Source: Candidatus Saccharimonadota bacterium (GTDB lineage: Bacteria > Patescibacteriota > Saccharimonadia > Saccharimonadales > AWTP1-31). Taken from it: a stretch of DNA of 64,000 nt. The notes below the pieces were generated by a model that worked only from the letters and a program-made list of their open reading frames with translations, ran no database searches and was not told the origin of the DNA. A program made the translations under genes and the position numbers. Location of the stretch: contig JBPOHZ010000008.1 in assembly GCA_052034955.1 (NCBI GenBank), forward strand, positions 27,614-91,613, read 5' to 3'. Positions 1-64,000 of this stretch are shown piece by piece; positions within the stretch are counted from its first letter, which is position 1; the number at the start of each line of letters is the position of its first letter.

Positions 1-588
1 AGTGGATTTAGCATAGAGAACAAATACGACTGGAAAGTTAGCGAGAAAGATACATCGGCGAATTACAAAGGCTTAACTTCGGGAGAGAAAATAACCCTCT
101 CGACTGTTGAGTTTGCAATAAACGAAAAACAGAAATTAGTATTTGAAGCAGATGCCAACTTAGTGGGTAACGATTGTGTGCCGAAGAAAACAGATAAGCC
201 TTTCCAGAAAGGTAATAACTGCAGCTCATTTACAAGAATAAAAGCCGATAAATTACCTGAATCAAGTTATGTAAAGAGTGCTCAAAACTCTTCATCCGCT
301 GACGCATATGTGTCAACTTATAAATACATGGGTAGGGATGACAGTAAGCCATTTACTATGGTAGGCATTGAAAATATAGATAATACTACAGGTGTACGTG
401 ATCTAAACACGGCAGTTATGGGCTATTTTATGCCTTACACTTCAGTAGATGTGTTGACAGAAAAGACAGCTAATGTCCCATATACAATTTATAACAAAAT
501 AATTGACGCCAAAGGCAATCCAACTCAGCTAATTGATTCAGATATAGCAAAAGTTGAAGAAGTTTTAAAAACCTTCAAAATCATCTAG
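1..588 (+). CDS. Hypothetical protein, C-terminal part (5' end lies upstream of the window)
   Basis: Frame +1 is open from nt 1 to TAG 586-588. The track ORF 163..588 is only the part after an internal GTG. No recognisable motifs. Confidence 0.5.
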   Translation, partial: SGFSIENKYDWKVSEKDTSANYKGLTSGEKITLSTVEFAINEKQKLVFEADANLVGNDCVPKKTDKPFQKGNNCSSFTRIKADKLPESSYVKSAQNSSSADAYVSTYKYMGRDDSKPFTMVGIENIDNTTGVRDLNTAVMGYFMPYTSVDVLTEKTANVPYTIYNKIIDAKGNPTQLIDSDIAKVEEVLKTFKII

Positions 589-604
589 CTGTTACAATAG
601 ATAG

Positions 605-2788
605 ATGTCATCAGAGCCCAAGTCAGATTTATTTAAAGGCCTAAACCCCGAGCAAAAACGGGCTGTCGAGACCACCGATGGACCACTACTCATTCAGGCT
701 GGTGCTGGTAGTGGTAAGACCATGGTGCTGACTCATCGCATTGCTCATATCATTTCTAGTCATAAAGCTACTCCTTATAATATTTTGGCTGTTACGTTTA
801 CCAATAAGGCCGCCAAAGAAATGCGTGCCCGGGTCGCAAGTTTGCTTGGCGAGAACTCCGAAAACAGATCTTTCATGCCATACATGGGTACATTCCACAG
901 TATCTGCGTGCGATTACTCCGTCAGGACGGCGAGCACATTGGATTGCCGCGCACCTTTGTGATCTTTGACGAGTCCGACCGTCAGACTGCAGTAAAGCGT
1001 GCAAGCCGAGAACTTCACATCGACGAAAAGGCTTTTCCGGCCCGTCAAATAAGCGGCATGATCAGTAGTGCCAAAAACGAAATGATTGGTCCAAGCGAAT
1101 ACAGCGGTGCGGCTCAAAGCCCCGCGTCTCAGGCTGCGGCCCAAGTCTATCCAGTTTACGAGCGGGCTCTAAAAGACGCTGGAGCATTGGACTTTGATGA
1201 CCTCATTTCCAAGACCGTTGACATGCTTAAGAATAATCAAGAGATTCGACGCAAATGGCAAGCTCAGTTTAAATACATAATGATCGACGAGTATCAAGAT
1301 ACAAACAGCGCCCAGTATCAGCTTGTTAAATTGTTGACTGCCGAGCACAATAACTTGGCAGTAGTTGGCGACGACTGGCAGTCAATTTATTCTTGGCGAG
1401 GAGCTGATTTTAGAAATATTCTAAAATTCGAAAACGATTACCCAGATTGTACGGTTATTAAGCTAGAGCAAAACTATCGTAGTACCAAACACATCCTAGA
1501 TGCTGCTCATGCCATCATCACCAAAAACGAAAAGCGCAGCGACAAAAAGTTGTGGACAGCCGCCGGTGATGGTCATCCGGTCCGGATAGCTCAGGTTAAT
1601 GGTGAGCGCGCCGAGGGCGAGGCTGTTGTGCGTCGGATTCGTGGCGGAGTAGATAGTGGACTGCGCGACTACAAAGATTTTGCAGTGTTGTACCGGACCA
1701 ACGCACAAAGTCGATCGGTCGAAGAAGCATTTGTGCATTATGGAATTCCTTACCGAATTGTTGGGGGTCAAAGATTCTACGACCGAAAAGAAGTCAAAGA
1801 TCTCTTAGCTTATCTTCGGTTAGTTTATCAGCCAGAAGATCGTGTTAGCTTTGAAAGAGTCGTAAATGTCCCAGCCCGTGGAATAGGTGCCAAGTCTGTA
1901 GAAAACTTTTTAGGTTGGCGAGTAAATTCCGGCCTAACTCTAGACCAGGCTCTTATCCGGGCCGAAGAGTGTACGGCCGTGACGCCCAAGGCCCGAAAGG
2001 CTTTAAGCGAACTCGGTGATATCTTAGTTAGTCTTAGGGCGGTCATGGAAGAAACTAGTGTCTCTGGACTGATAGACTCTTTGATTCGTCGCACCGACTA
2101 CCTAAAATACTTAGACGACGGAACAGCTCAGGGCGAGTCGCGACAAGAAAACGTCAAAGAACTAATTAGTGTGGCTCAGGAATACCAAGATGTTGGACTA
2201 GATGGATTCTTGGAAGAAGTGGCACTTGTTAGTGACTTGGACAATGTCGAGTTTGGCAGTAACGTTGTGACACTGATGACTTTGCACTCGGCCAAGGGCC
2301 TAGAGTTCCCAGTAGTCTTTATGGTCGGTATGGAAGAATCTATCTTCCCGCACTCCAGAGCATTGTATGATCAGCACGAGATGGAAGAGGAACGTCGGCT
2401 TTGTTACGTTGGTATGACTCGGGCTAGGGAAGAGTTGTATTTGTTGTATGCCAGCAGCCGGGTGCTGTATGGCGGTATTCAACACAATCCACCAAGCAGG
2501 TTCCTAAGCGAAATTGATGGCGAATTCCAGGATGATGGATACAGCAATTCGGCCATGATGAACGGCTATGATCGTTATGATACCAATGCCAAGGCACCCG
2601 ACCCTCAAGCTTTTGTTAGCGACGAACCTCAATATGTACCTGAGTTAAACGAAGGTGACCACGTCCGGCATCAGGTATTTGGCGAAGGGCAAGTAATGGA
2701 ACTAGACGGTGACAGTGCCGTGATTTACTTTAAGGGCAAGGGGTCCAAGAAGTTGAATATTGCCTTTGCACCATTGAAAAAAATGTAA
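605..2788 (+). CDS. pcrA: ATP-dependent DNA helicase PcrA/UvrD (superfamily 1)
   Basis: 727 aa. Walker A AGAGSGKT, motif II DEYQDTN, VGDDWQSIYSWRGA, QNYRST, TLHSAKGLEFP and VGMTRA motifs. TGTTACAAT -10-like box ends 6 nt before the ATG. Confidence 0.93.
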   Translation: MSSEPKSDLFKGLNPEQKRAVETTDGPLLIQAGAGSGKTMVLTHRIAHIISSHKATPYNILAVTFTNKAAKEMRARVASLLGENSENRSFMPYMGTFHSICVRLLRQDGEHIGLPRTFVIFDESDRQTAVKRASRELHIDEKAFPARQISGMISSAKNEMIGPSEYSGAAQSPASQAAAQVYPVYERALKDAGALDFDDLISKTVDMLKNNQEIRRKWQAQFKYIMIDEYQDTNSAQYQLVKLLTAEHNNLAVVGDDWQSIYSWRGADFRNILKFENDYPDCTVIKLEQNYRSTKHILDAAHAIITKNEKRSDKKLWTAAGDGHPVRIAQVNGERAEGEAVVRRIRGGVDSGLRDYKDFAVLYRTNAQSRSVEEAFVHYGIPYRIVGGQRFYDRKEVKDLLAYLRLVYQPEDRVSFERVVNVPARGIGAKSVENFLGWRVNSGLTLDQALIRAEECTAVTPKARKALSELGDILVSLRAVMEETSVSGLIDSLIRRTDYLKYLDDGTAQGESRQENVKELISVAQEYQDVGLDGFLEEVALVSDLDNVEFGSNVVTLMTLHSAKGLEFPVVFMVGMEESIFPHSRALYDQHEMEEERRLCYVGMTRAREELYLLYASSRVLYGGIQHNPPSRFLSEIDGEFQDDGYSNSAMMNGYDRYDTNAKAPDPQAFVSDEPQYVPELNEGDHVRHQVFGEGQVMELDGDSAVIYFKGKGSKKLNIAFAPLKKM

Positions 2789-3264
2789 TGGATGCACTTC
2801 TAAACAAAATTTGGAGAAGACTGGGCCGAGCCTTCTTTTTAGTTACTTGGCCCGGAATCTGGCTAGTTGTTAGGCTGTCGCCACCAAGGACCAGGGTACT
2901 GGTAATCCATGACGGAGAAGCTTTACTTGTTAAGGATTGGTTAGGTAACGGAAAATGGAAACTTCCGGGCGGTGGTATGCATCGAGACGAGAACCCAATA
3001 CAGGGCGCAATTCGGGAGCTCAAAGAAGAGGTATCGATACTGGCTACGTCTTCTCAATTAAGACAAATAGCCAAATTCAAGACCCGGTCAAATAGGATGA
3101 ACGCCCAGATTATTGCTTTTGTTTTGCAGGTATCCGATCGACCGGATGTCAAAATGCAACCCTACGAGATTAGTGATTACACCTGGTGCTCGCTAGATGA
3201 CATAGACTTAAATAAAGTCAGTTTAACCACTAGAACAGTTCTAGAACACTTTAAAAAGAGCTGA
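2788..3264 (+). CDS. NUDIX hydrolase
   Basis: GGGMHRDENPIQGAIRELKEEV fits the Nudix box GX5EX7REUXEEXGU. The ATG overlaps the pcrA stop (TAATG). Confidence 0.85.
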   Translation: MDALLNKIWRRLGRAFFLVTWPGIWLVVRLSPPRTRVLVIHDGEALLVKDWLGNGKWKLPGGGMHRDENPIQGAIRELKEEVSILATSSQLRQIAKFKTRSNRMNAQIIAFVLQVSDRPDVKMQPYEISDYTWCSLDDIDLNKVSLTTRTVLEHFKKS

Positions 3265-3346
3265 ATATTTGCTAAAATAATAACGGCTTTGGAGGGCAAC
3301 AACACCTTAATATGTTTTACAGTTAACCTCCTTTAATGCCTAATCT

Positions 3347-4624
3347 ATGCGTAGAATAAAACGACTATCACGTAAATACACTGCAATCAGCCGCCGAAAT
3401 CTTAGGCGGGTTCATCCCCTAAAGGGCCACCCGCTTGTAATACCAGTATTATCTTTTCTGGGACTTTTCTTTATATGTGCCGTAGGCCTAGTTATTGGAA
3501 ATGCTCAAACCATTGGTGCTAGCGACTCTCGAATAGTAGAGATATTGGTCGATGGCCAAAGTAGGACAGTTCCAACACGAGCCAAGAATGTAGCCGATCT
3601 GTTGGACCGTTTACAGATTGAAGTTGACAGTCAGGACTTAGTGGAACCCAAGCTTGATACTGCCATCCTTGAAGACAACATGAAGATAACTATCCAGCAG
3701 GCTAGACCAGTCACAATTATTGATGGAGCAAGTGTCAAAACGGTGATCAGTCCACATCAACAGCCACGTACCGTAGTGGAGGATGCCGGTATAAAGCTTT
3801 ATCCGGAAGACGGCATAGAAACTGACGCTCCAGACAATATCACAGCTCAACCAATTTTAGGTGATCAGCTTGTAGTAGACCGTGCTATCCCGGTTAACAT
3901 CAATTTGTATGGAACAAACATTCCAGTTCGTACTAGGGTGAACACGGTCGCCGATTTACTTAATCAGAAGGATATCAAAACACTCGAAGGCGACACGGTT
4001 ATACCGGAACCTCAGGCAAAGCTTACAGCCGACCTTCAAGTATTTGTGGTTCGTAAGGGTAAGCAGGTTGTGACTGTCGAAGAAAAGATCAAAGCCGCCA
4101 CCGAGACTATTGATGACCCGACATTGACGGCTGGAACAACTGTCGTTAAAAACCCTGGTAAGGATGGACGCAAGGTCGTCACCTACGAAATCAAACTAGA
4201 AAATGGCAAAGAGGTTGGACGAAAAGTTCTGCAAACAGTTATCGCTTCTAAGCCAGTCAAGAAAGTTGTGGCCAAAGGAACCAAGGTACTAGTAACCGGA
4301 ACAAGAGGTGATTGGCTCAGGGCTGTTGGAATATCACCAAGTGAATACTACGCCGTAGATTACATAATTGGGCGGGAATCAGGCTGGTGTCCAACTAAAT
4401 GGCAGGGAGAATACGGAGGATGTCCAGCTTATCACGGCGCTCCGGGCTCCGGTATTGGATACGGGCTTTGTCAGGCCACTCCTGGCAACAAGATGTCTAG
4501 TGCTGGTGCTGATTGGGCTTCTAACCCAGTAACTCAGCTAAAATGGTGTACTGGCTATGCTAGGTCAAGGTACGGAAGCTGGCCGGCAGCTTATAAGTTC
4601 TGGCAACAAAATCACTGGTGGTAG
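3347..4624 (+). CDS. Membrane-anchored cell-wall protein of the DUF348/G5 type with a Cys/Trp-rich C-terminal transglycosylase-like domain (YabE/Rpf-like)
   Basis: Basic N-terminal tail plus a TM helix. Repeated beta-rich segments. G5-like stretch GKDGRKVVTYEIKLENGKEV. C-terminal GWCPTKWQGEYGGCP...WCTGYARSRYGSW. Confidence 0.65.
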   Translation: MRRIKRLSRKYTAISRRNLRRVHPLKGHPLVIPVLSFLGLFFICAVGLVIGNAQTIGASDSRIVEILVDGQSRTVPTRAKNVADLLDRLQIEVDSQDLVEPKLDTAILEDNMKITIQQARPVTIIDGASVKTVISPHQQPRTVVEDAGIKLYPEDGIETDAPDNITAQPILGDQLVVDRAIPVNINLYGTNIPVRTRVNTVADLLNQKDIKTLEGDTVIPEPQAKLTADLQVFVVRKGKQVVTVEEKIKAATETIDDPTLTAGTTVVKNPGKDGRKVVTYEIKLENGKEVGRKVLQTVIASKPVKKVVAKGTKVLVTGTRGDWLRAVGISPSEYYAVDYIIGRESGWCPTKWQGEYGGCPAYHGAPGSGIGYGLCQATPGNKMSSAGADWASNPVTQLKWCTGYARSRYGSWPAAYKFWQQNHWW

Positions 4625-4639
4625 TGCTAAACTAAAGCG

Positions 4640-5416
4640 ATGTACGATAACACCCCCAAAAAATCTTTAGGTCAGCATTGGCTAAGTGATGAACTTAGCC
4701 TAACAGCAATGCTAAGTGCTGGCGAGGTTACCGACCAAGACTTGGTTGTCGAAATCGGGCCAGGCCAAGGTACGCTAACAAGGTTCTTGGTAGACAACGC
4801 TAAACAAGTCATCGCTCTAGAATACGACCAAGACTTGGCCAGACAACTTCCTTCCCGGGTAAAGGCCGACAACCTAAAAGTTGAATTTGCTGATTGTCTG
4901 ACATTCGACTACACTAGCTTACCGGCTGGCTACAAAGTTGTGGCCAATATCCCATATTACTTAACAAGTAATCTGCTGCGCACATTATCTGAATCTGCTA
5001 ATCCGCCATCTGTTATAGCTTTGTTAGTTCAGAAAGAGGTTGCCGAAAGAGTGGCCGCTGGTCCTGGTGACATGTCGATGTTGAGCGTCAGTGTCCAACT
5101 CTATTACCAGGCTGAGCTCAAAGACATCGTACCTGCAATTCTATTTACTCCTCCGCCAAAAGTAGATTCCCAGATTATCAAATTAGTTCGTAGGCCAGAA
5201 CCACTGTTTGAGAACCTGGATGAAAAGAAGTTCTTTAGATTAGTCAAAGCCGGTTTCTCGCAACGTCGCAAAAAATTACGGAGCAGCCTAAGCGCTGGAC
5301 TGCATATTACAAAAGATCAGGCCGAGCAGATGCTGGGCGCCGCAAATATAGATTCTAATCTTCGTCCACAAGAGTTAAGCCTGGATCAGTGGCATAACCT
5401 TTACCTACAATTCTAA
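4640..5416 (+). CDS. rsmA: 16S rRNA (adenine1518/1519-N6)-dimethyltransferase
   Basis: 258 aa. SAM-binding VVEIGPGQGTLT and the NIPYY motif of the KsgA/Erm family. TGCTAAACT -10-like box ends 6 nt before the ATG. Confidence 0.92.
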   Translation: MYDNTPKKSLGQHWLSDELSLTAMLSAGEVTDQDLVVEIGPGQGTLTRFLVDNAKQVIALEYDQDLARQLPSRVKADNLKVEFADCLTFDYTSLPAGYKVVANIPYYLTSNLLRTLSESANPPSVIALLVQKEVAERVAAGPGDMSMLSVSVQLYYQAELKDIVPAILFTPPPKVDSQIIKLVRRPEPLFENLDEKKFFRLVKAGFSQRRKKLRSSLSAGLHITKDQAEQMLGAANIDSNLRPQELSLDQWHNLYLQF

Positions 5417-5440
5417 GCTTAAGCTATACTGGTGTTAGAT

Positions 5441-6733
5441 ATGAATATTAAAGCTCGTCTAAAAAATAGATTAAGACCGATACCTCCTGCTCCGGTCATT
5501 ATTATTTCTCTGATGGTTGTTGGTGTGTTAATGATTGTTTTATCGCAGGCTGCCAATAACGCCGCCAACTTCGAGGCAGAGTTTGGAGTACCAAACATCG
5601 CAACAAATACAGGAGATTCACTGGCTTCCAATAATCAAGCCGTCAGATTTGGTAAAGCTTCGACCACGGCATCGGGTAAGTTTTATGTAGTGGGCAAGAA
5701 CATTGTAGATCCCGATGGCAATATCTTTTTGCCAATGGGCGCCAACGTGGGTATGAGACAAGCACCGTATCTAGAGAATAACTACCTTTTTAACTACTTT
5801 GGTACGGCCAACGATAAAAGTGAACAAGTCAAAGCCTGGGGATGGAATACAATTAGACCTAATATTAACTGCGCCCCAACTGGTAGCCCCAGTGCGACCG
5901 AGACTTTGGCTGGCTTAGATCAGTTGGTTAACGAATATACGGCCAAGAAGTTGGTTGTTATGGTCACTTGTCGTGTAACGGTCGGCAGTGATTATGCTTA
6001 CTCAAGTTCGCAGATTCAGGCATCGTTGCCGATGATCAAAGCTATCGCCCAGAAGTATAAGGATAATCCTTACGTTTGGATGAATACTTTCAATGAACCG
6101 ATAGTAAACACTGGTGCATGGTCGTCCCTTAATCAAAGCCTTTATAATGATGTTAGAGCTCTGGCGCCAGATATGCTTTTTGTCGCCGACCTAGCAGGAC
6201 TTGGAAATAACATCGAGAGCCTAGCAGATGGTAATCTAGCAACAACTTTTGGAGCCGGAAAGTGTAACGTCGTATGTGACTGGCACGCTTATGGATTCAT
6301 CAATGGCTACGGCAGCGATGCGACTCACCAGCAGTACATATCTAACGTTGCGTCTAAAAATATTGCCTTGGTAGTAGGGGAGTTCGGCGATCCGCTAAAA
6401 GCAGACGGTAGCCCGCTACGGGCAACCGATCCAACGGTACCGGGGGTAGCAGGAAGCCCAGACCAGAATCGAATTGGCGCAAATGCTGTTATTAAGTATG
6501 GTCCATCAGCTGGCTACGGGTTGATCTGGTGGATAGCAACAGGTGATTCAAACCAAGGCATTGTCTACTCTTTGACCAAAGACAAGACATCTCCTTGGAC
6601 GGTAAATGCATCTAATGCATCAACCAAGCTTGCCCCGGCCGGTAAATTATTCTGGGATCTAACCCATCCTGCACGATCTGTCACCAAGTTTACAGGCAAC
6701 TTGGCGGCTAGCGGTTGTGCCTCGGCAAATTAG
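5441..6733 (+). CDS. Membrane-anchored glycoside hydrolase, GH5-like (clan A)
   Basis: N-terminal TM anchor. FNEP (acid/base-like) and VVGEFG (nucleophile-like) motifs at GH5-like spacing. Start moved from GTG 5432 to ATG 5441 because a TATACT box ends at 5430. Confidence 0.6.
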   Translation: MNIKARLKNRLRPIPPAPVIIISLMVVGVLMIVLSQAANNAANFEAEFGVPNIATNTGDSLASNNQAVRFGKASTTASGKFYVVGKNIVDPDGNIFLPMGANVGMRQAPYLENNYLFNYFGTANDKSEQVKAWGWNTIRPNINCAPTGSPSATETLAGLDQLVNEYTAKKLVVMVTCRVTVGSDYAYSSSQIQASLPMIKAIAQKYKDNPYVWMNTFNEPIVNTGAWSSLNQSLYNDVRALAPDMLFVADLAGLGNNIESLADGNLATTFGAGKCNVVCDWHAYGFINGYGSDATHQQYISNVASKNIALVVGEFGDPLKADGSPLRATDPTVPGVAGSPDQNRIGANAVIKYGPSAGYGLIWWIATGDSNQGIVYSLTKDKTSPWTVNASNASTKLAPAGKLFWDLTHPARSVTKFTGNLAASGCASAN

Positions 6734-6774
6734 TAAAGAGCTAACGTTTGTCCTGTTATACTAAAGGTAAGTTT

Positions 6775-8142
6775 ATGAAGAAGATTAAGATCAGCCTATC
6801 CAAGTCTCAGAAGCGATTCCTTTCTAGATATCGTCGTCAAATAATATTTGGTTCGAATATCGTGGCTTTTGTCACCCTGGGATTGGTTCTGCTCATATTT
6901 ACGCGCGCCGCACAGAACTCTACAAACTTTGAGGCAGAATTAGGTGTTAATAATGGAGCCGTGGAGTATTCAGATGGCCAGGCATCCGGAGGTAGATCGG
7001 TAAGATTCGGCAAGGCTACTGCCACCGATCTAGGCAATATTATGATCAACTCAACCTTAAACGCTAGAGCCGCTCAGTATAAAGATGCTTCGGAGTCGAC
7101 AGTAACTCAGAATCTTACCAGTAGAGGCAATCTAGAACCCAGCCCATCAGGCTATAACACGGCGAATGGACAAGGACAATTTAGATTTTTTTGCCAATAC
7201 TCACACTTTAATTACGACGATCCAATAGTCTACCCAGTTAAAGACGGAGTGCCTCAAAAAGGCAAGGCTCATCTGCATATGTTCTGGGGAAATACCGCGA
7301 TGAATGCCTCTATCACTAACGCCAACATCACGCAGACCGGTGGGGGTAGCTGCTCGGGCTTCGAGGCAAACAGAACCGGATATTGGATGCCGGCGGTTAT
7401 AGACGGTAATAATAAGGCGGTAATTCCCGAATCGATACTTATGTACTACAAATCGGCTTCCAACCTCAACGCCCAAACCAAAATTATGCCGGCGGGCCTA
7501 AAGATGATAGCGGGAAATTCTAGCGGTAATAGCCTTAGTACACCGAATAATGTAAATGGTATCCAATGGCAGTGCTATACCGGTAGTGTAAATTACACCT
7601 ACCAGGGGCAAACCATACCAGATAGGTGCCCGCCTAATCCGGGTACAAATGGAGATAACTTCCCCATCCAGTTGGTGGCAATTATTTACTTCCCAGCCTG
7701 CGTGGCAGTAGACGGCAGCAATAAGCCCATATTGGACACCTCACAGGATTTAGCTCGTTTCCCAAGCAATAATCATAAAGACCATCTATCCTACTTTGTT
7801 TCTAGCGGGGGCCAACTTGCTTGCCCATCTAGCCATCCATATATCATGCCCCAAGTTAGCTATCATGTATCATGGCCAGGAAATCTAGATTATTCTAGCT
7901 GGCACTTATCTTCAGATAGAATGCCTGGTATGCCAACCATGCAAGACGGACAAACCTTACACGCCGACTGGTATGGTGGTTGGAATGATACAATCATGAA
8001 ACATTGGACAGAAGGCTGCATAAACAAGGGTCAGAACTGTTCCAATGGGGTTATGGGTACTTCGGCTAATTTCCCGACTAACCAGCAACTCAAGGCTTTG
8101 CCGTCAAACTATAGCGGACCAAATCCAATAAGCTTACCATAA
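6775..8142 (+). CDS. Membrane-anchored DUF1996-like protein
   Basis: DDPIVYP...GKAHLHMFWGN resembles the DPIV.PG...HxHxFxG signature of DUF1996. TM anchor present. ATG 6775 is preferred over TTG 6748 (TGTTATACT box at 6754-6762, AAGG upstream). Confidence 0.5.
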   Translation: MKKIKISLSKSQKRFLSRYRRQIIFGSNIVAFVTLGLVLLIFTRAAQNSTNFEAELGVNNGAVEYSDGQASGGRSVRFGKATATDLGNIMINSTLNARAAQYKDASESTVTQNLTSRGNLEPSPSGYNTANGQGQFRFFCQYSHFNYDDPIVYPVKDGVPQKGKAHLHMFWGNTAMNASITNANITQTGGGSCSGFEANRTGYWMPAVIDGNNKAVIPESILMYYKSASNLNAQTKIMPAGLKMIAGNSSGNSLSTPNNVNGIQWQCYTGSVNYTYQGQTIPDRCPPNPGTNGDNFPIQLVAIIYFPACVAVDGSNKPILDTSQDLARFPSNNHKDHLSYFVSSGGQLACPSSHPYIMPQVSYHVSWPGNLDYSSWHLSSDRMPGMPTMQDGQTLHADWYGGWNDTIMKHWTEGCINKGQNCSNGVMGTSANFPTNQQLKALPSNYSGPNPISLP

Positions 8143-8190
8143 TCACGTTTAGTAATTGACGTGTTAAGTATCCAGGCGTAGGCTTAAGGT

Positions 8191-8652
8191 ATGAAACCTT
8201 CAAGTAATGTTGGGTATCTACTAAATCACCTGGCTTTTGTACTAGGGCGTCAATCAGACCAAGTGCTACAAGAAAGATTAGGGATTGGATTTAGTCAGTT
8301 TAAAATAATGATGACCTTGCAGAATGCACCGCATATCCAGCAAAAAGTCATTGCCGAGAAACTCGGGCAGACCGAAGCCAGCATTAGCAGGCAGATTAAG
8401 TTGATGCTAGATCAAAACCTGCTTCAAACGTTTAGGCGGCCAGAAAATAAGCGCGAGCATATAACTACCCTAACGTTAAAAGGGGATAGGCTCACCAACG
8501 AGGCCATGGATATTCTTGGACAATACCATGCACCAGTTATGGAAGCGCTTACCGAAAAGCAGCAACATGCCCTGACCGAGTCACTGCAAATAATGCATCG
8601 GGCCGCTTGTAGCAGTGATGGACCCGGCTCATGCCACCCAGATTTTGAATAA
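8191..8652 (+). CDS. MarR-family transcriptional regulator
   Basis: 153 aa with a winged-helix pattern: QQKVIAEKLGQTEASISRQIKLM followed by RRPENKREHITTLTLKG. Confidence 0.8.
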   Translation: MKPSSNVGYLLNHLAFVLGRQSDQVLQERLGIGFSQFKIMMTLQNAPHIQQKVIAEKLGQTEASISRQIKLMLDQNLLQTFRRPENKREHITTLTLKGDRLTNEAMDILGQYHAPVMEALTEKQQHALTESLQIMHRAACSSDGPGSCHPDFE

Positions 8653-8666
8653 TATAAAAGGAAGTC

Positions 8667-9953
8667 ATGTCAAAAAAAGAAACTAGTGCCAAAAGCACAC
8701 TAGAGAAAAAAGCTCTGCCAATTGTTCTGTTCACCGTATTCTTAGATGTCTTGGGAGTAGGGATCCTTATTCCGGTTTTGCCTCAACTTATCTATACAAT
8801 ATTTATTCCCCAAGGATTTACATACAATGGTTCTTTAATCATGCTTGGTTGGCTGACTGCCATCTTCCCGCTAATGCAATTTTTGGCCACGCCAATTTTG
8901 GGTCAGCTGTCCGACAGGCATGGAAGACGCAAGGTACTAGGCTTTAGTCTTGCCGGTACGGCATTTGGTTATGCCCTTTTTGCGGTAGCAATAATTATGA
9001 AGAACATTCCTTTACTGTTCGTAGCCCGTGGGCTGGACGGTATCACTGGCGGGAACTTAAGTGTTGCAAGGGCGGTGGTTGCCGATGTTAGCACTCCCAA
9101 GAATAGAACCCGTAACTTCGGACTCATCGGTGCCTGTTTTGGGCTAGGATTTGTATTTGGACCATATATCGGCGCCAGGCTGGCGTCACCTAAGGTAAGT
9201 TTTTTTGGTTTGTTCGACACTCCGCATTGGTTTGGACCATCCACTCCGTTTTGGTTTACGGCCATACTAAGCACTATTAACGTCATACTGCTTCTAATAT
9301 TCTTGCCCGAGACGCACAGGCATATCAACAGCAAGCTTAAAATGGTCTGGAACAAATCTCTCGACAATATTCGCCAAGCGGCCCTTAGTCCAAGCCTTCG
9401 AGTTGTGTTTGTATCCAACTTCTTGTTCTGGGGCGGATTTACGTTCTTTACAACATTCTTCCAAATTTTGTTAGTACAAAAACTTGGATTCAAGCAAAGT
9501 AATATCGGTGACTTCTTTGCCTACATTGGTATTTGGATTGTGATTAGCCAGGGAATCCTTACTCCATTACTTGCCAGGTTCAAGAACAGCACAATTCTGC
9601 GTTTTAGCTTCTTGGGTCTTGGATTTGCTTTGCTTCTTCAGCTGTTTCCAAATAACACCACACAGTTACTTTTGGTAGCACCATTCATCGCCATCTTTAA
9701 TGGGCTAAATATAGCCAACGCAACATCGTTGATTAGTTCTTCGGTAGGTCCCGAGATACAGGGCGAGGTACTAGGAATAGATGGAAGCATTCAGGCGCTA
9801 GCTGGTGCAATCCCAGCTATCATAAGTGGTTATGTTGCAACACTTGGTATTAACATGCCAGTTATAGTTGGTGGATTCACGATCATTGCCGGTGGATTGA
9901 TATTCAACATCTTCTACAAAGAGCCAAAAAAGCCACTGACCCAAGTTGTTTAA
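8667..9953 (+). CDS. MFS transporter (DHA1/Tet-like)
   Basis: 428 aa with about 12 hydrophobic helices. MFS motif A-like GQLSDRHGRRKVL. Lies immediately downstream of the MarR gene. Confidence 0.85.
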   Translation: MSKKETSAKSTLEKKALPIVLFTVFLDVLGVGILIPVLPQLIYTIFIPQGFTYNGSLIMLGWLTAIFPLMQFLATPILGQLSDRHGRRKVLGFSLAGTAFGYALFAVAIIMKNIPLLFVARGLDGITGGNLSVARAVVADVSTPKNRTRNFGLIGACFGLGFVFGPYIGARLASPKVSFFGLFDTPHWFGPSTPFWFTAILSTINVILLLIFLPETHRHINSKLKMVWNKSLDNIRQAALSPSLRVVFVSNFLFWGGFTFFTTFFQILLVQKLGFKQSNIGDFFAYIGIWIVISQGILTPLLARFKNSTILRFSFLGLGFALLLQLFPNNTTQLLLVAPFIAIFNGLNIANATSLISSSVGPEIQGEVLGIDGSIQALAGAIPAIISGYVATLGINMPVIVGGFTIIAGGLIFNIFYKEPKKPLTQVV

Positions 9954-9965
9954 GCTTAATTATTA

Positions 9966-9974
9966 TGCTATAAT
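9966..9974 (+). promoter_or_regulatory. Extended -10 promoter element (TGCTATAAT) for tmRNA
   Basis: TGnTATAAT lies 11 nt upstream of the mature tmRNA 5' end. Confidence 0.5.
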
Positions 9975-9985
9975 AGATGTCACAT

Positions 9986-10398
9986 GGGGCTGAATTTTAA
10001 GCTCGACGTTGGACTTTAACAGACTTTAATGGCAGGCCGGATTGATCTACACGTTAGCTGGATCAAAATTATAGTTGCAGAAAAATCTACAGCTCGCGGA
10101 TCTCTAATTAAAGAACTAGCTGCAAAGCTTGTTCCTAATTCAGAGTTCGCACTAGCAGCCTAATTTAATTAGACTGCCGCTTCATAAGTGACATCAGATA
10201 ATTTATGTCAGCGCTATATACTTCTGATTGCTCCAGACTTATTTGCCCATAAGTTTGGCTAAGCCTTAGGGCTGCAGCCATTACATTTTTTGTTTGTTTA
10301 CACTGTTTTGGCTAAAGAAACATCCAAACAAACTAAGCCTGTAGTCATAAAGCCATGTTAACTGACGGACGCGGGGGCAGTACCCGCCAGCTCCACCA
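9986..10398 (+). ncRNA. ssrA: tmRNA (SsrA)
   Basis: 5' GGGGCUGA pairs with 3' CAGCUCC-A-CCA, including the G3:U wobble. T-stem is GCGGG/CCCGC. An internal tag reading frame ends ...NSEFALAA-TAA (stop 10161-10163). An intrinsic terminator follows. The resume codon is uncertain. Confidence 0.9.
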
Positions 10399-10433
10399 AA
10401 AACGCATCAACTAAAGTTGGTGCTTTTTTATTT
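10389..10433 (+). repeat. Direct repeat copy 1 (last 10 nt of tmRNA plus its terminator)
   Basis: 45/45 nt identical to 11175-11219 by direct comparison. Confidence 0.95.
10404..10433 (+). terminator. Intrinsic terminator downstream of tmRNA
   Basis: Stem GCATCAAC/GTTGGTGC (one G-U pair), loop TAAA, then TTTTTTATTT. Confidence 0.75.
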
Positions 10434-10510
10434 ATGCCCCACATCAAATTGCTTTTGCTTGCAAAGACACGAAGAAGCGATATAGTAAGTTGAAATCCTA
10501 AGGAGTATTT

Positions 10511-11056
10511 ATGAGTTTCAGAAAACCACAACATCCCGGTGAAGTTCGAACAGTTATGGAGGCTTCATATGCACGTTACGCTATGGGGTTAGATATGTTC
10601 CCTGCCGCACGTCTACGGTCAAATCCTAGCGACCTCCCTAGAAAGTCAAAAGCTATTGCAAGAACACTTGCCAGTGCTTGGGTGCGTATTGATGAAGACG
10701 AGTCTTACTTTATGGACACTACGATTGGACTTATAAAGAGAGCGCACGAGAAGATTAGAGCCGGAGAGCTTGACGGTGGCGCGATGCTGGCTATAACACA
10801 AGTAGGCAGAAACTGCGTGAAAATGGCTACTGTCACACCTAGTGTTGATCAGCCTCAGGTAACTCTGGGCGTTTTTCCTCGAGAAGAGTTTGTTAGAGAA
10901 TTTGAAGGCTTTGAATTTAATGCATCTGGTGGCAGAACACTTTCCCTAGTTAATGGTCAATTACAGACGGAAGGTGGTGGTCCAGATGTTATGGTTGTTC
11001 GCGGGTCAAATGTCAGCGGTCTGTTCCTACCTGGAAGCAATCAAGAAGCATCCTAG
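10511..11056 (+). CDS. Hypothetical protein (the only gene inside the repeat-bracketed insert)
   Basis: 181-aa ORF with AAGGAG 7 nt upstream. TTGCAA-N16-TATAGT promoter-like boxes lie upstream. No recognisable motif. Confidence 0.55.
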   Translation: MSFRKPQHPGEVRTVMEASYARYAMGLDMFPAARLRSNPSDLPRKSKAIARTLASAWVRIDEDESYFMDTTIGLIKRAHEKIRAGELDGGAMLAITQVGRNCVKMATVTPSVDQPQVTLGVFPREEFVREFEGFEFNASGGRTLSLVNGQLQTEGGGPDVMVVRGSNVSGLFLPGSNQEAS

Positions 11057-11174
11057 CCAAGCAGTGCACTAACCTCCAGGCATTACTCCGCTCTTAAAGT
11101 TAGTCCAGGGTACTCGTAGAACACCCCGCCGCCGCCCCAGTTCTGCTTCAATGAGGTGCCAATTATTTTGTATT

Positions 11175-11219
11175 AGCTCCACCAAAAACGCATCAACTAA
11201 AGTTGGTGCTTTTTTATTT
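11175..11219 (+). repeat. Direct repeat copy 2 (includes a second copy of the terminator hairpin at 11190-11219)
   Basis: Identical to 10389-10433. Flanking bases differ on both sides. Confidence 0.95.
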
Positions 11220-11254
11220 GCAAATATTTTGATTAGGCGGATAATACTAAAATT

Positions 11255-11548
11255 ATGAGAAATTATAGACAAATATTATTTGGTGAAATGGCTGGAGCTA
11301 ATTCTAATAGTTTTAGAGGCGTAGGCGAGAGCGAACCTGATTCGGAGCCAGTCTTTCTGGGTAATCAAACAACTTTTGATGGACCCGAAGTATTGCCGGT
11401 TTTTGGCCGACCGGATTGCCAAGTAAGACGAAGTGTTTGGATAGATCATACCGTAGAGGTTATATTGGGCGACGTACCGGAGAGTCTTTCGGCTGATCCG
11501 TTTGAACGAACCCTATTGGAATACAACGGCGTCATTGAAGACTTGTAG
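11255..11548 (+). CDS. Hypothetical protein
   Basis: 97-aa ORF with no motif recognised. Confidence 0.35.
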   Translation: MRNYRQILFGEMAGANSNSFRGVGESEPDSEPVFLGNQTTFDGPEVLPVFGRPDCQVRRSVWIDHTVEVILGDVPESLSADPFERTLLEYNGVIEDL

Positions 11549-11592
11549 GTTATCTCCTTGACTGTATGGTCTGACCAGCCTAGCATTAGGAC

Positions 11593-12855
11593 ATGCTAAA
11601 GACAACAAAAATTGCTGGCAAAATTGTCCGAAAGATTACTGGTCAACGTGGTCAGATCGACCAACCGCATATTGCTGGCGCTCTAAGCTACATAGAGGAT
11701 CATTGGGCTGTTCTAACTCATGCCGAAAAGAGTGACATAGGCACGGTCATTGGGTTGCCCCACCCTTATGTTGTGCCAGCTGCCGATCCAAAGACAAAGT
11801 TTACTTTTAAAGAGCAGTATTACTGGGATAGTTACTTTACGGCTGTTGGTTTGGTGGGCGGATCTCACCAGAAGCTAGCCGAGGGAATGCTAGATAATCT
11901 CATCTACCTATACAAAAGGTTTCATTTTATTCCAAATGCTAGCCGTATGTACTACATGAGCCGGTCGCAGCCACCGGTGCTTACTAGCTTTATTCGGCTA
12001 ATATATGAAACAGGGAATAAAGATCACCAATGGCTAGCCGAGCGTATGGCTGTGGCCGAGCAAGAATATACGACTGTCTGGACCAGCGAAACTCACCCAT
12101 TCTGGCACAAAGTAGATCATGGCCTTAGCCGCTACTACGACATTAATATGCTCCATGACCTTGCCGAGGCAGAAAGTGGTTGGGATATGACCACCCGGTT
12201 CGAGCGTAAGTGCCTAGACTACTTGCCGGTAGACTTGAATTCGCTGCTGTATAAGTACGAAGCCGATTTTGCTTGGGCTGCTAAAGAATCGGGCAACAAT
12301 AAATCTGCCGAACACTGGAAGGCTGCGGCCTCTAGGAGAAAATCTGCCATGAATAAAACAATGTGGCACAGTCGAAAAAACTTCTTTTTTGACCATAACT
12401 ACAACAAAAATCAGATTGGTGACGTCTGGTCATTGGCTGGGTTCTTCCCTATGTGGGCTGGACTGGCTAGCAAAGACCAAGCCGAACAGCTTGTTAGGCA
12501 GATATTCAGGTTCGAACACGACGGAGGTCTGTCTACAACTACCAGGCCATTAATAGACATGACTATTTTTGGGTCACTTAAAGCCCAATGGGCCTTCCCA
12601 AATGGTTGGCCGCCACTTCATTTTATTGTTCTGGAAGGACTAGAAAATTATGGCTATCACGATGAAGCTAAGCGGTTGGCCCGTAAGTGGATAAAAACTA
12701 ATTTGTATTGGTTTGAGCGCGATGGCGTCTTTCTAGAAAAATATAACGTAGTTAAGCCACACAAGCATCCGGTTGAGGGAGTGTATCCAAGCCAAACTGG
12801 ATTTGGATGGACTAACGCCATCTTTAAATATCTTTGTGAAAAATATCTGGATTGA
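11593..12855 (+). CDS. Trehalase (GH37-like)
   Basis: 420 aa. KEQYYWDSYF and QWAFPNGWPPLH match the two GH37 trehalase signature regions. Confidence 0.8.
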   Translation: MLKTTKIAGKIVRKITGQRGQIDQPHIAGALSYIEDHWAVLTHAEKSDIGTVIGLPHPYVVPAADPKTKFTFKEQYYWDSYFTAVGLVGGSHQKLAEGMLDNLIYLYKRFHFIPNASRMYYMSRSQPPVLTSFIRLIYETGNKDHQWLAERMAVAEQEYTTVWTSETHPFWHKVDHGLSRYYDINMLHDLAEAESGWDMTTRFERKCLDYLPVDLNSLLYKYEADFAWAAKESGNNKSAEHWKAAASRRKSAMNKTMWHSRKNFFFDHNYNKNQIGDVWSLAGFFPMWAGLASKDQAEQLVRQIFRFEHDGGLSTTTRPLIDMTIFGSLKAQWAFPNGWPPLHFIVLEGLENYGYHDEAKRLARKWIKTNLYWFERDGVFLEKYNVVKPHKHPVEGVYPSQTGFGWTNAIFKYLCEKYLD

Positions 12856-12856
12856 C

Positions 12857-13027
12857 ATGTATGATGAACTCTTACCATGTGCCGATAAACTAGCGTTTGA
12901 TACTAACAAACAAGCCCGTGCGGCAGCTGTAGTGGCTGAGCTTCAACATGGGGCTAAGCTAAAGACTTACCTGTGTCGACATTGCCAGCTTTGGCATCTA
13001 GCCAGTCTGGTGGCGGGATCTGATTAG
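12857..13027 (+). CDS. Small hypothetical protein with a C-terminal CxxC (CRHCQLWH)
   Basis: 56 codons starting at ATG 12857, 1 nt after the trehalase stop. The last 74 nt overlap the convergent gene 12954..13673. Confidence 0.4.
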   Translation: MYDELLPCADKLAFDTNKQARAAAVVAELQHGAKLKTYLCRHCQLWHLASLVAGSD

Positions 13028-13673
13028 CTCTTATGTAATCAAGAACTTGTTGCCTGGTATCCTGGGTTATATGATTCTCGGCTACACCAATCTCTAGTAA
13101 CTCGGATATGGTAAAAATAGATATCATAGTTATTCCAGAAGCAGCCAAGGTTTTACGACCGCCTTGCTCACGATCACAGACATTAATTAAATGGGTCATA
13201 AAGGCATGATGATTAGCAGATAGCATTCGAGCAAATCGTAGGGCGGTAATTGCACCAGAAGTATGATCTTCGAAAGTCGCTAATAATTCGCCTGCTACTG
13301 GCGGTTCATTGGCTGGTACGAAAAGGTAGCCACTATTTGTCGCTTGCTTCTTAAACTCTCTAAATGGTCCTGATCTACTGCCGCCATATGCAACGGCCGA
13401 TCGGCCTAATCTTGTACCACCACTTGGGATGGCACTTAGCGGGCGATTATGAACTCCCGCTTCCTCTGCAAGCTCGAATAACAATTTTCCAGATAATGTA
13501 ACAACTGTTTCTGATTCCTCAAAGCCTGGCTCTCCGGGCTTCGGTAGATGCATGTAAATAGGAGAAAGCGGTAGGTCTGGGTTTTGTTGGTGAGCAGAGA
13601 TCTCGAAGTCACCAAAGCGAATTATATCTTGTTCAAAGTATCGGCTGGCAAGTTCTTCACGGATCACACTCAT
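12954..13673 (-). CDS. Phosphoribosyltransferase-fold protein, divergent orotate-PRT-like
   Basis: 239 aa, collinear by eye with PyrE. A PRPP-loop-like LLATFEDHTSGAIT replaces the usual hydrophobic-DD-T/S-GG pattern. CDREQGG resembles the PyrE DRxxGG motif. TATAAT ends 8 nt upstream of the ATG. Confidence 0.45.
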   Translation of the reverse strand: MSVIREELASRYFEQDIIRFGDFEISAHQQNPDLPLSPIYMHLPKPGEPGFEESETVVTLSGKLLFELAEEAGVHNRPLSAIPSGGTRLGRSAVAYGGSRSGPFREFKKQATNSGYLFVPANEPPVAGELLATFEDHTSGAITALRFARMLSANHHAFMTHLINVCDREQGGRKTLAASGITMISIFTISELLEIGVAENHITQDTRQQVLDYIRANQIPPPDWLDAKAGNVDTGKSLA

Positions 13674-13863
13674 TCAACTAAATTATAACGGGTTATTCCG
13701 AGGTGCGCTATTCAGTGGTATAATATTACAATGACAAAAGTAATACAGATATCTTCATTGATGTTGATGCCCTAGTGGCTATTACTTTTTTACACTCTTA
13801 AATTTGATTTAATTACTAACAATTAACCTGGGTATCATCCCAGATAAAAGGTACAATACATCT

Positions 13864-15309
13864 ATGAATTACCTAGTAACCACAGCTATACCCTATGTAA
13901 ATGGCGATCCCCATATTGGCAACGCGCTTGATTTTGTGATGGCTGATGTCTTGGCACGAGCTGCGCGCAAACAAGGCAAGCCAACAATCTTTACCACTGG
14001 TACCGATGAGCATGGCCAAAAAATAGCTGACAAAGCTGCTGAACTTAAGCTAACCCCCAAAGCTTACGTTGATCAGCAAAGTCAGAAATTCCGAGATCTT
14101 GCCAAGTTGTTAAACATCAGTAACGACCGTTTCATCCGGACCACCGATGCCGGGCACGAACAACGAGCCGCCATAATCTGGAAGCAACTCGAAAAAGACA
14201 TCTACAAGAGTAAGTACATTGGCTTGTACTGCAAGGGATGCGAAGAGTTTGTTACCGATAATGTAGCCAAAGAAAACAAAGGTGTTTGCCCTAGGCACAA
14301 CCAACCGTATGAGCGAGTAGAAGAAGAAAACTATTTCTTTAAACTTTCTAACTACTCCGAGCAAATAAGGGCCGCCATTCAGGCAGGCACCTTCGAGATC
14401 ATTCCTAAAACTCGTCGAAACGAAATCCTAAACCTGGCCATCGAAGGACTAGAGGACTTTAGTATTTCTCGGCCCACTAGCAAATTGACTTGGGGAATCC
14501 CCGTTCCCGGAGATAAAACACAGGTAATGTATGTCTGGCTAGACGCTTTAGTTAACTACATTACAGTACTTGGTTACCCCGAACACGAAGACTTCAAAAA
14601 GTTTTGGCCAGCCAACGTGCAGGTGATCGGAAAAGATATTATTCGATTTCATGCTGCATATTGGCCAGGAATTTTGCTGGGTCTTGGATTACCATTACCC
14701 GAAAAGCTTTATGTTCACGGCTTCGTAAACATTGCTAATCAAAAAATGAGCAAAACACTTGGCAACGTTGTCTTGCCGCAAGACATTGTTAAGCAATACA
14801 GTGCTGATGTGCTTCGCTACTATTTCCTACGTCACATACCAAGTTATGATGACGGAGATTTTTCCTGGGAGAACCTAGAGCGAGCCTACAATAACGAACT
14901 GGCAAACGAGCTAGGAAATGCTGTTCAACGTACGGCGGCCATGATTACGCAGTATCAAAAGGGTATCATCGGTGAAGTGCCTGCCCAAAACCACGACATG
15001 GCTTTGTACTGGGAGGCAATTAACGACTGCAAATTCGACCGTGCCCTTGACCATGTTTGGGAAAAGATTCGTGGGCTCAACCAATATATCGAAGAAGAAA
15101 AGCCTTGGGCAATCGCTAAGTCTGGCGATGAATCTCACCTACAAGAAATACTGGCTTACCAAGTTAGTAACTTGTTACAGATTGCCGAAATGCTCGAACC
15201 GTTCATGCCCGAAACTGCTGCTAAAATAAAGCATGTCTTTGACGAAGGGGTAATCCGTCCAAGTGAAGGTACTCTATTCCCACGTCGTGAACCAGCCAAG
15301 AAAGCTTAA
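13864..15309 (+). CDS. metG: Methionine--tRNA ligase
   Basis: 481 aa. Class I signatures PHIGNALD (HIGH) and KMSKT. Zinc knuckle CKGCEEF...CPRH. TACAAT ends 6 nt before the ATG. Confidence 0.93.
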   Translation: MNYLVTTAIPYVNGDPHIGNALDFVMADVLARAARKQGKPTIFTTGTDEHGQKIADKAAELKLTPKAYVDQQSQKFRDLAKLLNISNDRFIRTTDAGHEQRAAIIWKQLEKDIYKSKYIGLYCKGCEEFVTDNVAKENKGVCPRHNQPYERVEEENYFFKLSNYSEQIRAAIQAGTFEIIPKTRRNEILNLAIEGLEDFSISRPTSKLTWGIPVPGDKTQVMYVWLDALVNYITVLGYPEHEDFKKFWPANVQVIGKDIIRFHAAYWPGILLGLGLPLPEKLYVHGFVNIANQKMSKTLGNVVLPQDIVKQYSADVLRYYFLRHIPSYDDGDFSWENLERAYNNELANELGNAVQRTAAMITQYQKGIIGEVPAQNHDMALYWEAINDCKFDRALDHVWEKIRGLNQYIEEEKPWAIAKSGDESHLQEILAYQVSNLLQIAEMLEPFMPETAAKIKHVFDEGVIRPSEGTLFPRREPAKKA

Positions 15310-15315
15310 CTCTTG

Positions 15316-16113
15316 ATGGAGCTAGTAGACACCCATTGCCATATTCAAATTGCCGATTACGGCCTAGACCAGGACGAAGTGATCCAAAGCGCACAACAGG
15401 ATGGGGTAACCAGAATGTTGTGCGTTGGCTGCACTTTAGAGGATAGCAAGCTGGCAATCGCACTAGCTGCCAAGAAGGAAAATATATGGGCCACTATTGG
15501 ATTGCACCCACATGAGGCCAAAGATTATGTAGACAACCCACGTGCTCTGCAAGAATTTCATGACCTTGCTAGCAAACCAGAAGTGGTAGCTGTTGGCGAA
15601 ATTGGGCTTGATTACTTTTATAGCCACTCTGACCGCGAAGATCAGATAAAGATGCTCCGTTTTCAGCTGACGGTTGCCCAAGAGCATAATTTGCCGGTTA
15701 TCTTTCATGTCAGGGGTGCAAAAGACTTAAAACCAGGTCAAGCAGATGTTTGGGAGGATTTCTGGCCAATATTTGAAGAGTTTTCACCAAAAGGTGTAAT
15801 TCATAGCTTTAGCGCAGGTTCTAAGGAGCTAGAGCAGATTCTAAAACACGACTTGTTAGTGGGTTTAAACGGCATAATGACCTTTACTCGCGATCAAAAC
15901 CAGCTAGAAACCATAAAAACTATCCCATTAGACAAAATACTGGTCGAAACCGATGCTCCCTTCTTGACTCCCACCCCTTTTCGTGGTACAATCTGTGAGC
16001 CTAAACATGTGAGAGTAACGGCGGAGTTTTTGAGCAATTTGCGAGGCGAATCGCTCCAAGAATTTGCCAATACTACAACTGAAAATGCAGTTAACTTGTT
16101 CGGGCTAATTTAA
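15316..16113 (+). CDS. TatD-family metal-dependent hydrolase
   Basis: DTHCHI at the N-terminus, EIGLDY, HVRGA, IHSF and ETDAPF motifs. The alternative TTG start at 15313 is equally possible. Confidence 0.88.
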   Translation: MELVDTHCHIQIADYGLDQDEVIQSAQQDGVTRMLCVGCTLEDSKLAIALAAKKENIWATIGLHPHEAKDYVDNPRALQEFHDLASKPEVVAVGEIGLDYFYSHSDREDQIKMLRFQLTVAQEHNLPVIFHVRGAKDLKPGQADVWEDFWPIFEEFSPKGVIHSFSAGSKELEQILKHDLLVGLNGIMTFTRDQNQLETIKTIPLDKILVETDAPFLTPTPFRGTICEPKHVRVTAEFLSNLRGESLQEFANTTTENAVNLFGLI

Positions 16114-16117
16114 TCTT

Positions 16118-16546
16118 ATGACTATGACATCACCATTCGAAACTATTAAAGGAATCATATCTGGTAATCAAACACCAGAAGCTTTTGATGGCGACTCGGT
16201 TACCCGTGAATACGCTATGATTCGAGATAGCCTTGTTGCTCATGGTGTTCAAACTTTGATTGATGTCGCCCCAGTGGATCTTATCGTACCTAAAGAAGTT
16301 CCAAGTATTCATCGTCCAGAGCCTACTCCCGCTAAGCCAGAGCTAAACTTTGGTGCGCCAACAGGCATGCAGGCTCAACCGACAAAAGCAGAGCAAGTTC
16401 AGAATATCCAAGCAAATGCAGAGAAGACTTATGATTCTGCCGCAGCCGTAGCACAAGCCCGAGCAAAATACTTTGGTCTTCAAGAAGAAGCACCGATCGT
16501 TATGCCTGACGATTTTACTCCAAAGAATCAACTGATTAACTCTTAA
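16118..16546 (+). CDS. Hypothetical protein
   Basis: 142-aa ORF tightly packed after the TatD-family gene. No motif recognised. Confidence 0.4.
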   Translation: MTMTSPFETIKGIISGNQTPEAFDGDSVTREYAMIRDSLVAHGVQTLIDVAPVDLIVPKEVPSIHRPEPTPAKPELNFGAPTGMQAQPTKAEQVQNIQANAEKTYDSAAAVAQARAKYFGLQEEAPIVMPDDFTPKNQLINS

Positions 16547-16548
16547 TT

Positions 16549-16917
16549 ATGATTCAGAAATTTATAAAACTTGTAACCGGCACCAGCGCCGAGGAACGTA
16601 GGGCGGAACTTTACCGTAACCTTATTCGTCATGAAGCACGAATTGGCGGTACATTATTTGGACCAGTTCCCGAAGGTGGCAAAAGAGAATTCTTTTGTCT
16701 AGATGAACGTACCTGGATTTGGCATGAAGAGTGGATTGACGCCAATGGACAGCACCGCACCAAGACTACTCGATACGATGTTCGACCAAACGGAATCATT
16801 AAAGCACAAGACGGTACTAACCAGCAGTATGTATCTGATGAAGAAGCTCGACATTTACGTGATGCGGCGATTCTATACCAAAAGCGAATTCGCAGCGATT
16901 TGTATAGTAAAATTTAG
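16549..16917 (+). CDS. Hypothetical protein
   Basis: 122-aa ORF lying 2 nt after the previous stop. No motif recognised. Confidence 0.45.
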   Translation: MIQKFIKLVTGTSAEERRAELYRNLIRHEARIGGTLFGPVPEGGKREFFCLDERTWIWHEEWIDANGQHRTKTTRYDVRPNGIIKAQDGTNQQYVSDEEARHLRDAAILYQKRIRSDLYSKI

Positions 16918-16920
16918 TCT

Positions 16921-18063
16921 ATGAACCAGCCAATTTACATGGACCATGCTGCGGCTACTCCGCTAGATCCCGGCGTCCTGGCTGCTATGCAGCCATATTT
17001 GACTACCGAATTTTATAACCCAAGTGCTACTTATTTGGCAGCTAAAGAAGTTCGCTCTGCAGTCGAAGAAGCTCGTGCCAGAACTGCCAAGGCAATTGGC
17101 GTCCGACCTCGCGAGATTGTTTTTACGGCTGGTGCCACCGAGGCTAACAACTTGGCTATCCACGGAGTTATGGCTAAACATCCAAAAGGCAAAATCCTTG
17201 TTTCTGCTATTGAGCATGATTCGGTGCTCCAAGCTGCCAAGCAGCACAACCACGAAATTATTCCAGTCGACGCCACTGGTCATTTAGACATTGAAGCACT
17301 CAAGCAGATGTTAACTGATGATGTCGTTCTGGTAAGTGCTATTTATGCTAATAACGAAATTGGTACCGTTCAATACCTTAGTACTATCAGCGGCGTTCTA
17401 AAAGAAGTCCGATCAGCACGGATGTTCAAAGGTAATTTAAACACTCCACTTTATCTGCATACTGATGCGGCACAGGCTCCAAATTTGATGCTCTCGCTGC
17501 CAAAGAAATTTGGCGTTGATTTGATGAGTTTTAACGGCGGAAAAATCTATGGTCCTAAACAATCTGGAGCATTATTTGTATCTACCGGAATTGAGCTAGA
17601 ACCGCTTATTTATGGGGGCGGTCAAGAGTTTGGACTTCGAAGTGGAACCGAAAATGTAGCTGGAATAATTGGATTTAGCCATGCAATAGAAAAGGCTGTC
17701 AAAAAGCGCCCCGCCGAAGAAAAGAGGATGTTCCAACTCTGGAAGCACTTCGACGATTTGTTAACAGCAAAACTACCTCAGGTTGAGGTTACTACTCCTG
17801 GTGGATTGTTTAGCATTATGCACATAACTATCCCGGCTACTGACAACGAACGACTAATGATGGAGCTCGACGAAGCTGGCATTCAATGTGCTGTTGGATC
17901 GGCCTGTGGCGCTAGTAGCGACGAGCCTTCCCATGTACTTAAGGCTATTGGTATGACAGACGAACAAGCTCAAACCAGCCTTAGGTTTAGTATGGGCCGT
18001 AGTACCACCGAAAAAGATGTCCAAAAAGTTGTCGATACTCTTGCTAAGCTACTTCAAAAGTAG
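16921..18063 (+). CDS. Cysteine desulfurase (class V aminotransferase, NifS/IscS-like)
   Basis: 380 aa. HTDAAQ, PLP-lysine region SFNGGKIYGPK, RSGTEN, and the active-site loop GSACGAS. Confidence 0.88.
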   Translation: MNQPIYMDHAAATPLDPGVLAAMQPYLTTEFYNPSATYLAAKEVRSAVEEARARTAKAIGVRPREIVFTAGATEANNLAIHGVMAKHPKGKILVSAIEHDSVLQAAKQHNHEIIPVDATGHLDIEALKQMLTDDVVLVSAIYANNEIGTVQYLSTISGVLKEVRSARMFKGNLNTPLYLHTDAAQAPNLMLSLPKKFGVDLMSFNGGKIYGPKQSGALFVSTGIELEPLIYGGGQEFGLRSGTENVAGIIGFSHAIEKAVKKRPAEEKRMFQLWKHFDDLLTAKLPQVEVTTPGGLFSIMHITIPATDNERLMMELDEAGIQCAVGSACGASSDEPSHVLKAIGMTDEQAQTSLRFSMGRSTTEKDVQKVVDTLAKLLQK

Positions 18064-18112
18064 CCACTTACTGCTATACTAATGGCATAAGCATAACTTT
18101 TGTTTGGTGGGC

Positions 18113-18712
18113 ATGAATACACAGTTAATACTCCTTATCGTCTGGGTAGTAAGCGTTCTGGCTATAACGCTTGCTTTCATCTGGGTGGCGATTCGTCTTG
18201 GCCCAAAGGGTAGAGGCAAAGGCGGTGGTGGTAATAGTAGTGATGTTTTTAGTGATGAATTTAGGGATAAGCTTCGCGAAAGAGGAGTCGTCCGTTTCGA
18301 ACACAGTCTAGATCAAAACGCTGCAGTCTTGCAGCAAGATCTTCGCAAAATTAGCGACGATGTAAGTGAGCATATCAAGCTCCAGGCCTCCGAGATCCTT
18401 AAAGAAGAATTTGCCGACCAAAAGCAGACCGTGGTGGCTGCTCAGCAGCATATGAGCGAAGCCTTCGCCAAGGTAGACCGGGCCATCACCGAATATCAAA
18501 AAAACATGACGGCACAGATGACCGAAGAGCTATTAGCAGAAAAGAAGCGTCGCTTAGCTCGCTTCGAAGAAAATATGGCCGATGTAGTTACTCACCATGT
18601 ACAACAAACCTTGGGAACACATATGGAAGTTGGCGATCAAGTTCAGTACATCCTAAAGAACTTAGAAGATAACAAGACGGCAATTGTCGAGGATATTAAA
18701 CGTGAGTTCTGA
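18113..18712 (+). CDS. Hypothetical membrane-anchored coiled-coil protein (ATP synthase b-like topology)
   Basis: One N-terminal TM helix followed by a long charged helical region. ATG 18113 is preferred over TTG 18104. Confidence 0.45.
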   Translation: MNTQLILLIVWVVSVLAITLAFIWVAIRLGPKGRGKGGGGNSSDVFSDEFRDKLRERGVVRFEHSLDQNAAVLQQDLRKISDDVSEHIKLQASEILKEEFADQKQTVVAAQQHMSEAFAKVDRAITEYQKNMTAQMTEELLAEKKRRLARFEENMADVVTHHVQQTLGTHMEVGDQVQYILKNLEDNKTAIVEDIKREF

Positions 18713-19181
18713 GCCAGGCATTTTGTTGCCGGATAGTATCGTAACTCCGCTAGACCTGGGTAAGCTGCAGCGTGAGCTTTTTGCGTTAGATGAATTTTTG
18801 TCGGCTAGCAAAGGACGTAGCGGCAATAAGCTGCCATATACCAGCTCTGCACTTCAGTCACTGGCCAAAGATGCTAAGATCAACCTCTTAAAAGAAGACG
18901 ATCGGGATCAATTCACTAAGCAGCTACAGTTTGTACGTCGTACCGCGCCAACGGTCCAAATGAGCTTTGCTTCTGACCCCACCAAACAGGCCCTCAGACC
19001 TTTAGTTAGATGGTTCCGTGAAGCCGGTCACCCCAACACATTAATTGCAGTCGGTGTTCAGCCCAATATCGCCGGCGGATGCGTAGTAAGGACGGCAAGC
19101 CAGAGTTTCGACTTTAGCTTGCAGAAGCTCTTCAGGGACACCAAAAAAGATCTTGCAAACAGCTTGTCAATTAAGGCTTAA
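18684..19181 (+). CDS. Hypothetical protein with an OSCP/ATP-synthase-delta-like C-terminal region
   Basis: C-terminal ...VQMSFASDP...IAVGVQPNIAGGCVVRTASQSFDFSLQKL resembles the delta-subunit C-terminal pattern (VtsA...liGG..v..g...D.S....L) by eye. The start is uncertain (TTG 18684 or GTG 18702). Confidence 0.35.
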   Translation: MSRILNVSSEPGILLPDSIVTPLDLGKLQRELFALDEFLSASKGRSGNKLPYTSSALQSLAKDAKINLLKEDDRDQFTKQLQFVRRTAPTVQMSFASDPTKQALRPLVRWFREAGHPNTLIAVGVQPNIAGGCVVRTASQSFDFSLQKLFRDTKKDLANSLSIKA

Positions 19182-19213
19182 TATTTTTCTTTACCTCTGT
19201 TATAATATCAATA

Positions 19214-20272
19214 ATGAATGTTGTCAATAAACAGATAAAGGTATATGTAGGTCTAAGCGGCGGAGTAGATAGTTCTGTAACAGCTGCTCTTTTAAAGGAG
19301 CAGGGCTATGACGTCACTGGCGTATACATGAAGAACTGGAGCCAGGATTTGCCCGGTATGCCTTGTCCCTGGAAAGAAGACTACCAGGATGCCAAGCGTG
19401 TGGCAGTCCAGCTTGGAATTCCATTCAAGATGTACGATTTCCAAAAAGAGTACCGTAGGAAGGTTGTCGACTATATGGTTGCCGAGTATTTGGCAGGTCG
19501 GACTCCGAATCCCGATATTATGTGCAACCAAGAGGTTAAGTTCAAGGTGTTTCTTAGTTCTTGCCTAGAAGATGGCGCCGATATGATCGCTACCGGGCAT
19601 TACGCCGACACCAAAGATGGCCGGCTTTTGACAGCCAAAGATGACAACAAAGATCAAACCTACTTTTTATACCGGGTCACAGAAGACGCGCTAAAGCATA
19701 CGCTCTTCCCGCTGGGGGATTACACCAAGCCTGAGGTCCGCAAGTTGGCCGAGAAGTTTGGATTAGTTACGGCCACCAAAAAAGAGAGCATGGGTATTTG
19801 TTTCGTAGGAAAGGTTGGCATCAAAGATTTTCTGATTCACGAACTTGGTCCACAAAAGCCCGGCCCAATTATTGAGCAAAATGGCGTGACCATCGGTAGC
19901 CACGATGGGGCAATATACTACACCATTGGTCAAAGGCATGGACTAGACGTTGGCGGCGGACTGCCTTACTACGTTACTGGCAAAGATATGAAGAAGAACG
20001 AAGTTTATGTAACAACCCATATTGACGATCCAAACCTATGGACCAGGACTTTAACGTTAACCGATGTTCATTGGATCGGTCATCCAGCCAAAGATGGAGC
20101 TAAAGTACAAGTTAGAACCAGACACCGCGCCCCCTTAGTCGAAGCCACCTTAAGTATTGATGAGCACGAAACAATTCTAAATCTCAAAGATGAAATTCGT
20201 GCCGCTACCCCCGGCCAGTCCGCTGTTATATATAGCAACGATGTTTGCCTCGGCGGCGGCATTCTCATCTAA
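19214..20272 (+). CDS. mnmA: tRNA 2-thiouridine(34) synthase
   Basis: 352 aa. PP-loop GLSGGVDSSV and the typical MnmA body, including ATGHYA. TGTTATAAT ends 7 nt before the ATG. Confidence 0.92.
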   Translation: MNVVNKQIKVYVGLSGGVDSSVTAALLKEQGYDVTGVYMKNWSQDLPGMPCPWKEDYQDAKRVAVQLGIPFKMYDFQKEYRRKVVDYMVAEYLAGRTPNPDIMCNQEVKFKVFLSSCLEDGADMIATGHYADTKDGRLLTAKDDNKDQTYFLYRVTEDALKHTLFPLGDYTKPEVRKLAEKFGLVTATKKESMGICFVGKVGIKDFLIHELGPQKPGPIIEQNGVTIGSHDGAIYYTIGQRHGLDVGGGLPYYVTGKDMKKNEVYVTTHIDDPNLWTRTLTLTDVHWIGHPAKDGAKVQVRTRHRAPLVEATLSIDEHETILNLKDEIRAATPGQSAVIYSNDVCLGGGILI

Positions 20273-20337
20273 AAGATAATTGACACAAATACAAAAATAA
20301 TATATCGTATTCAATGACTATTAAGTCATACGTTGAT

Positions 20338-20392
20338 CTGCATATCTGTATTTGGTCGCTTGGATAAGCAGGGAGTAAGTAGCGAAACCGGG
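20338..20392 (+). promoter_or_regulatory. Candidate cis-regulatory pseudoknot RNA, copy D
   Basis: P1 is CUGCAUAUC/GAUAAGCAG. The loop carries GGUCGCU, complementary to the downstream AGCGA-AA-CC. A TTGACA box lies at 20280-20285. The RBS-sequestering hairpin UCUCUAUC/GAUAGGAGA (20424-20446) precedes ATG 20452. Confidence 0.6.
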
Positions 20393-20451
20393 ACGAATCT
20401 CTCTTGAATACAAGTTTGTTCGATCTCTATCAATTAAGATAGGAGACCTTT

Positions 20452-20892
20452 ATGTCTACAGAAAAAGAACTTAGCCCGCATCAAATACAAAGCAACAGGT
20501 TGTATAACAGAGCCTTAGACAAATTTCGTAGTGCAACTATTCAACTAGGTGTATTTGTATGTGGTGTCGCAGGTATTCCATTCGTGAGCGATTTTATCCA
20601 AGATATTGACCAAGCAAAAATAGTGGAAGCAGCATTAATTGGCAGTTACAGCACGGCCGTATTGGCTGTTGGAGCATGTAGCGTAAAGAATTTTGCGGAT
20701 GGTATATCGCTTAGTTCTGCATCTCACACAATTGAAGCTCTAGGCAATATCGCACAAGTATCGAGTCCGGCTGAAAGCTCAAATGTTTTGCCCCAGACTG
20801 AGCTAATGACTCAACCTGCTATTGAGGCCATTCAAGATATGGGAAATGATGTTATGAATGCTACACAACCGAGGTGGCGTGATGATGTCTAA
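20452..20892 (+). CDS. Hypothetical membrane protein
   Basis: 146-aa ORF with AGGAG 6 nt upstream and hydrophobic segments. Confidence 0.55.
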   Translation: MSTEKELSPHQIQSNRLYNRALDKFRSATIQLGVFVCGVAGIPFVSDFIQDIDQAKIVEAALIGSYSTAVLAVGACSVKNFADGISLSSASHTIEALGNIAQVSSPAESSNVLPQTELMTQPAIEAIQDMGNDVMNATQPRWRDDV

Positions 20893-21121
20893 CAGACGGC
20901 GCGGCGAGTACATCCCTTCTAGTCATCGTGTTCCAGATTGGAACGATGATTGCATGGATGGTGATATTGCAATGACAGTGTTTGCTACGAGCGCCTCAAT
21001 ATTATTCTCTACAGTCGCGGTAGTTGTGCTAGCAAATTGCCTTTCCGATCCAGAACCTCAGGTAGTTGTTACTCCGCCGGTTGTTATAACTATCGATACA
21101 TCAATACCTCCACAAAGGTAA
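20882..21121 (+). CDS. Hypothetical small membrane protein
   Basis: GAGGTGG lies 4-7 nt upstream of tandem ATGs at 20882 and 20885. The start overlaps the upstream stop, suggesting translational coupling. One TM helix. Confidence 0.45.
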   Translation: MMSNRRRGEYIPSSHRVPDWNDDCMDGDIAMTVFATSASILFSTVAVVVLANCLSDPEPQVVVTPPVVITIDTSIPPQR

Positions 21122-21182
21122 TATTAGACTTCAATTGATTAGCCTGGCTTGAGTCCTGAGCTACCTCTGTTATAATAGCTGT

Positions 21183-23081
21183 ATGAATGCACAAGCTATC
21201 CGTAAGGCCTATTTAGATTTTTGTACAGAAAATAAGCACGTAGTCATACCGCGGGCCAAGCTGGTGCCGGACAATGATCCAACGACACTTTTTACTGGTT
21301 CAGGTATGCAGCCACTCCTGCCATATTTACTGGGCGAGCCACATCCTGCCGGTACTCGTGTTGCTGATAGCCAGACCTGTTTTCGTGCCGATGATATAGA
21401 AGAGGTCGGCGACAATCGTCATACGACTTTCTTCGAAATGCTTGGTAACTGGAGTTTTGGTGACTACTTTAAGGCCGAACAGCTTCCATGGTTCTTTACC
21501 TTCTTGGTTGATCGGGTTGGTTTGGACCCAAATAAACTGTACGTTACTGTTTTTGCGGGCGATAAGGAATTCGATTTGCCACAAGATGATGAGTCGGTAG
21601 ATATCTGGCAGGGGCTATTCAAGAGTAAGGGTATTGACGCCCAGGCAGCCATGATTGGTTCCGAGGCCGACGGTTACAAGCGCGGAGTCAACTCCGGCGA
21701 ACGAATCTTTTATTACGACGGAGCCAAAAACTGGTGGAGTCGTGGGGGCAAGCCGGCTACAACACCAGTGGGCGATCCTTGTGGACCCGACAGCGAAGTG
21801 TTTTATATGTTTGACGAAGTCGAGCACAATCCCGAATTTGGTGAGCACTGCCATCCAAACTGTGACTGTGGCCGATTCATGGAAATCGGTAACTCAGTAT
21901 TTATGACCTACAAACGAACCGACAAAGGTTTCGAGGAGCTACCAAACAAAAACGTCGACTTTGGCGGTGGACTGGAACGTATCGCTGCGGCTGCCATTAA
22001 TAGCCCTGATATGTTTAAGATCAGCTTGTTGTGGCCACTTGTCGAGGGTCTCGAGTCTGCAACAAACAAGAAATATAGTGACCACACTGCCGCAATGCGA
22101 GTCATCGCTGATCACCTTCGTGTAGCAGTTTTCTTGGCGGTTGACGGGGTTACCCCGAGCAATAAAGAGCAGGGCTACGTTATGCGCCGGCTCCTGCGCC
22201 GGGCTATTCGTTTTGCCTTTGATCTTGGTATAGAAAAAGATTTGATGCAACTAGCTATCCCGATTGTGCTTGAAGCTTACCATCAAGATTTCCCAGAAAT
22301 AGCTGAGCAGCAGGATAAGATTATGGAAATCCTAATCAAAGAAGAAAAAACTTTCCGTCAGACGCTGACCAAAGGCCTCCGTGAATTTGCCAAACTGTTT
22401 GATGGAGCAGACCAAAAACAACATGGTGAGCTCATCTTTAAGTTATACGACACTTATGGATTTCCCATGGAACTTAGCGAGGAAGAGGCTAAGCAGCAAG
22501 GGATTGACCTGGCATTAGACTGGCGCGAGCAGTTCGACACTCATATGCAAAAGCAGCGTGATATGTCCCGCACGGCTACCAAAGGTCAGTTTAAGGGTGG
22601 CTTGGGTGGTCAGACCGATCAACACAAGAAGTACCACACTGCAACGCACCTCATGTACCAAGCACTTCGTGAAGTTTTGGGAGATCATGTTATTCAGCGA
22701 GGAAGTAACATTACCGAAGAGCGGCTGCGTTTTGACTTTAGCCACGACGAAAAAGTAACCCGTGAGCAGTTAGACCAAGTAGAACAGATTGTTAACGAAC
22801 AGATTGGCAAAGACCTTAAAGTAAGCTGGGCAGAATATCCTACTGCCGAAGCCACTGGCCCACTTGGTGCACTTGGACAATTTGGTGACCGTTATGGCGA
22901 CACCGTTAAGGTTTACAAAATGATTGCCGACGGCGTCGACAAGCCATTTAGCTTCGAGATCTGCGGTGGTCCACATGTCGACCATACTCTTCAGCTTTTC
23001 GAAGATAATAAGAAATTTAAAATTCTAAAGGAAGAAGCAAGTTCTGCGGGTGTGCGGCGCATAAAAGCTGCTTTAGTTTAG
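21183..23081 (+). CDS. alaS: Alanine--tRNA ligase, short form ending after the editing domain
   Basis: 632 aa. N-terminal class II core (FTGSGMQP, FEMLGNWSFGDYFK). Editing-domain motifs HTATHLM and CGGPHV. Ends ...GVRRIKAALV with no C-Ala domain. Confidence 0.9.
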   Translation: MNAQAIRKAYLDFCTENKHVVIPRAKLVPDNDPTTLFTGSGMQPLLPYLLGEPHPAGTRVADSQTCFRADDIEEVGDNRHTTFFEMLGNWSFGDYFKAEQLPWFFTFLVDRVGLDPNKLYVTVFAGDKEFDLPQDDESVDIWQGLFKSKGIDAQAAMIGSEADGYKRGVNSGERIFYYDGAKNWWSRGGKPATTPVGDPCGPDSEVFYMFDEVEHNPEFGEHCHPNCDCGRFMEIGNSVFMTYKRTDKGFEELPNKNVDFGGGLERIAAAAINSPDMFKISLLWPLVEGLESATNKKYSDHTAAMRVIADHLRVAVFLAVDGVTPSNKEQGYVMRRLLRRAIRFAFDLGIEKDLMQLAIPIVLEAYHQDFPEIAEQQDKIMEILIKEEKTFRQTLTKGLREFAKLFDGADQKQHGELIFKLYDTYGFPMELSEEEAKQQGIDLALDWREQFDTHMQKQRDMSRTATKGQFKGGLGGQTDQHKKYHTATHLMYQALREVLGDHVIQRGSNITEERLRFDFSHDEKVTREQLDQVEQIVNEQIGKDLKVSWAEYPTAEATGPLGALGQFGDRYGDTVKVYKMIADGVDKPFSFEICGGPHVDHTLQLFEDNKKFKILKEEASSAGVRRIKAALV

Positions 23082-23087
23082 TTCAGT

Positions 23088-23693
23088 ATGTTAGACACCG
23101 ATACTACTCCGGAGTATTTGCAATTGGCAAAAGAACAGTTTCTGTATTTGCCGGATACCATTGATCCGATAACTGCTAAAAAAGCAGCTCGAAGTTTAAT
23201 CAAGCTCAACTCACCATACGATGGCGAAAAAGAATATGTCGATAAAGGTCTTGTGCATGGTGTCCGTAAGATTTCTGCCTCGCCAAAAAGAATAGCAAGC
23301 CCAATTCAGGAAGTTGCAGAAGTCCAGCAAAGGATACGTCTGGTCTTGATGGACTTAGGATTAGCTGATCCAGAGTGGTGTGATGATTCGATAAATCACA
23401 GGATTTCTTCATTAGCTCAAATTGCCTTACCGGGCGGCCACTTTGATAATCATCAGGATAGACTATCTAGGACGCGTATTTTTGCCATTACTTCACTAAT
23501 GGGAACGCGAAGATTTAGGATGACAAGAAGTTACGAGGCTAAAGAAGCTTTTCCGGCGCCGCACGAGCCAGAAAAAATTGTAGATGTCCAGCAGGGTGGG
23601 TTACTTGTTGTCGATGGATTCGCTAATCCATGGCACTCTACAGTCAACCAGAGCGAACTTCTAGGTGTTAACCTGTTGATGTACGAACTATAA
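23088..23693 (+). CDS. Hypothetical protein (possible HxD...H double-stranded beta-helix oxygenase-like)
   Basis: 201 aa. GGHFDNHQD and a distal NPWHS could form an HxD...H metal triad. This is weak evidence. Confidence 0.3.
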   Translation: MLDTDTTPEYLQLAKEQFLYLPDTIDPITAKKAARSLIKLNSPYDGEKEYVDKGLVHGVRKISASPKRIASPIQEVAEVQQRIRLVLMDLGLADPEWCDDSINHRISSLAQIALPGGHFDNHQDRLSRTRIFAITSLMGTRRFRMTRSYEAKEAFPAPHEPEKIVDVQQGGLLVVDGFANPWHSTVNQSELLGVNLLMYEL

Positions 23694-23749
23694 ATATTCT
23701 GATTACTCCTATGATTACGGGCTGATAAGATGTTATACTGGTTTAGCTT

Positions 23750-25060
23750 ATGCTAGACAAAATAAAGAACCTCAAAAGCACAGTGAGCGCCAACGTTGCG
23801 TCCAAAACAAATCGTGCAAAAAAAGACGAAAGCCAATACCTTGTCGCTCTCGACATTGGTACTGAGTTTGTAAAAGCACTTATCGGAAAAGTTACCGACG
23901 ACGGCATAGACATTGTTGGTGTTGGTCGAACTCATCAAGAACTAAGTGATATGCAGGCAGGTGCGATTGCCGATATTCAATCTGTTGTGAAGAACTGCGA
24001 CGACGCTCTTAGCCAGGCCGAAGAGCAAGCCGGTGTCAGCACCAAGGCAGCCGTTATTGGTATTGCCGGCGAGCTAGTTAAAGGTACAACCACCACGGTT
24101 CACTTCAATCGCAAAAATCCCGAAAAAGAAATCGACATTACCGAAATGGAGAAGATTATTGGATTGGTCCAGCAACGTGCCCGTGAGCGAGCCAAGCAAC
24201 AGCTTGCCTGGGAGCTTGGCGGTAAAGATGTAGAGATCAGGCTAGTTAACAGTGCTTTGGTAAATATCGAGATCGACGGCTATCCAATTACAAGTCCAGT
24301 CGGCTTTAAGGGCAAGGAAGTGGTCGTCCAGCTTTATACAGCTTTTGCGCCAATGATACACATTGGAGCGTTGGAGCGAACCGCAAAAGAGCTAGATCTA
24401 GACCTACTGGCTGTCGCAGCCGAGCCGTTTGCTGTTGCCCGTTCGGTTATTGGGGATGATTCTAACAATGGAATGAGTGCCATCCTTATGGACGTCGGTG
24501 GAGGAACTACTGATATCGCTGTTATTAACGATGGTGGAGTCCAGGGAACCAAAATGTTTGGAATTGGCGGCCGGGCATATACCAGGAGTATCGAAAAAGA
24601 CTTGGGTGTTAGCTTTGCCACAGCCGAAGAGCTCAAGCTAGGGCTCTCTACCGGAAAGGTGGCCGAAAGCAAGCGTCCGGTTATCGAGAAAAGCCTAAAA
24701 AAGACACTCGACGTTTGGACATCGGGTGTCGAGTTGGCCTTGGGTGAATTTACCCAACTGGACCATTTGCCGCGACGCATCTTGCTGTGTGGAGGTGGCT
24801 CTAGCCTAGATATGCTTATGCATACTCTGGAGTCATCAAACTGGTACTCCGACCTTCCTTTTACCCGCAAACCGGTAGTCCAGCACATTAAGCCGAGCCA
24901 CGTGGCGGGCATTGACGACCATACCGGAACAGTTACTGACCATACCTTTATTACGGCAATGGGGCTGCTAAGAGTAGGTCTGGACACTATGCAGCAAGAA
25001 GGTGACGCGCCATCCGACGGGTCTTTTCGGCAAAAAATTGATAAAATTCTAAGAGTATAA
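23750..25060 (+). CDS. ftsA: Cell division protein FtsA (actin-like ATPase)
   Basis: 436 aa. LVALDIGTEFVKALIG phosphate-1 motif, MDVGGGTTDIAV, LCGGGS, and a C-terminal amphipathic tail FRQKIDKILRV. Confidence 0.85.
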   Translation: MLDKIKNLKSTVSANVASKTNRAKKDESQYLVALDIGTEFVKALIGKVTDDGIDIVGVGRTHQELSDMQAGAIADIQSVVKNCDDALSQAEEQAGVSTKAAVIGIAGELVKGTTTTVHFNRKNPEKEIDITEMEKIIGLVQQRARERAKQQLAWELGGKDVEIRLVNSALVNIEIDGYPITSPVGFKGKEVVVQLYTAFAPMIHIGALERTAKELDLDLLAVAAEPFAVARSVIGDDSNNGMSAILMDVGGGTTDIAVINDGGVQGTKMFGIGGRAYTRSIEKDLGVSFATAEELKLGLSTGKVAESKRPVIEKSLKKTLDVWTSGVELALGEFTQLDHLPRRILLCGGGSSLDMLMHTLESSNWYSDLPFTRKPVVQHIKPSHVAGIDDHTGTVTDHTFITAMGLLRVGLDTMQQEGDAPSDGSFRQKIDKILRV

Positions 25061-25079
25061 ACGACATTAGGGGCAAACC

Positions 25080-26798
25080 ATGGCAGAAGCGGCTAAAGAC
25101 ACCATTTATATCGACATCGATGATGACATAACTAGCATCATTGATAAAGTTACCCAAAGTAAGAATAAGATTGTTGCATTAGTTTTGCCCAAGAGGGCCA
25201 GTGCCTTGCAAAGCATTGTCAACATGAAACTCCTAAAGCGGAGTGGAGATAGCAACAAAAAGAAGCTTGTCCTGATAACCTCCGAATCCGGACTATTACC
25301 TCTGGCTGGCGCAGTAGGTTTGCATGTTGCAAAAACGCTGCAATCCAAGCCGTTAATACCGGCCGCCCCAAATGTTCCATCTCACGAAGTCGAGGCCGAA
25401 GACGCCATTGACGATGCCATAAAAGAAGATGACTCTGATCTTGATGCAGACGCCAAGTTAGACAGTGCCAAGCCGGTGGGTGAACTAGCGGCCGCCAGTA
25501 AGGCATCTAGCCAGGCACCAGAGGAAACGATAGAGTTAGACGATGAGCCAGAAGAAGTGGAAGAGGCCAAGTCAGATAAAAAATCCACTAAGAATGATAA
25601 AAAGCTGAAGATCCCTAACTTCAACTCCTTCCGCAAGAAAATACTAATCGGCGGAGTTGCCTTTGTGGGTCTAATCGTGTTCTGGTATTTTGCAAATTTT
25701 GTCATGCCAACCGCCAATGTAGTTATTACCACTGATAACGTAAGTGTTACGGCCGAGGTTACGCTTACTGCCGATACTGGAGCCGAAGCATTTGATGCCG
25801 AAAAGGGCTTAGTTCCGGCAACAGAAGTTTCTGTAAAGAAAACGGACACCGAAAAGGTACCCGCCACTGGCAAAAAGAATGTCGGCGAAAAGGCCACCGG
25901 AACAGTAAGCCTTCAGCTTACCAACTGTTCAGATGTTTCGGTCACGGTTCCGGCCGGTACCGGAGTGAGCAATAACGGACTGACCTATATTACTCAGGCG
26001 AGTGCGACATTCTATAGCATTCTTATCGGCGGCAGTTGCCAGAACTCAACTCGGCCAGACCTGACTACGGCTACCATAAATGTTGTGGCCCAGAATTCTG
26101 GCGATGAATACAATATCAGCGAGAATCGAAAGTTTACAGTTAGTGGGTTTAGTAATGTAACTGGCTTTACTAGTAGTTCAATGTCTGGCGGTACTGATAA
26201 GCAGGTCAAGGTTGTTAGTAAAGAGGATATAGAATCAGCAAGTGAAAAGCTTAAAGACAAAAGCCTCAGTGCGGCTACCGAAGAACTTAAGAAGAAGATA
26301 ATAGATCAAGGATTATATCCGATAGTCGAAACGCTTACATCTGGAAGTTCTAAAGTATCTTCATCGCCAAAGGTTGGCAAAGAAGCCGACGAGGCTACTG
26401 TGTCTAGCGATGTCACCTACAAGATGCTCGGAGTAAAACGTGACGACCTCAAGACCTTGATTGTCGATAACGCCAACGAGAAAATTGACACTAGCAAACA
26501 AAAGATCAGTGACGATGGCCTAGACGGTGATAACGCTGTCATTAAGGTCACTAACCAGGACGATAATCAGCGGCAGAATATAACCATTCAATCCAACGTT
26601 GGAACCGGTGCACAAGAAGATCAGGATGCTATCAAGCAAGAGATATCTGGCAAAAAGAAGGGGCAGGCCGAACAGCTACTCAAAGCCAGGCCAGGTGTGA
26701 CAGAAGTCAATGTTAACCTTAGTCCATTCTGGGTAAGTAGTGTCCCCGGCAAGGCAAGCAAAATAACCATAGAGTTCAAACAGGTTCAGAACCAGTAG
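25080..26798 (+). CDS. Hypothetical bitopic membrane protein (acidic linker, one TM helix, large extracytoplasmic domain)
   Basis: 572-aa ORF. N-terminal globular part, a D/E-rich linker, the TM segment GGVAFVGLIVFWYFANFV, then a Ser/Thr/Val-rich region. Confidence 0.6.
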   Translation: MAEAAKDTIYIDIDDDITSIIDKVTQSKNKIVALVLPKRASALQSIVNMKLLKRSGDSNKKKLVLITSESGLLPLAGAVGLHVAKTLQSKPLIPAAPNVPSHEVEAEDAIDDAIKEDDSDLDADAKLDSAKPVGELAAASKASSQAPEETIELDDEPEEVEEAKSDKKSTKNDKKLKIPNFNSFRKKILIGGVAFVGLIVFWYFANFVMPTANVVITTDNVSVTAEVTLTADTGAEAFDAEKGLVPATEVSVKKTDTEKVPATGKKNVGEKATGTVSLQLTNCSDVSVTVPAGTGVSNNGLTYITQASATFYSILIGGSCQNSTRPDLTTATINVVAQNSGDEYNISENRKFTVSGFSNVTGFTSSSMSGGTDKQVKVVSKEDIESASEKLKDKSLSAATEELKKKIIDQGLYPIVETLTSGSSKVSSSPKVGKEADEATVSSDVTYKMLGVKRDDLKTLIVDNANEKIDTSKQKISDDGLDGDNAVIKVTNQDDNQRQNITIQSNVGTGAQEDQDAIKQEISGKKKGQAEQLLKARPGVTEVNVNLSPFWVSSVPGKASKITIEFKQVQNQ

Positions 26799-26799
26799 G

Positions 26800-27228
26800 A
26801 TGGATAGTTCTACCAATAACGACTCGGCAATCTTGGCCTTAGACGTGGGAGCCGCTAGGATTGGCGTGGCCAGTGCGACGATGCCTGCCAAGATAGCTTG
26901 TCCGCTTACCTATCTTCCTAACCACGAAGGAATTGTAGAGGATATAGTAAAGTTGGTTAAGGACCACCAAGCTACAGCTTTGGTAGTCGGCTTGCCTAGG
27001 GGGCTGGACGGCCAAGAAACAGCCCAAACAAATGCCATACAGGAGTTTGTCGCTAAGCTCAAGCCAAGTCTTGATGTTCCAATACACATGCAGGACGAGG
27101 CGCTGACATCTCGCCAGGCAGAGATAGAGCTCGAGGCCCGTGGCAAGGCTTACACCAAAGGTGATATCGATGCCCTGGCCGCTTGCTATATATTGACAGA
27201 CTTCATAAATGAGTATAAGACTTGGTAG
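26800..27228 (+). CDS. ruvX: Holliday-junction-resolvase-like nuclease YqgF/RuvX
   Basis: 142 aa. ILALDVGAARIGVA N-terminus, VVGLPRGLDG, and DEALTS motifs. Confidence 0.85.
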   Translation: MDSSTNNDSAILALDVGAARIGVASATMPAKIACPLTYLPNHEGIVEDIVKLVKDHQATALVVGLPRGLDGQETAQTNAIQEFVAKLKPSLDVPIHMQDEALTSRQAEIELEARGKAYTKGDIDALAACYILTDFINEYKTW

Positions 27229-28270
27229 TACTATGAATAATAAATTTGCCCCGAACAATCGTCCCAGAATAATACTAATTGTAGCTGTATTTGGAGTACT
27301 GGCCGTGGTGGGCGGTGCGTTTGCAGCTAGGCATTATTATTATGATAATTTGAAACCGCTCAGCACTAGCCAGCAATCAGTAAACCTTACTATTCCCGCC
27401 GGCTCGACCTTAACTGAAGTGTCCGAGATCTTACACAAAAATTTACTTATCCGCAACAGGTGGGCTTTTAGACAATTCGTTCTCTCTAAACAATTAGAAG
27501 ACGAGATTCAAGCCGGAACCTATGCCATCAAACCTAGTCAAGGAGTCGCCGAGATCGTAGAAATTATTACCCAAGGAAAAGTCGCAAGTAACCTGGTAAC
27601 CATTAAGCCCGCACAGCGTATAGATCAAATAGAACAGACCTTAGTGAACAGTGGCTTTAGTCCCGACGAGGTCAAGACGGCTCTTGATCCGGCACAGTAC
27701 GAAGGCCATCCGGCCTTGGTAGATAAGCCGGCCGACGCAACCCTAGAGGGTTACTTGTATCCAGAATCATTCCAGAAGACAGCCGAAACCACGGCCCAAG
27801 TGATCATCCGCTCATCATTGGATGAGATGCAAAAAAGATTAACTCCGGGCGTTAGGGAATCATTTTCTAAGCGCGGCTTAAGTGTACATAAGGCAATTAT
27901 CCTGGCCTCAATAGTCGAGAAGGAAGTCTCCCGGCCGGGCGATAGAACAAAGGTGGCTCAGGTTTTCTTAAAGCGACTAAAGGCTAATATCAAGCTTCAG
28001 TCCGATGCCACCTCTAGCTATGGGGCCATACTTAATGGCCAAGAACCATCAATTACCTACCAATCAAAATACAATACTTATACTAGTCTGGGACTACCTC
28101 CTGGACCAATTAGCAACGTTAGCGAGTCTTCGTTGCAAGCTGTTGCTAACCCGGCGACCACCGACTGGCTGTATTTTGTATCTGGTGATGACGGCACAAC
28201 ACACTTCAGCAAGACCCTAGAAGAGCACGAAGCACTAACTGCAAAATACTGCACCAAGCTCTGTCAATAA
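27209..28270 (+). CDS. mltG: Endolytic murein transglycosylase MltG (YceG-like)
   Basis: 353 aa. TM anchor, ILASIVEKE catalytic-region motif, and YNTYTSLGLPPGPISN. The alternative ATG at 27233 is possible. Confidence 0.88.
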   Translation: MSIRLGSTMNNKFAPNNRPRIILIVAVFGVLAVVGGAFAARHYYYDNLKPLSTSQQSVNLTIPAGSTLTEVSEILHKNLLIRNRWAFRQFVLSKQLEDEIQAGTYAIKPSQGVAEIVEIITQGKVASNLVTIKPAQRIDQIEQTLVNSGFSPDEVKTALDPAQYEGHPALVDKPADATLEGYLYPESFQKTAETTAQVIIRSSLDEMQKRLTPGVRESFSKRGLSVHKAIILASIVEKEVSRPGDRTKVAQVFLKRLKANIKLQSDATSSYGAILNGQEPSITYQSKYNTYTSLGLPPGPISNVSESSLQAVANPATTDWLYFVSGDDGTTHFSKTLEEHEALTAKYCTKLCQ

Positions 28271-28437
28271 GTAATGACCCCTGTTAATAGAATTGTTTGG
28301 GTAGACAATCTGTGCTATTATAGAGCCATCGGTTCCTGGTATTCCACCCCTGTAATAACACCTGTGAACTGTATCAAGATTGATCGGTAAATAATAAGAG
28401 TGAGTCGATCACTCAAAATATCAATTAACAACCAATC

Positions 28438-29601
28438 TTGATCTGGGAAATATCCCGGGAGAATACAATACGTATCTTTAGTAAAACCTTAGAGCCAACC
28501 CAGCTAGTAAAGCTTGGAAGTCTACAGGATAAAACACAAAAACCTTTCAAAATAACACTGAATAAGCGTTCTCAGAAACGTGCTGTTCGGTACGGCATAT
28601 TGATGGCCAACCTGTTCTTATTGGTTGGTGTTGCTACTTTTGTGCTTCGTAGCCCAAGTGTTGCTCCCGGTGCTGCTAGCAATAGCGTCGTGTCTGGTGA
28701 ATCTACTGCGGCCACTGGTGCATTAGACCAAATATCTTCGGCTGACATAGCTGTTCATGTTGCCTATATGACCAACCTTCCAGAAGCCCCATCGGTTGCT
28801 AACAATGCCGATTCAGTTAACGCTAAGCTGGCAGTTTCGGCTTCGGACGATACAGTAATCGCCAAGCCACAAGTGGTGGCTACTAGCCTAAAATCCTACA
28901 AGGACATTATTCGATATAAAACCGTAAAAGGCGACACTATACCAAAGATTGCTAAGCGATTCGGTATTACCTCTGACACTGTCCGTTGGTCTAACGGTTT
29001 GCAGGGTGATAACGTCGATGCCGGTAAATCTTTGCTGATTTCTCCTGTTAATGGTGTAGTCCTAAAGATCAAGAAGGGCGACACTATCGCCAGCATCGCT
29101 TCAAAATATAGCGCCGACAAGCAACAGCTTATCGCAGACAACGATGCCGAAGTTGGTAGCCTAAAACCAGGCCGACTCTTCCTAGTACGTGGCGGAAAGG
29201 TTGCATCACCTCGCGTAGCGAGATTTAGCAGGCCATCTGGTTTTGCTTGGGGTGGCGGACAGGCAGTTTATGGATCTAACGGTTATGACTATGGATATTG
29301 TACTTGGTATGTTGCTAACCGTCGCGCTCAAGCAGGAAAGCCAATCCCTAATAACTTAGGTAATGCCAGCACCTGGAAGGCTTTAGCCGCCCGTGCTGGA
29401 TTCTCTGTCGGTAATCGTCCTCAAGCAGGCGCGGTTATTTGGACACCTCCTCGCGACTATTACGGTCACGTTGGCTATGTCGAAAAGGTTAACAGTGACG
29501 GAAGTGTGCTTGTTTCCGAGATGAACACTCGTGGTTGGGCTGTACGCAGCACCAAAACACTTTCTGCATCTGACGCTGCCCGCTACTCCTACATCTACTA
29601 A
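28438..29601 (+). CDS. Peptidoglycan hydrolase with two LysM domains and a C-terminal CHAP domain
   Basis: LysM-like YKTVKGDTIPKIAKRFGIT... and LKIKKGDTIASIASKYSAD.... CHAP motifs YGYCTWYVANRR and GHVGYVE. The start codon is uncertain because TTG 28438 lies inside a predicted stem. Confidence 0.8.
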   Translation: MIWEISRENTIRIFSKTLEPTQLVKLGSLQDKTQKPFKITLNKRSQKRAVRYGILMANLFLLVGVATFVLRSPSVAPGAASNSVVSGESTAATGALDQISSADIAVHVAYMTNLPEAPSVANNADSVNAKLAVSASDDTVIAKPQVVATSLKSYKDIIRYKTVKGDTIPKIAKRFGITSDTVRWSNGLQGDNVDAGKSLLISPVNGVVLKIKKGDTIASIASKYSADKQQLIADNDAEVGSLKPGRLFLVRGGKVASPRVARFSRPSGFAWGGGQAVYGSNGYDYGYCTWYVANRRAQAGKPIPNNLGNASTWKALAARAGFSVGNRPQAGAVIWTPPRDYYGHVGYVEKVNSDGSVLVSEMNTRGWAVRSTKTLSASDAARYSYIY

Positions 29602-30338
29602 GCAGTATGTTTTTGTAAAAACTCAAATAGAGCTTTAACAGTATAGTCACCTAGCGACGGCATTTTAGCCAGCTCTACGATATTCAGTGTGCCCTTAGGA
29701 AAGCTAATTGCACGAATCTTACGGTCTGCATTGTAATGCACTTCAACTTCGCCATCGGCTACCCAATCAGTCATATAACTATTTTTCCTGAGAAGTGTCA
29801 TCACTTTTCCAGGTAAAATATTATTAGAACTTCGTGGAGTTGGCGTAATGAGTGCTACTAATTGTTGTTTAAAGTGGACATATCTATCTTTTACATCGCC
29901 AGACATATATGCTTCGCCGACATGAAATCCATCCAAAAGTAAAGTTACAGGTGCAAAATCTACTTCAGAAGGTACCTCTACTTGTCTAGTAGTCTCTATA
30001 GGTTCTCGTTTAGTCTCTATAGGTTCTCGTTTTGTAGTTAAACCACGAGCACGTCTTTCGAAAAGTCTATTTGTCGCACTTACTTGTCGATTTTCATGTA
30101 TTTTTGTATCTAGTGCTTCACGTTCAGCCAAAAGATAAGAGTGCCTGTCTTCGATCTGCTGATCTTCTCTAGAGATACGTTCGGCTAAGGCATTTGATAT
30201 AGTTAATAGCCGATTTTCTTGTACAGCATTAGCGGCGGATAAACGATCCTCATCTGAGAGTTGGCCTAGACTTTCAATTACGTCAGAAACATCAAGAAAG
30301 GTTAGTACTTCATCTCGTACTTGTTCGAAATTTGACAT
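29598..30338 (-). CDS. Hypothetical protein (coiled-coil N-terminal half; contains the KREPIET x2 duplication)
   Basis: 246-aa ORF and the only minus-strand gene in this stretch. Its stop overlaps the convergent CHAP gene stop (CTAA). Confidence 0.55.
   Translation of the reverse strand: MSNFEQVRDEVLTFLDVSDVIESLGQLSDEDRLSAANAVQENRLLTISNALAERISREDQQIEDRHSYLLAEREALDTKIHENRQVSATNRLFERRARGLTTKREPIETKREPIETTRQVEVPSEVDFAPVTLLLDGFHVGEAYMSGDVKDRYVHFKQQLVALITPTPRSSNNILPGKVMTLLRKNSYMTDWVADGEVEVHYNADRKIRAISFPKGTLNIVELAKMPSLGDYTVKALFEFLQKHTA
29991..30032. repeat. Perfect 21-bp tandem duplication (2 units)
   Basis: AGTCTCTATAGGTTCTCGTTT occurs twice back to back, in frame within the minus-strand ORF. 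Confidence 0.95.
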
Positions 30339-30418
30339 ATCATAATTATAAAATAATATTAACTTTAAAGCAATTACTTGATTGCTAATCTAAGCTAAAA
30401 ATTGTATAATTAACAGAT

Positions 30419-31696
30419 ATGTTCGTAGACAAAGCAACAGTTAAAGTTGGGGCAGGTGATGGTGGCGATGGCTATGTTAGTTTTCGCCAGGAAAAATTCA
30501 TCGACAGAGGTGGCCCAGATGGCGGTGACGGTGGTAATGGTGGAAGCGTAATTATGATCGCCAGCCGTAATCAAAATACTCTGGCTAGCTTTCGATATCA
30601 CAAAGAGCTTCTAGCCGATCCCGGTAAGCCAGGCTTTTCACAAAAGAAGCATGGCCGTAATGGTAAAGACCGGATTATCCAGGTTCCGGTTGGTACAATG
30701 GTCCGAAACGACGAAGGCACACTACTCGCTGACTTCGTTAATGACCAACAAGAAATTATTATCGCTCATGGTGGAAAGGGTGGCTTTGGTAACGCTCACT
30801 TTGTATCATCTACCAGACAAGCTCCAAGGGTCGCCGAAAAAGGTGAACGAGGTCAGATACTAGAACTCCATCTAGAACTCAAAGTTATTGCCGATGTAGG
30901 AATTGTAGGACTCCCAAACGCCGGTAAATCTACGTTGCTTGCCAGCGCCAGCAACGCTCGACCAGAAATTGCCAACTATGCCTTTACGACACTTATTCCA
31001 AATCTAGGAGTTGTCGATCTAGACAGCAAATCTAGCCTGCTACTCGCAGACGTTCCTGGTCTTATAGAAGGCGCAAGCCAGGGCAAAGGTCTTGGTGACG
31101 AATTCTTGCGTCATGTCGAGCGTACAAGCGTTCTGATGCACATGATTGACGCTTACGGTGATGATCCAGTTGCGGCCTACAAGACAGTTCAAAAAGAACT
31201 TGCTGATTATCAGGTTGACCTAACTACCCGTCCGCAAGTTGTGGTCCTAAATAAAATAGATGGATTAGACGATGAAATTATCGACGACCTACAGAAGCAA
31301 CTTAAAAAAGTAATTCCAAAGGGTACACTGCAGTTTGCCATCTCGGCTCAAAGTGGAAAGAACGTTAAAGAAATGATGTTTGCCATCAAAAAGGTAGTAG
31401 ACACCGAACGTACCAAGCACGCCGAAGAGCTAGAGGCCAATGCCGAGCTTCCTGTTATTAAACTTCCTGACACCATGAATAGCTGGAATGTCGAAAAGAG
31501 CGGTAAGAAGTTTATTGTTACCGGACGAAAGATCGAGCGCTTTGCCGAGCGTACCGACTTTGGCAATAACCACAGCGTCGAGCGACTTCGAGACATTATG
31601 AAAAAGATGGGCATCATGCACCAACTTCGTCGCATGGATGTTGAAGCCGGACAGAAAATTGTCTTTGGTCGTGACCTTGGCTCTATCGAATACTAG
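30419..31696 (+). CDS. obg: GTPase Obg/CgtA
   Basis: 425 aa. Glycine-rich Obg fold (GGDGGNGGSV), G1 GLPNAGKST, G3 DVPGLIEGA, G4 NKID, and a C-terminal OCT-like domain. Confidence 0.93.
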   Translation: MFVDKATVKVGAGDGGDGYVSFRQEKFIDRGGPDGGDGGNGGSVIMIASRNQNTLASFRYHKELLADPGKPGFSQKKHGRNGKDRIIQVPVGTMVRNDEGTLLADFVNDQQEIIIAHGGKGGFGNAHFVSSTRQAPRVAEKGERGQILELHLELKVIADVGIVGLPNAGKSTLLASASNARPEIANYAFTTLIPNLGVVDLDSKSSLLLADVPGLIEGASQGKGLGDEFLRHVERTSVLMHMIDAYGDDPVAAYKTVQKELADYQVDLTTRPQVVVLNKIDGLDDEIIDDLQKQLKKVIPKGTLQFAISAQSGKNVKEMMFAIKKVVDTERTKHAEELEANAELPVIKLPDTMNSWNVEKSGKKFIVTGRKIERFAERTDFGNNHSVERLRDIMKKMGIMHQLRRMDVEAGQKIVFGRDLGSIEY

Positions 31697-31730
31697 TATT
31701 TACTGGTTCTCCGATTTATACTGGTCAAAT

Positions 31731-31979
31731 ATGGAAACACCTATTCAAACTAAACACGAAGAAGTTCTATCTGCAATTAATAGAGTAAGAAATGCCGAGA
31801 TAGGATTAGTCGCCCTAGATGGACTTGCTGTAGCAACAGATTATGTGCCAGTGTTACCAGGTATTTTGGTGGCTGTTGGTATTGGTCTGGCTGCAGTATC
31901 TACCCATATGCTTGGCAACAGGGTTAGGCACAATATGCCAATGACTCACCAAGAATGGTCTAGAGCGCCGTTAAGCTAG
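31731..31979 (+). CDS. Hypothetical small membrane protein
   Basis: ATG 31731 is preferred over the upstream start that overlaps obg. One or two hydrophobic helices. Confidence 0.4.
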   Translation: METPIQTKHEEVLSAINRVRNAEIGLVALDGLAVATDYVPVLPGILVAVGIGLAAVSTHMLGNRVRHNMPMTHQEWSRAPLS

Positions 31980-31980
31980 G

Positions 31981-32385
31981 ATGACCAAGTCTGTTAACTC
32001 TTGTGTGGTGTATGTCTTAACCAAATATTTCGAAAACAATTGGCCTGGAGATCTAGCAGTAGCTCAGCAAAAAGCGCTTAACAATAAACTGCCGTTAGCG
32101 GTAGTTTATTGCTTAGAACAGTGGAATGACCATGAGCTAGACGAGCTTCGTCCGGTAGAGACTGATCTGGCAGATTTAGGTATTCCACTAATCGTATTAA
32201 TAGGAGAGGCCAAGGCAACATTAAATGGCTTTATTCATCACACTAATCCTAGCCACCTAGCAAAGTACGATTCCAATTATCAGGATGATGGTCGGTTGAT
32301 TAGTCATCCAATATCTTGGCCAGGCGTGGTAATTAAGATTAATCAACTAGAAGAGCTTCATGCTAAAGGTAAATTAGCATGTTAA
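31981..32385 (+). CDS. Hypothetical protein (weak resemblance to the photolyase N-terminal alpha/beta domain)
   Basis: 134-aa ORF. The alternating beta-alpha pattern VVYVL...LAVVYCL...IPLIVLIG was judged by eye only. Confidence 0.3.
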   Translation: MTKSVNSCVVYVLTKYFENNWPGDLAVAQQKALNNKLPLAVVYCLEQWNDHELDELRPVETDLADLGIPLIVLIGEAKATLNGFIHHTNPSHLAKYDSNYQDDGRLISHPISWPGVVIKINQLEELHAKGKLAC

Positions 32386-32433
32386 GTATGTAGTGCTCAT
32401 GGCGCGCTGGGCGGGCAATGATACACTGTCTGC

Positions 32434-33888
32434 ATGGCAGACACATTTTACTTTTACGACCTAGAGACTTCAGGAATTAAACCCCGCGAATCACGTATCA
32501 TGCAGTTTGCTGGCCAGCGCACCGACCTAGACCTCAACCCGATTGGCGAGCCTCACAATATCTTGATCGCTCTATCCGAAGATATTCTTCCAGACCCAGA
32601 TGCCATACTGGTGACCGGTATTACTCCACAACATACTATAGCCGAAGGCACTACCGAGGCAGACTTTTTAAATACTTTTCACCAAGAGATAGCCACACCG
32701 GGGACAATCTTTGTTGGTTATAATTCGGTTCGATTTGATGATGAGTTTATGAGGGCAGTAAACTACCGAAATTTTTACGACCCCTATCAGTGGCAATGGA
32801 AAGAAGATCGATCGCGTTGGGATTTGTTGGATGTAGTTAGGATGACTCGGGCATTAAGGCCAGAGGGAATTAATTGGCCAGTCGACGCCGAAGGCAAGCC
32901 AACTAACCGGCTAGAGCTTTTGACGGCTCAAAATGGGCTAGATCACAGCAATGCACATGATGCCCTGAACGATGTTTTGGCAACTATTTCCTTGGCTCAG
33001 TTACTCAAGCAAAAACAACCTAAATTATTCGACTATCTTTTGAAGGTACGATCCAAGGCTGCGGTTCAGCAACTTGTCAGGTCAAATCAACCATTTGTAT
33101 ATACATCTGGCAAGTACGATAATCAGACCAATAAGACTGCAGTTGTAGTTATGCTGGCCGAGAACCATCGGGGTGATGGGGCTTTAGTGTACGACCTAAG
33201 GCACGACCCAAGCCAGTTCTCGGGCATGTCTGCTAAAGACTTGGTAGAGGCTTGGCAATGGCAGAAGCCCGAAGATCGAGATGACAGTAAACCAAGGCTG
33301 CCTATCAAAACCCTCAAGTACAATCGCTGCCCGGCAGTGGCCCCGTTGGGGGTTATAAAAACCGATGGTGTTGCCCAGGAGCGAATTGGAGTGGATATGG
33401 ATTTAATTCAGTCAAATCTTCACAAGCTAAAGGCTGTTCCGGAGTGGCCAGAACGGGTGCTCGAGGCCCTGGAGATTATGGATCAAGCTCAGAACGAGCG
33501 ATTTGCCGATCAAAAAACCAATGTTGATGCCCAGATCTATGATGGATTCATGGGGGATGGCGATGTAAGTACGATGGAACAGATTCGACAAGCCAACCCC
33601 GAGCAGTTAGCCAGCTTTATACCTAAATGCAAAGACAATCGCCTCAAACAGCTTTTGCCGCTATATAAAGCCCGCAATTATCCCCGAAAACTTACTGACG
33701 CAGAAAGGCAGCAGTGGGAAGAATATAAAAAACATCAGCTGTTTGACGGTGGCCAACAAAGCCGCTTGGCAGCCTACTTTGCACGCCTAGAAGAACTAAC
33801 TAAGAAACCGGGCTTAACGGACGCCCAAAAGTATCTACTAGAGGATTTGCAGTTGTACGGGCAAAGTCTTATGCCAACTGATGAGTAG
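32434..33888 (+). CDS. sbcB: Exodeoxyribonuclease I
   Basis: 484 aa. DEDDh ExoI motif FYFYDLETSG, plus YNSVRFDDEF and HDALNDV. TGATACACT ends 6 nt before the ATG. Confidence 0.9.
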   Translation: MADTFYFYDLETSGIKPRESRIMQFAGQRTDLDLNPIGEPHNILIALSEDILPDPDAILVTGITPQHTIAEGTTEADFLNTFHQEIATPGTIFVGYNSVRFDDEFMRAVNYRNFYDPYQWQWKEDRSRWDLLDVVRMTRALRPEGINWPVDAEGKPTNRLELLTAQNGLDHSNAHDALNDVLATISLAQLLKQKQPKLFDYLLKVRSKAAVQQLVRSNQPFVYTSGKYDNQTNKTAVVVMLAENHRGDGALVYDLRHDPSQFSGMSAKDLVEAWQWQKPEDRDDSKPRLPIKTLKYNRCPAVAPLGVIKTDGVAQERIGVDMDLIQSNLHKLKAVPEWPERVLEALEIMDQAQNERFADQKTNVDAQIYDGFMGDGDVSTMEQIRQANPEQLASFIPKCKDNRLKQLLPLYKARNYPRKLTDAERQQWEEYKKHQLFDGGQQSRLAAYFARLEELTKKPGLTDAQKYLLEDLQLYGQSLMPTDE

Positions 33889-34048
33889 TATCAGTAACCT
33901 GTTTGGTATCAACAGTCTTGCGTGATTTGTTGATCTCTACCAATAATAGAGCAGACAAAGTAAATAATAGTGCTATCAAAAGCACCCAGCGAACGGTTAA
34001 TACAATGTTTGTACCAGGAACAATCCCCAGAACGATGAAGTCCAACAT
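33869..34048 (-). CDS. Small hydrophobic protein (59 aa), not in the ORF track
   Basis: My translation is MLDFIVLGIVPGTNIVLTVRWVLLIALLFTLSALLLVEINKSRKTVDTKQVTDTTHQLA. GGAG lies 9 nt upstream. It sits 75 nt downstream of pheA on the same strand, and its 3' end overlaps the sbcB stop by 20 nt. Confidence 0.45.
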   Translation of the reverse strand: MLDFIVLGIVPGTNIVLTVRWVLLIALLFTLSALLLVEINKSRKTVDTKQVTDTTHQLA

Positions 34049-34123
34049 TTTCAGCGTCTCCCACTAAATATTTGATGGCATTATACATCCGAATTGTACT
34101 TATGTCAATAATATTATATTACG

Positions 34124-34963
34124 CTAATGCTTGTCAGATTTGTAGGAGCCCAGTACTTCAACTTTCCAGTTTAGTTGGCTAAGTTCTTGGAGTGCTTTTT
34201 GACCTTTATCGCTGCTTACAGGTTCATCGAAATCTATGTAAAAATTGTATATTCTTTTCTTTCCAGGTAAGGGGTGGCTGTGGAGACTGGTAAGGTTAAT
34301 ATCCAGATTAGCAAAGACGCCAAGTGCGGCATATAAGTTACCGGCTTGGTCGGATTTTTCGGTAAGAACAATAGCCGTTTTATCGGCTTCTTTGGCAACG
34401 TCCGAATTCTTGGTAATACATACAAAACGAGTGTAGTTATCTAGGTCGTCGTTAACAGGAACCGCTACAATCTGCCCACCATATATTTCGGCCGCGGCAT
34501 GGCTTCCGACTGCTAATTTTAAGTCATTACCTTCACGAGTAACCATCTTAATAGCTTCAGCCGTATCATTTATCTCTGTTAATTTTGCATTTGGTAAGTT
34601 TTTGGCAAACCATTGTTCACACTGACTTAGCGCAACATTTTGGGAATAAACTTCGATGGGCAAGCTCTTTAGATCCTGAACTGTTGTTTGACTATGTCCT
34701 ACTAAACAAAGCTCAATGTGCAGTCTTGCCTCACCACAAATCTTTAACTTTTCGTTAGCCAGCAAGCGGTAGACAGGATTGATTGGACCATTTAAAGAGT
34801 TTTCTATGCCAACTACACCATAATCAGCATTGCCCAAGTTTACGCAGTTAAAAACATCTCGAAAGGTTTCGCATTCTACAATTTCAAAATCAGAATTTGG
34901 GAATAATTTGTGGGCGGCTTGCTCGTGGAAAGAGCCTTTTATGCCCTGGATGGCGATTTTCAT
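34124..34963 (-). CDS. pheA: Prephenate dehydratase (PDT plus ACT domains)
   Basis: 279 aa. N-terminal IAIQGIKGSFHEQAA, the TRF motif (NYTRFVCI), and a C-terminal ACT-like region. Confidence 0.85.
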   Translation of the reverse strand: MKIAIQGIKGSFHEQAAHKLFPNSDFEIVECETFRDVFNCVNLGNADYGVVGIENSLNGPINPVYRLLANEKLKICGEARLHIELCLVGHSQTTVQDLKSLPIEVYSQNVALSQCEQWFAKNLPNAKLTEINDTAEAIKMVTREGNDLKLAVGSHAAAEIYGGQIVAVPVNDDLDNYTRFVCITKNSDVAKEADKTAIVLTEKSDQAGNLYAALGVFANLDINLTSLHSHPLPGKKRIYNFYIDFDEPVSSDKGQKALQELSQLNWKVEVLGSYKSDKH

Positions 34964-35065
34964 AACTCAACAAGCATAACATGTCAGTAATAATTTGTAC
35001 CACTGTATAGCACTAGTAAAATATCCCAAAATAGAGTACAATTATTTGACTTTAAAGAGGTTTAA

Positions 35066-37876
35066 ATGAACGACTACATAGACGTTAAGGGTGCTCGAGA
35101 ACACAACCTAAAGAATGTCGATGTTCGCATTCCAAGGGGAAAGCTAGTTGTTATAACCGGACTAAGTGGATCTGGTAAATCTAGCCTGGCTTTTGACACC
35201 ATTTATGCCGAGGGCCAGCGTCGTTACGTAGAATCTCTAAGCAGCTATGCTCGTCAGTTTTTGGGTCTTATGGAAAAACCAGATGTTGACCAAATTGACG
35301 GGCTGAGTCCAGCAATTAGCATCGACCAAAAATCCACCAGCCGGAATCCCCGCAGTACAGTTGCTACCGTTACCGAAATATACGATTACCTGCGTCTACT
35401 TTTCGCCAGAATTGGTATTCCTCATTGCCCGGTTTGCGGCAAACCAGTTGAGCGACAAACTACCCAAGATATTGTCGATAAAATTGCTAAACAATCTGTC
35501 GACGCCAGGCTACTTATCTTGGCTCCGGTTATCATAGACAAAAAAGGTGCCTTCGAACATATCCCAGAACAGTACCAGCGTGCCGGTTTTGCTAGGGCCA
35601 GAGTCGACGGAGTGGTCTATGCCTTGGACGAATTCCCAGAACTCGATAAAAAGTATAAGCACACTATCGAAATCGTTATTGACCGTTTAGTAAACAACCA
35701 AGAGAGCCGGGGACGCTTAGCTCAATCTGTAGAACAAGGTCTAGAGATCGCCGGCGGTCAGCTAAAAGTTATTGATGCCGACCAAAATGCCGGATATTCA
35801 TATAGCTTAATGTATGCCTGCGTTGATCACCCAGAAATTAACATTCCAGAACTCGAACCCAGGACATTCAGCTTTAACAGTCCTCATGGTGCCTGCCCGG
35901 TATGTACTGGACTCGGATCAAGGCTAGAGGTTGACCCCGAACTAGTTATACCAAATGGCAGACTAACTATCGCCGAGGGGGCTATTCGCCCATTTAACCG
36001 CATCAACACCGATGCTTGGTATACCAAAAAGCTCCAAGCCGTAGCCGACCGACACGGGTTTAGCTTGCATGTTCCTACCGGTGAGCTTACCGACAAAGAA
36101 ATATACATCTTGATGTATGGTACGGGTGACGAAAAATATTCTGTTAGTTTGGGATCGGGCCGAAATTTCGAAACTACCTACGAGGGGGTAGTTAATAACC
36201 TAGAACGTCGCCACAAAGAAACAGAAAGTGATTTTATCCGTCGAGATATAGAGCGTTTCATGCAAGAGCGACCATGTCATGCCTGCCAGGGCAAACGCCT
36301 CAAGCCAGAAGTTTTGGCGGTCACTGTCGGTACTAAGTCAATTATGGATATCTGCGAAATGTCTATTGACGAGGCTGTTAGCTATTTCAATACCATTAGT
36401 CTTAACGACAAAGAATCGCATATTGCCGATATGATCTTTAAAGAGATTTGTGCTCGCCTGCAGTTCTTGCAGGACGTTGGACTAAACTATCTTAACTTAC
36501 TTCGTAGTGCAGCTACCCTAAGTGGTGGTGAGGCTCAGCGTATCCGCTTGGCAACCCAGATTGGATCAGGTCTTCAAGGTGTTCTATATGTACTAGACGA
36601 GCCATCTATTGGTTTACACCAACGTGATAACGCCAGGTTAATCTTGACCCTCAAGCATCTTCGAGATATCGGTAACTCGGTAATCGTTGTCGAACACGAC
36701 GAAGAAACCATCCGGACCGCCGACTACTTATTGGACATCGGTCCAGGAGCCGGTATTCACGGTGGGCACGTAGTAGCACAAGGAACACCAGACGAGGTGG
36801 CCAAGACCGAGAAGAGTATTACCGGTCAGTATTTACGCGGTACCAAAGAAATCGCCGCTCCAAAGAGCTACCGTAAAGGCAACGGTAAGGAACTAGTCAT
36901 TAAAGGCGCCCGAGAAAATAACCTGCAAAATGTAACAGTCCCAATTCCACTCGGAAAACTAGTAGTTGTTAGTGGTGTTTCAGGATCCGGTAAATCTAGT
37001 CTTATTAATGACATTCTAGCCAAAGAGCTATCGGCACGATTAATGCGCTCCAGTACTGTACCTGGTAAGCACGACGAGATCACTGGCATAGACCATCTAG
37101 ATAAGGTCATCATCATCGATCAATCTCCAATCGGTCGAACTCCAAGAAGTAACCCGGCAACATACACTGGCCTATTCACACCAATCCGTGAATTATTTGC
37201 CAGCGTCCCCGAAGCTAAACTACGTGGTTATAGCGCTGGACGATTTAGCTTTAACGTCAAGGGAGGCCGCTGTGAAAACTGTTCTGGCGATGGAATCATC
37301 AAGATCGAAATGCATTTTCTTCCAGATGTATATGTCCCATGCGAGGTTTGTCATGGCAAGCGTTACAACCGCGAAGCCCTAGAGATTCATTACAAGGGTA
37401 AAACAATTAGCGACGTCTTGGGCATGACCTGTGAGCAAGCTCTAGAATTCTTTAGCAATATTCCATCCATCGCTCGTAAGCTCCAAACATTGGTTGACGT
37501 TGGTCTGGGCTATATCGGACTTGGACAGCCTGCCACAACGCTTAGCGGCGGAGAAGCTCAACGTATCAAGTTAGCGAGCGAGCTTTCACGCCGACCAACT
37601 GGACGTACTTTGTACATTCTGGACGAACCAACTACCGGACTTCACATCGCAGACGTAGCTAAGCTACTTCAGGTTCTCAATGCATTAGTAGACACCGGCA
37701 ATAGTATGGTGGTTATCGAACATAACCTAGACGTAATAAAATCTGCCGACCACCTCATCGACATGGGCCCAGAAGGTGGAAATGGCGGCGGCCAAGTTGT
37801 AGCCACCGGTACTCCAAAAGAAGTCGCCAAAGTTGCCGTCAGCCATACCGGCCAATACCTCAAAGAAATGATCTAA
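35066..37876 (+). CDS. uvrA: Excinuclease ABC subunit A
   Basis: 936 aa. Two ABC modules (GLSGSGKSS and GVSGSGKSS; LSGGEAQR twice). Zinc modules CPVCG.. and CxxCxG..CxxC. Confidence 0.96.
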
Positions 37877-38296
37877 ATGGCTCATCCAGAGTTAGCTACA
37901 AGTATAATTAGTAAATTTGGCGTTCAATCTCAGAGTCTACGATTTCAGAGAGCTTTATTAATAAGTGCCCAAACAGATTTTTATCAGGAGCTAGGGGTTA
38001 GAGTTAGTCCTCGCAATGACATGGATAATTACCAAAGATGTCTTTGGTCTGGAAGTATGAAGTACCAGGAAGCTCATTCCGCATCGCACCCACTGGAAGA
38101 TCCTGAATTAGAGCAGTACCGTCGCCTGGCGGTAGTTGCGGCCGCTAGCTTTGAAGTAATCGTAAGACTTGGTGATGTTGGTATAGATACTTCAGTTCTT
38201 CAAACACCCGCAGTATACGCCGAAGTTGCTCCCGAAGTATTCACCAGGGCTCGTTACAATCCTGTAGATTTGGTAAGATTACCTATCGCCGCTTAG
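37877..38296 (+). CDS. Hypothetical protein
   Basis: 139-aa ORF. The ATG immediately follows the uvrA stop (TAAATG). No motif recognised. Confidence 0.4.
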   Translation: MAHPELATSIISKFGVQSQSLRFQRALLISAQTDFYQELGVRVSPRNDMDNYQRCLWSGSMKYQEAHSASHPLEDPELEQYRRLAVVAAASFEVIVRLGDVGIDTSVLQTPAVYAEVAPEVFTRARYNPVDLVRLPIAA

Positions 38297-38946
38297 TCGA
38301 CTTTTTTATTGAGGAAGAGTTTACTGATGTTCGATTTAACGGCATGGAAGATCATGCTGCGAGTTTTTGGGTCTTTAAGCAGGTGAGCACTAGCTAAAGC
38401 GATACTTAGGACCATTACGCCGACAATAACCAACTCTATGTACTTGTCTAGATGTGGGATACGTCCGCCAATAGCATATCCAAGTAGCGACATACCACCA
38501 CCCCAGAGTACTCCTCCGACGATGTTATAAATCAAAAACTTTTCGCGGGGCATTTTGCCGGCACCGGCAACTACAGGCGCAAAGGTCCTAACAATGGGGG
38601 TAAAGCGGGCTAGGATAATTGTTTTTCCGCCGTGATCTTCGTAGAATTTCTCGGATTTTTGTAGATATTCTTGCCGGAAGAGTATCCCATCTTTACGCTT
38701 AAAGATTCTTGGACCGGCCCGGCGTCCAATACTGTACCCAACGTTGTCGCCAATAATGGCCGCCAGAACCACAGACACAATTAACCATAACAAAGAGAAT
38801 TTACCCTGAGAGGCCGCCAGGCCAGCACCAAACAACAATGTATCTCCAGGTAAAAAGAAGCCAATAAGTAAGCCAGATTCGGCAAATATAATGGCAGCGA
38901 TTAGTAAAATTCCACCGGCAGAAATGATTTGTTCGATATCTATCAC
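38293..38946 (-). CDS. DedA-family (SNARE-associated) membrane protein
   Basis: 217 aa. GFFLPGDTLLF and RFTPIVRTFAPVVAG motifs typical of DedA. Confidence 0.85.
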   Translation of the reverse strand: MIDIEQIISAGGILLIAAIIFAESGLLIGFFLPGDTLLFGAGLAASQGKFSLLWLIVSVVLAAIIGDNVGYSIGRRAGPRIFKRKDGILFRQEYLQKSEKFYEDHGGKTIILARFTPIVRTFAPVVAGAGKMPREKFLIYNIVGGVLWGGGMSLLGYAIGGRIPHLDKYIELVIVGVMVLSIALASAHLLKDPKTRSMIFHAVKSNISKLFLNKKVD

Positions 38947-39031
38947 TAATACATTCTACACTAACTGTCGTACCTAACCGTAATCTGTTATAGTAAGAGT
39001 ATTAATTGTTGAACATCAGGAGATTATACAG

Positions 39032-39691
39032 ATGAGCGGACAAGATATTAGTTTAGCTTTAGAAAAAAGAGAAGTAATCCGTAAAGGATTAAACCAATTA
39101 CGTGCAGATGGATTCACTCCAGCAGTTATACATGATCACGGAAAAGAATCTGTCCATGTTATGGCCAAGGCGGGTGAGGCACTTAAAGTATTTAACGTTG
39201 CTGGTAAGCATCATCCAGTTAACTTAACTATCGGTTCACAAAAGTACATGGCCCTAATTAAGGACATCGACTACGAACCACGTAAGCACACTGTTCGCCA
39301 CATTGTCTTTAACGCTATTAAGGCCGACGAAAAGCAGCAAACAGAAGTTCCTGTTCATCTTACTGGTGAAATCCCCGCCGAAAAAGCTGGTTTAATGGTT
39401 ATTCGCCAACTTGACGTTGTCGAAATCGAAGCACTTCCGAAAGACCTTATCGACGAGCTAACAGTAGACGCTAGCCAGTTGGCTGAAATCGGAGACAAAG
39501 TTACTGTTGCCGACATTAAGTTGCCAGCCGGTGTCGAAATGCTTACTGAGCTGGAACACCCTATCGCCGTCATCGAAGAGACTAAGGCTCAAATGTCTGA
39601 AGAAGCCGAAGAAGAAGCTGCCGCCGAAAATGAAGCAAGCGAAGTCCCATCCGACAACGGTGGTGAAGCCGCCGAAGAAACCAAAGAATAA
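39032..39691 (+). CDS. rplY: 50S ribosomal protein L25/general stress protein Ctc
   Basis: 219 aa. N-terminal R.G.N.LR..G.PAV pattern (RKGLNQLRADGFTPAVIH) and an acidic C-terminal tail. AGGAG RBS present. Confidence 0.85.
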   Translation: MSGQDISLALEKREVIRKGLNQLRADGFTPAVIHDHGKESVHVMAKAGEALKVFNVAGKHHPVNLTIGSQKYMALIKDIDYEPRKHTVRHIVFNAIKADEKQQTEVPVHLTGEIPAEKAGLMVIRQLDVVEIEALPKDLIDELTVDASQLAEIGDKVTVADIKLPAGVEMLTELEHPIAVIEETKAQMSEEAEEEAAAENEASEVPSDNGGEAAEETKE

Positions 39692-41524
39692 TTAATCTTT
39701 GTAGCCTTCCGCTTGGTTGGTAAAGAGGGTCTTGTACAGGCCCTCTTTCTTCATAAGTTGAGTGTGGCTACCTTGTTCGATAATCTTTCCTTGCTCGAAG
39801 ACAATAATTCGATCAGCTCTTCTGACTGTACTAAAACGGTGACTAATAATTATGGCTGTCCTATCTTTGTAGTGACTAAAAATATTATTAAAGATCTCAT
39901 ACTCAGCGTTTGCGTCAATTGCTGAGGTAGGCTCATCCAAGATTAGTAGCTTAGCATTCCTATAGAATGCCCTGGCCATTGCTACTCTTTGCCATTGTCC
40001 GCCACTTGGCTCCACACCTTTCTTAAAACTACTATCAAGTACCGTATCCCAACCATGCTTATATTTTTTGATCATATTTGAAATGCTGGCAAAATCTCCA
40101 GCTTTATCTCGGAGTTTTGTATCGACTTTAGTATCGGAACGGCCAACAGTTATATTCTCGCTAATTGATAATGGATACTGATTGAAATCTTGAAATAGTG
40201 TAGCCATTTGGTTGTACCAGCTCTCGATAGCAATATCTTTTAGATCTATACCGTTTATTAGGATTCGGCCAGAGTCTGGTTTGTAGAAGCGCATCAATAG
40301 CTTAATTAATGTACTTTTACCGACGCCATTTTCGCCAACAATAGCGATATGCTCGCCAGATTTGATCTTCATGTTTAAATCATTGAATACAACATGTTCT
40401 TGACCAGGGTACGAAAACGATAGATTCTCAATAATAATTTCCGGAGATCTATTAGATTTAAGTACTATTGGGTTTTTGCTATCGACAATTTCTGGTTTCA
40501 TATCAACTAGACAGAAATAATCATCAGCAAAGAATAATGGTTCTTGCATCCGGGTTAACGTACCAAAGATGGTGTTAAGAGCCCCTCCGACTCTAAACAA
40601 AGCTCCTGTTAAGAAGAAGTACCTGTCTAGCTCAATTGCACCTCGAAGGAGTTTTTTTAGTAGGTAAACTACACCGACTGTTGTCCCTACAGCTTCAAGT
40701 ATTTTAGTTCCTACAAGTGTCGTATCAGTTTCCTTGAACTTCCTTTCCTGCTCGTTATAGAATTCGCTATTCATCTTATTTATTCGTTCTAAGACAAAAC
40801 TTGCCGCCTGGCTACTTCTGAGTTCCATTTGGCCTTTTACTTGTCGTGTAAGTGATTCTAGGCCCCAAAATATATGCCGTTGGTCTCCTTTTTGATCCCA
40901 TACAAACCATACAAGCTTAGCAATTTTTCTTTCAGCCATTAGGCTAGGAAGCAAGAAGATGGCTATTAAGGGTATGATCCACCAAGAAATTTGAGCTACA
41001 ACCACTGTTATGGCTAAGAATCTCAGTAGGCTGTAGATTAAATCGAGATTAGACTCGGATAGATTAGAGATTTGCCAAGTGTACGCGCCTTGTACTTTGT
41101 TTATACGATTCCTTACATCTTCATTATAAAAAGCAGCAATATCTAGTCTGGTGACAGCATCTAAATAGGTGCTAGTAGACCAATGTACAAAACGGAAATA
41201 CATTAATCTTTTGCAATAGTTCATTGCAAAGAAACCTAATGAGATGATAATCCCTGCGATAACATCTATCCAAACCCACTGCCAAATATAGTCGGTCTTT
41301 CCGGTGGAAACAAAATTAGCTAAATATCCAACCAATTTTGATGATGCATATATTGATCCTATTGTTCCACCGATTTCCATGATTGCACCAACGAAAAAGA
41401 ACATAACAATATATGGCCGAAGCTTAAATCCAAGTTTCAGCACTCTTAGGCTAAGCCTGAGGGATTGTTTAAAAGTAAGGCTTCTGTCGTTTTTGTTACT
41501 CATATTATTCCTCGATGAATCCAC
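39692..41524 (-). CDS. ABC transporter, fused permease/ATPase (exporter half-transporter)
   Basis: 610 aa. Six-helix TMD. Walker A GENGVGKST, signature PSGGQWQR, Walker B LLILDEPTS. Confidence 0.9.
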   Translation of the reverse strand: MDSSRNNMSNKNDRSLTFKQSLRLSLRVLKLGFKLRPYIVMFFFVGAIMEIGGTIGSIYASSKLVGYLANFVSTGKTDYIWQWVWIDVIAGIIISLGFFAMNYCKRLMYFRFVHWSTSTYLDAVTRLDIAAFYNEDVRNRINKVQGAYTWQISNLSESNLDLIYSLLRFLAITVVVAQISWWIIPLIAIFLLPSLMAERKIAKLVWFVWDQKGDQRHIFWGLESLTRQVKGQMELRSSQAASFVLERINKMNSEFYNEQERKFKETDTTLVGTKILEAVGTTVGVVYLLKKLLRGAIELDRYFFLTGALFRVGGALNTIFGTLTRMQEPLFFADDYFCLVDMKPEIVDSKNPIVLKSNRSPEIIIENLSFSYPGQEHVVFNDLNMKIKSGEHIAIVGENGVGKSTLIKLLMRFYKPDSGRILINGIDLKDIAIESWYNQMATLFQDFNQYPLSISENITVGRSDTKVDTKLRDKAGDFASISNMIKKYKHGWDTVLDSSFKKGVEPSGGQWQRVAMARAFYRNAKLLILDEPTSAIDANAEYEIFNNIFSHYKDRTAIIISHRFSTVRRADRIIVFEQGKIIEQGSHTQLMKKEGLYKTLFTNQAEGYKD

Positions 41525-43265
41525 CGGACTGATGGGCCCAGAGCTCTGCGTAAGTACCTTTGAGCTTTAAGAGTTCATGGTGACTTCCTTGCTCAGTAAT
41601 CTTGCCGTTGTCCAAGACAATTATCCGATCCATTTTCTGGATTGTACTAAGTCGGTGAGCGATAACGATGGCTGTCCGTCCTTCCATGAGCTTCCAGAGT
41701 GCTCTTTGGATTAGAACTTCACTTTCTGAATCTAGGGCACTGGTTGCTTCGTCAAGGACCAGTATGGGAGCATCTTTAATCATAGCCCTGGCAATAGCTA
41801 CCCTCTGTCGCTGTCCACCAGAAAGTTTTACGCCACGTTCTCCAACAAGCGTATCGTAGCCATATTTTAGATCTTTTATGAAGTCATCGGCGTGAGCAAG
41901 TTTGGCGGCCTGAATTATTTCTTTACGAGTGGCTTCCGGACGACCGTAGCTTATGTTTTCGGCGATTGTTCGGTGAAACAATAAAGGTTCCTGAGACACA
42001 TAGGCAATGGACTTACGTAAACTTTGTTGAGTAACTTCGGCAATGTTTTGCTTATCAATCAGTATCTCCCCACCTTGCAGGTCAGACATCCTAAGAATCA
42101 ATTTAGTGATTGTCGTTTTGCCGCCACCGCTATGACCCACCAATCCAATTTTTTCGCCTGGTTTAATAGACAGTGACAAATCATTGAAAAGTGCTTTGCG
42201 TCCTTGGTTCTCTGGGTATCTGAAGACAACGTTATTAAAGTCGATGGCACCGTCTTTTGTGATCAAATCACGAGCTTCCACTTTGTCTAAAATCGTTGGT
42301 TTGTCTTCCATGATCTCGACCATTGGACTGGCGTCAATAACTGAGCTTTCTAAGTTCATGATGATGCCACTGATTTCGAACATTTTGTTAGTTAAGTTAA
42401 TGCTAAATATGAAAGAGAATATACCTGCAGCTAGTACACTAGGATCTTGCTTGACCATTAGTACCACAAGTATCATAAACAAGGCTTGCATGATTAAAAT
42501 CGCCGATATTCTGTTGTTCCCGTTATAGCTGGTTGCCTTCCAATCGCTTAATCTTTTTTGAGTTAGTATTTCGCTCAGATTGGCGTTTTGTTTTAACTCC
42601 TCAGTTTCTTGTGCAAAGGTTTTTACGTTAAGGTTGTTCCCGATAACATCAGCGAAGTAGCCATGTAGATTTCTTTGGGTTTCATGCCTGGCTTCTCTGA
42701 GTGGTTTTCTTTTTCTGCTAGATCTAAAGGCGCCAAGAATAACAACAATTGTCATCACTAGTAGACCACCAGCAAGGGCCGGTGAGTTGATGGCTACAAT
42801 TACAATTCCGGCCAGTATGTTAGTTAAGAAAGGCAGGGTGTTTATAGCGATCAGGTCCTGAAATCTTATAAATGCCGAAGCAAGCGATATACCATCGGCA
42901 ACTATCTTTCCGGTCATCCGATTGGCATAGAAGTCGCTGCTTTTTTCTAGTAGTCGTTTCATCATGTCTTTTTGAATACGATCCAGAGTTGTAGCTTGGC
43001 TAGTCAGTAGATTTAAAAAACCAATTCGGTTAGTTATGGTTCCGGCAATTGCAAACACCCCAAACATAAACATTGATGTTTGCCAATTTGCCTCGGCGCC
43101 ATTACGGGATAGCTCGGCGAGCAAATGGCTAACTATGTAAGGCAATACCGACCCAATGAACAAAGAGCTCAGGGGAATCATGGATATGCTGATCCAGAGT
43201 TTCTTATTCTTGAAGCTCTCGAGGTACATAAACTTTAGTACTTTTTTAGTGTTTACTTCTTTCAT
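41505..43265 (-). CDS. ABC transporter, fused permease/ATPase (exporter half-transporter, partner of 39692..41524)
   Basis: 586 aa. Walker A GHSGGGKTT, signature LSGGQRQR, Walker B ILVLDEATS. AGGAGG RBS. Overlaps the downstream partner by 20 nt. Confidence 0.9.
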   Translation of the reverse strand: MKEVNTKKVLKFMYLESFKNKKLWISISMIPLSSLFIGSVLPYIVSHLLAELSRNGAEANWQTSMFMFGVFAIAGTITNRIGFLNLLTSQATTLDRIQKDMMKRLLEKSSDFYANRMTGKIVADGISLASAFIRFQDLIAINTLPFLTNILAGIVIVAINSPALAGGLLVMTIVVILGAFRSSRKRKPLREARHETQRNLHGYFADVIGNNLNVKTFAQETEELKQNANLSEILTQKRLSDWKATSYNGNNRISAILIMQALFMILVVLMVKQDPSVLAAGIFSFIFSINLTNKMFEISGIIMNLESSVIDASPMVEIMEDKPTILDKVEARDLITKDGAIDFNNVVFRYPENQGRKALFNDLSLSIKPGEKIGLVGHSGGGKTTITKLILRMSDLQGGEILIDKQNIAEVTQQSLRKSIAYVSQEPLLFHRTIAENISYGRPEATRKEIIQAAKLAHADDFIKDLKYGYDTLVGERGVKLSGGQRQRVAIARAMIKDAPILVLDEATSALDSESEVLIQRALWKLMEGRTAIVIAHRLSTIQKMDRIIVLDNGKITEQGSHHELLKLKGTYAELWAHQSGGFIEE

Positions 43266-43492
43266 ACTGACAGCCTCCTACTGCAGTTACTATGGATTTA
43301 ATTGTGAATTTTGTTTTAGAGTTTTTTCGAGCGTGGTCGATCTAGCGTGCCACGCAAGGGACGACCAATTGAGATTTTGATGTATAAATGCTGTGCATTT
43401 GTGGCCGTCCTTTCCGTTAATAATGATGCAGATACTGTAACATAAGCGCACCTCTGATGACAAGAAGTTAAAAATATTGTAGAATGTAGCCG

Positions 43493-44386
43493 ATGAATAA
43501 AGTCATTCTCTATTATAAATTTGTTCCAGTTCCTGACCCGGCCATGACTATGCATTGGCAAAAAGAGCTTTGCAATCGTCTTGGCCTAAAAGGACGGGTA
43601 ATTATTAGCAAACACGGTATCAATGGTACGCTTGGTGGCGAAATTGAAAACTTGCGTGAGTATAAGCGCGAGATGAATCGCTCAATTACCTTTAAAGGGA
43701 TCATGTATAAATGGAGTGATGGCCATAAGGAAGGTCAGAAGCCAGACTTTCCGCGCTTAAGCGTTAAGGTCCGTGATGAGCTTGTAGCTTTTGGCGCCCC
43801 GGAAGAAGTCAAAGTTGACGAAAAAGGCGTAATTGGTGGCGGCAAACACCTCAAACCCGAAGCTGTGCATAAGTTGGTAGAAGAGCGTGACGATGTAATA
43901 TTCTTTGACGGACGTAATGCCTATGAGGCGGCAGTGGGTAAGTTCAAGGACGCAATTGTCCCTGATACTCAAACAACCAGAGATTTCCTAGATGAACTAG
44001 AGGGCGATAAGTACGCCGATATCAAAGATAAGCCGGTAGTTACATATTGTACCGGTGGAATTCGCTGCGAAGCACTTAGTGTGCTGATGAAAAATCGTGG
44101 CTTCAAAGAGGTCTACCAAATCGACGGCGGCATTGTGAAGTACGGCGAAAAATACAAAGACGATGGCTTGTGGGAGGGCGCACTTCATATTTTTGACGAC
44201 CGCATGACTCATCGTTTTAGTGATAAATCTAAGGACATTGGCGAGTGTGTCCATTGTGGTGGAAAAACTAGCCGATACATAAACTGTGCAGATGTGTCAT
44301 GCAACAAGCTAGTACTGGTTTGTGATAAATGTGACAAGAAAACGCACTGTAAATTGCACCAAACTGCCGATATTAAGCATATCTAG
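43493..44386 (+). CDS. trhO: Rhodanese-domain tRNA uridine(34) hydroxylase (YceA/TrhO family)
   Basis: 297 aa. The N-terminal YYKF... start typical of YceA, rhodanese active loop YCTGGIRCE, and a C-terminal Cys cluster CVHCG...C..C. Confidence 0.8.
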   Translation: MNKVILYYKFVPVPDPAMTMHWQKELCNRLGLKGRVIISKHGINGTLGGEIENLREYKREMNRSITFKGIMYKWSDGHKEGQKPDFPRLSVKVRDELVAFGAPEEVKVDEKGVIGGGKHLKPEAVHKLVEERDDVIFFDGRNAYEAAVGKFKDAIVPDTQTTRDFLDELEGDKYADIKDKPVVTYCTGGIRCEALSVLMKNRGFKEVYQIDGGIVKYGEKYKDDGLWEGALHIFDDRMTHRFSDKSKDIGECVHCGGKTSRYINCADVSCNKLVLVCDKCDKKTHCKLHQTADIKHI

Positions 44387-44400
44387 CGTAGCAAGCGGTA

Positions 44401-44430
44401 TTGACAACGCTAGTCAATAGGATATAAAAT
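44401..44430 (+). promoter_or_regulatory. Sigma70-like promoter for RNA copy A
   Basis: TTGACA (44401-44406), then a 16-18 nt spacer, then TATAAAAT (44423-44430). Confidence 0.55.
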
Positions 44431-44469
44431 ACTATTACTACTAAGTCTATTTGTTGTGTAGGCATCGAT

Positions 44470-44521
44470 ACCTCGCACTAATCTGGACGCTTGTGAAAGG
44501 TTGAGCCAATAGCGTAACCGG
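44470..44521 (+). promoter_or_regulatory. Candidate cis-regulatory pseudoknot RNA, copy A
   Basis: P1 is ACCUCGCAC/GUGAAAGGU (7 of 9 positions paired). The loop carries GGACGCU (44485-44491), complementary to AGCGU-AA-CC (44511-44519). Confidence 0.6.
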
Positions 44522-44546
44522 ACCTTCAAGTAGACGAAGTGGTGTT

Positions 44547-44579
44547 CCCCGGGCAGAGATGTCCGGGGTTTTTGTTTTG
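44547..44579 (+). terminator. Intrinsic terminator following RNA copy A
   Basis: Stem CCCCGG/CCGGGG with a 10-nt loop, followed by TTTTTGTTTT. Confidence 0.8.
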
Positions 44580-44594
44580 TATAGAACCAGGTAA

Positions 44595-44623
44595 TTGACA
44601 AATAATAAACAAAGTCGTAAAAT
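44595..44623 (+). promoter_or_regulatory. Sigma70-like promoter for RNA copy B and gene 44763
   Basis: TTGACA, a 17-nt spacer, then TAAAAT. Confidence 0.6.
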
Positions 44624-44660
44624 ATGACTAATCAAAGCAATTTGGTTGTCGACTAAGAAG

Positions 44661-44712
44661 CAGTACTCGTATTTGGACGCTTGAGTATTGTGGAGTCACT
44701 AGCGTAACCGGG
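44661..44712 (+). promoter_or_regulatory. Candidate cis-regulatory pseudoknot RNA, copy B
   Basis: P1 is CAGUACUCG/UGAGUAUUG (9 bp, 2 G-U). Loop GGACGCU (44675-44681) is complementary to AGCGU-AA-CC (44701-44709). An RBS-sequestering hairpin lies at 44741-44759. Confidence 0.6.
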
Positions 44713-44762
44713 CAACAAGCTACTCTATTGAGTATCTCGAGCTCTTATAAATAAGGAGCAAT

Positions 44763-46163
44763 ATGAATCACGAAAGATTAGTCGGCAGCTTGCTTGCCGT
44801 AGGAATGCTGGCGTCTACACTTGCGCCACAAGATACAAGTGAATTTCAAGTTATAGCTAAAACCGAAGATGTCACTCAACAAGTAGGTAGTATAGCTTGC
44901 ACTATAAATGAATCGGCTGGACTGCATGGCTATCCAATACCATTTTTAATAGATAGGGCATATGCCCATCCCGACCCAGGTGCATTAGTCAAAAAACCCA
45001 GTGAAGAAGTCGAAGATTATGTAACGGCTGAAGAATTGATTTCCGATTTAGATTATCGTCTTCCATTTCCTTTAAAGTCTTCTGAGATAAGTGATACTCC
45101 AAGTCATATGTATCGAGAAAACATTAAAAACGTAGTAGCTGATCTCGCCAGGGATCTAGAAGGCCTGCCTTTATCGTTTATAGAAAGAGGATTTATACAG
45201 GGAATTGCCTTTCGAACAGAGTTAAGAGATGAAAATGACGAAGTTGTTTCATCATTATTTGGTGATGATGGAATACTAAGACTCAATATGACATTGCCAA
45301 GCGATAAATACGGCGAAATGTATTTCGGACCAAAAGCAATGTGGCAAGGAATTTTAAAAGAAGCGGGTCTAGCTGATTGCGATGAGTATAAACGACTTAT
45401 GGAACTAGACACAGAGTTTATGACATTTGGTGGTGACGCCTCTCGTTATGTCGATCGAGTTCTTCCACACAAGGATGTTCGAGATGTTGCTCTTGATATG
45501 CTTCGAATGGGTGCCGGATTCGATGAAGCATGGGACTACTTTGAAGAGCATACCCAGCTGGTATTGCTTGATAATTCCGAAAACTTAGATAGTACTGCAG
45601 ATAAGAATTTTAGAAAGGTACTATCTATTGTTAATGGCATCGATCCAAAACTCAGTCGACAGTTACTAGGCGCTGCTATGCAAAATGGAGATGATAGAAA
45701 AATAGATACACTTCGTGAGACTGAAAAACTTTGGCGTCGTTGGGCTAGCGAAAGGGCACTTCGACAATACCTTGGATATGATAAGCCGGAGATTGATGAT
45801 ATGGAACCTATCTATCCAGCATCCAGAGCAATTGATTCGGATGGTGAGTTAGATTTGCCATACATTGATGTACCAGTTGGGGAGTATACCGTTGGAGTCA
45901 GATTCGACCATCAACGAGAACGTTTATACTCGATTGTAAGCGGCGTTGGTGTCGGAGAATGGGGAACTATCGAACAAAATATAGCTAGCCGTGAATTTGA
46001 TGAACTATATGTTCGGGCTGCATTTTCACAGATACTCGGAGTAGCCCCAGAAGAACTTGTGCTTGAAGAATTTGTTTCGACTAGAGAAGACGGATATAGT
46101 GATCGAGCTATAGCAGTTGATGCAACTGATTGGGAAGGTTTTAGCAAGATTGTCGAGAAATAA
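44763..46163 (+). CDS. Hypothetical secreted protein
   Basis: 466-aa ORF with AAGGAG 6 nt upstream and an N-terminal signal-like LVGSLLAVGMLASTLAP. No known motif recognised. Confidence 0.65.
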   Translation: MNHERLVGSLLAVGMLASTLAPQDTSEFQVIAKTEDVTQQVGSIACTINESAGLHGYPIPFLIDRAYAHPDPGALVKKPSEEVEDYVTAEELISDLDYRLPFPLKSSEISDTPSHMYRENIKNVVADLARDLEGLPLSFIERGFIQGIAFRTELRDENDEVVSSLFGDDGILRLNMTLPSDKYGEMYFGPKAMWQGILKEAGLADCDEYKRLMELDTEFMTFGGDASRYVDRVLPHKDVRDVALDMLRMGAGFDEAWDYFEEHTQLVLLDNSENLDSTADKNFRKVLSIVNGIDPKLSRQLLGAAMQNGDDRKIDTLRETEKLWRRWASERALRQYLGYDKPEIDDMEPIYPASRAIDSDGELDLPYIDVPVGEYTVGVRFDHQRERLYSIVSGVGVGEWGTIEQNIASREFDELYVRAAFSQILGVAPEELVLEEFVSTREDGYSDRAIAVDATDWEGFSKIVEK

Positions 46164-46274
46164 CACAACACTTTCTATCTAATAAGTATATATTTTAGAT
46201 AACTTTGTTGACAAATATCAAACTTACGTAGTACGCTTAAATCAATCAAAGCAATTTGGTTGTAGACAATGAAA

Positions 46275-46326
46275 CAATACTCGTATTTGGACGCTTGAGT
46301 ATTGCGGAGTCAGTAGCGTAACCGGG
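46275..46326 (+). promoter_or_regulatory. Candidate cis-regulatory pseudoknot RNA, copy C
   Basis: P1 is CAAUACUCG/UGAGUAUUG. The G-to-A change relative to copy B converts a G-U pair into A-U. GGACGCU is complementary to AGCGU-AA-CC. TTGACA lies at 46208-46213. Confidence 0.6.
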
Positions 46327-46352
46327 CAACGAAAAACTAATCTCATATAAGA

Positions 46353-46389
46353 GCGGTTTGGCCCATACGCCAAGCCGCTTTTGATTTTT
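46353..46389 (+). terminator. Intrinsic terminator following RNA copy C
   Basis: Stem GCGGTTTGGC/GCCAAGCCGC (one G-U), loop CCATAC, then TTTTGATTTTT. Confidence 0.75.
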
Positions 46390-46454
46390 ATAAACAAGCT
46401 AGAAACCTTGGTGAGGGGTGTTTTCTGCTGCCTAAAAACTGGAAGGCTTTGAAA

Positions 46455-49331
46455 ATGAAACATTTTAATGATGGTATGCCGTCTGCCGACTCTGCGGAGT
46501 TAGAGGCTATTTTGACTTACGTTAGGCGTGACGATGAACCGCTTTTCTGTGATCCAAATTCCATTCCTGGCCCCGACGAAATTATGCAAGAGCTGGGCAT
46601 TGACGAGGTGACGATTCCACGAATGCCTCGACTAAGAGCTGACCAACGATTTGATTATGAATCAACTAGGACTTTATCAGCAAGGGATGTGGGGGCGCGT
46701 CGTTTGCCTAGTAATGCCACCGTAGTTAGGGATAAAGATGGACAGTTCCGAGTAGACTTTAGGGTTGACCCCATGAGTCCAGCGAATATCGTGCGAACTC
46801 AAGCCGCTCTTACGGGGATGTTTGGACGTGCGGCTAGCGAAGCATTAGTTAACCCATCGGTTCAAAAAGAAGTAGATCCTCGTGATCGTCCCAATCCTCT
46901 TCCGCCGGGTTCTGTAAAAACTCTAGACGAATATATGCGGGAAGCGGTGGTATTTGGGGCTGATGCCCTACAAGAACGTAAAGACGAAGTGCGTTCAGTA
47001 GTTGCTGCAAGTGTCATAGCTGGTGTGTTGATGACCGGTACACCCCAGATTAGTGCGCCATCAAGACCTGCAGCTGTGTCGGCTCAGCCAGCGAAGCGAG
47101 CAGGCGAATCTCCGAAGGATATGAAATCAAAGGAATCCACTGATCCAGTAGAACGTGTACTTCCGATTAGCCTGGTTTCCGCAAGTTACGTGCCAAAAAA
47201 ACCGACACATTTGCGCGCAGTCGCTATTGCATTGGGTGTTCCAACAAAGCAAATTAAGGCAGCTAACCCTCATCTTGATCCAAAAGCAGAAATTCCTGCT
47301 GGAACAGTTATAAATGCCGAAGTTAAAACCTCATCGCTGACTATAGATGAGTCAATGCCCGTTGGCTCTGTTGCAAGGGCATTTGGTTTGACTGACGATG
47401 CTGTACTAAGCGTTAATGAACCTAACCAAGATGGACTTCTTCAGGGACGAATAAATATTCCCCGAACGCTAGTCAAGTTAGATGACGGAATGAGGCCTAA
47501 TATTGGAGCAGTGGCAAAAGAATATGGACTTGGCCCCGATCAGGCCCGTGATCTCCATTATGCCAATAATCACACTCCTGCCGGTATTCTGGTTTTGCCG
47601 GTCAATACCGAGATTGGCGATCATCCAGATGCCGTTAATCAGCTGGTCGCCATTGCTCAGTCAGAAAGCGAAGTTATAGATACTCCGGCAATAGTTGTTC
47701 CCGATGCAACGGTTCCTGTTGACAACCCTCCCGCCGAACCACCGATTGTCGAGACTCCACCTGCTGAACCAGCGGTAGTTGAAGCGCCGCCGGTTGTCGA
47801 GACTCCTCCCGCCGAACCGGTAGAGACTACCGTTCCACCGGTCTCCGATCCCGAGTCTACGCAACTAGACAACACGTCAACTACCTTACCTACTGCCGAA
47901 CCGCCAGTTATCGAAACACCGCCCGCCGAACCGCCGGTAGTCGAAACACCGCCGGTTGTCGAGACTCCTCCCGCCGAACCAGCGGTAGTTGAAGCGCCGC
48001 CGGTAGTCGAGACTCCACCCGCCGAACCGCCAGTTCAGCCTCCAGTACCAACCGGTGCTCCCGATGTCTTTGCATCACAGCGGGATAACCCGAGTATGGG
48101 CGAAAGACCGAATGGTAAGCCGATCAACTCTACAAATACCTGTAACATAACTTCGTTAACCATGGCGCTTCAGGGGCTAGGCTTGCTCCAGGGTGTGGCA
48201 GATGGTGCGCAGCCTGAACAGCTGGTGGTTTTGAAATACTTGAGTGATCTCGCCAAAAAAGGTCGTGATATAACCGATCCATTTACCTTACAAAAACTTG
48301 CTGAGCAATTTGGTGCAAACGGCGAAGTACGTGAGGTGCAGAATAACTTCCTATTCTGGGTGGATCTAAATAATCGACTACTAAACGGTGAGAAGGTAAT
48401 CATGAGCATCTCGGGTCATATAGTTCATGTTAAAGAAATGAATATGATGGGTATCGTCGTCGACGATCCTGCTGGCGCCTCGGTCCTACTTCACAAAGTA
48501 AATGGTCGTTGGGTATCGAGTAGTGATCCGAATATTACCGACCGCTCCGGAACAGAATGGTATGAATTTAGTGCACTCAACAGTAAAAACCCAGCATCAC
48601 CAAATCAACCCGGACAGCCTGGCGACAATCATCTTTGGCCATGGTCAGATGTGGGTGAGTATCAGCACTTTAATTGGGTCTTAACGCTCCGCGGAAATTC
48701 TCCTACGCCTCCACCGGCTCCGCCAGTACCGCCAGTAGCTCCACCAGCCGCAGAAGTACCAGCTCCGGAGCAGCCTCCAGTAGAGACCCAAGCCCCCGTA
48801 ACGGAAGAAGTAGATTATGCAAAACTCGACGCATTACAAAGAAATATTCTACCGGTTACGGCAGGCATACCTGCCGAGTACCTCCCGCTCATTAAGGCTA
48901 GCGAGCACTTTTCGGCCATCCAGCTTGCCGCTCAGATAAAGAACGAGAGTAACTTTAATCCAAATGCCCGAAGCGGTGCTGGGGCTGTTGGCCTTGGACA
49001 GTTTACGAATGGAGCTTGGGATGAAATGGGCAGAAGATATCCTGAGCTCACCAACCCAAATGCCAGTCGTAATGATCCCGTCGAGTCAATTATTCGACAG
49101 CGACTTTATATGGACGATATGTACGATCTTGTTCAGAAGTATTTATCAGAAGGCAAGATAAGCGGCGATCCTATTGAGTTGACCTACGCAGCATACAACG
49201 CCGGGATGGGTAATGTCTTGAAGTACAAGGGTGTCCCACCGTTCAAAGAAACTAAAACATACATCGCACGAAATAAGCAGACAATCATGGAATTCGTCCT
49301 ACAAGTAGCGACGGAAAATCCAGGAATTTAA
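46455..49331 (+). CDS. Large secreted cell-wall-active protein: LysM-like repeats, Pro-rich linkers, Cys/His peptidase-like domain, C-terminal GH23 lytic transglycosylase (SLT)
   Basis: GGAAGG lies 8 nt upstream of ATG 46455. Three LysM-like segments. TCNITSL (Cys codon 48141-48143) and SGHIVHV (His codon 48417-48419). SLT motifs IKNESNFNPNA (Glu codon 48945-48947), GLGQF and AYNAGMGNV. Confidence 0.75.
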   Translation: MKHFNDGMPSADSAELEAILTYVRRDDEPLFCDPNSIPGPDEIMQELGIDEVTIPRMPRLRADQRFDYESTRTLSARDVGARRLPSNATVVRDKDGQFRVDFRVDPMSPANIVRTQAALTGMFGRAASEALVNPSVQKEVDPRDRPNPLPPGSVKTLDEYMREAVVFGADALQERKDEVRSVVAASVIAGVLMTGTPQISAPSRPAAVSAQPAKRAGESPKDMKSKESTDPVERVLPISLVSASYVPKKPTHLRAVAIALGVPTKQIKAANPHLDPKAEIPAGTVINAEVKTSSLTIDESMPVGSVARAFGLTDDAVLSVNEPNQDGLLQGRINIPRTLVKLDDGMRPNIGAVAKEYGLGPDQARDLHYANNHTPAGILVLPVNTEIGDHPDAVNQLVAIAQSESEVIDTPAIVVPDATVPVDNPPAEPPIVETPPAEPAVVEAPPVVETPPAEPVETTVPPVSDPESTQLDNTSTTLPTAEPPVIETPPAEPPVVETPPVVETPPAEPAVVEAPPVVETPPAEPPVQPPVPTGAPDVFASQRDNPSMGERPNGKPINSTNTCNITSLTMALQGLGLLQGVADGAQPEQLVVLKYLSDLAKKGRDITDPFTLQKLAEQFGANGEVREVQNNFLFWVDLNNRLLNGEKVIMSISGHIVHVKEMNMMGIVVDDPAGASVLLHKVNGRWVSSSDPNITDRSGTEWYEFSALNSKNPASPNQPGQPGDNHLWPWSDVGEYQHFNWVLTLRGNSPTPPPAPPVPPVAPPAAEVPAPEQPPVETQAPVTEEVDYAKLDALQRNILPVTAGIPAEYLPLIKASEHFSAIQLAAQIKNESNFNPNARSGAGAVGLGQFTNGAWDEMGRRYPELTNPNASRNDPVESIIRQRLYMDDMYDLVQKYLSEGKISGDPIELTYAAYNAGMGNVLKYKGVPPFKETKTYIARNKQTIMEFVLQVATENPGI
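47728..48055 (+). repeat. Pro-rich tandem repeat region (V/I)ETPPAEP(P/A)VV containing long duplicated DNA blocks
   Basis: GTTGTCGAGACTCCTCCCGCCGAACC and GAACCAGCGGTAGTTGAAGCGCCGCCGG each occur twice, about 200 nt apart. Confidence 0.85.
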
Positions 49332-49343
49332 AAAACAAGGATA

Positions 49344-50327
49344 ATGAAAGGAAATACAATGAGCGATCCAGAAAACAGTGCCGAACTAAGAATCCCCAAA
49401 CGACAAAAAAATACAAGACATAATCAGCATCGTATAATACGAAAACCCAAGAGATTAGCTGCTATGACATTAGCTGCCGTACTATCAGTTGGGGCTGCTG
49501 CTGATTACCTTGGTCTTATTGATCTGCCCGGGTTTCCTGATTTTAGCGCTAATCCCGGACAAATCCCGGGCAAGACGGTTTTAGAAGATATTGATATAGT
49601 TAAGTTTAGAGCCAGTAGCACAGATGCTCTGGGAGAAGCTACGGTTAAGGTCGACAGAGTAACTCAAGTTATGATCGACAAACCAGAAAAAGGCGACAAA
49701 AAATCTAATCCACACGAGACACGTATCTATGACGAGGGTGAGTATACTGCTCAGTGGGTTGTATCTGGAGTTTGGAAACCAGAACTTCAGCCAAATGGTG
49801 ACTTAGTAGTAACTCTGCCAGAGTCTCAAGGCAAGAGAATTGTTACCGAAAAGGATCCTAAATATAATGACGATGCCAGCGAAATTGCTACTATGCAATG
49901 GATTGGTAGTTTGGGTGGTGCAAGTACTGAAGATGATATCGCCTATGACAATGCCAGGACAAAGCTTACGGACTGGGCGAACGATCCCGAGCAGAGCGGA
50001 ACTTTCCATAGAGCTGTATCTTGCGTGGCGCTTGCTGGAGCTGCTGGTAAAGCCGAAGCATTTTCGCTTAGTACACCTGTAAATATTGTAAAATTCACTC
50101 CAGCTCGTGAGCCAGTTGCGGCACCAGAAGAAGGACTTCCTACAATTAGCTTCCAGATTCCAAATCCCACAGAAAAGGGAAGTATGCTAAATATGGAAAG
50201 TTGCCTTGAAACCCTTGATGACATGGGTTTTGACCCCAAGACAATGTCAACCGATAACCAAAGCGCCGTTGGCCTGGCAACATATCACATTAAAAAGTTA
50301 GAGTTACCAGAGCATATTCAAGAGTAA
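49344..50327 (+). CDS. Hypothetical membrane-anchored or secreted protein
   Basis: 327-aa ORF. Basic N-terminus followed by the TM/signal segment LAAMTLAAVLSVGAAA. The alternative ATG at 49359 has better AAAGGA spacing. Confidence 0.6.
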   Translation: MKGNTMSDPENSAELRIPKRQKNTRHNQHRIIRKPKRLAAMTLAAVLSVGAAADYLGLIDLPGFPDFSANPGQIPGKTVLEDIDIVKFRASSTDALGEATVKVDRVTQVMIDKPEKGDKKSNPHETRIYDEGEYTAQWVVSGVWKPELQPNGDLVVTLPESQGKRIVTEKDPKYNDDASEIATMQWIGSLGGASTEDDIAYDNARTKLTDWANDPEQSGTFHRAVSCVALAGAAGKAEAFSLSTPVNIVKFTPAREPVAAPEEGLPTISFQIPNPTEKGSMLNMESCLETLDDMGFDPKTMSTDNQSAVGLATYHIKKLELPEHIQE

Positions 50328-50345
50328 ACACTATATAATAGCTTT

Positions 50346-51851
50346 GTGAATCAACAGCTATCAGAAAAACTAAAGTCACTACCCAAAGAACCGGGCGTCT
50401 ACTTTCATAAAAGTAAAACAGGCGAGATTATTTATGTTGGCAAAGCGGCCATACTTCGAAATCGGGTAAGACAGTATTTTCAGAAATCTAGGACACGAGA
50501 TCCCAAAACCGATCTTTTAGTCGCAGAAATACACGATACCGATTGGCAAGTAGTAGACAGCGAATTTGAGGCCCTATTCCTGGAAGCCGAGATGATCCGT
50601 CGCTACATGCCAAGGTATAATATTTTACTTCGCGACGACAAAAGTCAGACTTTTGTGCGGATCGACTTTAAGCAGCAATATCCGTCAGTTACTACCACTC
50701 GTCGACCGTTGGACGATGGAGCAACTTATTATGGCCCGTTCCTGAGCACGATTGCCGTGCGTCGAGCCTTAAAATATTTGCGAAAAATTTTCCCATATTC
50801 AACCCATACTACCTTGCCGTCACGAGCCTGTTTGCTGGTGCACCTGCATTTATGCCCCGGCCCAGAAACCGGCGAGTTAGACGAAAAAGGGTACAAGTCT
50901 AGCCTTCGCAAATTGGTACGAGTTATCGAGGGCCACAAAGGTTCAATCGTAAAAGAGCTCGAAAAAGATATGAAAGTAGCATCTAAGGCTGCCGATTTTG
51001 AGCAAGCTGCCAAAATCCGTGACCAAATTACCGACCTTAACGACCTAGATAAGCGAGTACTGTTTAGTGACAAAGAATTTATGGACCTGTCCAAAGATCA
51101 TGCTTTGGTAGATCTAACGGATTTGCTTGGGCTTTTAAAAGTACCACGCCGCATAGAAGGATATGACATTAGTCATATGTCTGGAACAGATGTAGTCGCC
51201 AGTATGGTGGTCTTTAGTAACGGAGCTGCCGACAAATCAAATTATCGTAAGTTCAAATCTCGCATGCAGAACAATGACGACTTCGAACACATGCGCGAAA
51301 CCATGACTCGACGCTTTAGCGAGAAGAATATTAAAGCTTGGGGAAAGCCCGATTTATTATTAATCGACGGTGGCAAGGGGCAGCTCGAAGCGGCGTTAGG
51401 AGTGCTCCGCGAAAAAAATATTCAAATTCCAGCGATCGGAATCGCCAAAAAGCATGAAGAGATTGTAGTCCGAAATGACTGGCCATTTACTAAACTTCAA
51501 CCAACCGTTGTCTTAAAGCAAAGAGGCTTTAGTCGAGTAAGCGATGATTTTACGCTTGTAGACCTACCCAACAATAGTAATGTCGTAAAACTACTTCAAC
51601 GAATTCGTGACGAGTCTCACCGTTTTGCAGTCAGCTACCACTCAGTTTTAAAAGTTAAAAGACAGACAGCCAGCATTTTGGATGACGTTCCAGGTATTGG
51701 GCCACTAACACGGAAGAAACTGATCCGTACATTTGGAAGTTTACGAGGAGTCCAGCAAGCTCGACAAATAGAGCTCGAAAAGATCCTTGGCGAGAAGAAA
51801 GCCACCGTGCTCAGGCAGTATTTAAGAGCTGCCAAAAAAGAAGAGTTATAA
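50346..51851 (+). CDS. uvrC: Excinuclease ABC subunit C
   Basis: 501 aa. GIY-YIG (GVYFHK...IIYVGKA...YF), UVR-like region (FEQAAKIRDQI), endonuclease domain, and C-terminal HhH (GIGPLTRKKLIRTFGS). GTG start lies 6 nt after TATAAT. Confidence 0.9.
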   Translation: MNQQLSEKLKSLPKEPGVYFHKSKTGEIIYVGKAAILRNRVRQYFQKSRTRDPKTDLLVAEIHDTDWQVVDSEFEALFLEAEMIRRYMPRYNILLRDDKSQTFVRIDFKQQYPSVTTTRRPLDDGATYYGPFLSTIAVRRALKYLRKIFPYSTHTTLPSRACLLVHLHLCPGPETGELDEKGYKSSLRKLVRVIEGHKGSIVKELEKDMKVASKAADFEQAAKIRDQITDLNDLDKRVLFSDKEFMDLSKDHALVDLTDLLGLLKVPRRIEGYDISHMSGTDVVASMVVFSNGAADKSNYRKFKSRMQNNDDFEHMRETMTRRFSEKNIKAWGKPDLLLIDGGKGQLEAALGVLREKNIQIPAIGIAKKHEEIVVRNDWPFTKLQPTVVLKQRGFSRVSDDFTLVDLPNNSNVVKLLQRIRDESHRFAVSYHSVLKVKRQTASILDDVPGIGPLTRKKLIRTFGSLRGVQQARQIELEKILGEKKATVLRQYLRAAKKEEL

Positions 51852-51875
51852 AGTTTGATATACTAAGGTCTTGCT

Positions 51876-53102
51876 ATGGTAGAGAGCCTTAACGCAGAGT
51901 TTTATTCCAACAACCGTGCCCGCCTTAGAAAATTGTTTCAGGGCAAGGCGCCTATTGTAATTACGGCCCATGGCCAAGTTCAACAAGGCGGCGATTATGC
52001 CTACAAGTTCCATCAGGATGGAAGCTTTTTATACCTGACGGGTATTGATCAGCCAAACATAGTTTTGGTTATAGATAAAGAAAAAGAATACCTGATCTTG
52101 CCCGATCGTAGCGACTACTCTGATATATTTGACGGAGCATTTAATCCGGCAAAGTTTGCCGAGCTATCAGGTATAAATGAGGTGCTAGATAATAAAACTG
52201 GCTGGAAAAAACTGACTGCAAGATTCAGAAAAGCAAAACACTTTGCGACTTTGGCACCTCTTCCGGCCTACGTAGATAGCCACGACTTTTATGCCAATCC
52301 AGCCCGGGCCAATTTAATCGCTAAAATTAAACAGATCAACCCAGCCTTAGAAGCTCTTGATCTGCGCCAGCATCTTGGAGTTATGAGGATGGTAAAGCAG
52401 GCTCCAGAGATCGAGGCAATCCAACAGGCAGTTGATGTTACTGTTCAAACCTTTAAAGAGGTGCGCACCAGGCTGGCCAAGCAAGAGTATGAGTATCAGG
52501 TCGAAGCGGCCTTGAGCTATGGTTTTCGTAAACGTGGTTCCGATGGACACGCTTACGATCCAATTGTGGCCGGCGGACTAAACTCTTGCACTCTTCATTA
52601 CTGTCAAAACAATAGTCGTCTAAACCACGGTGAATTAGTCCTAATAGATGCTGGCTCACAAGTTAATCGTTATGCAGCCGACATCTCTCGAACTTATAGC
52701 GTCAGTGGCGAACCGTCCAAGAGGCAAAAACAAATCCATAGTGCAGTGATGGAAGTCAGGCAGTTCGCCTTGGATCATCTTAAGCCGGGTATCACTATTC
52801 GGGAGAACGAAAAGCTTGTAGAGCAATTCATGGGAGAGAAGCTTCGCTCACTGGGGCTAATACGTAATGTCGAACATGATGAAATACGTAAGTACTACCC
52901 GCACGCAACATCTCACTTTCTAGGCTTAGACGTTCATGATGGAGGTGACTATGAGCGTGCCCTTGAACCAGGGGTGGTGCTGACTGTCGAACCAGGAATT
53001 TATATAGAGGAAGAATCTATCGGTATCCGCATAGAAGACGATGTTCTAATTACCGACGATGGCAATGTAGTTATGTCTGCAAAATTGCCCCACGAACTCT
53101 AG
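51876..53102 (+). CDS. Xaa-Pro aminopeptidase (M24B family)
   Basis: 408 aa. Metal ligand pattern DAG...D (LIDAGSQVNRYAADISR), HATSHFLGLDVHD, TVEPGIY, and IRIEDD. Confidence 0.88.
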   Translation: MVESLNAEFYSNNRARLRKLFQGKAPIVITAHGQVQQGGDYAYKFHQDGSFLYLTGIDQPNIVLVIDKEKEYLILPDRSDYSDIFDGAFNPAKFAELSGINEVLDNKTGWKKLTARFRKAKHFATLAPLPAYVDSHDFYANPARANLIAKIKQINPALEALDLRQHLGVMRMVKQAPEIEAIQQAVDVTVQTFKEVRTRLAKQEYEYQVEAALSYGFRKRGSDGHAYDPIVAGGLNSCTLHYCQNNSRLNHGELVLIDAGSQVNRYAADISRTYSVSGEPSKRQKQIHSAVMEVRQFALDHLKPGITIRENEKLVEQFMGEKLRSLGLIRNVEHDEIRKYYPHATSHFLGLDVHDGGDYERALEPGVVLTVEPGIYIEEESIGIRIEDDVLITDDGNVVMSAKLPHEL

Positions 53103-53120
53103 CCAGGTATACTTAAATAA

Positions 53121-53339
53121 ATGAGCAGAACGGATTACTTTAAATACTTGTCCTTAGTTCTATTGGCAATACTCTTTACACTTTTTGTAGTTAGTTATTC
53201 GGGCTATATTAAACACAGGGCGCCGCTTAAGGCCGTAGACCCAAACGTAAAATACGGCTACTTCCACCATCTAAAAGTTGTTACTTGGGCGACCCTAATT
53301 TATCGAATCGGCGTACGACTAAAATCAAAACGTAAATGA
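53121..53339 (+). CDS. Hypothetical small membrane protein
   Basis: 72-aa ORF with one TM helix. Confidence 0.35.
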   Translation: MSRTDYFKYLSLVLLAILFTLFVVSYSGYIKHRAPLKAVDPNVKYGYFHHLKVVTWATLIYRIGVRLKSKRK

Positions 53340-53965
53340 CAAACGATGATTTATCGTTAGTAACGTTGGACAACGCTAGTAGCTACTTGGAGCAAAACGA
53401 AAAAATAGTTACCAGGCTGATAGCCCAACAGAGCATGGCCGATCTGGATATCATGGCCGTCGAGATTACCAAATCGGAGTTCAAAAAAGTCGATTTCACA
53501 GGCAGTAGTCTGCGCCGAATTACACTGAGCAACTGCAAGTTCGAGCACTGTGATTTTATTACAACTGACATGTCGGATGGTGGCGTTCGACTTTGCGTAT
53601 TTATTAGTTGCCGGATCTCAAATCTAGATCTATCCACTAGCCACCTAAAAGATCTGATATTCAGGGATTGTAAGATAGATTCGCTAAATCTACGGATGAC
53701 CAAATGCCAGGCAATCACATTTGTGGATTGCATCATAGACGAGGTAGATATGTTAGGCTCGGAACTATCCAAGGTAAAGTTCGAAAAATGCCAAATAGCC
53801 AAAATTGATATTTCCAACTCCAAACTTAATAAAGTAGATATCTCCGAGTCCGAAGTGGTAGGAGTAAACGGACTACCAACGGCCAAAGGCTTAATTATTA
53901 GCGACCAACAACTTTACCAGCTAGCTCCAATGTTTGCCAACGAGTTGGGTATTATTGTCTCTTAA
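53336..53965 (+). CDS. Pentapeptide-repeat protein
   Basis: 209 aa. Long run of A(D/N)LXX-type pentads, for example DFTGSSLRRITLSNCKFEHCDFITTDMSDG. Confidence 0.8.
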   Translation: MTNDDLSLVTLDNASSYLEQNEKIVTRLIAQQSMADLDIMAVEITKSEFKKVDFTGSSLRRITLSNCKFEHCDFITTDMSDGGVRLCVFISCRISNLDLSTSHLKDLIFRDCKIDSLNLRMTKCQAITFVDCIIDEVDMLGSELSKVKFEKCQIAKIDISNSKLNKVDISESEVVGVNGLPTAKGLIISDQQLYQLAPMFANELGIIVS

Positions 53966-54007
53966 CTTTGAATTCATTAGAGCGCTTATGCTACAATTGG
54001 TTTAACT

Positions 54008-54370
54008 ATGAAAAAGCCACTAGGCCGATTTTTAATTCGCTGGTTTGTTTGCAGCTTGGGTCTTTGGATTGCTGCAGCATTACTTGGTGACAAGATAAAC
54101 TACGGAGAAAGCTCCGGAGTGATAATTATTTCCGGATTAATCTTAGCTTTGGTTAACGCCATCATTAAACCTTTGGTTATTTTGCTGTCTCTGCCAGCTA
54201 TTTTATTTAGCTTAGGATTGTTTATGATTGTTATCAATGGATTAATGGTCATGTTGGTCAGCAAACTTTATTCTCCGTTGCACGTCACTAACTTTGCGGC
54301 TGCCATGATTGGCGGAATGGTTATCGGATTAGTAAACTATCTGGTGACCACTATTCTAGAAGACAAATAA
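54008..54370 (+). CDS. DUF360 / phage-holin-4-like membrane protein (YvlD-like)
   Basis: 120 aa with 4 TM helices. LVNAIIKPLVILLSLPAILFSLGLFMIVINGLM matches the DUF360 core pattern. Confidence 0.75.
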   Translation: MKKPLGRFLIRWFVCSLGLWIAAALLGDKINYGESSGVIIISGLILALVNAIIKPLVILLSLPAILFSLGLFMIVINGLMVMLVSKLYSPLHVTNFAAAMIGGMVIGLVNYLVTTILEDK

Positions 54371-54390
54371 ATAGTACAATAGGTTCAAAT

Positions 54391-54603
54391 ATGAATATAT
54401 TCAATTACATTACTATTGGTTCGATGGTCCTGGTTACTATTTTAATTCTTATCCAAACTCGTGGAGCATCGCTGGGTGCCGGGCTTGGCGGCGGCGGAGA
54501 AGTAAACAGTGTTCGACGGGGTTCCGACAAGACTCTACACCAGATAACAATTCTATTAGTGATTATTTTTGGTGTATCACTTATCCTCGGCATATTAAAT
54601 TAA
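54391..54603 (+). CDS. secG: Preprotein translocase subunit SecG
   Basis: 70 aa with two TM helices flanking the Gly-rich loop QTRGASLGAGLGGGG. Confidence 0.8.
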   Translation: MNIFNYITIGSMVLVTILILIQTRGASLGAGLGGGGEVNSVRRGSDKTLHQITILLVIIFGVSLILGILN

Positions 54604-54627
54604 GCATTAAACAAGTGTGGGCATAAA

Positions 54628-56409
54628 ATGATTGATCGTACCACCAAACTCAGATGGCGACGACGGCTAAGACGAAGCAAGCGTCAGGTCGAAGACTTGG
54701 GCATGCAAGCCGAAGACAGCCTGGAGCAACACTTCTTTAAGCGCCTCAGCAGACTAACCCGTGTCCGTCGCTTCATAGCTTCTTGGGTGGTATTATTCAT
54801 TCTTTTGATAGGCGGTACGCTTTATCAAACAAGAGGCCTAGGCCGTAATTACTTATTTGCCGAACCGGCCGATGGTGGAATCTATAGCGAAGGAATACTC
54901 GGGACGTTTACCAACGCTAATCCTATCTATGCTACCGGAAGCGTCGATAGCAGTGTCGAGCGTTTAGTTTTTTCTGGTTTATTCAAACACAACCAAGACA
55001 ACAAGCTGGTTGGTGATTTAGCCAAAAGCTGGAAGGCTGATCCAACTGGAAAGATCTATACTGTAAAGCTAAAAAGTGGACTTACCTGGCATGATGGAGC
55101 ACCACTCACGGCCGATGACATATTATTTACTTACGACCTAATTCAGGACCCAGACGCCAAGTCGCCCTTGGCCGGTAGCTGGCAGGGTATCAAGGTAGAG
55201 AAGATTTCCCAAACAGAGATAAGGTTTGTGTTACCTAGTATCCTGAGTGCTTTCCCGCAATCCATGACTAATGGCATCGTCCCTAAACATATTCTGGATG
55301 GCATCCCAATCGCTCAACTTAGGTCATTGGCCTTTAATACCAGTTATCCAGTTGGCTCCGGCCCCTATAAATGGGAGGCAGTAGAGGTAGTAGGGACGAA
55401 TCCTGACGACCGAGAACAACGAATCGCTCTTGTTCCTAACCAAACTTATGTTGGCGGAAAGCCCAAAATAGAGAAGATAATAATTCGTACATTTCAAAGC
55501 GAAGAAAAAATAATCAATGCTTTCAAGAATCAAGAGATAAACGCAGTCGCCGGATTAAATGTCGTTCCTGAAGACATCAAGGACGACCTGTCGGCCCGAG
55601 CCCTAAATATACCGTTAACAAGTGAAGTTCTATTGTTCTTCAAAAACAGTTTACCGGTATTTGATTTACAAACTAGGAAAGGTTTGGCCTACGCCATTAA
55701 TACCCCCGAGCTATTATCGGGCATTGGCAGGCCCGTCTTGCCAGCATCTGGACCGTTGCTACGGAGTCAGGTTGGCTTTAGTGACAAGATAAAACAAAAC
55801 ACCTCCAATCCAGAGCTTGCCGATAAGCTACTCACCGAAGCCGGCTGGTCTCTTAATAACGGAACAAGAGTTAATAAGTCGGGTCAAAAATTGCAATTTA
55901 CTATAACTACCCAGAAAAACAGCGCCTATGACTATGTGGCTCATGTACTAAAGAAGCAGTGGCAAGCTTTTGGGGTTAGTGTCGATATAGTTCTGTTAGA
56001 AGATGATCAGCTTCAGGAGTCTCTGGCCAATCATAACTACGAAGCCTTGTTGTATGGAATCTCTCTGGGGGCTGATCCGGATGTCTTTGCTTTCTGGCAT
56101 AGCTCGCAGGCCGATCCTCGTTCCGACAACCGTCTGAATTTTTCGGAATATAACTCCAAGATTGCCGATCGTTCACTGGAAGCCGGACGAACCAGAAGCG
56201 AAGACATTGTTCGCAGTATCAAATACCAGCCATTTTTAACTGCATGGCGTGACGATGCTCCGGCCATTGCTTTATATCAACCCAGGTATCTCTATCTTGT
56301 AAGAGAGCCACTTTTTGGGCTTAATCCAAAGATCATGAATAGCGGAGCTGACAGGTTCAACGACGTTAACAACCTTCAGATACGTAAGACATATCAGGCT
56401 CGGCCATAA
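54628..56409 (+). CDS. ABC transporter substrate-binding protein, family 5 (peptide/nickel type)
   Basis: 593 aa. N-terminal TM anchor. LTWHDGAPLTADDILFTY motif typical of SBP_bac_5. Confidence 0.8.
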   Translation: MIDRTTKLRWRRRLRRSKRQVEDLGMQAEDSLEQHFFKRLSRLTRVRRFIASWVVLFILLIGGTLYQTRGLGRNYLFAEPADGGIYSEGILGTFTNANPIYATGSVDSSVERLVFSGLFKHNQDNKLVGDLAKSWKADPTGKIYTVKLKSGLTWHDGAPLTADDILFTYDLIQDPDAKSPLAGSWQGIKVEKISQTEIRFVLPSILSAFPQSMTNGIVPKHILDGIPIAQLRSLAFNTSYPVGSGPYKWEAVEVVGTNPDDREQRIALVPNQTYVGGKPKIEKIIIRTFQSEEKIINAFKNQEINAVAGLNVVPEDIKDDLSARALNIPLTSEVLLFFKNSLPVFDLQTRKGLAYAINTPELLSGIGRPVLPASGPLLRSQVGFSDKIKQNTSNPELADKLLTEAGWSLNNGTRVNKSGQKLQFTITTQKNSAYDYVAHVLKKQWQAFGVSVDIVLLEDDQLQESLANHNYEALLYGISLGADPDVFAFWHSSQADPRSDNRLNFSEYNSKIADRSLEAGRTRSEDIVRSIKYQPFLTAWRDDAPAIALYQPRYLYLVREPLFGLNPKIMNSGADRFNDVNNLQIRKTYQARP

Positions 56410-56476
56410 GCCAAGCTAGCGCTCCGATCGGATATAGATTAAAATAATCTGGTAGTTAACCAGGTATGTTTTTGTT

Positions 56477-56563
56477 GCCGCGATGGCGGAATTGGTAGAC
56501 GCGCTAGCTTCAGGAGTTAGTGGGGGTAACCCCGTGGAGGTTCAAGTCCTCTTCGCGGCACCA
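56477..56563 (+). tRNA. tRNA-Leu (anticodon CAG), type II with a long variable arm and encoded CCA
   Basis: Acceptor GCCGCGA/TCGCGGC. Anticodon stem CTAGC/GTTAG with loop TTCAGGA. Variable arm GGGG-TAA-CCCC. T arm GGAGG-TTCAAGT-CCTCT. Confidence 0.93.
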
Positions 56564-56803
56564 AAAATAGAAATGGTTAGATATCGGCTAACGGGAAAGT
56601 AGCAGAGCAGTCCGACTCACTATTATTAATCAGACATTGTTGATATTGTCTTTGCTGATGTTGTTTCTTGAAGTTGGTTGGTCTTATAAATATAATTTGG
56701 ATTAATATCGAGATAATTAGACACCCCGTACCAACCCAGAATAACTTGTTGGCAGACTGACGATAATTTTTATGCATAATCTTTATGCTAATATTATAGC
56801 AAT

Positions 56804-57248
56804 AATGAGTCACAAAAAATCAAAGTCATCACACCAGTTATTGACGTACATTATGTTTGTAGTTGCTTTTGCTGCGCCCCTGTCCAACTTTCCTCAAATT
56901 TATACATTGTTTAGTAAGAGAGTAACCGAAGGCCTGTCATTAGAAACTTGGATTATGTATGTAGTATTTGCTTTTGTTCAGCTTTTCTATGCGGTTACCA
57001 ATAAGATTAAGCCTTTGATCGTTTCAAATTTACTATGGATAGTCGTTGAGCTTGTAATGATCTATGGTATTGTCAGCTTTAGAATGGCAGACGCACCGTT
57101 AGCATATGACAGGTTGCTTATGATAAATAATATTGGCAAGTCAATTGGCGGTTTAGCAATGATATGCTTTAGCTCAGCAGCGGCATTATTTGCATACGAC
57201 CTAATGGGTGTTTCGAATAAAAACCGAAGAGTAGGCCAAAAAACATGA
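56804..57248 (+). CDS. PQ-loop (SemiSWEET-like) membrane protein
   Basis: LSNFPQIYTLF PQ motif in the first TM helix, with several further TM helices. ATG 56804 is preferred over 56772. Confidence 0.55.
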
Positions 57249-57643
57249 GTTCTTTAAGTAATAACAGATTTAAAAAAGATAAGCTAATGCTTAGTGCTTC
57301 GTTAATAGCATTAGTTGGTACTTCTTACGTTGTGCTTAGTTTTGCTGCTACGCCTGCCGATACTACCAAACCTGGCACAATCTATGCCGAGAATTTAGAC
57401 GTTCGCCATGATGCCGCACAAGCTAGCGTGAGAATAAGTACTGTCCCAGGATTGAGATACTGTCTTGTTCCCCGAAAGGCTATTCCAACAAAGGGTAGAG
57501 TTACGTCTGATAAAACTTCAGTAACTGATCTTTATATTAATAAAGAAGGCAAGGTTTGTTATACAGCCGATAACGCTGAAAAAGTCACCATGACTATTCA
57601 GGGTCCAAACATTCAGCCTGACAGATTAGAAATTACAAAATAG
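57245..57643 (+). CDS. Hypothetical secreted protein
   Basis: 132-aa ORF with an N-terminal signal/anchor. Overlaps the upstream stop by 4 nt. Confidence 0.5.
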   Translation: MSSLSNNRFKKDKLMLSASLIALVGTSYVVLSFAATPADTTKPGTIYAENLDVRHDAAQASVRISTVPGLRYCLVPRKAIPTKGRVTSDKTSVTDLYINKEGKVCYTADNAEKVTMTIQGPNIQPDRLEITK

Positions 57644-57724
57644 TGTTTTTTGGCGTCCACCCAGGGATCCAAATGTGCTATTATATCTCAAGAAGATTAC
57701 GCTTTATTTAATACAAGAGGGTCC

Positions 57725-59362
57725 ATGAGTAAGGTTGCACATTATTTACAAGAGCATGTAAGTGGCGAAGTAACAGCTGCCGCAGACATGCGTCGTTATT
57801 TTTCGACAGACGGTGGAGTCTTTACGGTCACACCATCATTAATAGTTTATCCACGTAACGAAGGCGATGTCCGAAAAACGGCTAGATTTACTTGGCAATT
57901 AGCTGAACGGGGACGAATAGTTCCGATTACCGCAAGGGGTATGGGTACCGACCAAGGCGGTGCTGCTGTTGGCTCCGGAATAATGATGGTTTTCCCGGCG
58001 CACATGAATCGAATTTTAGAGCTAGATGGTAAGTCTGGTGATGTTGTTGTAGAGCCAGGCCTTTTATACGGCAAGTTACAACAAACATTGCATACCCATG
58101 GCAGGTTCTTGCCTCCATACCCATCTTCAATCGAGTACAGTACTATCGGTGGCGCAGTAGCCAACAATGCTGCCGGCGAAAAGACAATTAAATATGGTGC
58201 TACCAGGGACTTTGTAAAGAGTTTGCGAGTAGTTCTTGCCAATGGTGAGGCCATCGAGACCAAGCGGCTCAGCAAACGCGAGCTTAGCAAGAAGATGGGC
58301 CTAACCAATTTCGAGGGCGAAATTTACCGAGCTGTAGACGCGCTTATCGACGAGAACAAAAAAGTAATCGAAGATAGCCTACTAAATGTATCCAAGAACT
58401 CAGCAGGCTATGCACTGCGTGACGTAAAACGTAAAGATGGATCTTTTGATCTAACTCCGTTATTCGTAGGTTCTCAAGGAACGCTGGGTATAGTCACCGA
58501 GTCGACCATTAGTACGGCGGTTTATAACCCCGAAACTACTCTAATTGCTGCCTTCTTTGATGATCTTCAAGTTGCCGAGCAGGTAATATCCGAAATTCGT
58601 GCATTGCCAGAAATACCTAGTGCTATGGAGCTTGTCGATGAGCACCTATTAACATATTTAGACCAGCATAACCCTAATCAGCTAAAGGGAATCGTCGAAA
58701 AACCTTTTCATAAGCTGATCGTTTTGATCGAATTCGACAATAGTAATGTCCGAATTCAGAAGAAGATGGCCAAGCGGGCACTAAAAATTCTTAACAAATC
58801 TCAGGTTAAATACCAAATAGAGACTGATGAACACGAGAAAGAAAAGCTTTGGCAAATCCGCCATAGTGCGGCGGCGGTTATATCGCACTCCGAAGGAAAC
58901 GTAAAAGCTCTGCCAATTATCGAAGACGGAATAGTACCTACCGAGAAGTTCCAGCAATACATCAAAGGTGTTTACGAGTTATTCGATAAGTACAAGTTGC
59001 AAGCTGCTATCTGGGGACACGCCGGTAACGCCAACCTTCACATGCAGCCATTCCTAGACCTCAGCCAGGTAGGCGATAGACAAAAAGTCTTTAAGATTAT
59101 CGATGAGTATTACAACATGGTTATAGATCTTGGGGGTAGTACTAGTGGCGAGCACAGTGATGGACGTTTGCGAGCTGCCTATTTACCAAAACTATATGGC
59201 CAAGAAATGTATGGTGTCTTTCAAAAACTTAAGGCTATTTTTGACCCACACGGAACCATGAACCCAGGTGTCAAGATTGATGTCACGGTAGATGATGTGA
59301 AGCCTCTTCTTAGGCACGAATACTCTATGAGTCACCTTGGTCATCACTTACCTAGGAGCTAA
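57725..59362 (+). CDS. FAD-linked oxidase (GlcD/D-lactate dehydrogenase-like)
   Basis: FAD_binding_4 pattern (VYPRNEGDV...ITARGMGTDQGGAAVG), GSQGTLGIVTE, and C-terminal GGSTSGEHSDG. AGAGGG lies 4 nt upstream of ATG 57725. Confidence 0.85.
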   Translation: MSKVAHYLQEHVSGEVTAAADMRRYFSTDGGVFTVTPSLIVYPRNEGDVRKTARFTWQLAERGRIVPITARGMGTDQGGAAVGSGIMMVFPAHMNRILELDGKSGDVVVEPGLLYGKLQQTLHTHGRFLPPYPSSIEYSTIGGAVANNAAGEKTIKYGATRDFVKSLRVVLANGEAIETKRLSKRELSKKMGLTNFEGEIYRAVDALIDENKKVIEDSLLNVSKNSAGYALRDVKRKDGSFDLTPLFVGSQGTLGIVTESTISTAVYNPETTLIAAFFDDLQVAEQVISEIRALPEIPSAMELVDEHLLTYLDQHNPNQLKGIVEKPFHKLIVLIEFDNSNVRIQKKMAKRALKILNKSQVKYQIETDEHEKEKLWQIRHSAAAVISHSEGNVKALPIIEDGIVPTEKFQQYIKGVYELFDKYKLQAAIWGHAGNANLHMQPFLDLSQVGDRQKVFKIIDEYYNMVIDLGGSTSGEHSDGRLRAAYLPKLYGQEMYGVFQKLKAIFDPHGTMNPGVKIDVTVDDVKPLLRHEYSMSHLGHHLPRS

Positions 59363-59373
59363 TAGGGTTCCGT

Positions 59374-62300
59374 ATGGCTCGAGATAAATCGATCCTAAGA
59401 AGGTTGTTTAGGAAGAACAATCTGCCTAAATTCTATAGCCGCAGAATTAGAGGTAACAAAATTTTTTCTGCTATAGCTGGTTCGCTGTTGTTTACGATTT
59501 TGGCTATATTGCTGCTTAGGGCTAGGTCGTCATTTGAGCAGAGCGCCTGGAGACTATTATTTACCGGCAATAAGCCAGACTTTTTAGCTATGGGCGGAGT
59601 GCTGGCGGCTATTGGGCTCCTTGCCTTGGCCCTGACAATAATCTACTGCTTCGTAGATTACAGGCGACACAAAAAGCCGTTAGCGCTTGAAGATCCTGGT
59701 GTCAAATACAGCTTACTCCATCATGCTAAGGCAGTTTTTATACCTAGGGCTTCGTATTACAAAAAACGGACATTACTGTGGTCTGGCTACACGGCTGTTT
59801 TGTCGGTATTGCTGGTAGCGGCAGTTGCCGTGCAGCTTAGTCGAACCTATGCCTATGCTCCGAATGAATTTGTAACTACTTGGGATATCCAGCAACCGAC
59901 AAAAACGCTCACCATACCGTCATACAGCCTTGGTGGCTATAATTACAATATAGACTGGGGTGATGGCAACGTAGATACGGGTGTGACAGCCGCCGCTTAC
60001 CATACCTATGCATCAAAAGGAGTTTATACCGTTAAAATTAGCGGTACATTTCCGCGTATGGTTCTAGACTCGTCTAATGCCGGTGAACTGATTACTGTGG
60101 ATCAATGGGGCAATAATCCTTGGGCAACAATGGAGTCTGCTTTTCAAGATGCCAACAGATTAACTATAACCGCATCTGATGCACCTGATCTGTCTAACGT
60201 TACATCGATGGCCAATATGTTCTTGGGGGCAAGTCAGCTCAATCAACCATTGAACAGCTGGGACGTTAGCAATGTCACGAATATGAGTCAGTTGTTTCTT
60301 GGGGCTTACAATTTTAATCAACCACTGGATAACTGGGATGTTAGTAACGTCACGAATATGCATAGTATGTTTAAGAATGCTGTTACTTTCGACCAACCCC
60401 TTAATGGCTGGGATGTTAGTTCGGTAGTATATGGCAACTTTGAATCTATGTTCTCCAGTGCCGTCAGCTTCAACCAGCCACTGGATAGCTGGGATGTTAG
60501 TAACGCCACTATTCTAGGTAGGATGTTTGAATCTGCTGCGAGCTTCAACCAACCTCTTGACGGATGGAACGTAAGTAGCGTAACTAACATGTCTGGTATG
60601 TTTCGTGGTGCAACATCATTTGACCAGCCGCTAGCTAACTGGGACGTTAGCAGCGTGCAAGATATGTCTGCCATGTTTGATTCTGCTAGAGTCTTTGACC
60701 AGCCACTCGCTAGCTGGAATGTCAGTGGTGTGACAGATATGCGCCAAATGTTTGCGAGTACACACAACTTTAACCAACCACTTAATGGTTGGGATGTTAG
60801 CAGCGTGCAAGATATGTCCAGGATGTTTAGTTCTACCGACGCCTTTAACCAACCACTTAATGGTTGGGATGTTAGCAGCGTAACAGATATGAACTCGATG
60901 TTCAGTTATAGCCAGGTCTTTGATCAATCAATAAACGATTGGGATGTAAGTAATGTTACTAACATGGCCGGAATGTTTGGATCCACTAGCTTATTTAACT
61001 CGCCGCTTGATCAATGGAATACTGGTGCGGTACAAACAATGGAAAGTATGTTTTCTGGTGCGGTGGTATTTAACCAGCCTATAGATAGCTGGGATACATC
61101 TAGCGTTACTAACATGGCCGGAATGTTCAGTTACACACCGGCGTTTAATCAGCCCCTAAATAGCTGGGATACATCTAGCGTTACGGGCGAGAGTGGCGTT
61201 TATTATCAGTACTACGGCATGGATAGTATGTTCCAGCAGGCGGAATCTTTTAATCAACCGCTAAACAATTGGGATACATCTAGCGTTACTAACATGTCCG
61301 AAATGTTCTTTATCGCACCACTTTTTAACCAACCGCTAAACAACTGGGATGTTAGCAGCGTTAAGGACATGGATTATATGTTTAGTCGGGCGACCAATTT
61401 TAATTCATCGGTTGCAGGTTGGGCGTGGGATAATCCAGTAACAATGTCATCAATGTTTGCCAATGCATCGGCATTTAACCAGCCCGTGGACGACTGGGAT
61501 GTTAGTCAGGTTACGGCTATGGACTATATGTTTATTAATGCTGATGTCTTTGACCGGTCACTCGGTAGCTGGGACGTCGGCAATGTTACAACTATGTATA
61601 GAATGCTCGAGAGCACCACCGGTTTGTCTGATCTAAACTATGATCTGTCTCTAATTGGGTGGCTATCGCATGGCGTACGGTCCAACGTACAGCTAGGCGC
61701 CTATAACTTGATGTATTGTCGGGCAATAACGGCACGACTTACCCTGGTAAATGATTACAATTGGAGCATTACAGATGGTGGTGAAGGATGTGAGGTGCCA
61801 ACGATTAGCACAACAACCGCCGATGGAACATACGGAGCAGGGACCGTTATTCCGCTTCAGATAACGTTTGTGACGCCGGTATATGTTACTGGTACGCCTC
61901 AGCTAAACCTTGCCCATGGTCCAAGCGCACAGTATGTGAGCGGTTCTGGAACCACGGTACTTACATTTGCCTACACCGTGTCCCAGGGTGACAATGCCAA
62001 TCAATTAGACTGGCTATACTTTGGCCCAGATAGCCCCTTCATATCTTTAAACGGAGGTACCCTAAAGTACCAAGACGTACAAGATTTATCATTAGACGAT
62101 CGAAGATGGCCAGTAGGTGGTGGGTTAAACCTTGGGACAAATCATAGTATTCGCATAGATACAGTGCTGCAAACTGACTTTAAGCTAGATATTTCACTGC
62201 CCACACCAAAGCCGATCTTGAGCGGATCAACAGTATCGTCGCACGTTACCATAACCAATCAGGGGCCTAACGACTCCTTTTATGGTGGCGGCATGTTTTA

Positions 62301-64000
62301 TGTATTACCGCCTGGGTTAACATATAGCTCTAACACTAACACCGACAAGGTTAGTTGTGCCTTTATTGGAAGTGGAGCAGAATCGGGCGAACCATATTTT
62401 GCAGAAGTATATTCGGACAATGGTCTTATTCTTTGCAATTCAAATGACGAATCAACACCATTACCCATTGGGCAAAGTGTTGAGTTCGATATAGCCCTTA
62501 GCGCAACTATTGATATTCCGGATGGCAGTATATTCGGTGGCATTTATATAGACAGCGATCTTGAAACTGTGGTTTTGGATCAATATTTTGAGGCCTATAC
62601 AAACCGACAGGATTTTACCCTGTTGTCCAGTAACAATGTCAGTCGCAAGACGTACACTATTACAGATGTTGAGCCCCCAACAACCAGCTATAAATGCAGT
62701 GACTTGACTGCTTCAATCGATAAGCAAACCGGCAACAGAACAGTGCCATTAACAGTCAAATTTAAAGCTAAAGGTCAGGTTCTAAACACATCTATCAAAT
62801 CCTATTTATACGATTTTGGAGATGGTGTATCGAAAGATTCAACTGGTGCATCCATAAACCATACCTACAGAAAGGCTGGTGTCTTCACTGCGCAAGTACG
62901 AATAAAAACAGACAAAGGCATAACCCCGGCAACTGCAGTTTGTAAGCTGACTATTACTGTAGACCGGACACCTGCAGCAGCTACTACTTCTGTACCTACA
63001 AAAACAAAATCGTCAGATAATGTACCTACACCCGAAAAATTTGAATCATTATTAAGGGCTGGTGGTGATGTAGATAAACTGTCAAATATATCAACTCTTG
63101 CAAGTACTCGGCCAGGCGGGGTCGATCTGTATTCTAGTACATTTATGTCACTGTTATTACTCCTGGCCTTAGCTTATGCTCTGCAGGCGTGGCGCGAATA
63201 TCGTTTTGTAAGAGATTCTAAGCAAGCTATTGCAGCTGCTAAGCAGAGTGCCAAAAGAACCCAACAGTTCCTCGAGATAATTAGTCATTATCTTAACACG
63301 CCGCTTGCTATATTGCAGGGCGCTCATGAGTTAATGACCAGCAAGCATGCATTAGATAGCTCATTCCTTATAGGGTTCGGCCATAAACTCGCTGCCCTCA
63401 ATACAATGGTGCAAGGATTCGAAGTCTCGGTGCAGAGCGCCCTTGGGCAGGACGGCCGGACTGGTTTTACCGATGATGACCAAAAGCTACTAACAAAAGC
63501 AGGAAAACTCTGGATTAGCTTGCTCGGTATTGCACTGGCTATTGCGGCTATTGATTTAACACTACTATTTATGGGTGTCTACGAAAAGCGGGGTGGTCGG
63601 CTGGTCAATGCTATAATCTTAACCCTATTTTCTGGGTTGCTGATCGGTGCATTGAGCTTTTATCTTAAACGTTCCAAGGTTCTGCATAACGGCATCAACC
63701 AGGAGGTATCGAATATGACCACACTTGCCAAACAAAAGGCCGATCTTTTGCAGACGGTTGCACCATCGCTGCAATACCATACCGACAAATTGAAACAGGG
63801 TACCGAAGGTATGTCACAGCTTGCCGATGCACAGACATTAGTAAACGGCTTGGCTATGCTGCAGCAGTTAACACAAGAACTCACTAGCTATCAGCGATTG
63901 ACTCAAGTTGAACAGGCGAGCACAGTTGATGTTAGTATGTATTACCAGCAGTCAATTGAGCCGGAAATTAAGAGAGTTGCACAGGCAAAGGGGAATACCT
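59374..64000 (+). CDS. Giant polytopic membrane/surface protein (3' end beyond the window): DUF285/BspA-type repeats, Ig-like, DUF11-like, PKD, TM helices, H-box-like motif
   Basis: ATG 59374 lies 11 nt after the upstream stop. I read frame +1 codon by codon to nt 63999 without finding a stop, and the frame was verified at 60259, 62797, 63286 and 63961. The ORF is absent from the track because it has no stop in the window. Confidence 0.85.
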   Translation, partial: MARDKSILRRLFRKNNLPKFYSRRIRGNKIFSAIAGSLLFTILAILLLRARSSFEQSAWRLLFTGNKPDFLAMGGVLAAIGLLALALTIIYCFVDYRRHKKPLALEDPGVKYSLLHHAKAVFIPRASYYKKRTLLWSGYTAVLSVLLVAAVAVQLSRTYAYAPNEFVTTWDIQQPTKTLTIPSYSLGGYNYNIDWGDGNVDTGVTAAAYHTYASKGVYTVKISGTFPRMVLDSSNAGELITVDQWGNNPWATMESAFQDANRLTITASDAPDLSNVTSMANMFLGASQLNQPLNSWDVSNVTNMSQLFLGAYNFNQPLDNWDVSNVTNMHSMFKNAVTFDQPLNGWDVSSVVYGNFESMFSSAVSFNQPLDSWDVSNATILGRMFESAASFNQPLDGWNVSSVTNMSGMFRGATSFDQPLANWDVSSVQDMSAMFDSARVFDQPLASWNVSGVTDMRQMFASTHNFNQPLNGWDVSSVQDMSRMFSSTDAFNQPLNGWDVSSVTDMNSMFSYSQVFDQSINDWDVSNVTNMAGMFGSTSLFNSPLDQWNTGAVQTMESMFSGAVVFNQPIDSWDTSSVTNMAGMFSYTPAFNQPLNSWDTSSVTGESGVYYQYYGMDSMFQQAESFNQPLNNWDTSSVTNMSEMFFIAPLFNQPLNNWDVSSVKDMDYMFSRATNFNSSVAGWAWDNPVTMSSMFANASAFNQPVDDWDVSQVTAMDYMFINADVFDRSLGSWDVGNVTTMYRMLESTTGLSDLNYDLSLIGWLSHGVRSNVQLGAYNLMYCRAITARLTLVNDYNWSITDGGEGCEVPTISTTTADGTYGAGTVIPLQITFVTPVYVTGTPQLNLAHGPSAQYVSGSGTTVLTFAYTVSQGDNANQLDWLYFGPDSPFISLNGGTLKYQDVQDLSLDDRRWPVGGGLNLGTNHSIRIDTVLQTDFKLDISLPTPKPILSGSTVSSHVTITNQGPNDSFYGGGMFYVLPPGLTYSSNTNTDKVSCAFIGSGAESGEPYFAEVYSDNGLILCNSNDESTPLPIGQSVEFDIALSATIDIPDGSIFGGIYIDSDLETVVLDQYFEAYTNRQDFTLLSSNNVSRKTYTITDVEPPTTSYKCSDLTASIDKQTGNRTVPLTVKFKAKGQVLNTSIKSYLYDFGDGVSKDSTGASINHTYRKAGVFTAQVRIKTDKGITPATAVCKLTITVDRTPAAATTSVPTKTKSSDNVPTPEKFESLLRAGGDVDKLSNISTLASTRPGGVDLYSSTFMSLLLLLALAYALQAWREYRFVRDSKQAIAAAKQSAKRTQQFLEIISHYLNTPLAILQGAHELMTSKHALDSSFLIGFGHKLAALNTMVQGFEVSVQSALGQDGRTGFTDDDQKLLTKAGKLWISLLGIALAIAAIDLTLLFMGVYEKRGGRLVNAIILTLFSGLLIGALSFYLKRSKVLHNGINQEVSNMTTLAKQKADLLQTVAPSLQYHTDKLKQGTEGMSQLADAQTLVNGLAMLQQLTQELTSYQRLTQVEQASTVDVSMYYQQSIEPEIKRVAQAKGNT
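60100..61615 (+). repeat. Array of about 18-20 protein repeats of about 26 aa (F..FNQPL..WDVS.VT.M..MF), DUF285 / 26-residue surface-protein repeat type
   Basis: About 18 clear units with W(D/N)(V/T)S...M..MF periodicity plus two degenerate leading units. Several units share identical DNA blocks of more than 30 nt. Confidence 0.85.

Follow-up and report, generated by a model that had tools for sequence, protein, structure and literature searches.

The segment at positions 46208-46454 of the window (the whole 64-kb stretch of Saccharibacteria DNA analysed here) would represent a complete leader, in which a sigma-70-type promoter, a class II c-di-GMP aptamer and an antiterminator/terminator platform are combined to control the gene that follows, here called gene 2 (46455-49331). 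Taken as a whole, including the prediction that the ligand switches gene 2 OFF, this explanation appears fairly probable to us. The first-pass annotation had proposed that the second gene of the cluster is gated separately by its own element through transcription termination, and all in silico tests agree with this proposal: the promoter, the aptamer, the terminator, the conserved alternative pairing and the clean spacer before the start codon. The identification of the element, designated copy C, with the known c-di-GMP-II riboswitch and the prediction of its OFF polarity go beyond it.

The riboswitch class is already known, and our analysis leaves the knowledge of the class itself unchanged; copy C adds a new member from a phylum for which we found none reported, with a less common, probably OFF-type platform, and provides a concrete and testable entry into the signalling and gene control of Saccharibacteria. 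To our knowledge, regulation in Patescibacteria/CPR is almost unexplored, and no report of natural riboswitches or of c-di-GMP riboswitches in Saccharibacteria/CPR was found in the literature searched (its coverage being incomplete, with the Rfam full hit lists outside its scope). Genes 1 and 2, as well as copies A, B and C of the aptamer with all their elements, are located on the + strand.

The aptamer of copy C and its paralogues

The c-di-GMP-II aptamer of copy C occupies positions 46253-46336, and its P1 helix is formed by 46255-46263 with 46326-46334. It matches the Rfam family RF01786, which is its best match in the clan, over the full length of the model (positions 1-84 of 84), with 63.3 bits against a gathering score of 53.5 and an E value of 9.2e-12 for the 64-kb window. 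The score rises to 93 bits with R1, a local covariance model for which seven Saccharibacteria copies served as the input. All strongly conserved consensus positions of RF01786 are either matched or changed in a compensatory manner, and the Rfam alignment shows that the unpaired core nucleotides UGA, GAG, AGU and AACCG are all present.

The c-di-GMP-II family was reportedly described by Lee et al. in 2010. Copy C shares with it the three helices, the pseudoknot between the loop and the 3' strand and the conserved unpaired nucleotides, while it differs in its host, a member of Saccharibacteria, and in the composition of the pseudoknot (ACGC/GCGU instead of GCAC/GUGC). The pseudoknot (46289-46323) is formed by the loop GGACGC (46289-46294) with GCGU (46316-46319) and CC (46322-46323), the AA at 46320-46321 being bulged; compared with the Rfam consensus GGGCAC/GUGC, both differing pairs are compensatory. 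The ACGC/GCGU variant is common in metagenomes, where it occurs in more than 120 contigs among the matches listed.

Covariation was assessed in the seven Saccharibacteria copies, in which 84.5% of the cells in the three helices and the pseudoknot are paired, compared with 30-39% for slid partners, and double-sided changes occur in 16 pairs. P2 is 100% paired, with double changes in two of its three pairs; the hairpin stem is 89% paired, with double changes in all eight pairs; P1 is 68% paired, and its outer pairs are weak. The pseudoknot keeps six of six pairs in all seven copies and includes one A-U to U-A swap. Since the match is full-length, with an E value of 9.2e-12, and the covariation exceeds that of the slid controls, a genuine riboswitch aptamer is supported, and we have little doubt that copy C belongs to class II. 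We infer that copy C would bind c-di-GMP; which core nucleotides would touch it is taken from the published structure of the class, obtained for the C. acetobutylicum aptamer (PDB 3Q3Z, cited in PMC7583470).

Two other assignments of the aptamer were rejected. A putative new variant of the ligand site (“GUA” for the consensus “GCA” after the pseudoknot) turned out to be a compensatory pseudoknot pair. The c-di-GMP-II-GAG variant RF03169, which has GAG for GCA after the pseudoknot strand (consensus GGCGAGACCG), was ruled out: copy C has GCGUAACCG there, and its AA is that of the standard class.

The window contains four class II aptamer copies (A, B, C and a fourth one). Copy B (44595-44722), which precedes gene 1 (44763-46163), comprises a promoter (TTGACA, a 17-nt spacer and TAAAAT) and an aptamer at 44639-44722 that scores 56.0 bits with RF01786. 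The earlier description of copy C as a paralogue of copy B is well founded: the repeat search revealed 92% identity over 87 ungapped nucleotides (46244-46330 versus 44630-44716), and over the segments originally compared, 44595-44715 and 46208-46330, 103 of the 124 aligned positions are identical (83%). Between the 84-nt aptamer cores, identity is 73/84. A G-to-A change that had been noted between the two copies is real (46277, aptamer position 25) and converts G25-U50 into A25-U50 in the Rfam-hit alignments, but its placement in P1 was mistaken, because it lies in the hairpin stem, the third helix of the Rfam model.

The terminator scan found no terminator in copy B, and in the minimum-energy fold a hairpin GCUCUU-AUAAAUA-AGGAGC (44723-44765) covers the ribosome-binding site of gene 1. 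By these folding models, one and the same aptamer type appears to act on translation in the case of copy B, but on termination in that of copy C. Copy A (44401-44578) adjoins the copy B promoter upstream and consists of a promoter, an aptamer at about 44449-44532 and a strong terminator at 44547-44568 with a T-run. It scores 45.3 bits with RF01786, below the gathering score (E value 5e-8 in a 3-kb search), and 73.3 bits with R1. Such an arrangement may point to an orphan riboswitch, but also to a small RNA or an antisense regulator. Its counterpart in the related contig L003 (2675-2860) has the GGC/GCC P2 helix in common with it; both follow a rhodanese-family gene, and only a convergent 643-aa gene stands after the L003 counterpart.

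The fourth aptamer (20317-20402) finds its best Rfam match in the GAG variant RF03169 (41.2 bits, gathering score 40). However, its pseudoknot is followed by AA instead of AG and contains a compensatory U-A pair, and by its sequence we take this copy to be most probably an ordinary aptamer of class II. It is located upstream of two small ORFs of 146 and 87 aa, the latter with a clear hydrophobic stretch, and lacks a terminator, while a hairpin may cover the ribosome-binding site.

The occurrence of several aptamers per locus resembles the tandem c-di-GMP-II arrangements, of which Sherlock et al. described 59 doublets and 9 triplets in 2022 (PMC9481103): in the window, 190 nt separate copy A from copy B, and copy C follows 1.6 kb further. 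The difference is that each copy in the window has its own promoter-like site, and that copy C would control a second gene instead of contributing to the control of gene 1.

Promoter, terminator and predicted switching of the leader

The closest relatives of the uvrC gene (50346-51851) come from Candidatus Saccharibacteria (TM7) metagenome assemblies, with identities of 86% (L001), 83% (L003) and 75% (L002), and they assign the organism to this group. L002 and L003 both have class II aptamers ahead of uvrC that RF01786 detects at the gathering score, and R1 also recovers two copies in L001; no class II aptamer was found by Rfam at the gathering score in more distant Saccharibacteria loci. L001, L002 and L003 each have one copy directly upstream of the orthologue of gene 2, with a promoter and a terminator. 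Because the Rfam E value is 9e-12 in the 64-kb window and this arrangement is kept in three other genomes, copy C cannot be attributed to chance. In L001, a perfect direct repeat was also seen (1-300 and 4239-4538, with a spacing of 4238 nt), which likely extends to about 1420 and 5660 and appears to span a 397-aa ORF, a promoter and an aptamer, so that two identical cassettes precede different genes; it represents either a recent duplication or an assembly artefact.

The promoter-like site of copy C (46208-46237), as read from the sequence, comprises the -35 box TTGACA (46208-46213), an 18-nt spacer and the -10 box TACGCT (46232-46237), and transcription is expected to start near 46244-46246. 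The consensus promoter scan did not call this site, whose -10 hexamer matches only three of six positions. In the four orthologous leaders, TTGACA is invariant and the -10 hexamers follow the TAxxxT pattern at a spacing of 17-18 nt (TACGCT, TACGCT, TAATAT and TATAAT). The first-pass annotation had ascribed to copies B and C the same TTGACA box, the same -10 offset and an identical leader; the box and the 20-nt leader AATCAAAGCAATTTGGTTGT are indeed common to both, while the offset is not, the spacer of copy C being one nucleotide longer than that of copy B (18 versus 17 nt).

The conservation of the 20-nt leader can be explained by a hairpin, AUCAAA-GCAA-UUUGGU (46245-46260), which includes the 5' strand of P1. 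It was revealed in the RNAalifold consensus over the four orthologous leaders together with P2, the hairpin stem and the terminator. Its loop is GCAA or GAAA among the orthologues (GAAA in L002), and in L003 (CCAAAA-AAG-UUUUGG) the pairing is kept while the sequence is changed.

The intrinsic terminator detected by the terminator scan at 46348-46389 consists of a 15-bp stem (46348-46383) with a 6-nt loop and the tail TTTTGATTTTT, which ends at 46389; its folding energy is -23.3 kcal/mol. The ATG of gene 2 at 46455 lies 65 nt past the end of the T-run. The previously proposed terminator (46353-46389, about 65 nt before the gene) is thereby borne out, with a slightly longer stem. It is kept in all four orthologues, where only single-sided changes (G-C to G-U, U-G to U-A) occur.

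The proposed competitor of this terminator was revealed when the leaders were cut before the terminator 3' half: in four of four orthologues, the minimum-energy fold is the same alternative hairpin, in which GGGC at the aptamer 3' edge and the P1 3' strand pair with the terminator 5' half, GGUUUGGCCC. In the window, this predicted antiterminator (46324-46364) includes GGGC 46324-46327/GCCC 46361-46364, AAACU 46334-46338/GGUUU 46355-46359 and UCU/AGA. To AAACU, the P1 3' strand of the window, correspond CAAACC in both L001 and L002 and CAGAACC in L003. The antiterminator energy is -8.1 kcal/mol in copy C (z -1.2 versus shuffles), -12.2 kcal/mol in L001 (z -2.3), -16.4 kcal/mol in L002 (z -3.3) and -13.3 kcal/mol in L003 (z -1.9). 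Its advantage over the P1-enforced state, in which only the inner five P1 pairs were imposed, amounts to 3.6, 6.4, 4.8 and 8.1 kcal/mol, respectively. A ligand with the dissociation constant reported for class II aptamers and c-di-GMP (0.2-2 nM; PMC7583470) could bridge this gap of 3.6-8.1 kcal/mol. The fold of the whole copy C leader has a z of -2.2.

Among the four antiterminators, that of the window is the weakest. The overlap of its inner helix with P1 amounts to only about one base, and the mutual exclusivity therefore rests here mainly on GGGC/GCCC. Since the terminator 5' half and the aptamer 3' end are nearly invariant in the four orthologues, the antiterminator is supported more by conservation than by covariation. 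The terminator stem starts 12 nt past P1 and has no base in common with the aptamer; therefore, a ligand-locked aptamer leaves the terminator free, while an open aptamer competes with it. In silico, the expression platform thus comprises a conserved terminator and a mutually exclusive antiterminator.

We suppose that without the ligand the leader hairpin (46245-46260) would sequester the P1 5' strand, and the P1 3' strand together with GGGC (46324-46338) would then pair with the terminator 5' half (46350-46364), so that the terminator is blocked and RNA polymerase enters gene 2. When c-di-GMP is bound, the pseudoknot and P1 would lock the 3' strand residues, the freed 5' half would form the 15-bp terminator, and transcription would stop near 46385-46389, which makes the leader an OFF switch. 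From the sequence features of copy C, we consider it quite likely that it acts by termination. As for the polarity, the folding models incline us moderately towards OFF. Promoter activity and the functional coupling of the aptamer to its platform are deduced from the same sequence features.

The spacer between the terminator and gene 2 (46390-46454) contains the ribosome-binding site GGAAGG (46441-46446). It has no significant structure (fold z 0.32), so that there is no sign of a second, translational control layer, and on the + strand the consensus scan revealed no promoter-like site from the terminator up to the ATG. As the terminator scan found no terminator between gene 1 and copy C, read-through transcripts from upstream would meet the copy C gate too. 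These observations support termination as the sole control layer.

A long-range helix between the leader (AAUCAAAGC..UUUGG) and the terminator 3' half with the U-tract, or an inverted repeat acting at the DNA level, was also considered and rejected: this complementarity exists because the P1 5' strand and the terminator 5' half both complement the P1 3' strand.

Known class II systems and alternative readings

In C. difficile, the class II switches that have been characterised (type IV pilus operon, CD2831, CD3246 and cmrRST) are transcriptional ON switches (PMC11477304). They share with copy C the aptamer class, the use of transcription termination and the surface or cell-envelope targets (PMC11477304); unlike them, copy C has a separate terminator and an antiterminator formed by the P1 3' strand with the terminator 5' half, which predicts OFF. 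The logic predicted for copy C, in which c-di-GMP favours the terminator and the gene is turned off, is that of the class I (GEMM-I) switches, e.g., the one of C. difficile flgB, which is transcriptional OFF (PMC11477304), although their aptamer fold is unrelated. If the predicted polarity is true, class II aptamers are used in both directions.

To place copy C among other class II leaders, 117 distinct metagenomic aptamers with the same pseudoknot (L041-L160, among the matches listed) were classified by our own heuristic. The ON design, in which the terminator 5' arm overlaps the aptamer AACCG and the P1 3' strand, was seen in 89 of these listed matches (about three quarters), a separate downstream terminator in 13, and 15 were left unclassified, both designs occurring among them. 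The separate terminator, a minority design, is what copy C and its orthologues have, but it is not unique to them. In some of the separate-terminator examples (L127, L145 and L151), the terminator 5' half complements the P1 5' strand; on sequence grounds, this complementarity represents a second way to build an OFF switch. In L066, a metagenomic example of a similar OFF type, the gene that follows is an unrelated orphan, which gives no clue to the regulon.

These comparisons bear on the possibility that the same aptamer works in copy C with the opposite polarity, c-di-GMP promoting read-through as in C. difficile. The ON behaviour of the characterised switches (PMC11477304), the overlapping terminator in 89/117 of the metagenomic examples listed and the weakness of the window antiterminator speak for it, but a ligand-locked aptamer cannot sequester a terminator that begins 12 nt past P1 and shares no base with it. 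Moreover, the only alternative partner found for the terminator 5' half is the P1 3' strand with GGGC, which ligand binding removes, and we therefore regard ON polarity as unlikely. The combination of a very strong terminator (-23.3 kcal/mol) with a weak antiterminator in the window may instead indicate a small RNA of about 145 nt that stands alone, is constitutively terminated and either binds c-di-GMP or ends the gene 1 transcript, gene 2 being expressed otherwise; copy A and its counterpart in L003 resemble orphan units of this kind. This is quite unlikely for copy C, because no promoter-like site exists from the terminator to the ATG, the orthologues have stronger antiterminators, and the cassette stands directly before the orthologous gene in four genomes. 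In L002, a rhodanese-family gene is the only gene on the same strand upstream of the cassette, and in L003, the gene immediately upstream is convergent.

The two remaining alternatives concern the aptamer itself. GEMM-I variants that sense cGAMP exist, and in parallel the class II fold could serve a different nucleotide ligand in Saccharibacteria. This would accord with the existence of a clan of variant motifs (e.g., RF03169) and with the lack of a visible c-di-GMP synthase in the sequences covered (the window and 18 CPR loci, which are a small part of the genomes). However, none of the strongly conserved unpaired nucleotides of RF01786 is missing, the AA bulge and the CCG beside it included; where copy C departs from the consensus, it does so in compensatory pairs, and the best score is obtained with the standard family and not with a variant, so that another ligand appears very unlikely. 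Hardly credible is the view that a local duplication of copy B left copy C behind as a non-functional relic. The 92% identity over 87 nt and the degenerate -10 hexamer TACGCT would fit it, but the differences between the two copies mostly keep the pairing (G-U to A-U), with the loss in copy C of one pair at the base of the hairpin stem (G22-U53 of copy B being changed to A22-C53), and the preservation of the C-type cassette with its terminator in L001, L002 and L003 makes an ancestral unit more likely.

The presumed target genes and c-di-GMP in Saccharibacteria

The OFF switch that we favour would control a gene for a protein of 958 aa. This protein has a hydrophobic segment in its interior, LysM-like repeats, linkers rich in proline and a C39-like domain, and an SLT domain forms its C-terminal part. 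The SLT lytic transglycosylase domain is recognised by Pfam at 4.8e-13, while LysM (7e-4) and Peptidase_C39_2 (0.017) are both below the Pfam cut-offs, and the matches to the NCBIfam lytic transglycosylase models are weak. The previous description of this protein as LysM-like, peptidase-like and SLT-containing is hence reasonable, with a solid SLT part and weak LysM and C39 parts. Its orthologue in L001 (5776-8898) is 40% identical over the N-terminal part and 69% identical over the SLT domain, while the middle region is unrelated; such unlike middles suggest, from the sequences compared, domain swapping in a surface enzyme. The middle region of the window protein includes a segment that resembles C39-like cysteine peptidases.

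Gene 1 encodes a 466-aa orphan without any Pfam or NCBIfam match. An exhaustive search among 1.8 billion representatives found two relatives besides the protein itself, and a word-index search found only itself; a weak similarity also links it with the product of a gene that follows a riboswitch in L001. Its AlphaFold model, built without an alignment, has a pLDDT of 37 and is unusable. Both genes had been called secreted. By inspection only, this suits gene 1, whose N-terminus is signal-peptide-like, and not gene 2, whose product looks membrane-anchored by a hydrophobic segment near residue 185, without an N-terminal signal peptide.

Saccharibacteria live as epibionts on other bacteria. Our data point to c-di-GMP controlling a large cell-wall-degrading surface enzyme, which is a plausible player in this lifestyle. 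The GGDEF, EAL and HD-GYP motifs were absent from the long ORFs of the window (150 aa or more) and of the 18 CPR loci (120 aa or more), sequences that represent small fractions of the genomes; diguanylate cyclases have been reported in ultra-small lineages generally (PMC9938205). One can tentatively propose, with a low probability, that Saccharibacteria have a small c-di-GMP regulon that is served exclusively by class II cassettes with their own promoters: at high c-di-GMP, the OFF units would silence the multi-domain peptidoglycan-cleaving enzyme and fast-evolving secreted proteins, and the orphan units such as copy A would act as small RNAs. If this is true, c-di-GMP could signal whether the epibiont is attached, and its source might even be the host cell. 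In a recent perspective, riboswitches were named as a promising route to inducible expression in Saccharibacteria (PMC11665869), and a native promoter-aptamer-terminator cassette that is kept in several of these bacteria could become a tool for this purpose.

Several other RNAs were noticed in the sequences analysed. A marginal match to Rickettsia sRNA47 in L025 (20239-20380; 62.4 bits, gathering score 60) is probably spurious, while the Saccharibacteria contig L004 carries a LOOT RNA match at 16698-16818 (55.7 bits, gathering score 46.4). The window itself contains a tmRNA gene at 9986-10398, which scores 85 bits and has a large insertion relative to the Rfam model, and a tRNA with a long variable arm at 56477-56560.

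Follow-up and report, generated by a model that had tools for sequence, protein, structure and literature searches.

The right-hand end of the window (the whole 64,000-nucleotide stretch of DNA that was analysed) raises the question of what is encoded by a very long open frame which the first-pass annotation had read by eye as a polytopic surface protein with a DUF285/BspA-type repeat ectodomain and a signalling-type motif. We consider it likely, with a probability of roughly 70%, that its product is a sensor histidine kinase of Candidatus Saccharibacteria (CPR), 1682 aa long and crossing the membrane six times, with a PARCEL ectodomain and a core composed of DHp1, a TM5-TM6 hairpin, DHp2 and a CA domain.

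Open frame and domain order

Frame +1 is free of stops over 1542 codons, from the ATG at 59374 to the window edge at 64000, as had been claimed. It had also been pointed out that no plus-strand ORF is listed after 59362; this absence is real, although it reflects a listing rule that omits ORFs running off an end, and not biology. The missing 3' end is supplied by the NCBI protein P0003 (1682 aa, from a contig of 98,543 bp), which has the same start and is identical to the translated frame (100%, 1542/1542 residues). The gene is therefore expected to end near 64422, about 422 nt past the window. The 140 additional residues of P0003 form the HATPase_c catalytic domain, so that the part of the CA domain beyond the window is known only through this identical database protein. 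The order of domains predicted by eye was nearly all correct, and the features are the following:

59374..64000 (+) gene for the giant sensor histidine kinase, with codons 1-1542 (of 1682) in the window, from the open frame and the identity to P0003
59374..59460 (+) basic, K/R-rich cytoplasmic N-terminal tail, aa 1-29
59461..59517 (+) TM1, aa 30-48, Kyte-Doolittle (KD) hydropathy 2.58
59599..59655 (+) TM2, aa 76-94, KD 2.68
59656..59775 (+) cytoplasmic loop, aa 95-134, with ten K/R and the conserved motif RRHKKPLALEDPGVKYSLLHHAKAV
59776..59832 (+) TM3, aa 135-153, exits to the ectodomain, KD 2.03
59869..60105 (+) PKD-like beta-sandwich, aa 166-244, capping the BspA/DUF285 unit at its N-terminal end
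60109..61623 (+) PARCEL/DUF285 array, aa 246-750, a predicted LRR-like solenoid of about 18-20 units, each of 25 aa
60160..60927 (-) non-genic ORFs, antisense shadows of the PARCEL array
61624..61788 (+) helical cap at the C-terminal end of the DUF285 unit, aa 751-805 (LSDLNYD..GW...YC...W.I.D.G..C)
61789..62178 (+) extracellular module without Pfam match, aa 806-935
62179..62673 (+) juxtamembrane module, DUF11-like and conserved in the kinase-core family, aa 936-1100
62740..62952 (+) PKD domain, aa 1123-1193, PF18911 and PF00801
63127..63183 (+) TM4, aa 1252-1270, runs into the H-box helix, KD 1.83
63220..63441 (+) DHp1 hairpin with H-box SHYLNTPL, predicted phospho-acceptor His1305 (codon 63286-63288)
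63514..63666 (+) TM5-TM6 hairpin between DHp1 and DHp2, aa 1381-1399 and 1413-1431, KD 2.39 and 2.16
63694..63918 (+) DHp2, a putative DHp-like hairpin lacking the His (KQKADLLQTVAPSL ... NGLAML)
63931..64000 (+) first part of the CA (HATPase_c) domain, which runs past the window edge

Membrane topology

The six hydrophobic segments found by Kyte-Doolittle hydropathy reproduce the pattern of three, one and two transmembrane helices that had been proposed, and the very basic N-terminus described before is evident in the K/R-rich first 29 residues, which fit an N-in topology. Loop charges read from the sequence agree with it. Judged by hydropathy together with the positive-inside rule, the chain would begin inside the cell, TM1-TM3 would serve as an anchor, about 1100 aa would be exposed outside and TM4 would lead back to the cytoplasm. 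The N-terminal module is common to at least 23 family representatives, and its loop motif is kept in the L003 orthologue.

Ectodomain and stalk

The proposed 18-20 DUF285 units were borne out by 17 strict F[ND]xP..W[DN] motifs spaced 25 aa apart, by 18 units recovered with an HMM built from these motifs, by Pfam DUF285 (PF03382, E 1.1e-195, seven stretches) and by ten matches to the TIGR02167 PARCEL repeat. The AF2 model of aa 156-800 (pLDDT 93.8, pTM 0.87) has one short strand per 25 residues. Foldseek placed it nearest to solved structures of LRR receptors and adhesins, the top matches being LGR5, TLR9, internalin A and the LRR protein 4h09; the TM-scores are so low (0.15-0.26) that the likeness to LRR receptors holds at the level of fold class only.

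Both ends of the array are capped. The N-terminal cap (strands at residues 11-89 of the AF2 model, pLDDT >88) gives a weak PKD_4 match (22.5 bits) and carries the consensus YNYxVDWGDG common to BspA-family proteins, while the C-terminal cap (helices at residues 598-610 and 630-640 of the model) has a consensus kept in 43 BspA-family sequences. As modelled, the ectodomain has every part of a BspA-family unit, with about 18 PARCEL/DUF285 repeats folded into an LRR-like solenoid between a beta-sandwich cap and a helical cap. The minus-strand ORFs at 60160-60927 had been taken as shadows, and the 25-aa periodicity of their translation, within the PARCEL array, agrees with this. Dyad symmetry and opposite-strand ORFs have been reported for PARCEL (Roske et al. 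2010, PMC2996958).

Three modules would form a stalk after the DUF285 unit. The PKD domain was placed almost exactly by eye (about 62740-62965) and is recognized by PF18911 (PKD_4, 53.2 bits against a cutoff of 27) and PF00801 (45.5 bits). The DUF11-like assignment is sub-threshold: aa 936-1100 score 15.8 bits in Pfam (E 0.018, cutoff 24.6). The module aligns with its counterparts in P0151/L003 (25% identity; the L003 copy scores 20.4 bits) and P0065 (35%). The Ig-like fold suggested for aa 806-935 has no profile support, as no Pfam entry matched this module even at E 10.

Kinase core

The H-box-like segment that had been noticed after TM4 is SHYLNTPL. Pfam HisKA scores below its cutoff on aa 1297-1323 (19.9 bits against 26.9), but in a PDB profile search His1305 aligns with the histidine of the HK853 H-box SHELRTPL, the family profile aligns with both alpha1 and alpha2 of the HK853 DHp, and the histidine is kept in 147 of 150 family representatives. 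A single helix spans TM4 and DHp1 alpha1 in the AF2 model of the homologue P0001. The check for HATPase_c downstream was positive, with aa 1558-1666 of P0003 matching at 73.8 bits (cutoff 26.4) and carrying N, G1, F and G2 boxes.

The segment after TM6 had been called a coiled coil. AF2, hhalign and column statistics point instead to a DHp-like hairpin that lacks the histidine and is followed by the CA domain. In P0001 this region is modelled as two helices (H187-258 and H265-291), and DHp1 and DHp2 align in register over 63 columns (hhalign probability 70.5%, E 3.9e-5). Among the family representatives DHp2 keeps (R/K)xxF(I/L)xx(A/T/S)(A/S), with Q, E, S, A, K, D or G in the histidine column. 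The whole P0001 core is modelled as two helical hairpins, with two long helices between them, followed by an alpha/beta CA domain; confidence is modest (pLDDT 62.7, monomer, three-sequence alignment). Foldseek matched the core to DHp and CA of HK853, ZraS, CpxA and DivL (E about 1e-10 over about 230 columns). The predicted order of the core is therefore TM4, DHp1, TM5-TM6 hairpin, His-less DHp2 and CA.

A family in Saccharibacteria

The kinase core, and not the ectodomain, is the more unusual feature of this protein; it is unnamed, and no published description of the family was found in the literature. Over the whole 300-aa core 404 representatives were matched at E 1e-3, 160 at E 1e-10 and 44 at E 1e-30, which gives a family of at least 160 clusters at 50% identity. 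Its proteins, mostly of 1200-5556 aa, are publicly named "hypothetical protein" or "6-bladed beta-propeller", and every taxonomically labelled member seen belongs to Saccharibacteria, as do the named cluster members and all five genome loci (5/5), which come from MAGs.

The architecture of DUF285 repeats on a multi-pass signalling protein had been considered unfamiliar. It does recur: PARCEL is present in 15 of the 150 best representatives of the family, and loci L011 and L015 likewise combine it with a kinase. None of the 120 best-matching ordinary DUF285 proteins has this combination. The closest kinase core (P0151, L003; 63% identity) carries NHL repeats as ectodomain, whereas the PARCEL-bearing P0065 has 43% identity over N-terminus and PARCEL and only 27% over the kinase core. 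With NHL propellers, fn3 and PARCEL as varying sensor cassettes on a shared scaffold, the family resembles a modular repertoire of receptors on the surface of these bacteria.

In the mechanism that we propose, the solenoid would bind a ligand or surface and the signal would pass through TM4 to DHp1; DHp2 would scaffold the CA domain, the TM5-TM6 hairpin would hold it at the membrane, and CA would phosphorylate the predicted acceptor His1305. The phosphoryl group would then go to a response regulator whose gene lies in another part of the genome. The check for a regulator nearby was negative: none is encoded within the 64-kb window, and none was found beside 14 of 15 related loci. Cultured Saccharibacteria are epibionts, and this receptor family may therefore sense host or environmental surfaces.

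Alternative explanations

The protein could be an otherwise canonical HisKA kinase in which TM6 is followed by a signalling-helix or coiled-coil linker, with no duplicated DHp, and TM5-TM6 is a peripheral hydrophobic insertion of no mechanistic role. The lack of a Pfam match on this second helical region, the hhalign probability of only 70% and the low confidence of the AF2 core model speak for it. We regard it as unlikely, because the region retains the pre-H-box motif (R/K)xxF(I/L)xxAS, is predicted to fold as a two-helix hairpin and lies at the canonical spacing of about 105 aa from the CA domain, and because at least two hydrophobic segments are kept at the TM5-TM6 position in 146 of the 150 representatives; the PDB profile search also aligned its end with the end of DHp alpha2 and the start of CA in HK853, at a non-significant -1.4 bits.

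A surface adhesin or anchor, attaching through the solenoid as BspA-type proteins do and carrying a vestigial or structural, non-signalling pseudokinase, is a little less probable still. Ordinary DUF285 proteins are surface proteins that have no kinase domain (none among the 120 best hits), the vicinity encodes no cognate response regulator, DHp2 has lost its histidine, and DivL, among the Foldseek matches, is deposited as a tyrosine kinase. However, the DHp1 histidine and SHYLNTP motif are almost invariant among 150 diverged representatives, and P0003 and its relatives have all four boxes (N, G1, F and G2) intact, which argues for a catalytically active kinase. Misjoining of a BspA-type gene to a kinase gene, or a pseudogene, is very improbable. 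Misassembly is a common risk for repeat-rich genes in MAGs, and the sole identical record, P0003, is probably from the same assembly; but the frame is uninterrupted over 4.6 kb, the order 3TM, PARCEL, DUF11-like module and kinase recurs on independent contigs (P0065, P0116, L015, L011), and the repeats have diverged in DNA, with a single array of 2.4 copies detected.

Comparison with known systems

HisKA-class transmembrane kinases (of the type of HK853, CpxA and EnvZ) gave the best PDB sequence and fold matches for the core of the 59374 protein, which shares with them an H-box of the SHELRTPL type, a helix continuous with the membrane segment and a C-terminal HATPase_c with N, G1, F and G2 boxes. 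It differs from them in its ectodomain of about 1100 aa, in its sub-threshold HisKA score and in the TM hairpin and putative His-less hairpin that separate the histidine from CA: the family median from H-box to N-box is 267 aa, against roughly 105-115 aa in canonical kinases.

In CheA (P1/P3/P4) the phospho-acceptor histidine is on a separate helical domain and a dimerisation domain without histidine adjoins the ATP-binding domain. The arrangement proposed here resembles this as a functional analogy only; its histidine domain is HisKA-like and not HPt, is fused to a TM helix and is followed by a membrane hairpin, and P2 and P5 are absent. Receptors with LRR ectodomains (TLRs, LGR5, plant LRR receptor kinases) are likewise functional analogues, with a solenoid outside, a TM segment and cytoplasmic signalling, although the kinase chemistry here would be on His and not on Ser/Thr/Tyr.

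With PARCEL/DUF285 proteins ("BspA family leucine-rich repeat surface proteins") the 59374 protein shares the 25-residue tandem repeat, both caps, PKD and DUF11 modules, membrane targeting and opposite-strand ORFs. The usual proteins of this group are secreted or lipoproteins, a T9SS tail is frequent, and none of the 120 best matches has a kinase domain, whereas the 59374 protein appears to use the PARCEL unit as the sensor of a six-pass histidine kinase.

Extent of the gene and of its product

Translation of frame +1 from the ATG at 59374 gives 1542 codons without a stop up to the window edge, starting 11 nt past the stop of the upstream neighbour, an FAD-linked oxidase gene (57650-59362). 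The first-pass annotation had claimed a long ORF missing from the ORF track. The open frame is real, and its absence comes from a listing rule, since the ORF list omits ORFs running off an end; no + strand ORF is listed after 59362. A search of the representative library found P0003, a database protein (NCBI record, 98,543-bp contig) which shares the start and is 100% identical over 1542/1542 residues. The full gene therefore comprises 1682 codons and should end near 64422. Its product is named here the giant kinase. The closest relatives found in contig scans presented 68% identity in genome contigs and 67% in metagenome contigs.

The minus-strand ORFs at 60160-60927 lie inside the repeat array of this gene and their translation is periodic at 25 aa. 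Coding DNA with dyad symmetry and ORFs on the opposite strand were described in the paper defining the PARCEL repeat (PMC2996958). These ORFs are shadows and not genes, as had been proposed from the sequence. At the DNA level, TRF found a sole tandem repeat in the PARCEL array (60768-60947, 75-nt period, 2.4 copies, 80-87% identity). The other units have diverged in DNA, so that, one recent duplication excepted, the array is old.

Membrane segments and N-terminal module

Six transmembrane segments were predicted by hydropathy.

Predicted transmembrane segments of the giant kinase
aa 30-48, TM1
aa 76-94, TM2
aa 135-153, TM3
aa 1252-1270, TM4
aa 1381-1399, TM5
aa 1413-1431, TM6

K and R abound in the N-terminal tail and in the loop between TM2 and TM3, and the stretches following TM4 and TM6 are basic. 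We infer that this charge pattern fits an N-in topology, under which aa 154-1251 would lie outside and both helical regions and the C-terminus inside. The N-terminal module of three TM segments is common to at least 23 family representatives, and had no match when run alone against Pfam. A 72-aa ORF (53121-53339, +) encodes a small TM protein carrying the motif 'KHRAPLKAVDPNVKYGYFHHLKVV'. The giant kinase has this motif as well, in the predicted cytoplasmic loop between TM2 and TM3 (41% identity at aa 82-121, E 1e-4), and the orthologue at locus L003 keeps it too.

Ectodomain

The DUF285 repeats recognized by eye in the first-pass annotation were borne out by Pfam (PF03382, E 1.1e-195, 638.8 bits, seven stretches) and by the NCBIfam PARCEL repeat TIGR02167 (196 bits, ten stretches). 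Seventeen strict motif matches occur at 25-aa spacing, and 18 units are counted by HMM. The AF2 model of aa 156-800 (pLDDT 93.8, pTM 0.87, alignment with 42 homologues) presents a beta-sandwich at the N-terminus, a solenoid with one short strand per 25 residues and a helical C-cap. Its Foldseek neighbours are LRR ectodomains and adhesins (LGR5, TLR9, internalin A and the LRR protein 4h09), with low TM-scores, and therefore only an LRR-like fold class is claimed. LRR_5 (PF13306) gave no match on the giant kinase in a Pfam scan with E up to 0.1; 'BspA family' is only the NCBI name for DUF285 homologues. Sequence relatives of the ectodomain number 7667. They occur in Bacteroidota, Asgard archaea and other groups as typical 'BspA family leucine-rich repeat surface proteins', in which DUF285 often stands beside PKD and at times also beside DUF11 and a T9SS tail. 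A kinase domain is absent from all of the best 120 of these 7667 relatives. As far as seen, the fusion of DUF285 to a kinase appears confined to the giant-kinase family.

Among the modules that follow the array, the PKD domain was confirmed at aa 1123-1193, where both profiles exceed their gathering scores (PF18911, 53.2 bits, cutoff 27; PF00801, 45.5 bits, cutoff 23.5). The other two domain calls made by eye fared less well. The proposed DUF11-like module (PF01345, aa 946-990) scored 15.8 bits (E 0.018), under the cutoff of 24.6, and the orthologous module of L003 scored 20.4 bits; this juxtamembrane module can at best be termed 'DUF11-like'. The Ig-like call for aa 806-935 is left without profile support, this segment having no Pfam match when searched in isolation. 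The NCBIfam model CPR_pilus_PamR was dismissed as an identity, its 23.9 bits (cutoff 300) reflecting generic beta-sandwich similarity.

Kinase core

A search with the last 442 aa of the window protein brought up the homologues P0001 and P0002, both with HATPase_c and both aligned from TM4 onward. The first-pass annotation had suggested looking for a HATPase_c domain downstream. The catalytic (CA) domain of the giant kinase lies mostly beyond the window edge, and the identical P0003 carries HATPase_c at aa 1558-1666 (73.8 bits, cutoff 26.4), with the N, G1, F and G2 boxes visible as NSLEYS, DNGPG, LFEPL and GLGLSL, respectively. HATPase_c is also carried by 15/15 related loci. By its sequence the giant kinase is thus a sensor histidine kinase, a known kind of protein, for which autophosphorylation is predicted.

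The H-box SHYLNTPL occupies aa 1304-1311, with His1305 as the predicted phospho-acceptor. On this region Pfam HisKA scored 19.9 bits, below its cutoff of 26.9. The family profile aligns with the entire DHp of HK853, a canonical HisKA kinase, SHYLNTPL facing SHELRTPL with His on His. The His of this first hairpin (DHp1) is present in 147 of 150 representatives of clusters at 50% identity, and the Y, L, T and P of the motif in 132-144 of the 150. Past the H-box the core continues with a linker, TM5 and TM6, a second helical hairpin (DHp2) and the CA domain.

DHp2 keeps the pattern (R/K)xxF(I/L)xx(A/T/S)(A/S), and its His column is occupied by Q, E, S, A, K, D or G in the 150 representatives. The DHp1 and DHp2 profiles align in register over 63 columns (hhalign probability 70.5%, E 3.9e-5). 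These data moderately support, and do not prove, that the second hairpin is a diverged DHp copy which has lost its His. The AF2 model of the P0001 core, a monomer of modest confidence (pLDDT 62.7, 3-sequence alignment), has helices at 31-96 (TM4 and alpha1), 107-144 (alpha2), 147-180 (TM5), 187-258 (TM6 and alpha1') and 265-291 (alpha2'), followed by an alpha/beta domain. Foldseek related it to the DHp and CA structures of HK853, ZraS, CpxA and DivL (E about 1e-10, roughly 230 columns).

Distribution and mosaic relatives

A core profile built without the CA domain matched 404, 160 and 44 cluster representatives at E 1e-3, 1e-10 and 1e-30, respectively; the matches are end to end and lie about 140 aa ahead of the C-terminus. 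Among the best 150, 90 have at least 1000 aa and 42 at least 2000 aa, the maximum being 5556 aa. All five loci from species-representative genomes belong to Candidatus Saccharibacteria MAGs, and the named cluster members are Saccharibacteria proteins labelled 'hypothetical protein' or '6-bladed beta-propeller'. The sequences of this family are already public, without a functional name. No description of the family, or of a core consisting of DHp1, TM hairpin, His-less DHp2 and CA, was found in the literature on Saccharibacteria or Patescibacteria sensor kinases, two-component systems, or tandem and degenerate DHp domains. The 300-aa core profile would give annotation to several hundred clusters.

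The ectodomains of the family vary and include NHL propellers, fn3, GLUG, Big and PKD. P0151, at locus L003, has NHL repeats and shares 63% identity with the window protein in the kinase core and 45% in the N-terminus. P0065 has PARCEL repeats and shares 43% in the N-terminus plus PARCEL region, 35% in the DUF11-like module and 27% in the kinase core. This pattern of identities, read without trees, suggests that sensor cassettes have been exchanged on a conserved scaffold.

In one Saccharibacteria MAG two paralogous giant kinases of the family, of 1805 and 1225 aa, stand in tandem (L002, 1301-6718 and 7526-11203) with a 224-aa ORF between them. Another member, which exceeds 3000 aa and belongs to cluster P0047 (3106 aa), is divided between two contigs of a single MAG (L005, 1859-10594, and L004, 2-1465). 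In the L004 copy an in-frame stop lies beside the H-box region, and there are slight differences between the overlapping ends, which suggests either that the assembly broke at a repeat or that two almost identical copies exist.

Genomic context

A cognate response regulator had been proposed as a further check. None was detectable in the 64-kb window by tblastn with CheY, PhoB, NarL and the Saccharibacteria regulator of L001, so the kinase is an orphan in the available DNA. With the same queries, L001 was the only one of 15 related loci to show a regulator, 1.8 kb downstream; the other 14 had none detectable beside them. The L003 neighbourhood is unlike the window upstream of the kinase gene and the window ends inside the gene; L003 is therefore no guide to the genes downstream.

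The housekeeping genes of the window include UvrC, aminopeptidase P, alanyl-tRNA synthetase and tmRNA (9986-10398, +, Rfam 85 bits). A pentapeptide-repeat protein (53336-53965, +) and a 4-TMS 'phage holin superfamily IV' protein (54008-54370, +) are encoded upstream of an SBP_bac_5 solute-binding protein, an ordinary context, and no link of these two genes to the kinase was seen. Three riboswitches scored above the Rfam gathering score.

c-di-GMP-II riboswitches of the window
20317-20402, +, upstream of a 146-aa ORF without Pfam match
44639-44722, +, upstream of a 466-aa ORF without Pfam match
46253-46336, +, upstream of a 960-aa ORF with an SLT transglycosylase domain

Their positions suggest that cell-wall or surface genes of this small genome are under c-di-GMP control.

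Proposed signalling and comparison with known kinases

Binding at the solenoid would be relayed via TM4 to DHp1. The CA domain, held close to the membrane by DHp2 and the TM hairpin, would phosphorylate His1305, and the phosphate would pass to a distant response regulator. We tentatively propose, at a probability of about 0.35, that these proteins form an undescribed class of histidine kinases, so far only in Saccharibacteria, in which a membrane hairpin connects two distinct domains, the phospho-acceptor DHp and the His-less DHp that bears the CA. Such an arrangement might give a DHp1/DHp2 bundle that is intramolecular or has eight helices, and the swappable giant ectodomains (PARCEL, NHL, fn3) would be receptors for host-cell or environmental surfaces. 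If true, this would mean an activation geometry unlike every solved kinase.

Three other explanations seem less likely. The protein could be an adhesin whose kinase part is vestigial, against which stand the almost invariant His of DHp1 and the intact boxes of P0003 and its relatives. It could also be a canonical kinase in which a long linker follows TM6, DHp2 alone having no match against Pfam; at least two hydrophobic segments are found between the hairpins in 146 of the 150 representatives. Finally, the joining of a DUF285 ectodomain to a kinase could be an assembly chimera; in the family DUF285 is also carried by L011, L015 and 15 of the 150 best representatives.

The Saccharibacteria in culture live as epibionts, are ultra-small and have very small genomes. 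In a genome of that size a 5-kb gene, which reaches 16 kb in relatives, represents a large investment, and giant kinases with interchangeable surface sensors are a concrete candidate for the sensing of the host.

In canonical HisKA kinases the CA domain directly follows the His-bearing DHp, and the H-box and N-box are about 110 aa apart. In the giant-kinase family, by contrast, a TM hairpin and a His-less DHp-like hairpin are placed between DHp1 and CA, and the median distance is 267 aa (150 representatives), which would make for an unusual geometry of autophosphorylation across the membrane hairpin and the His-less copy. In CheA the dimerisation domain adjoining the ATPase has no His; the His sits on another domain. 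The giant kinase would be alike in logic, by analogy only, as its His domain stands apart from the His-less hairpin before the ATPase.
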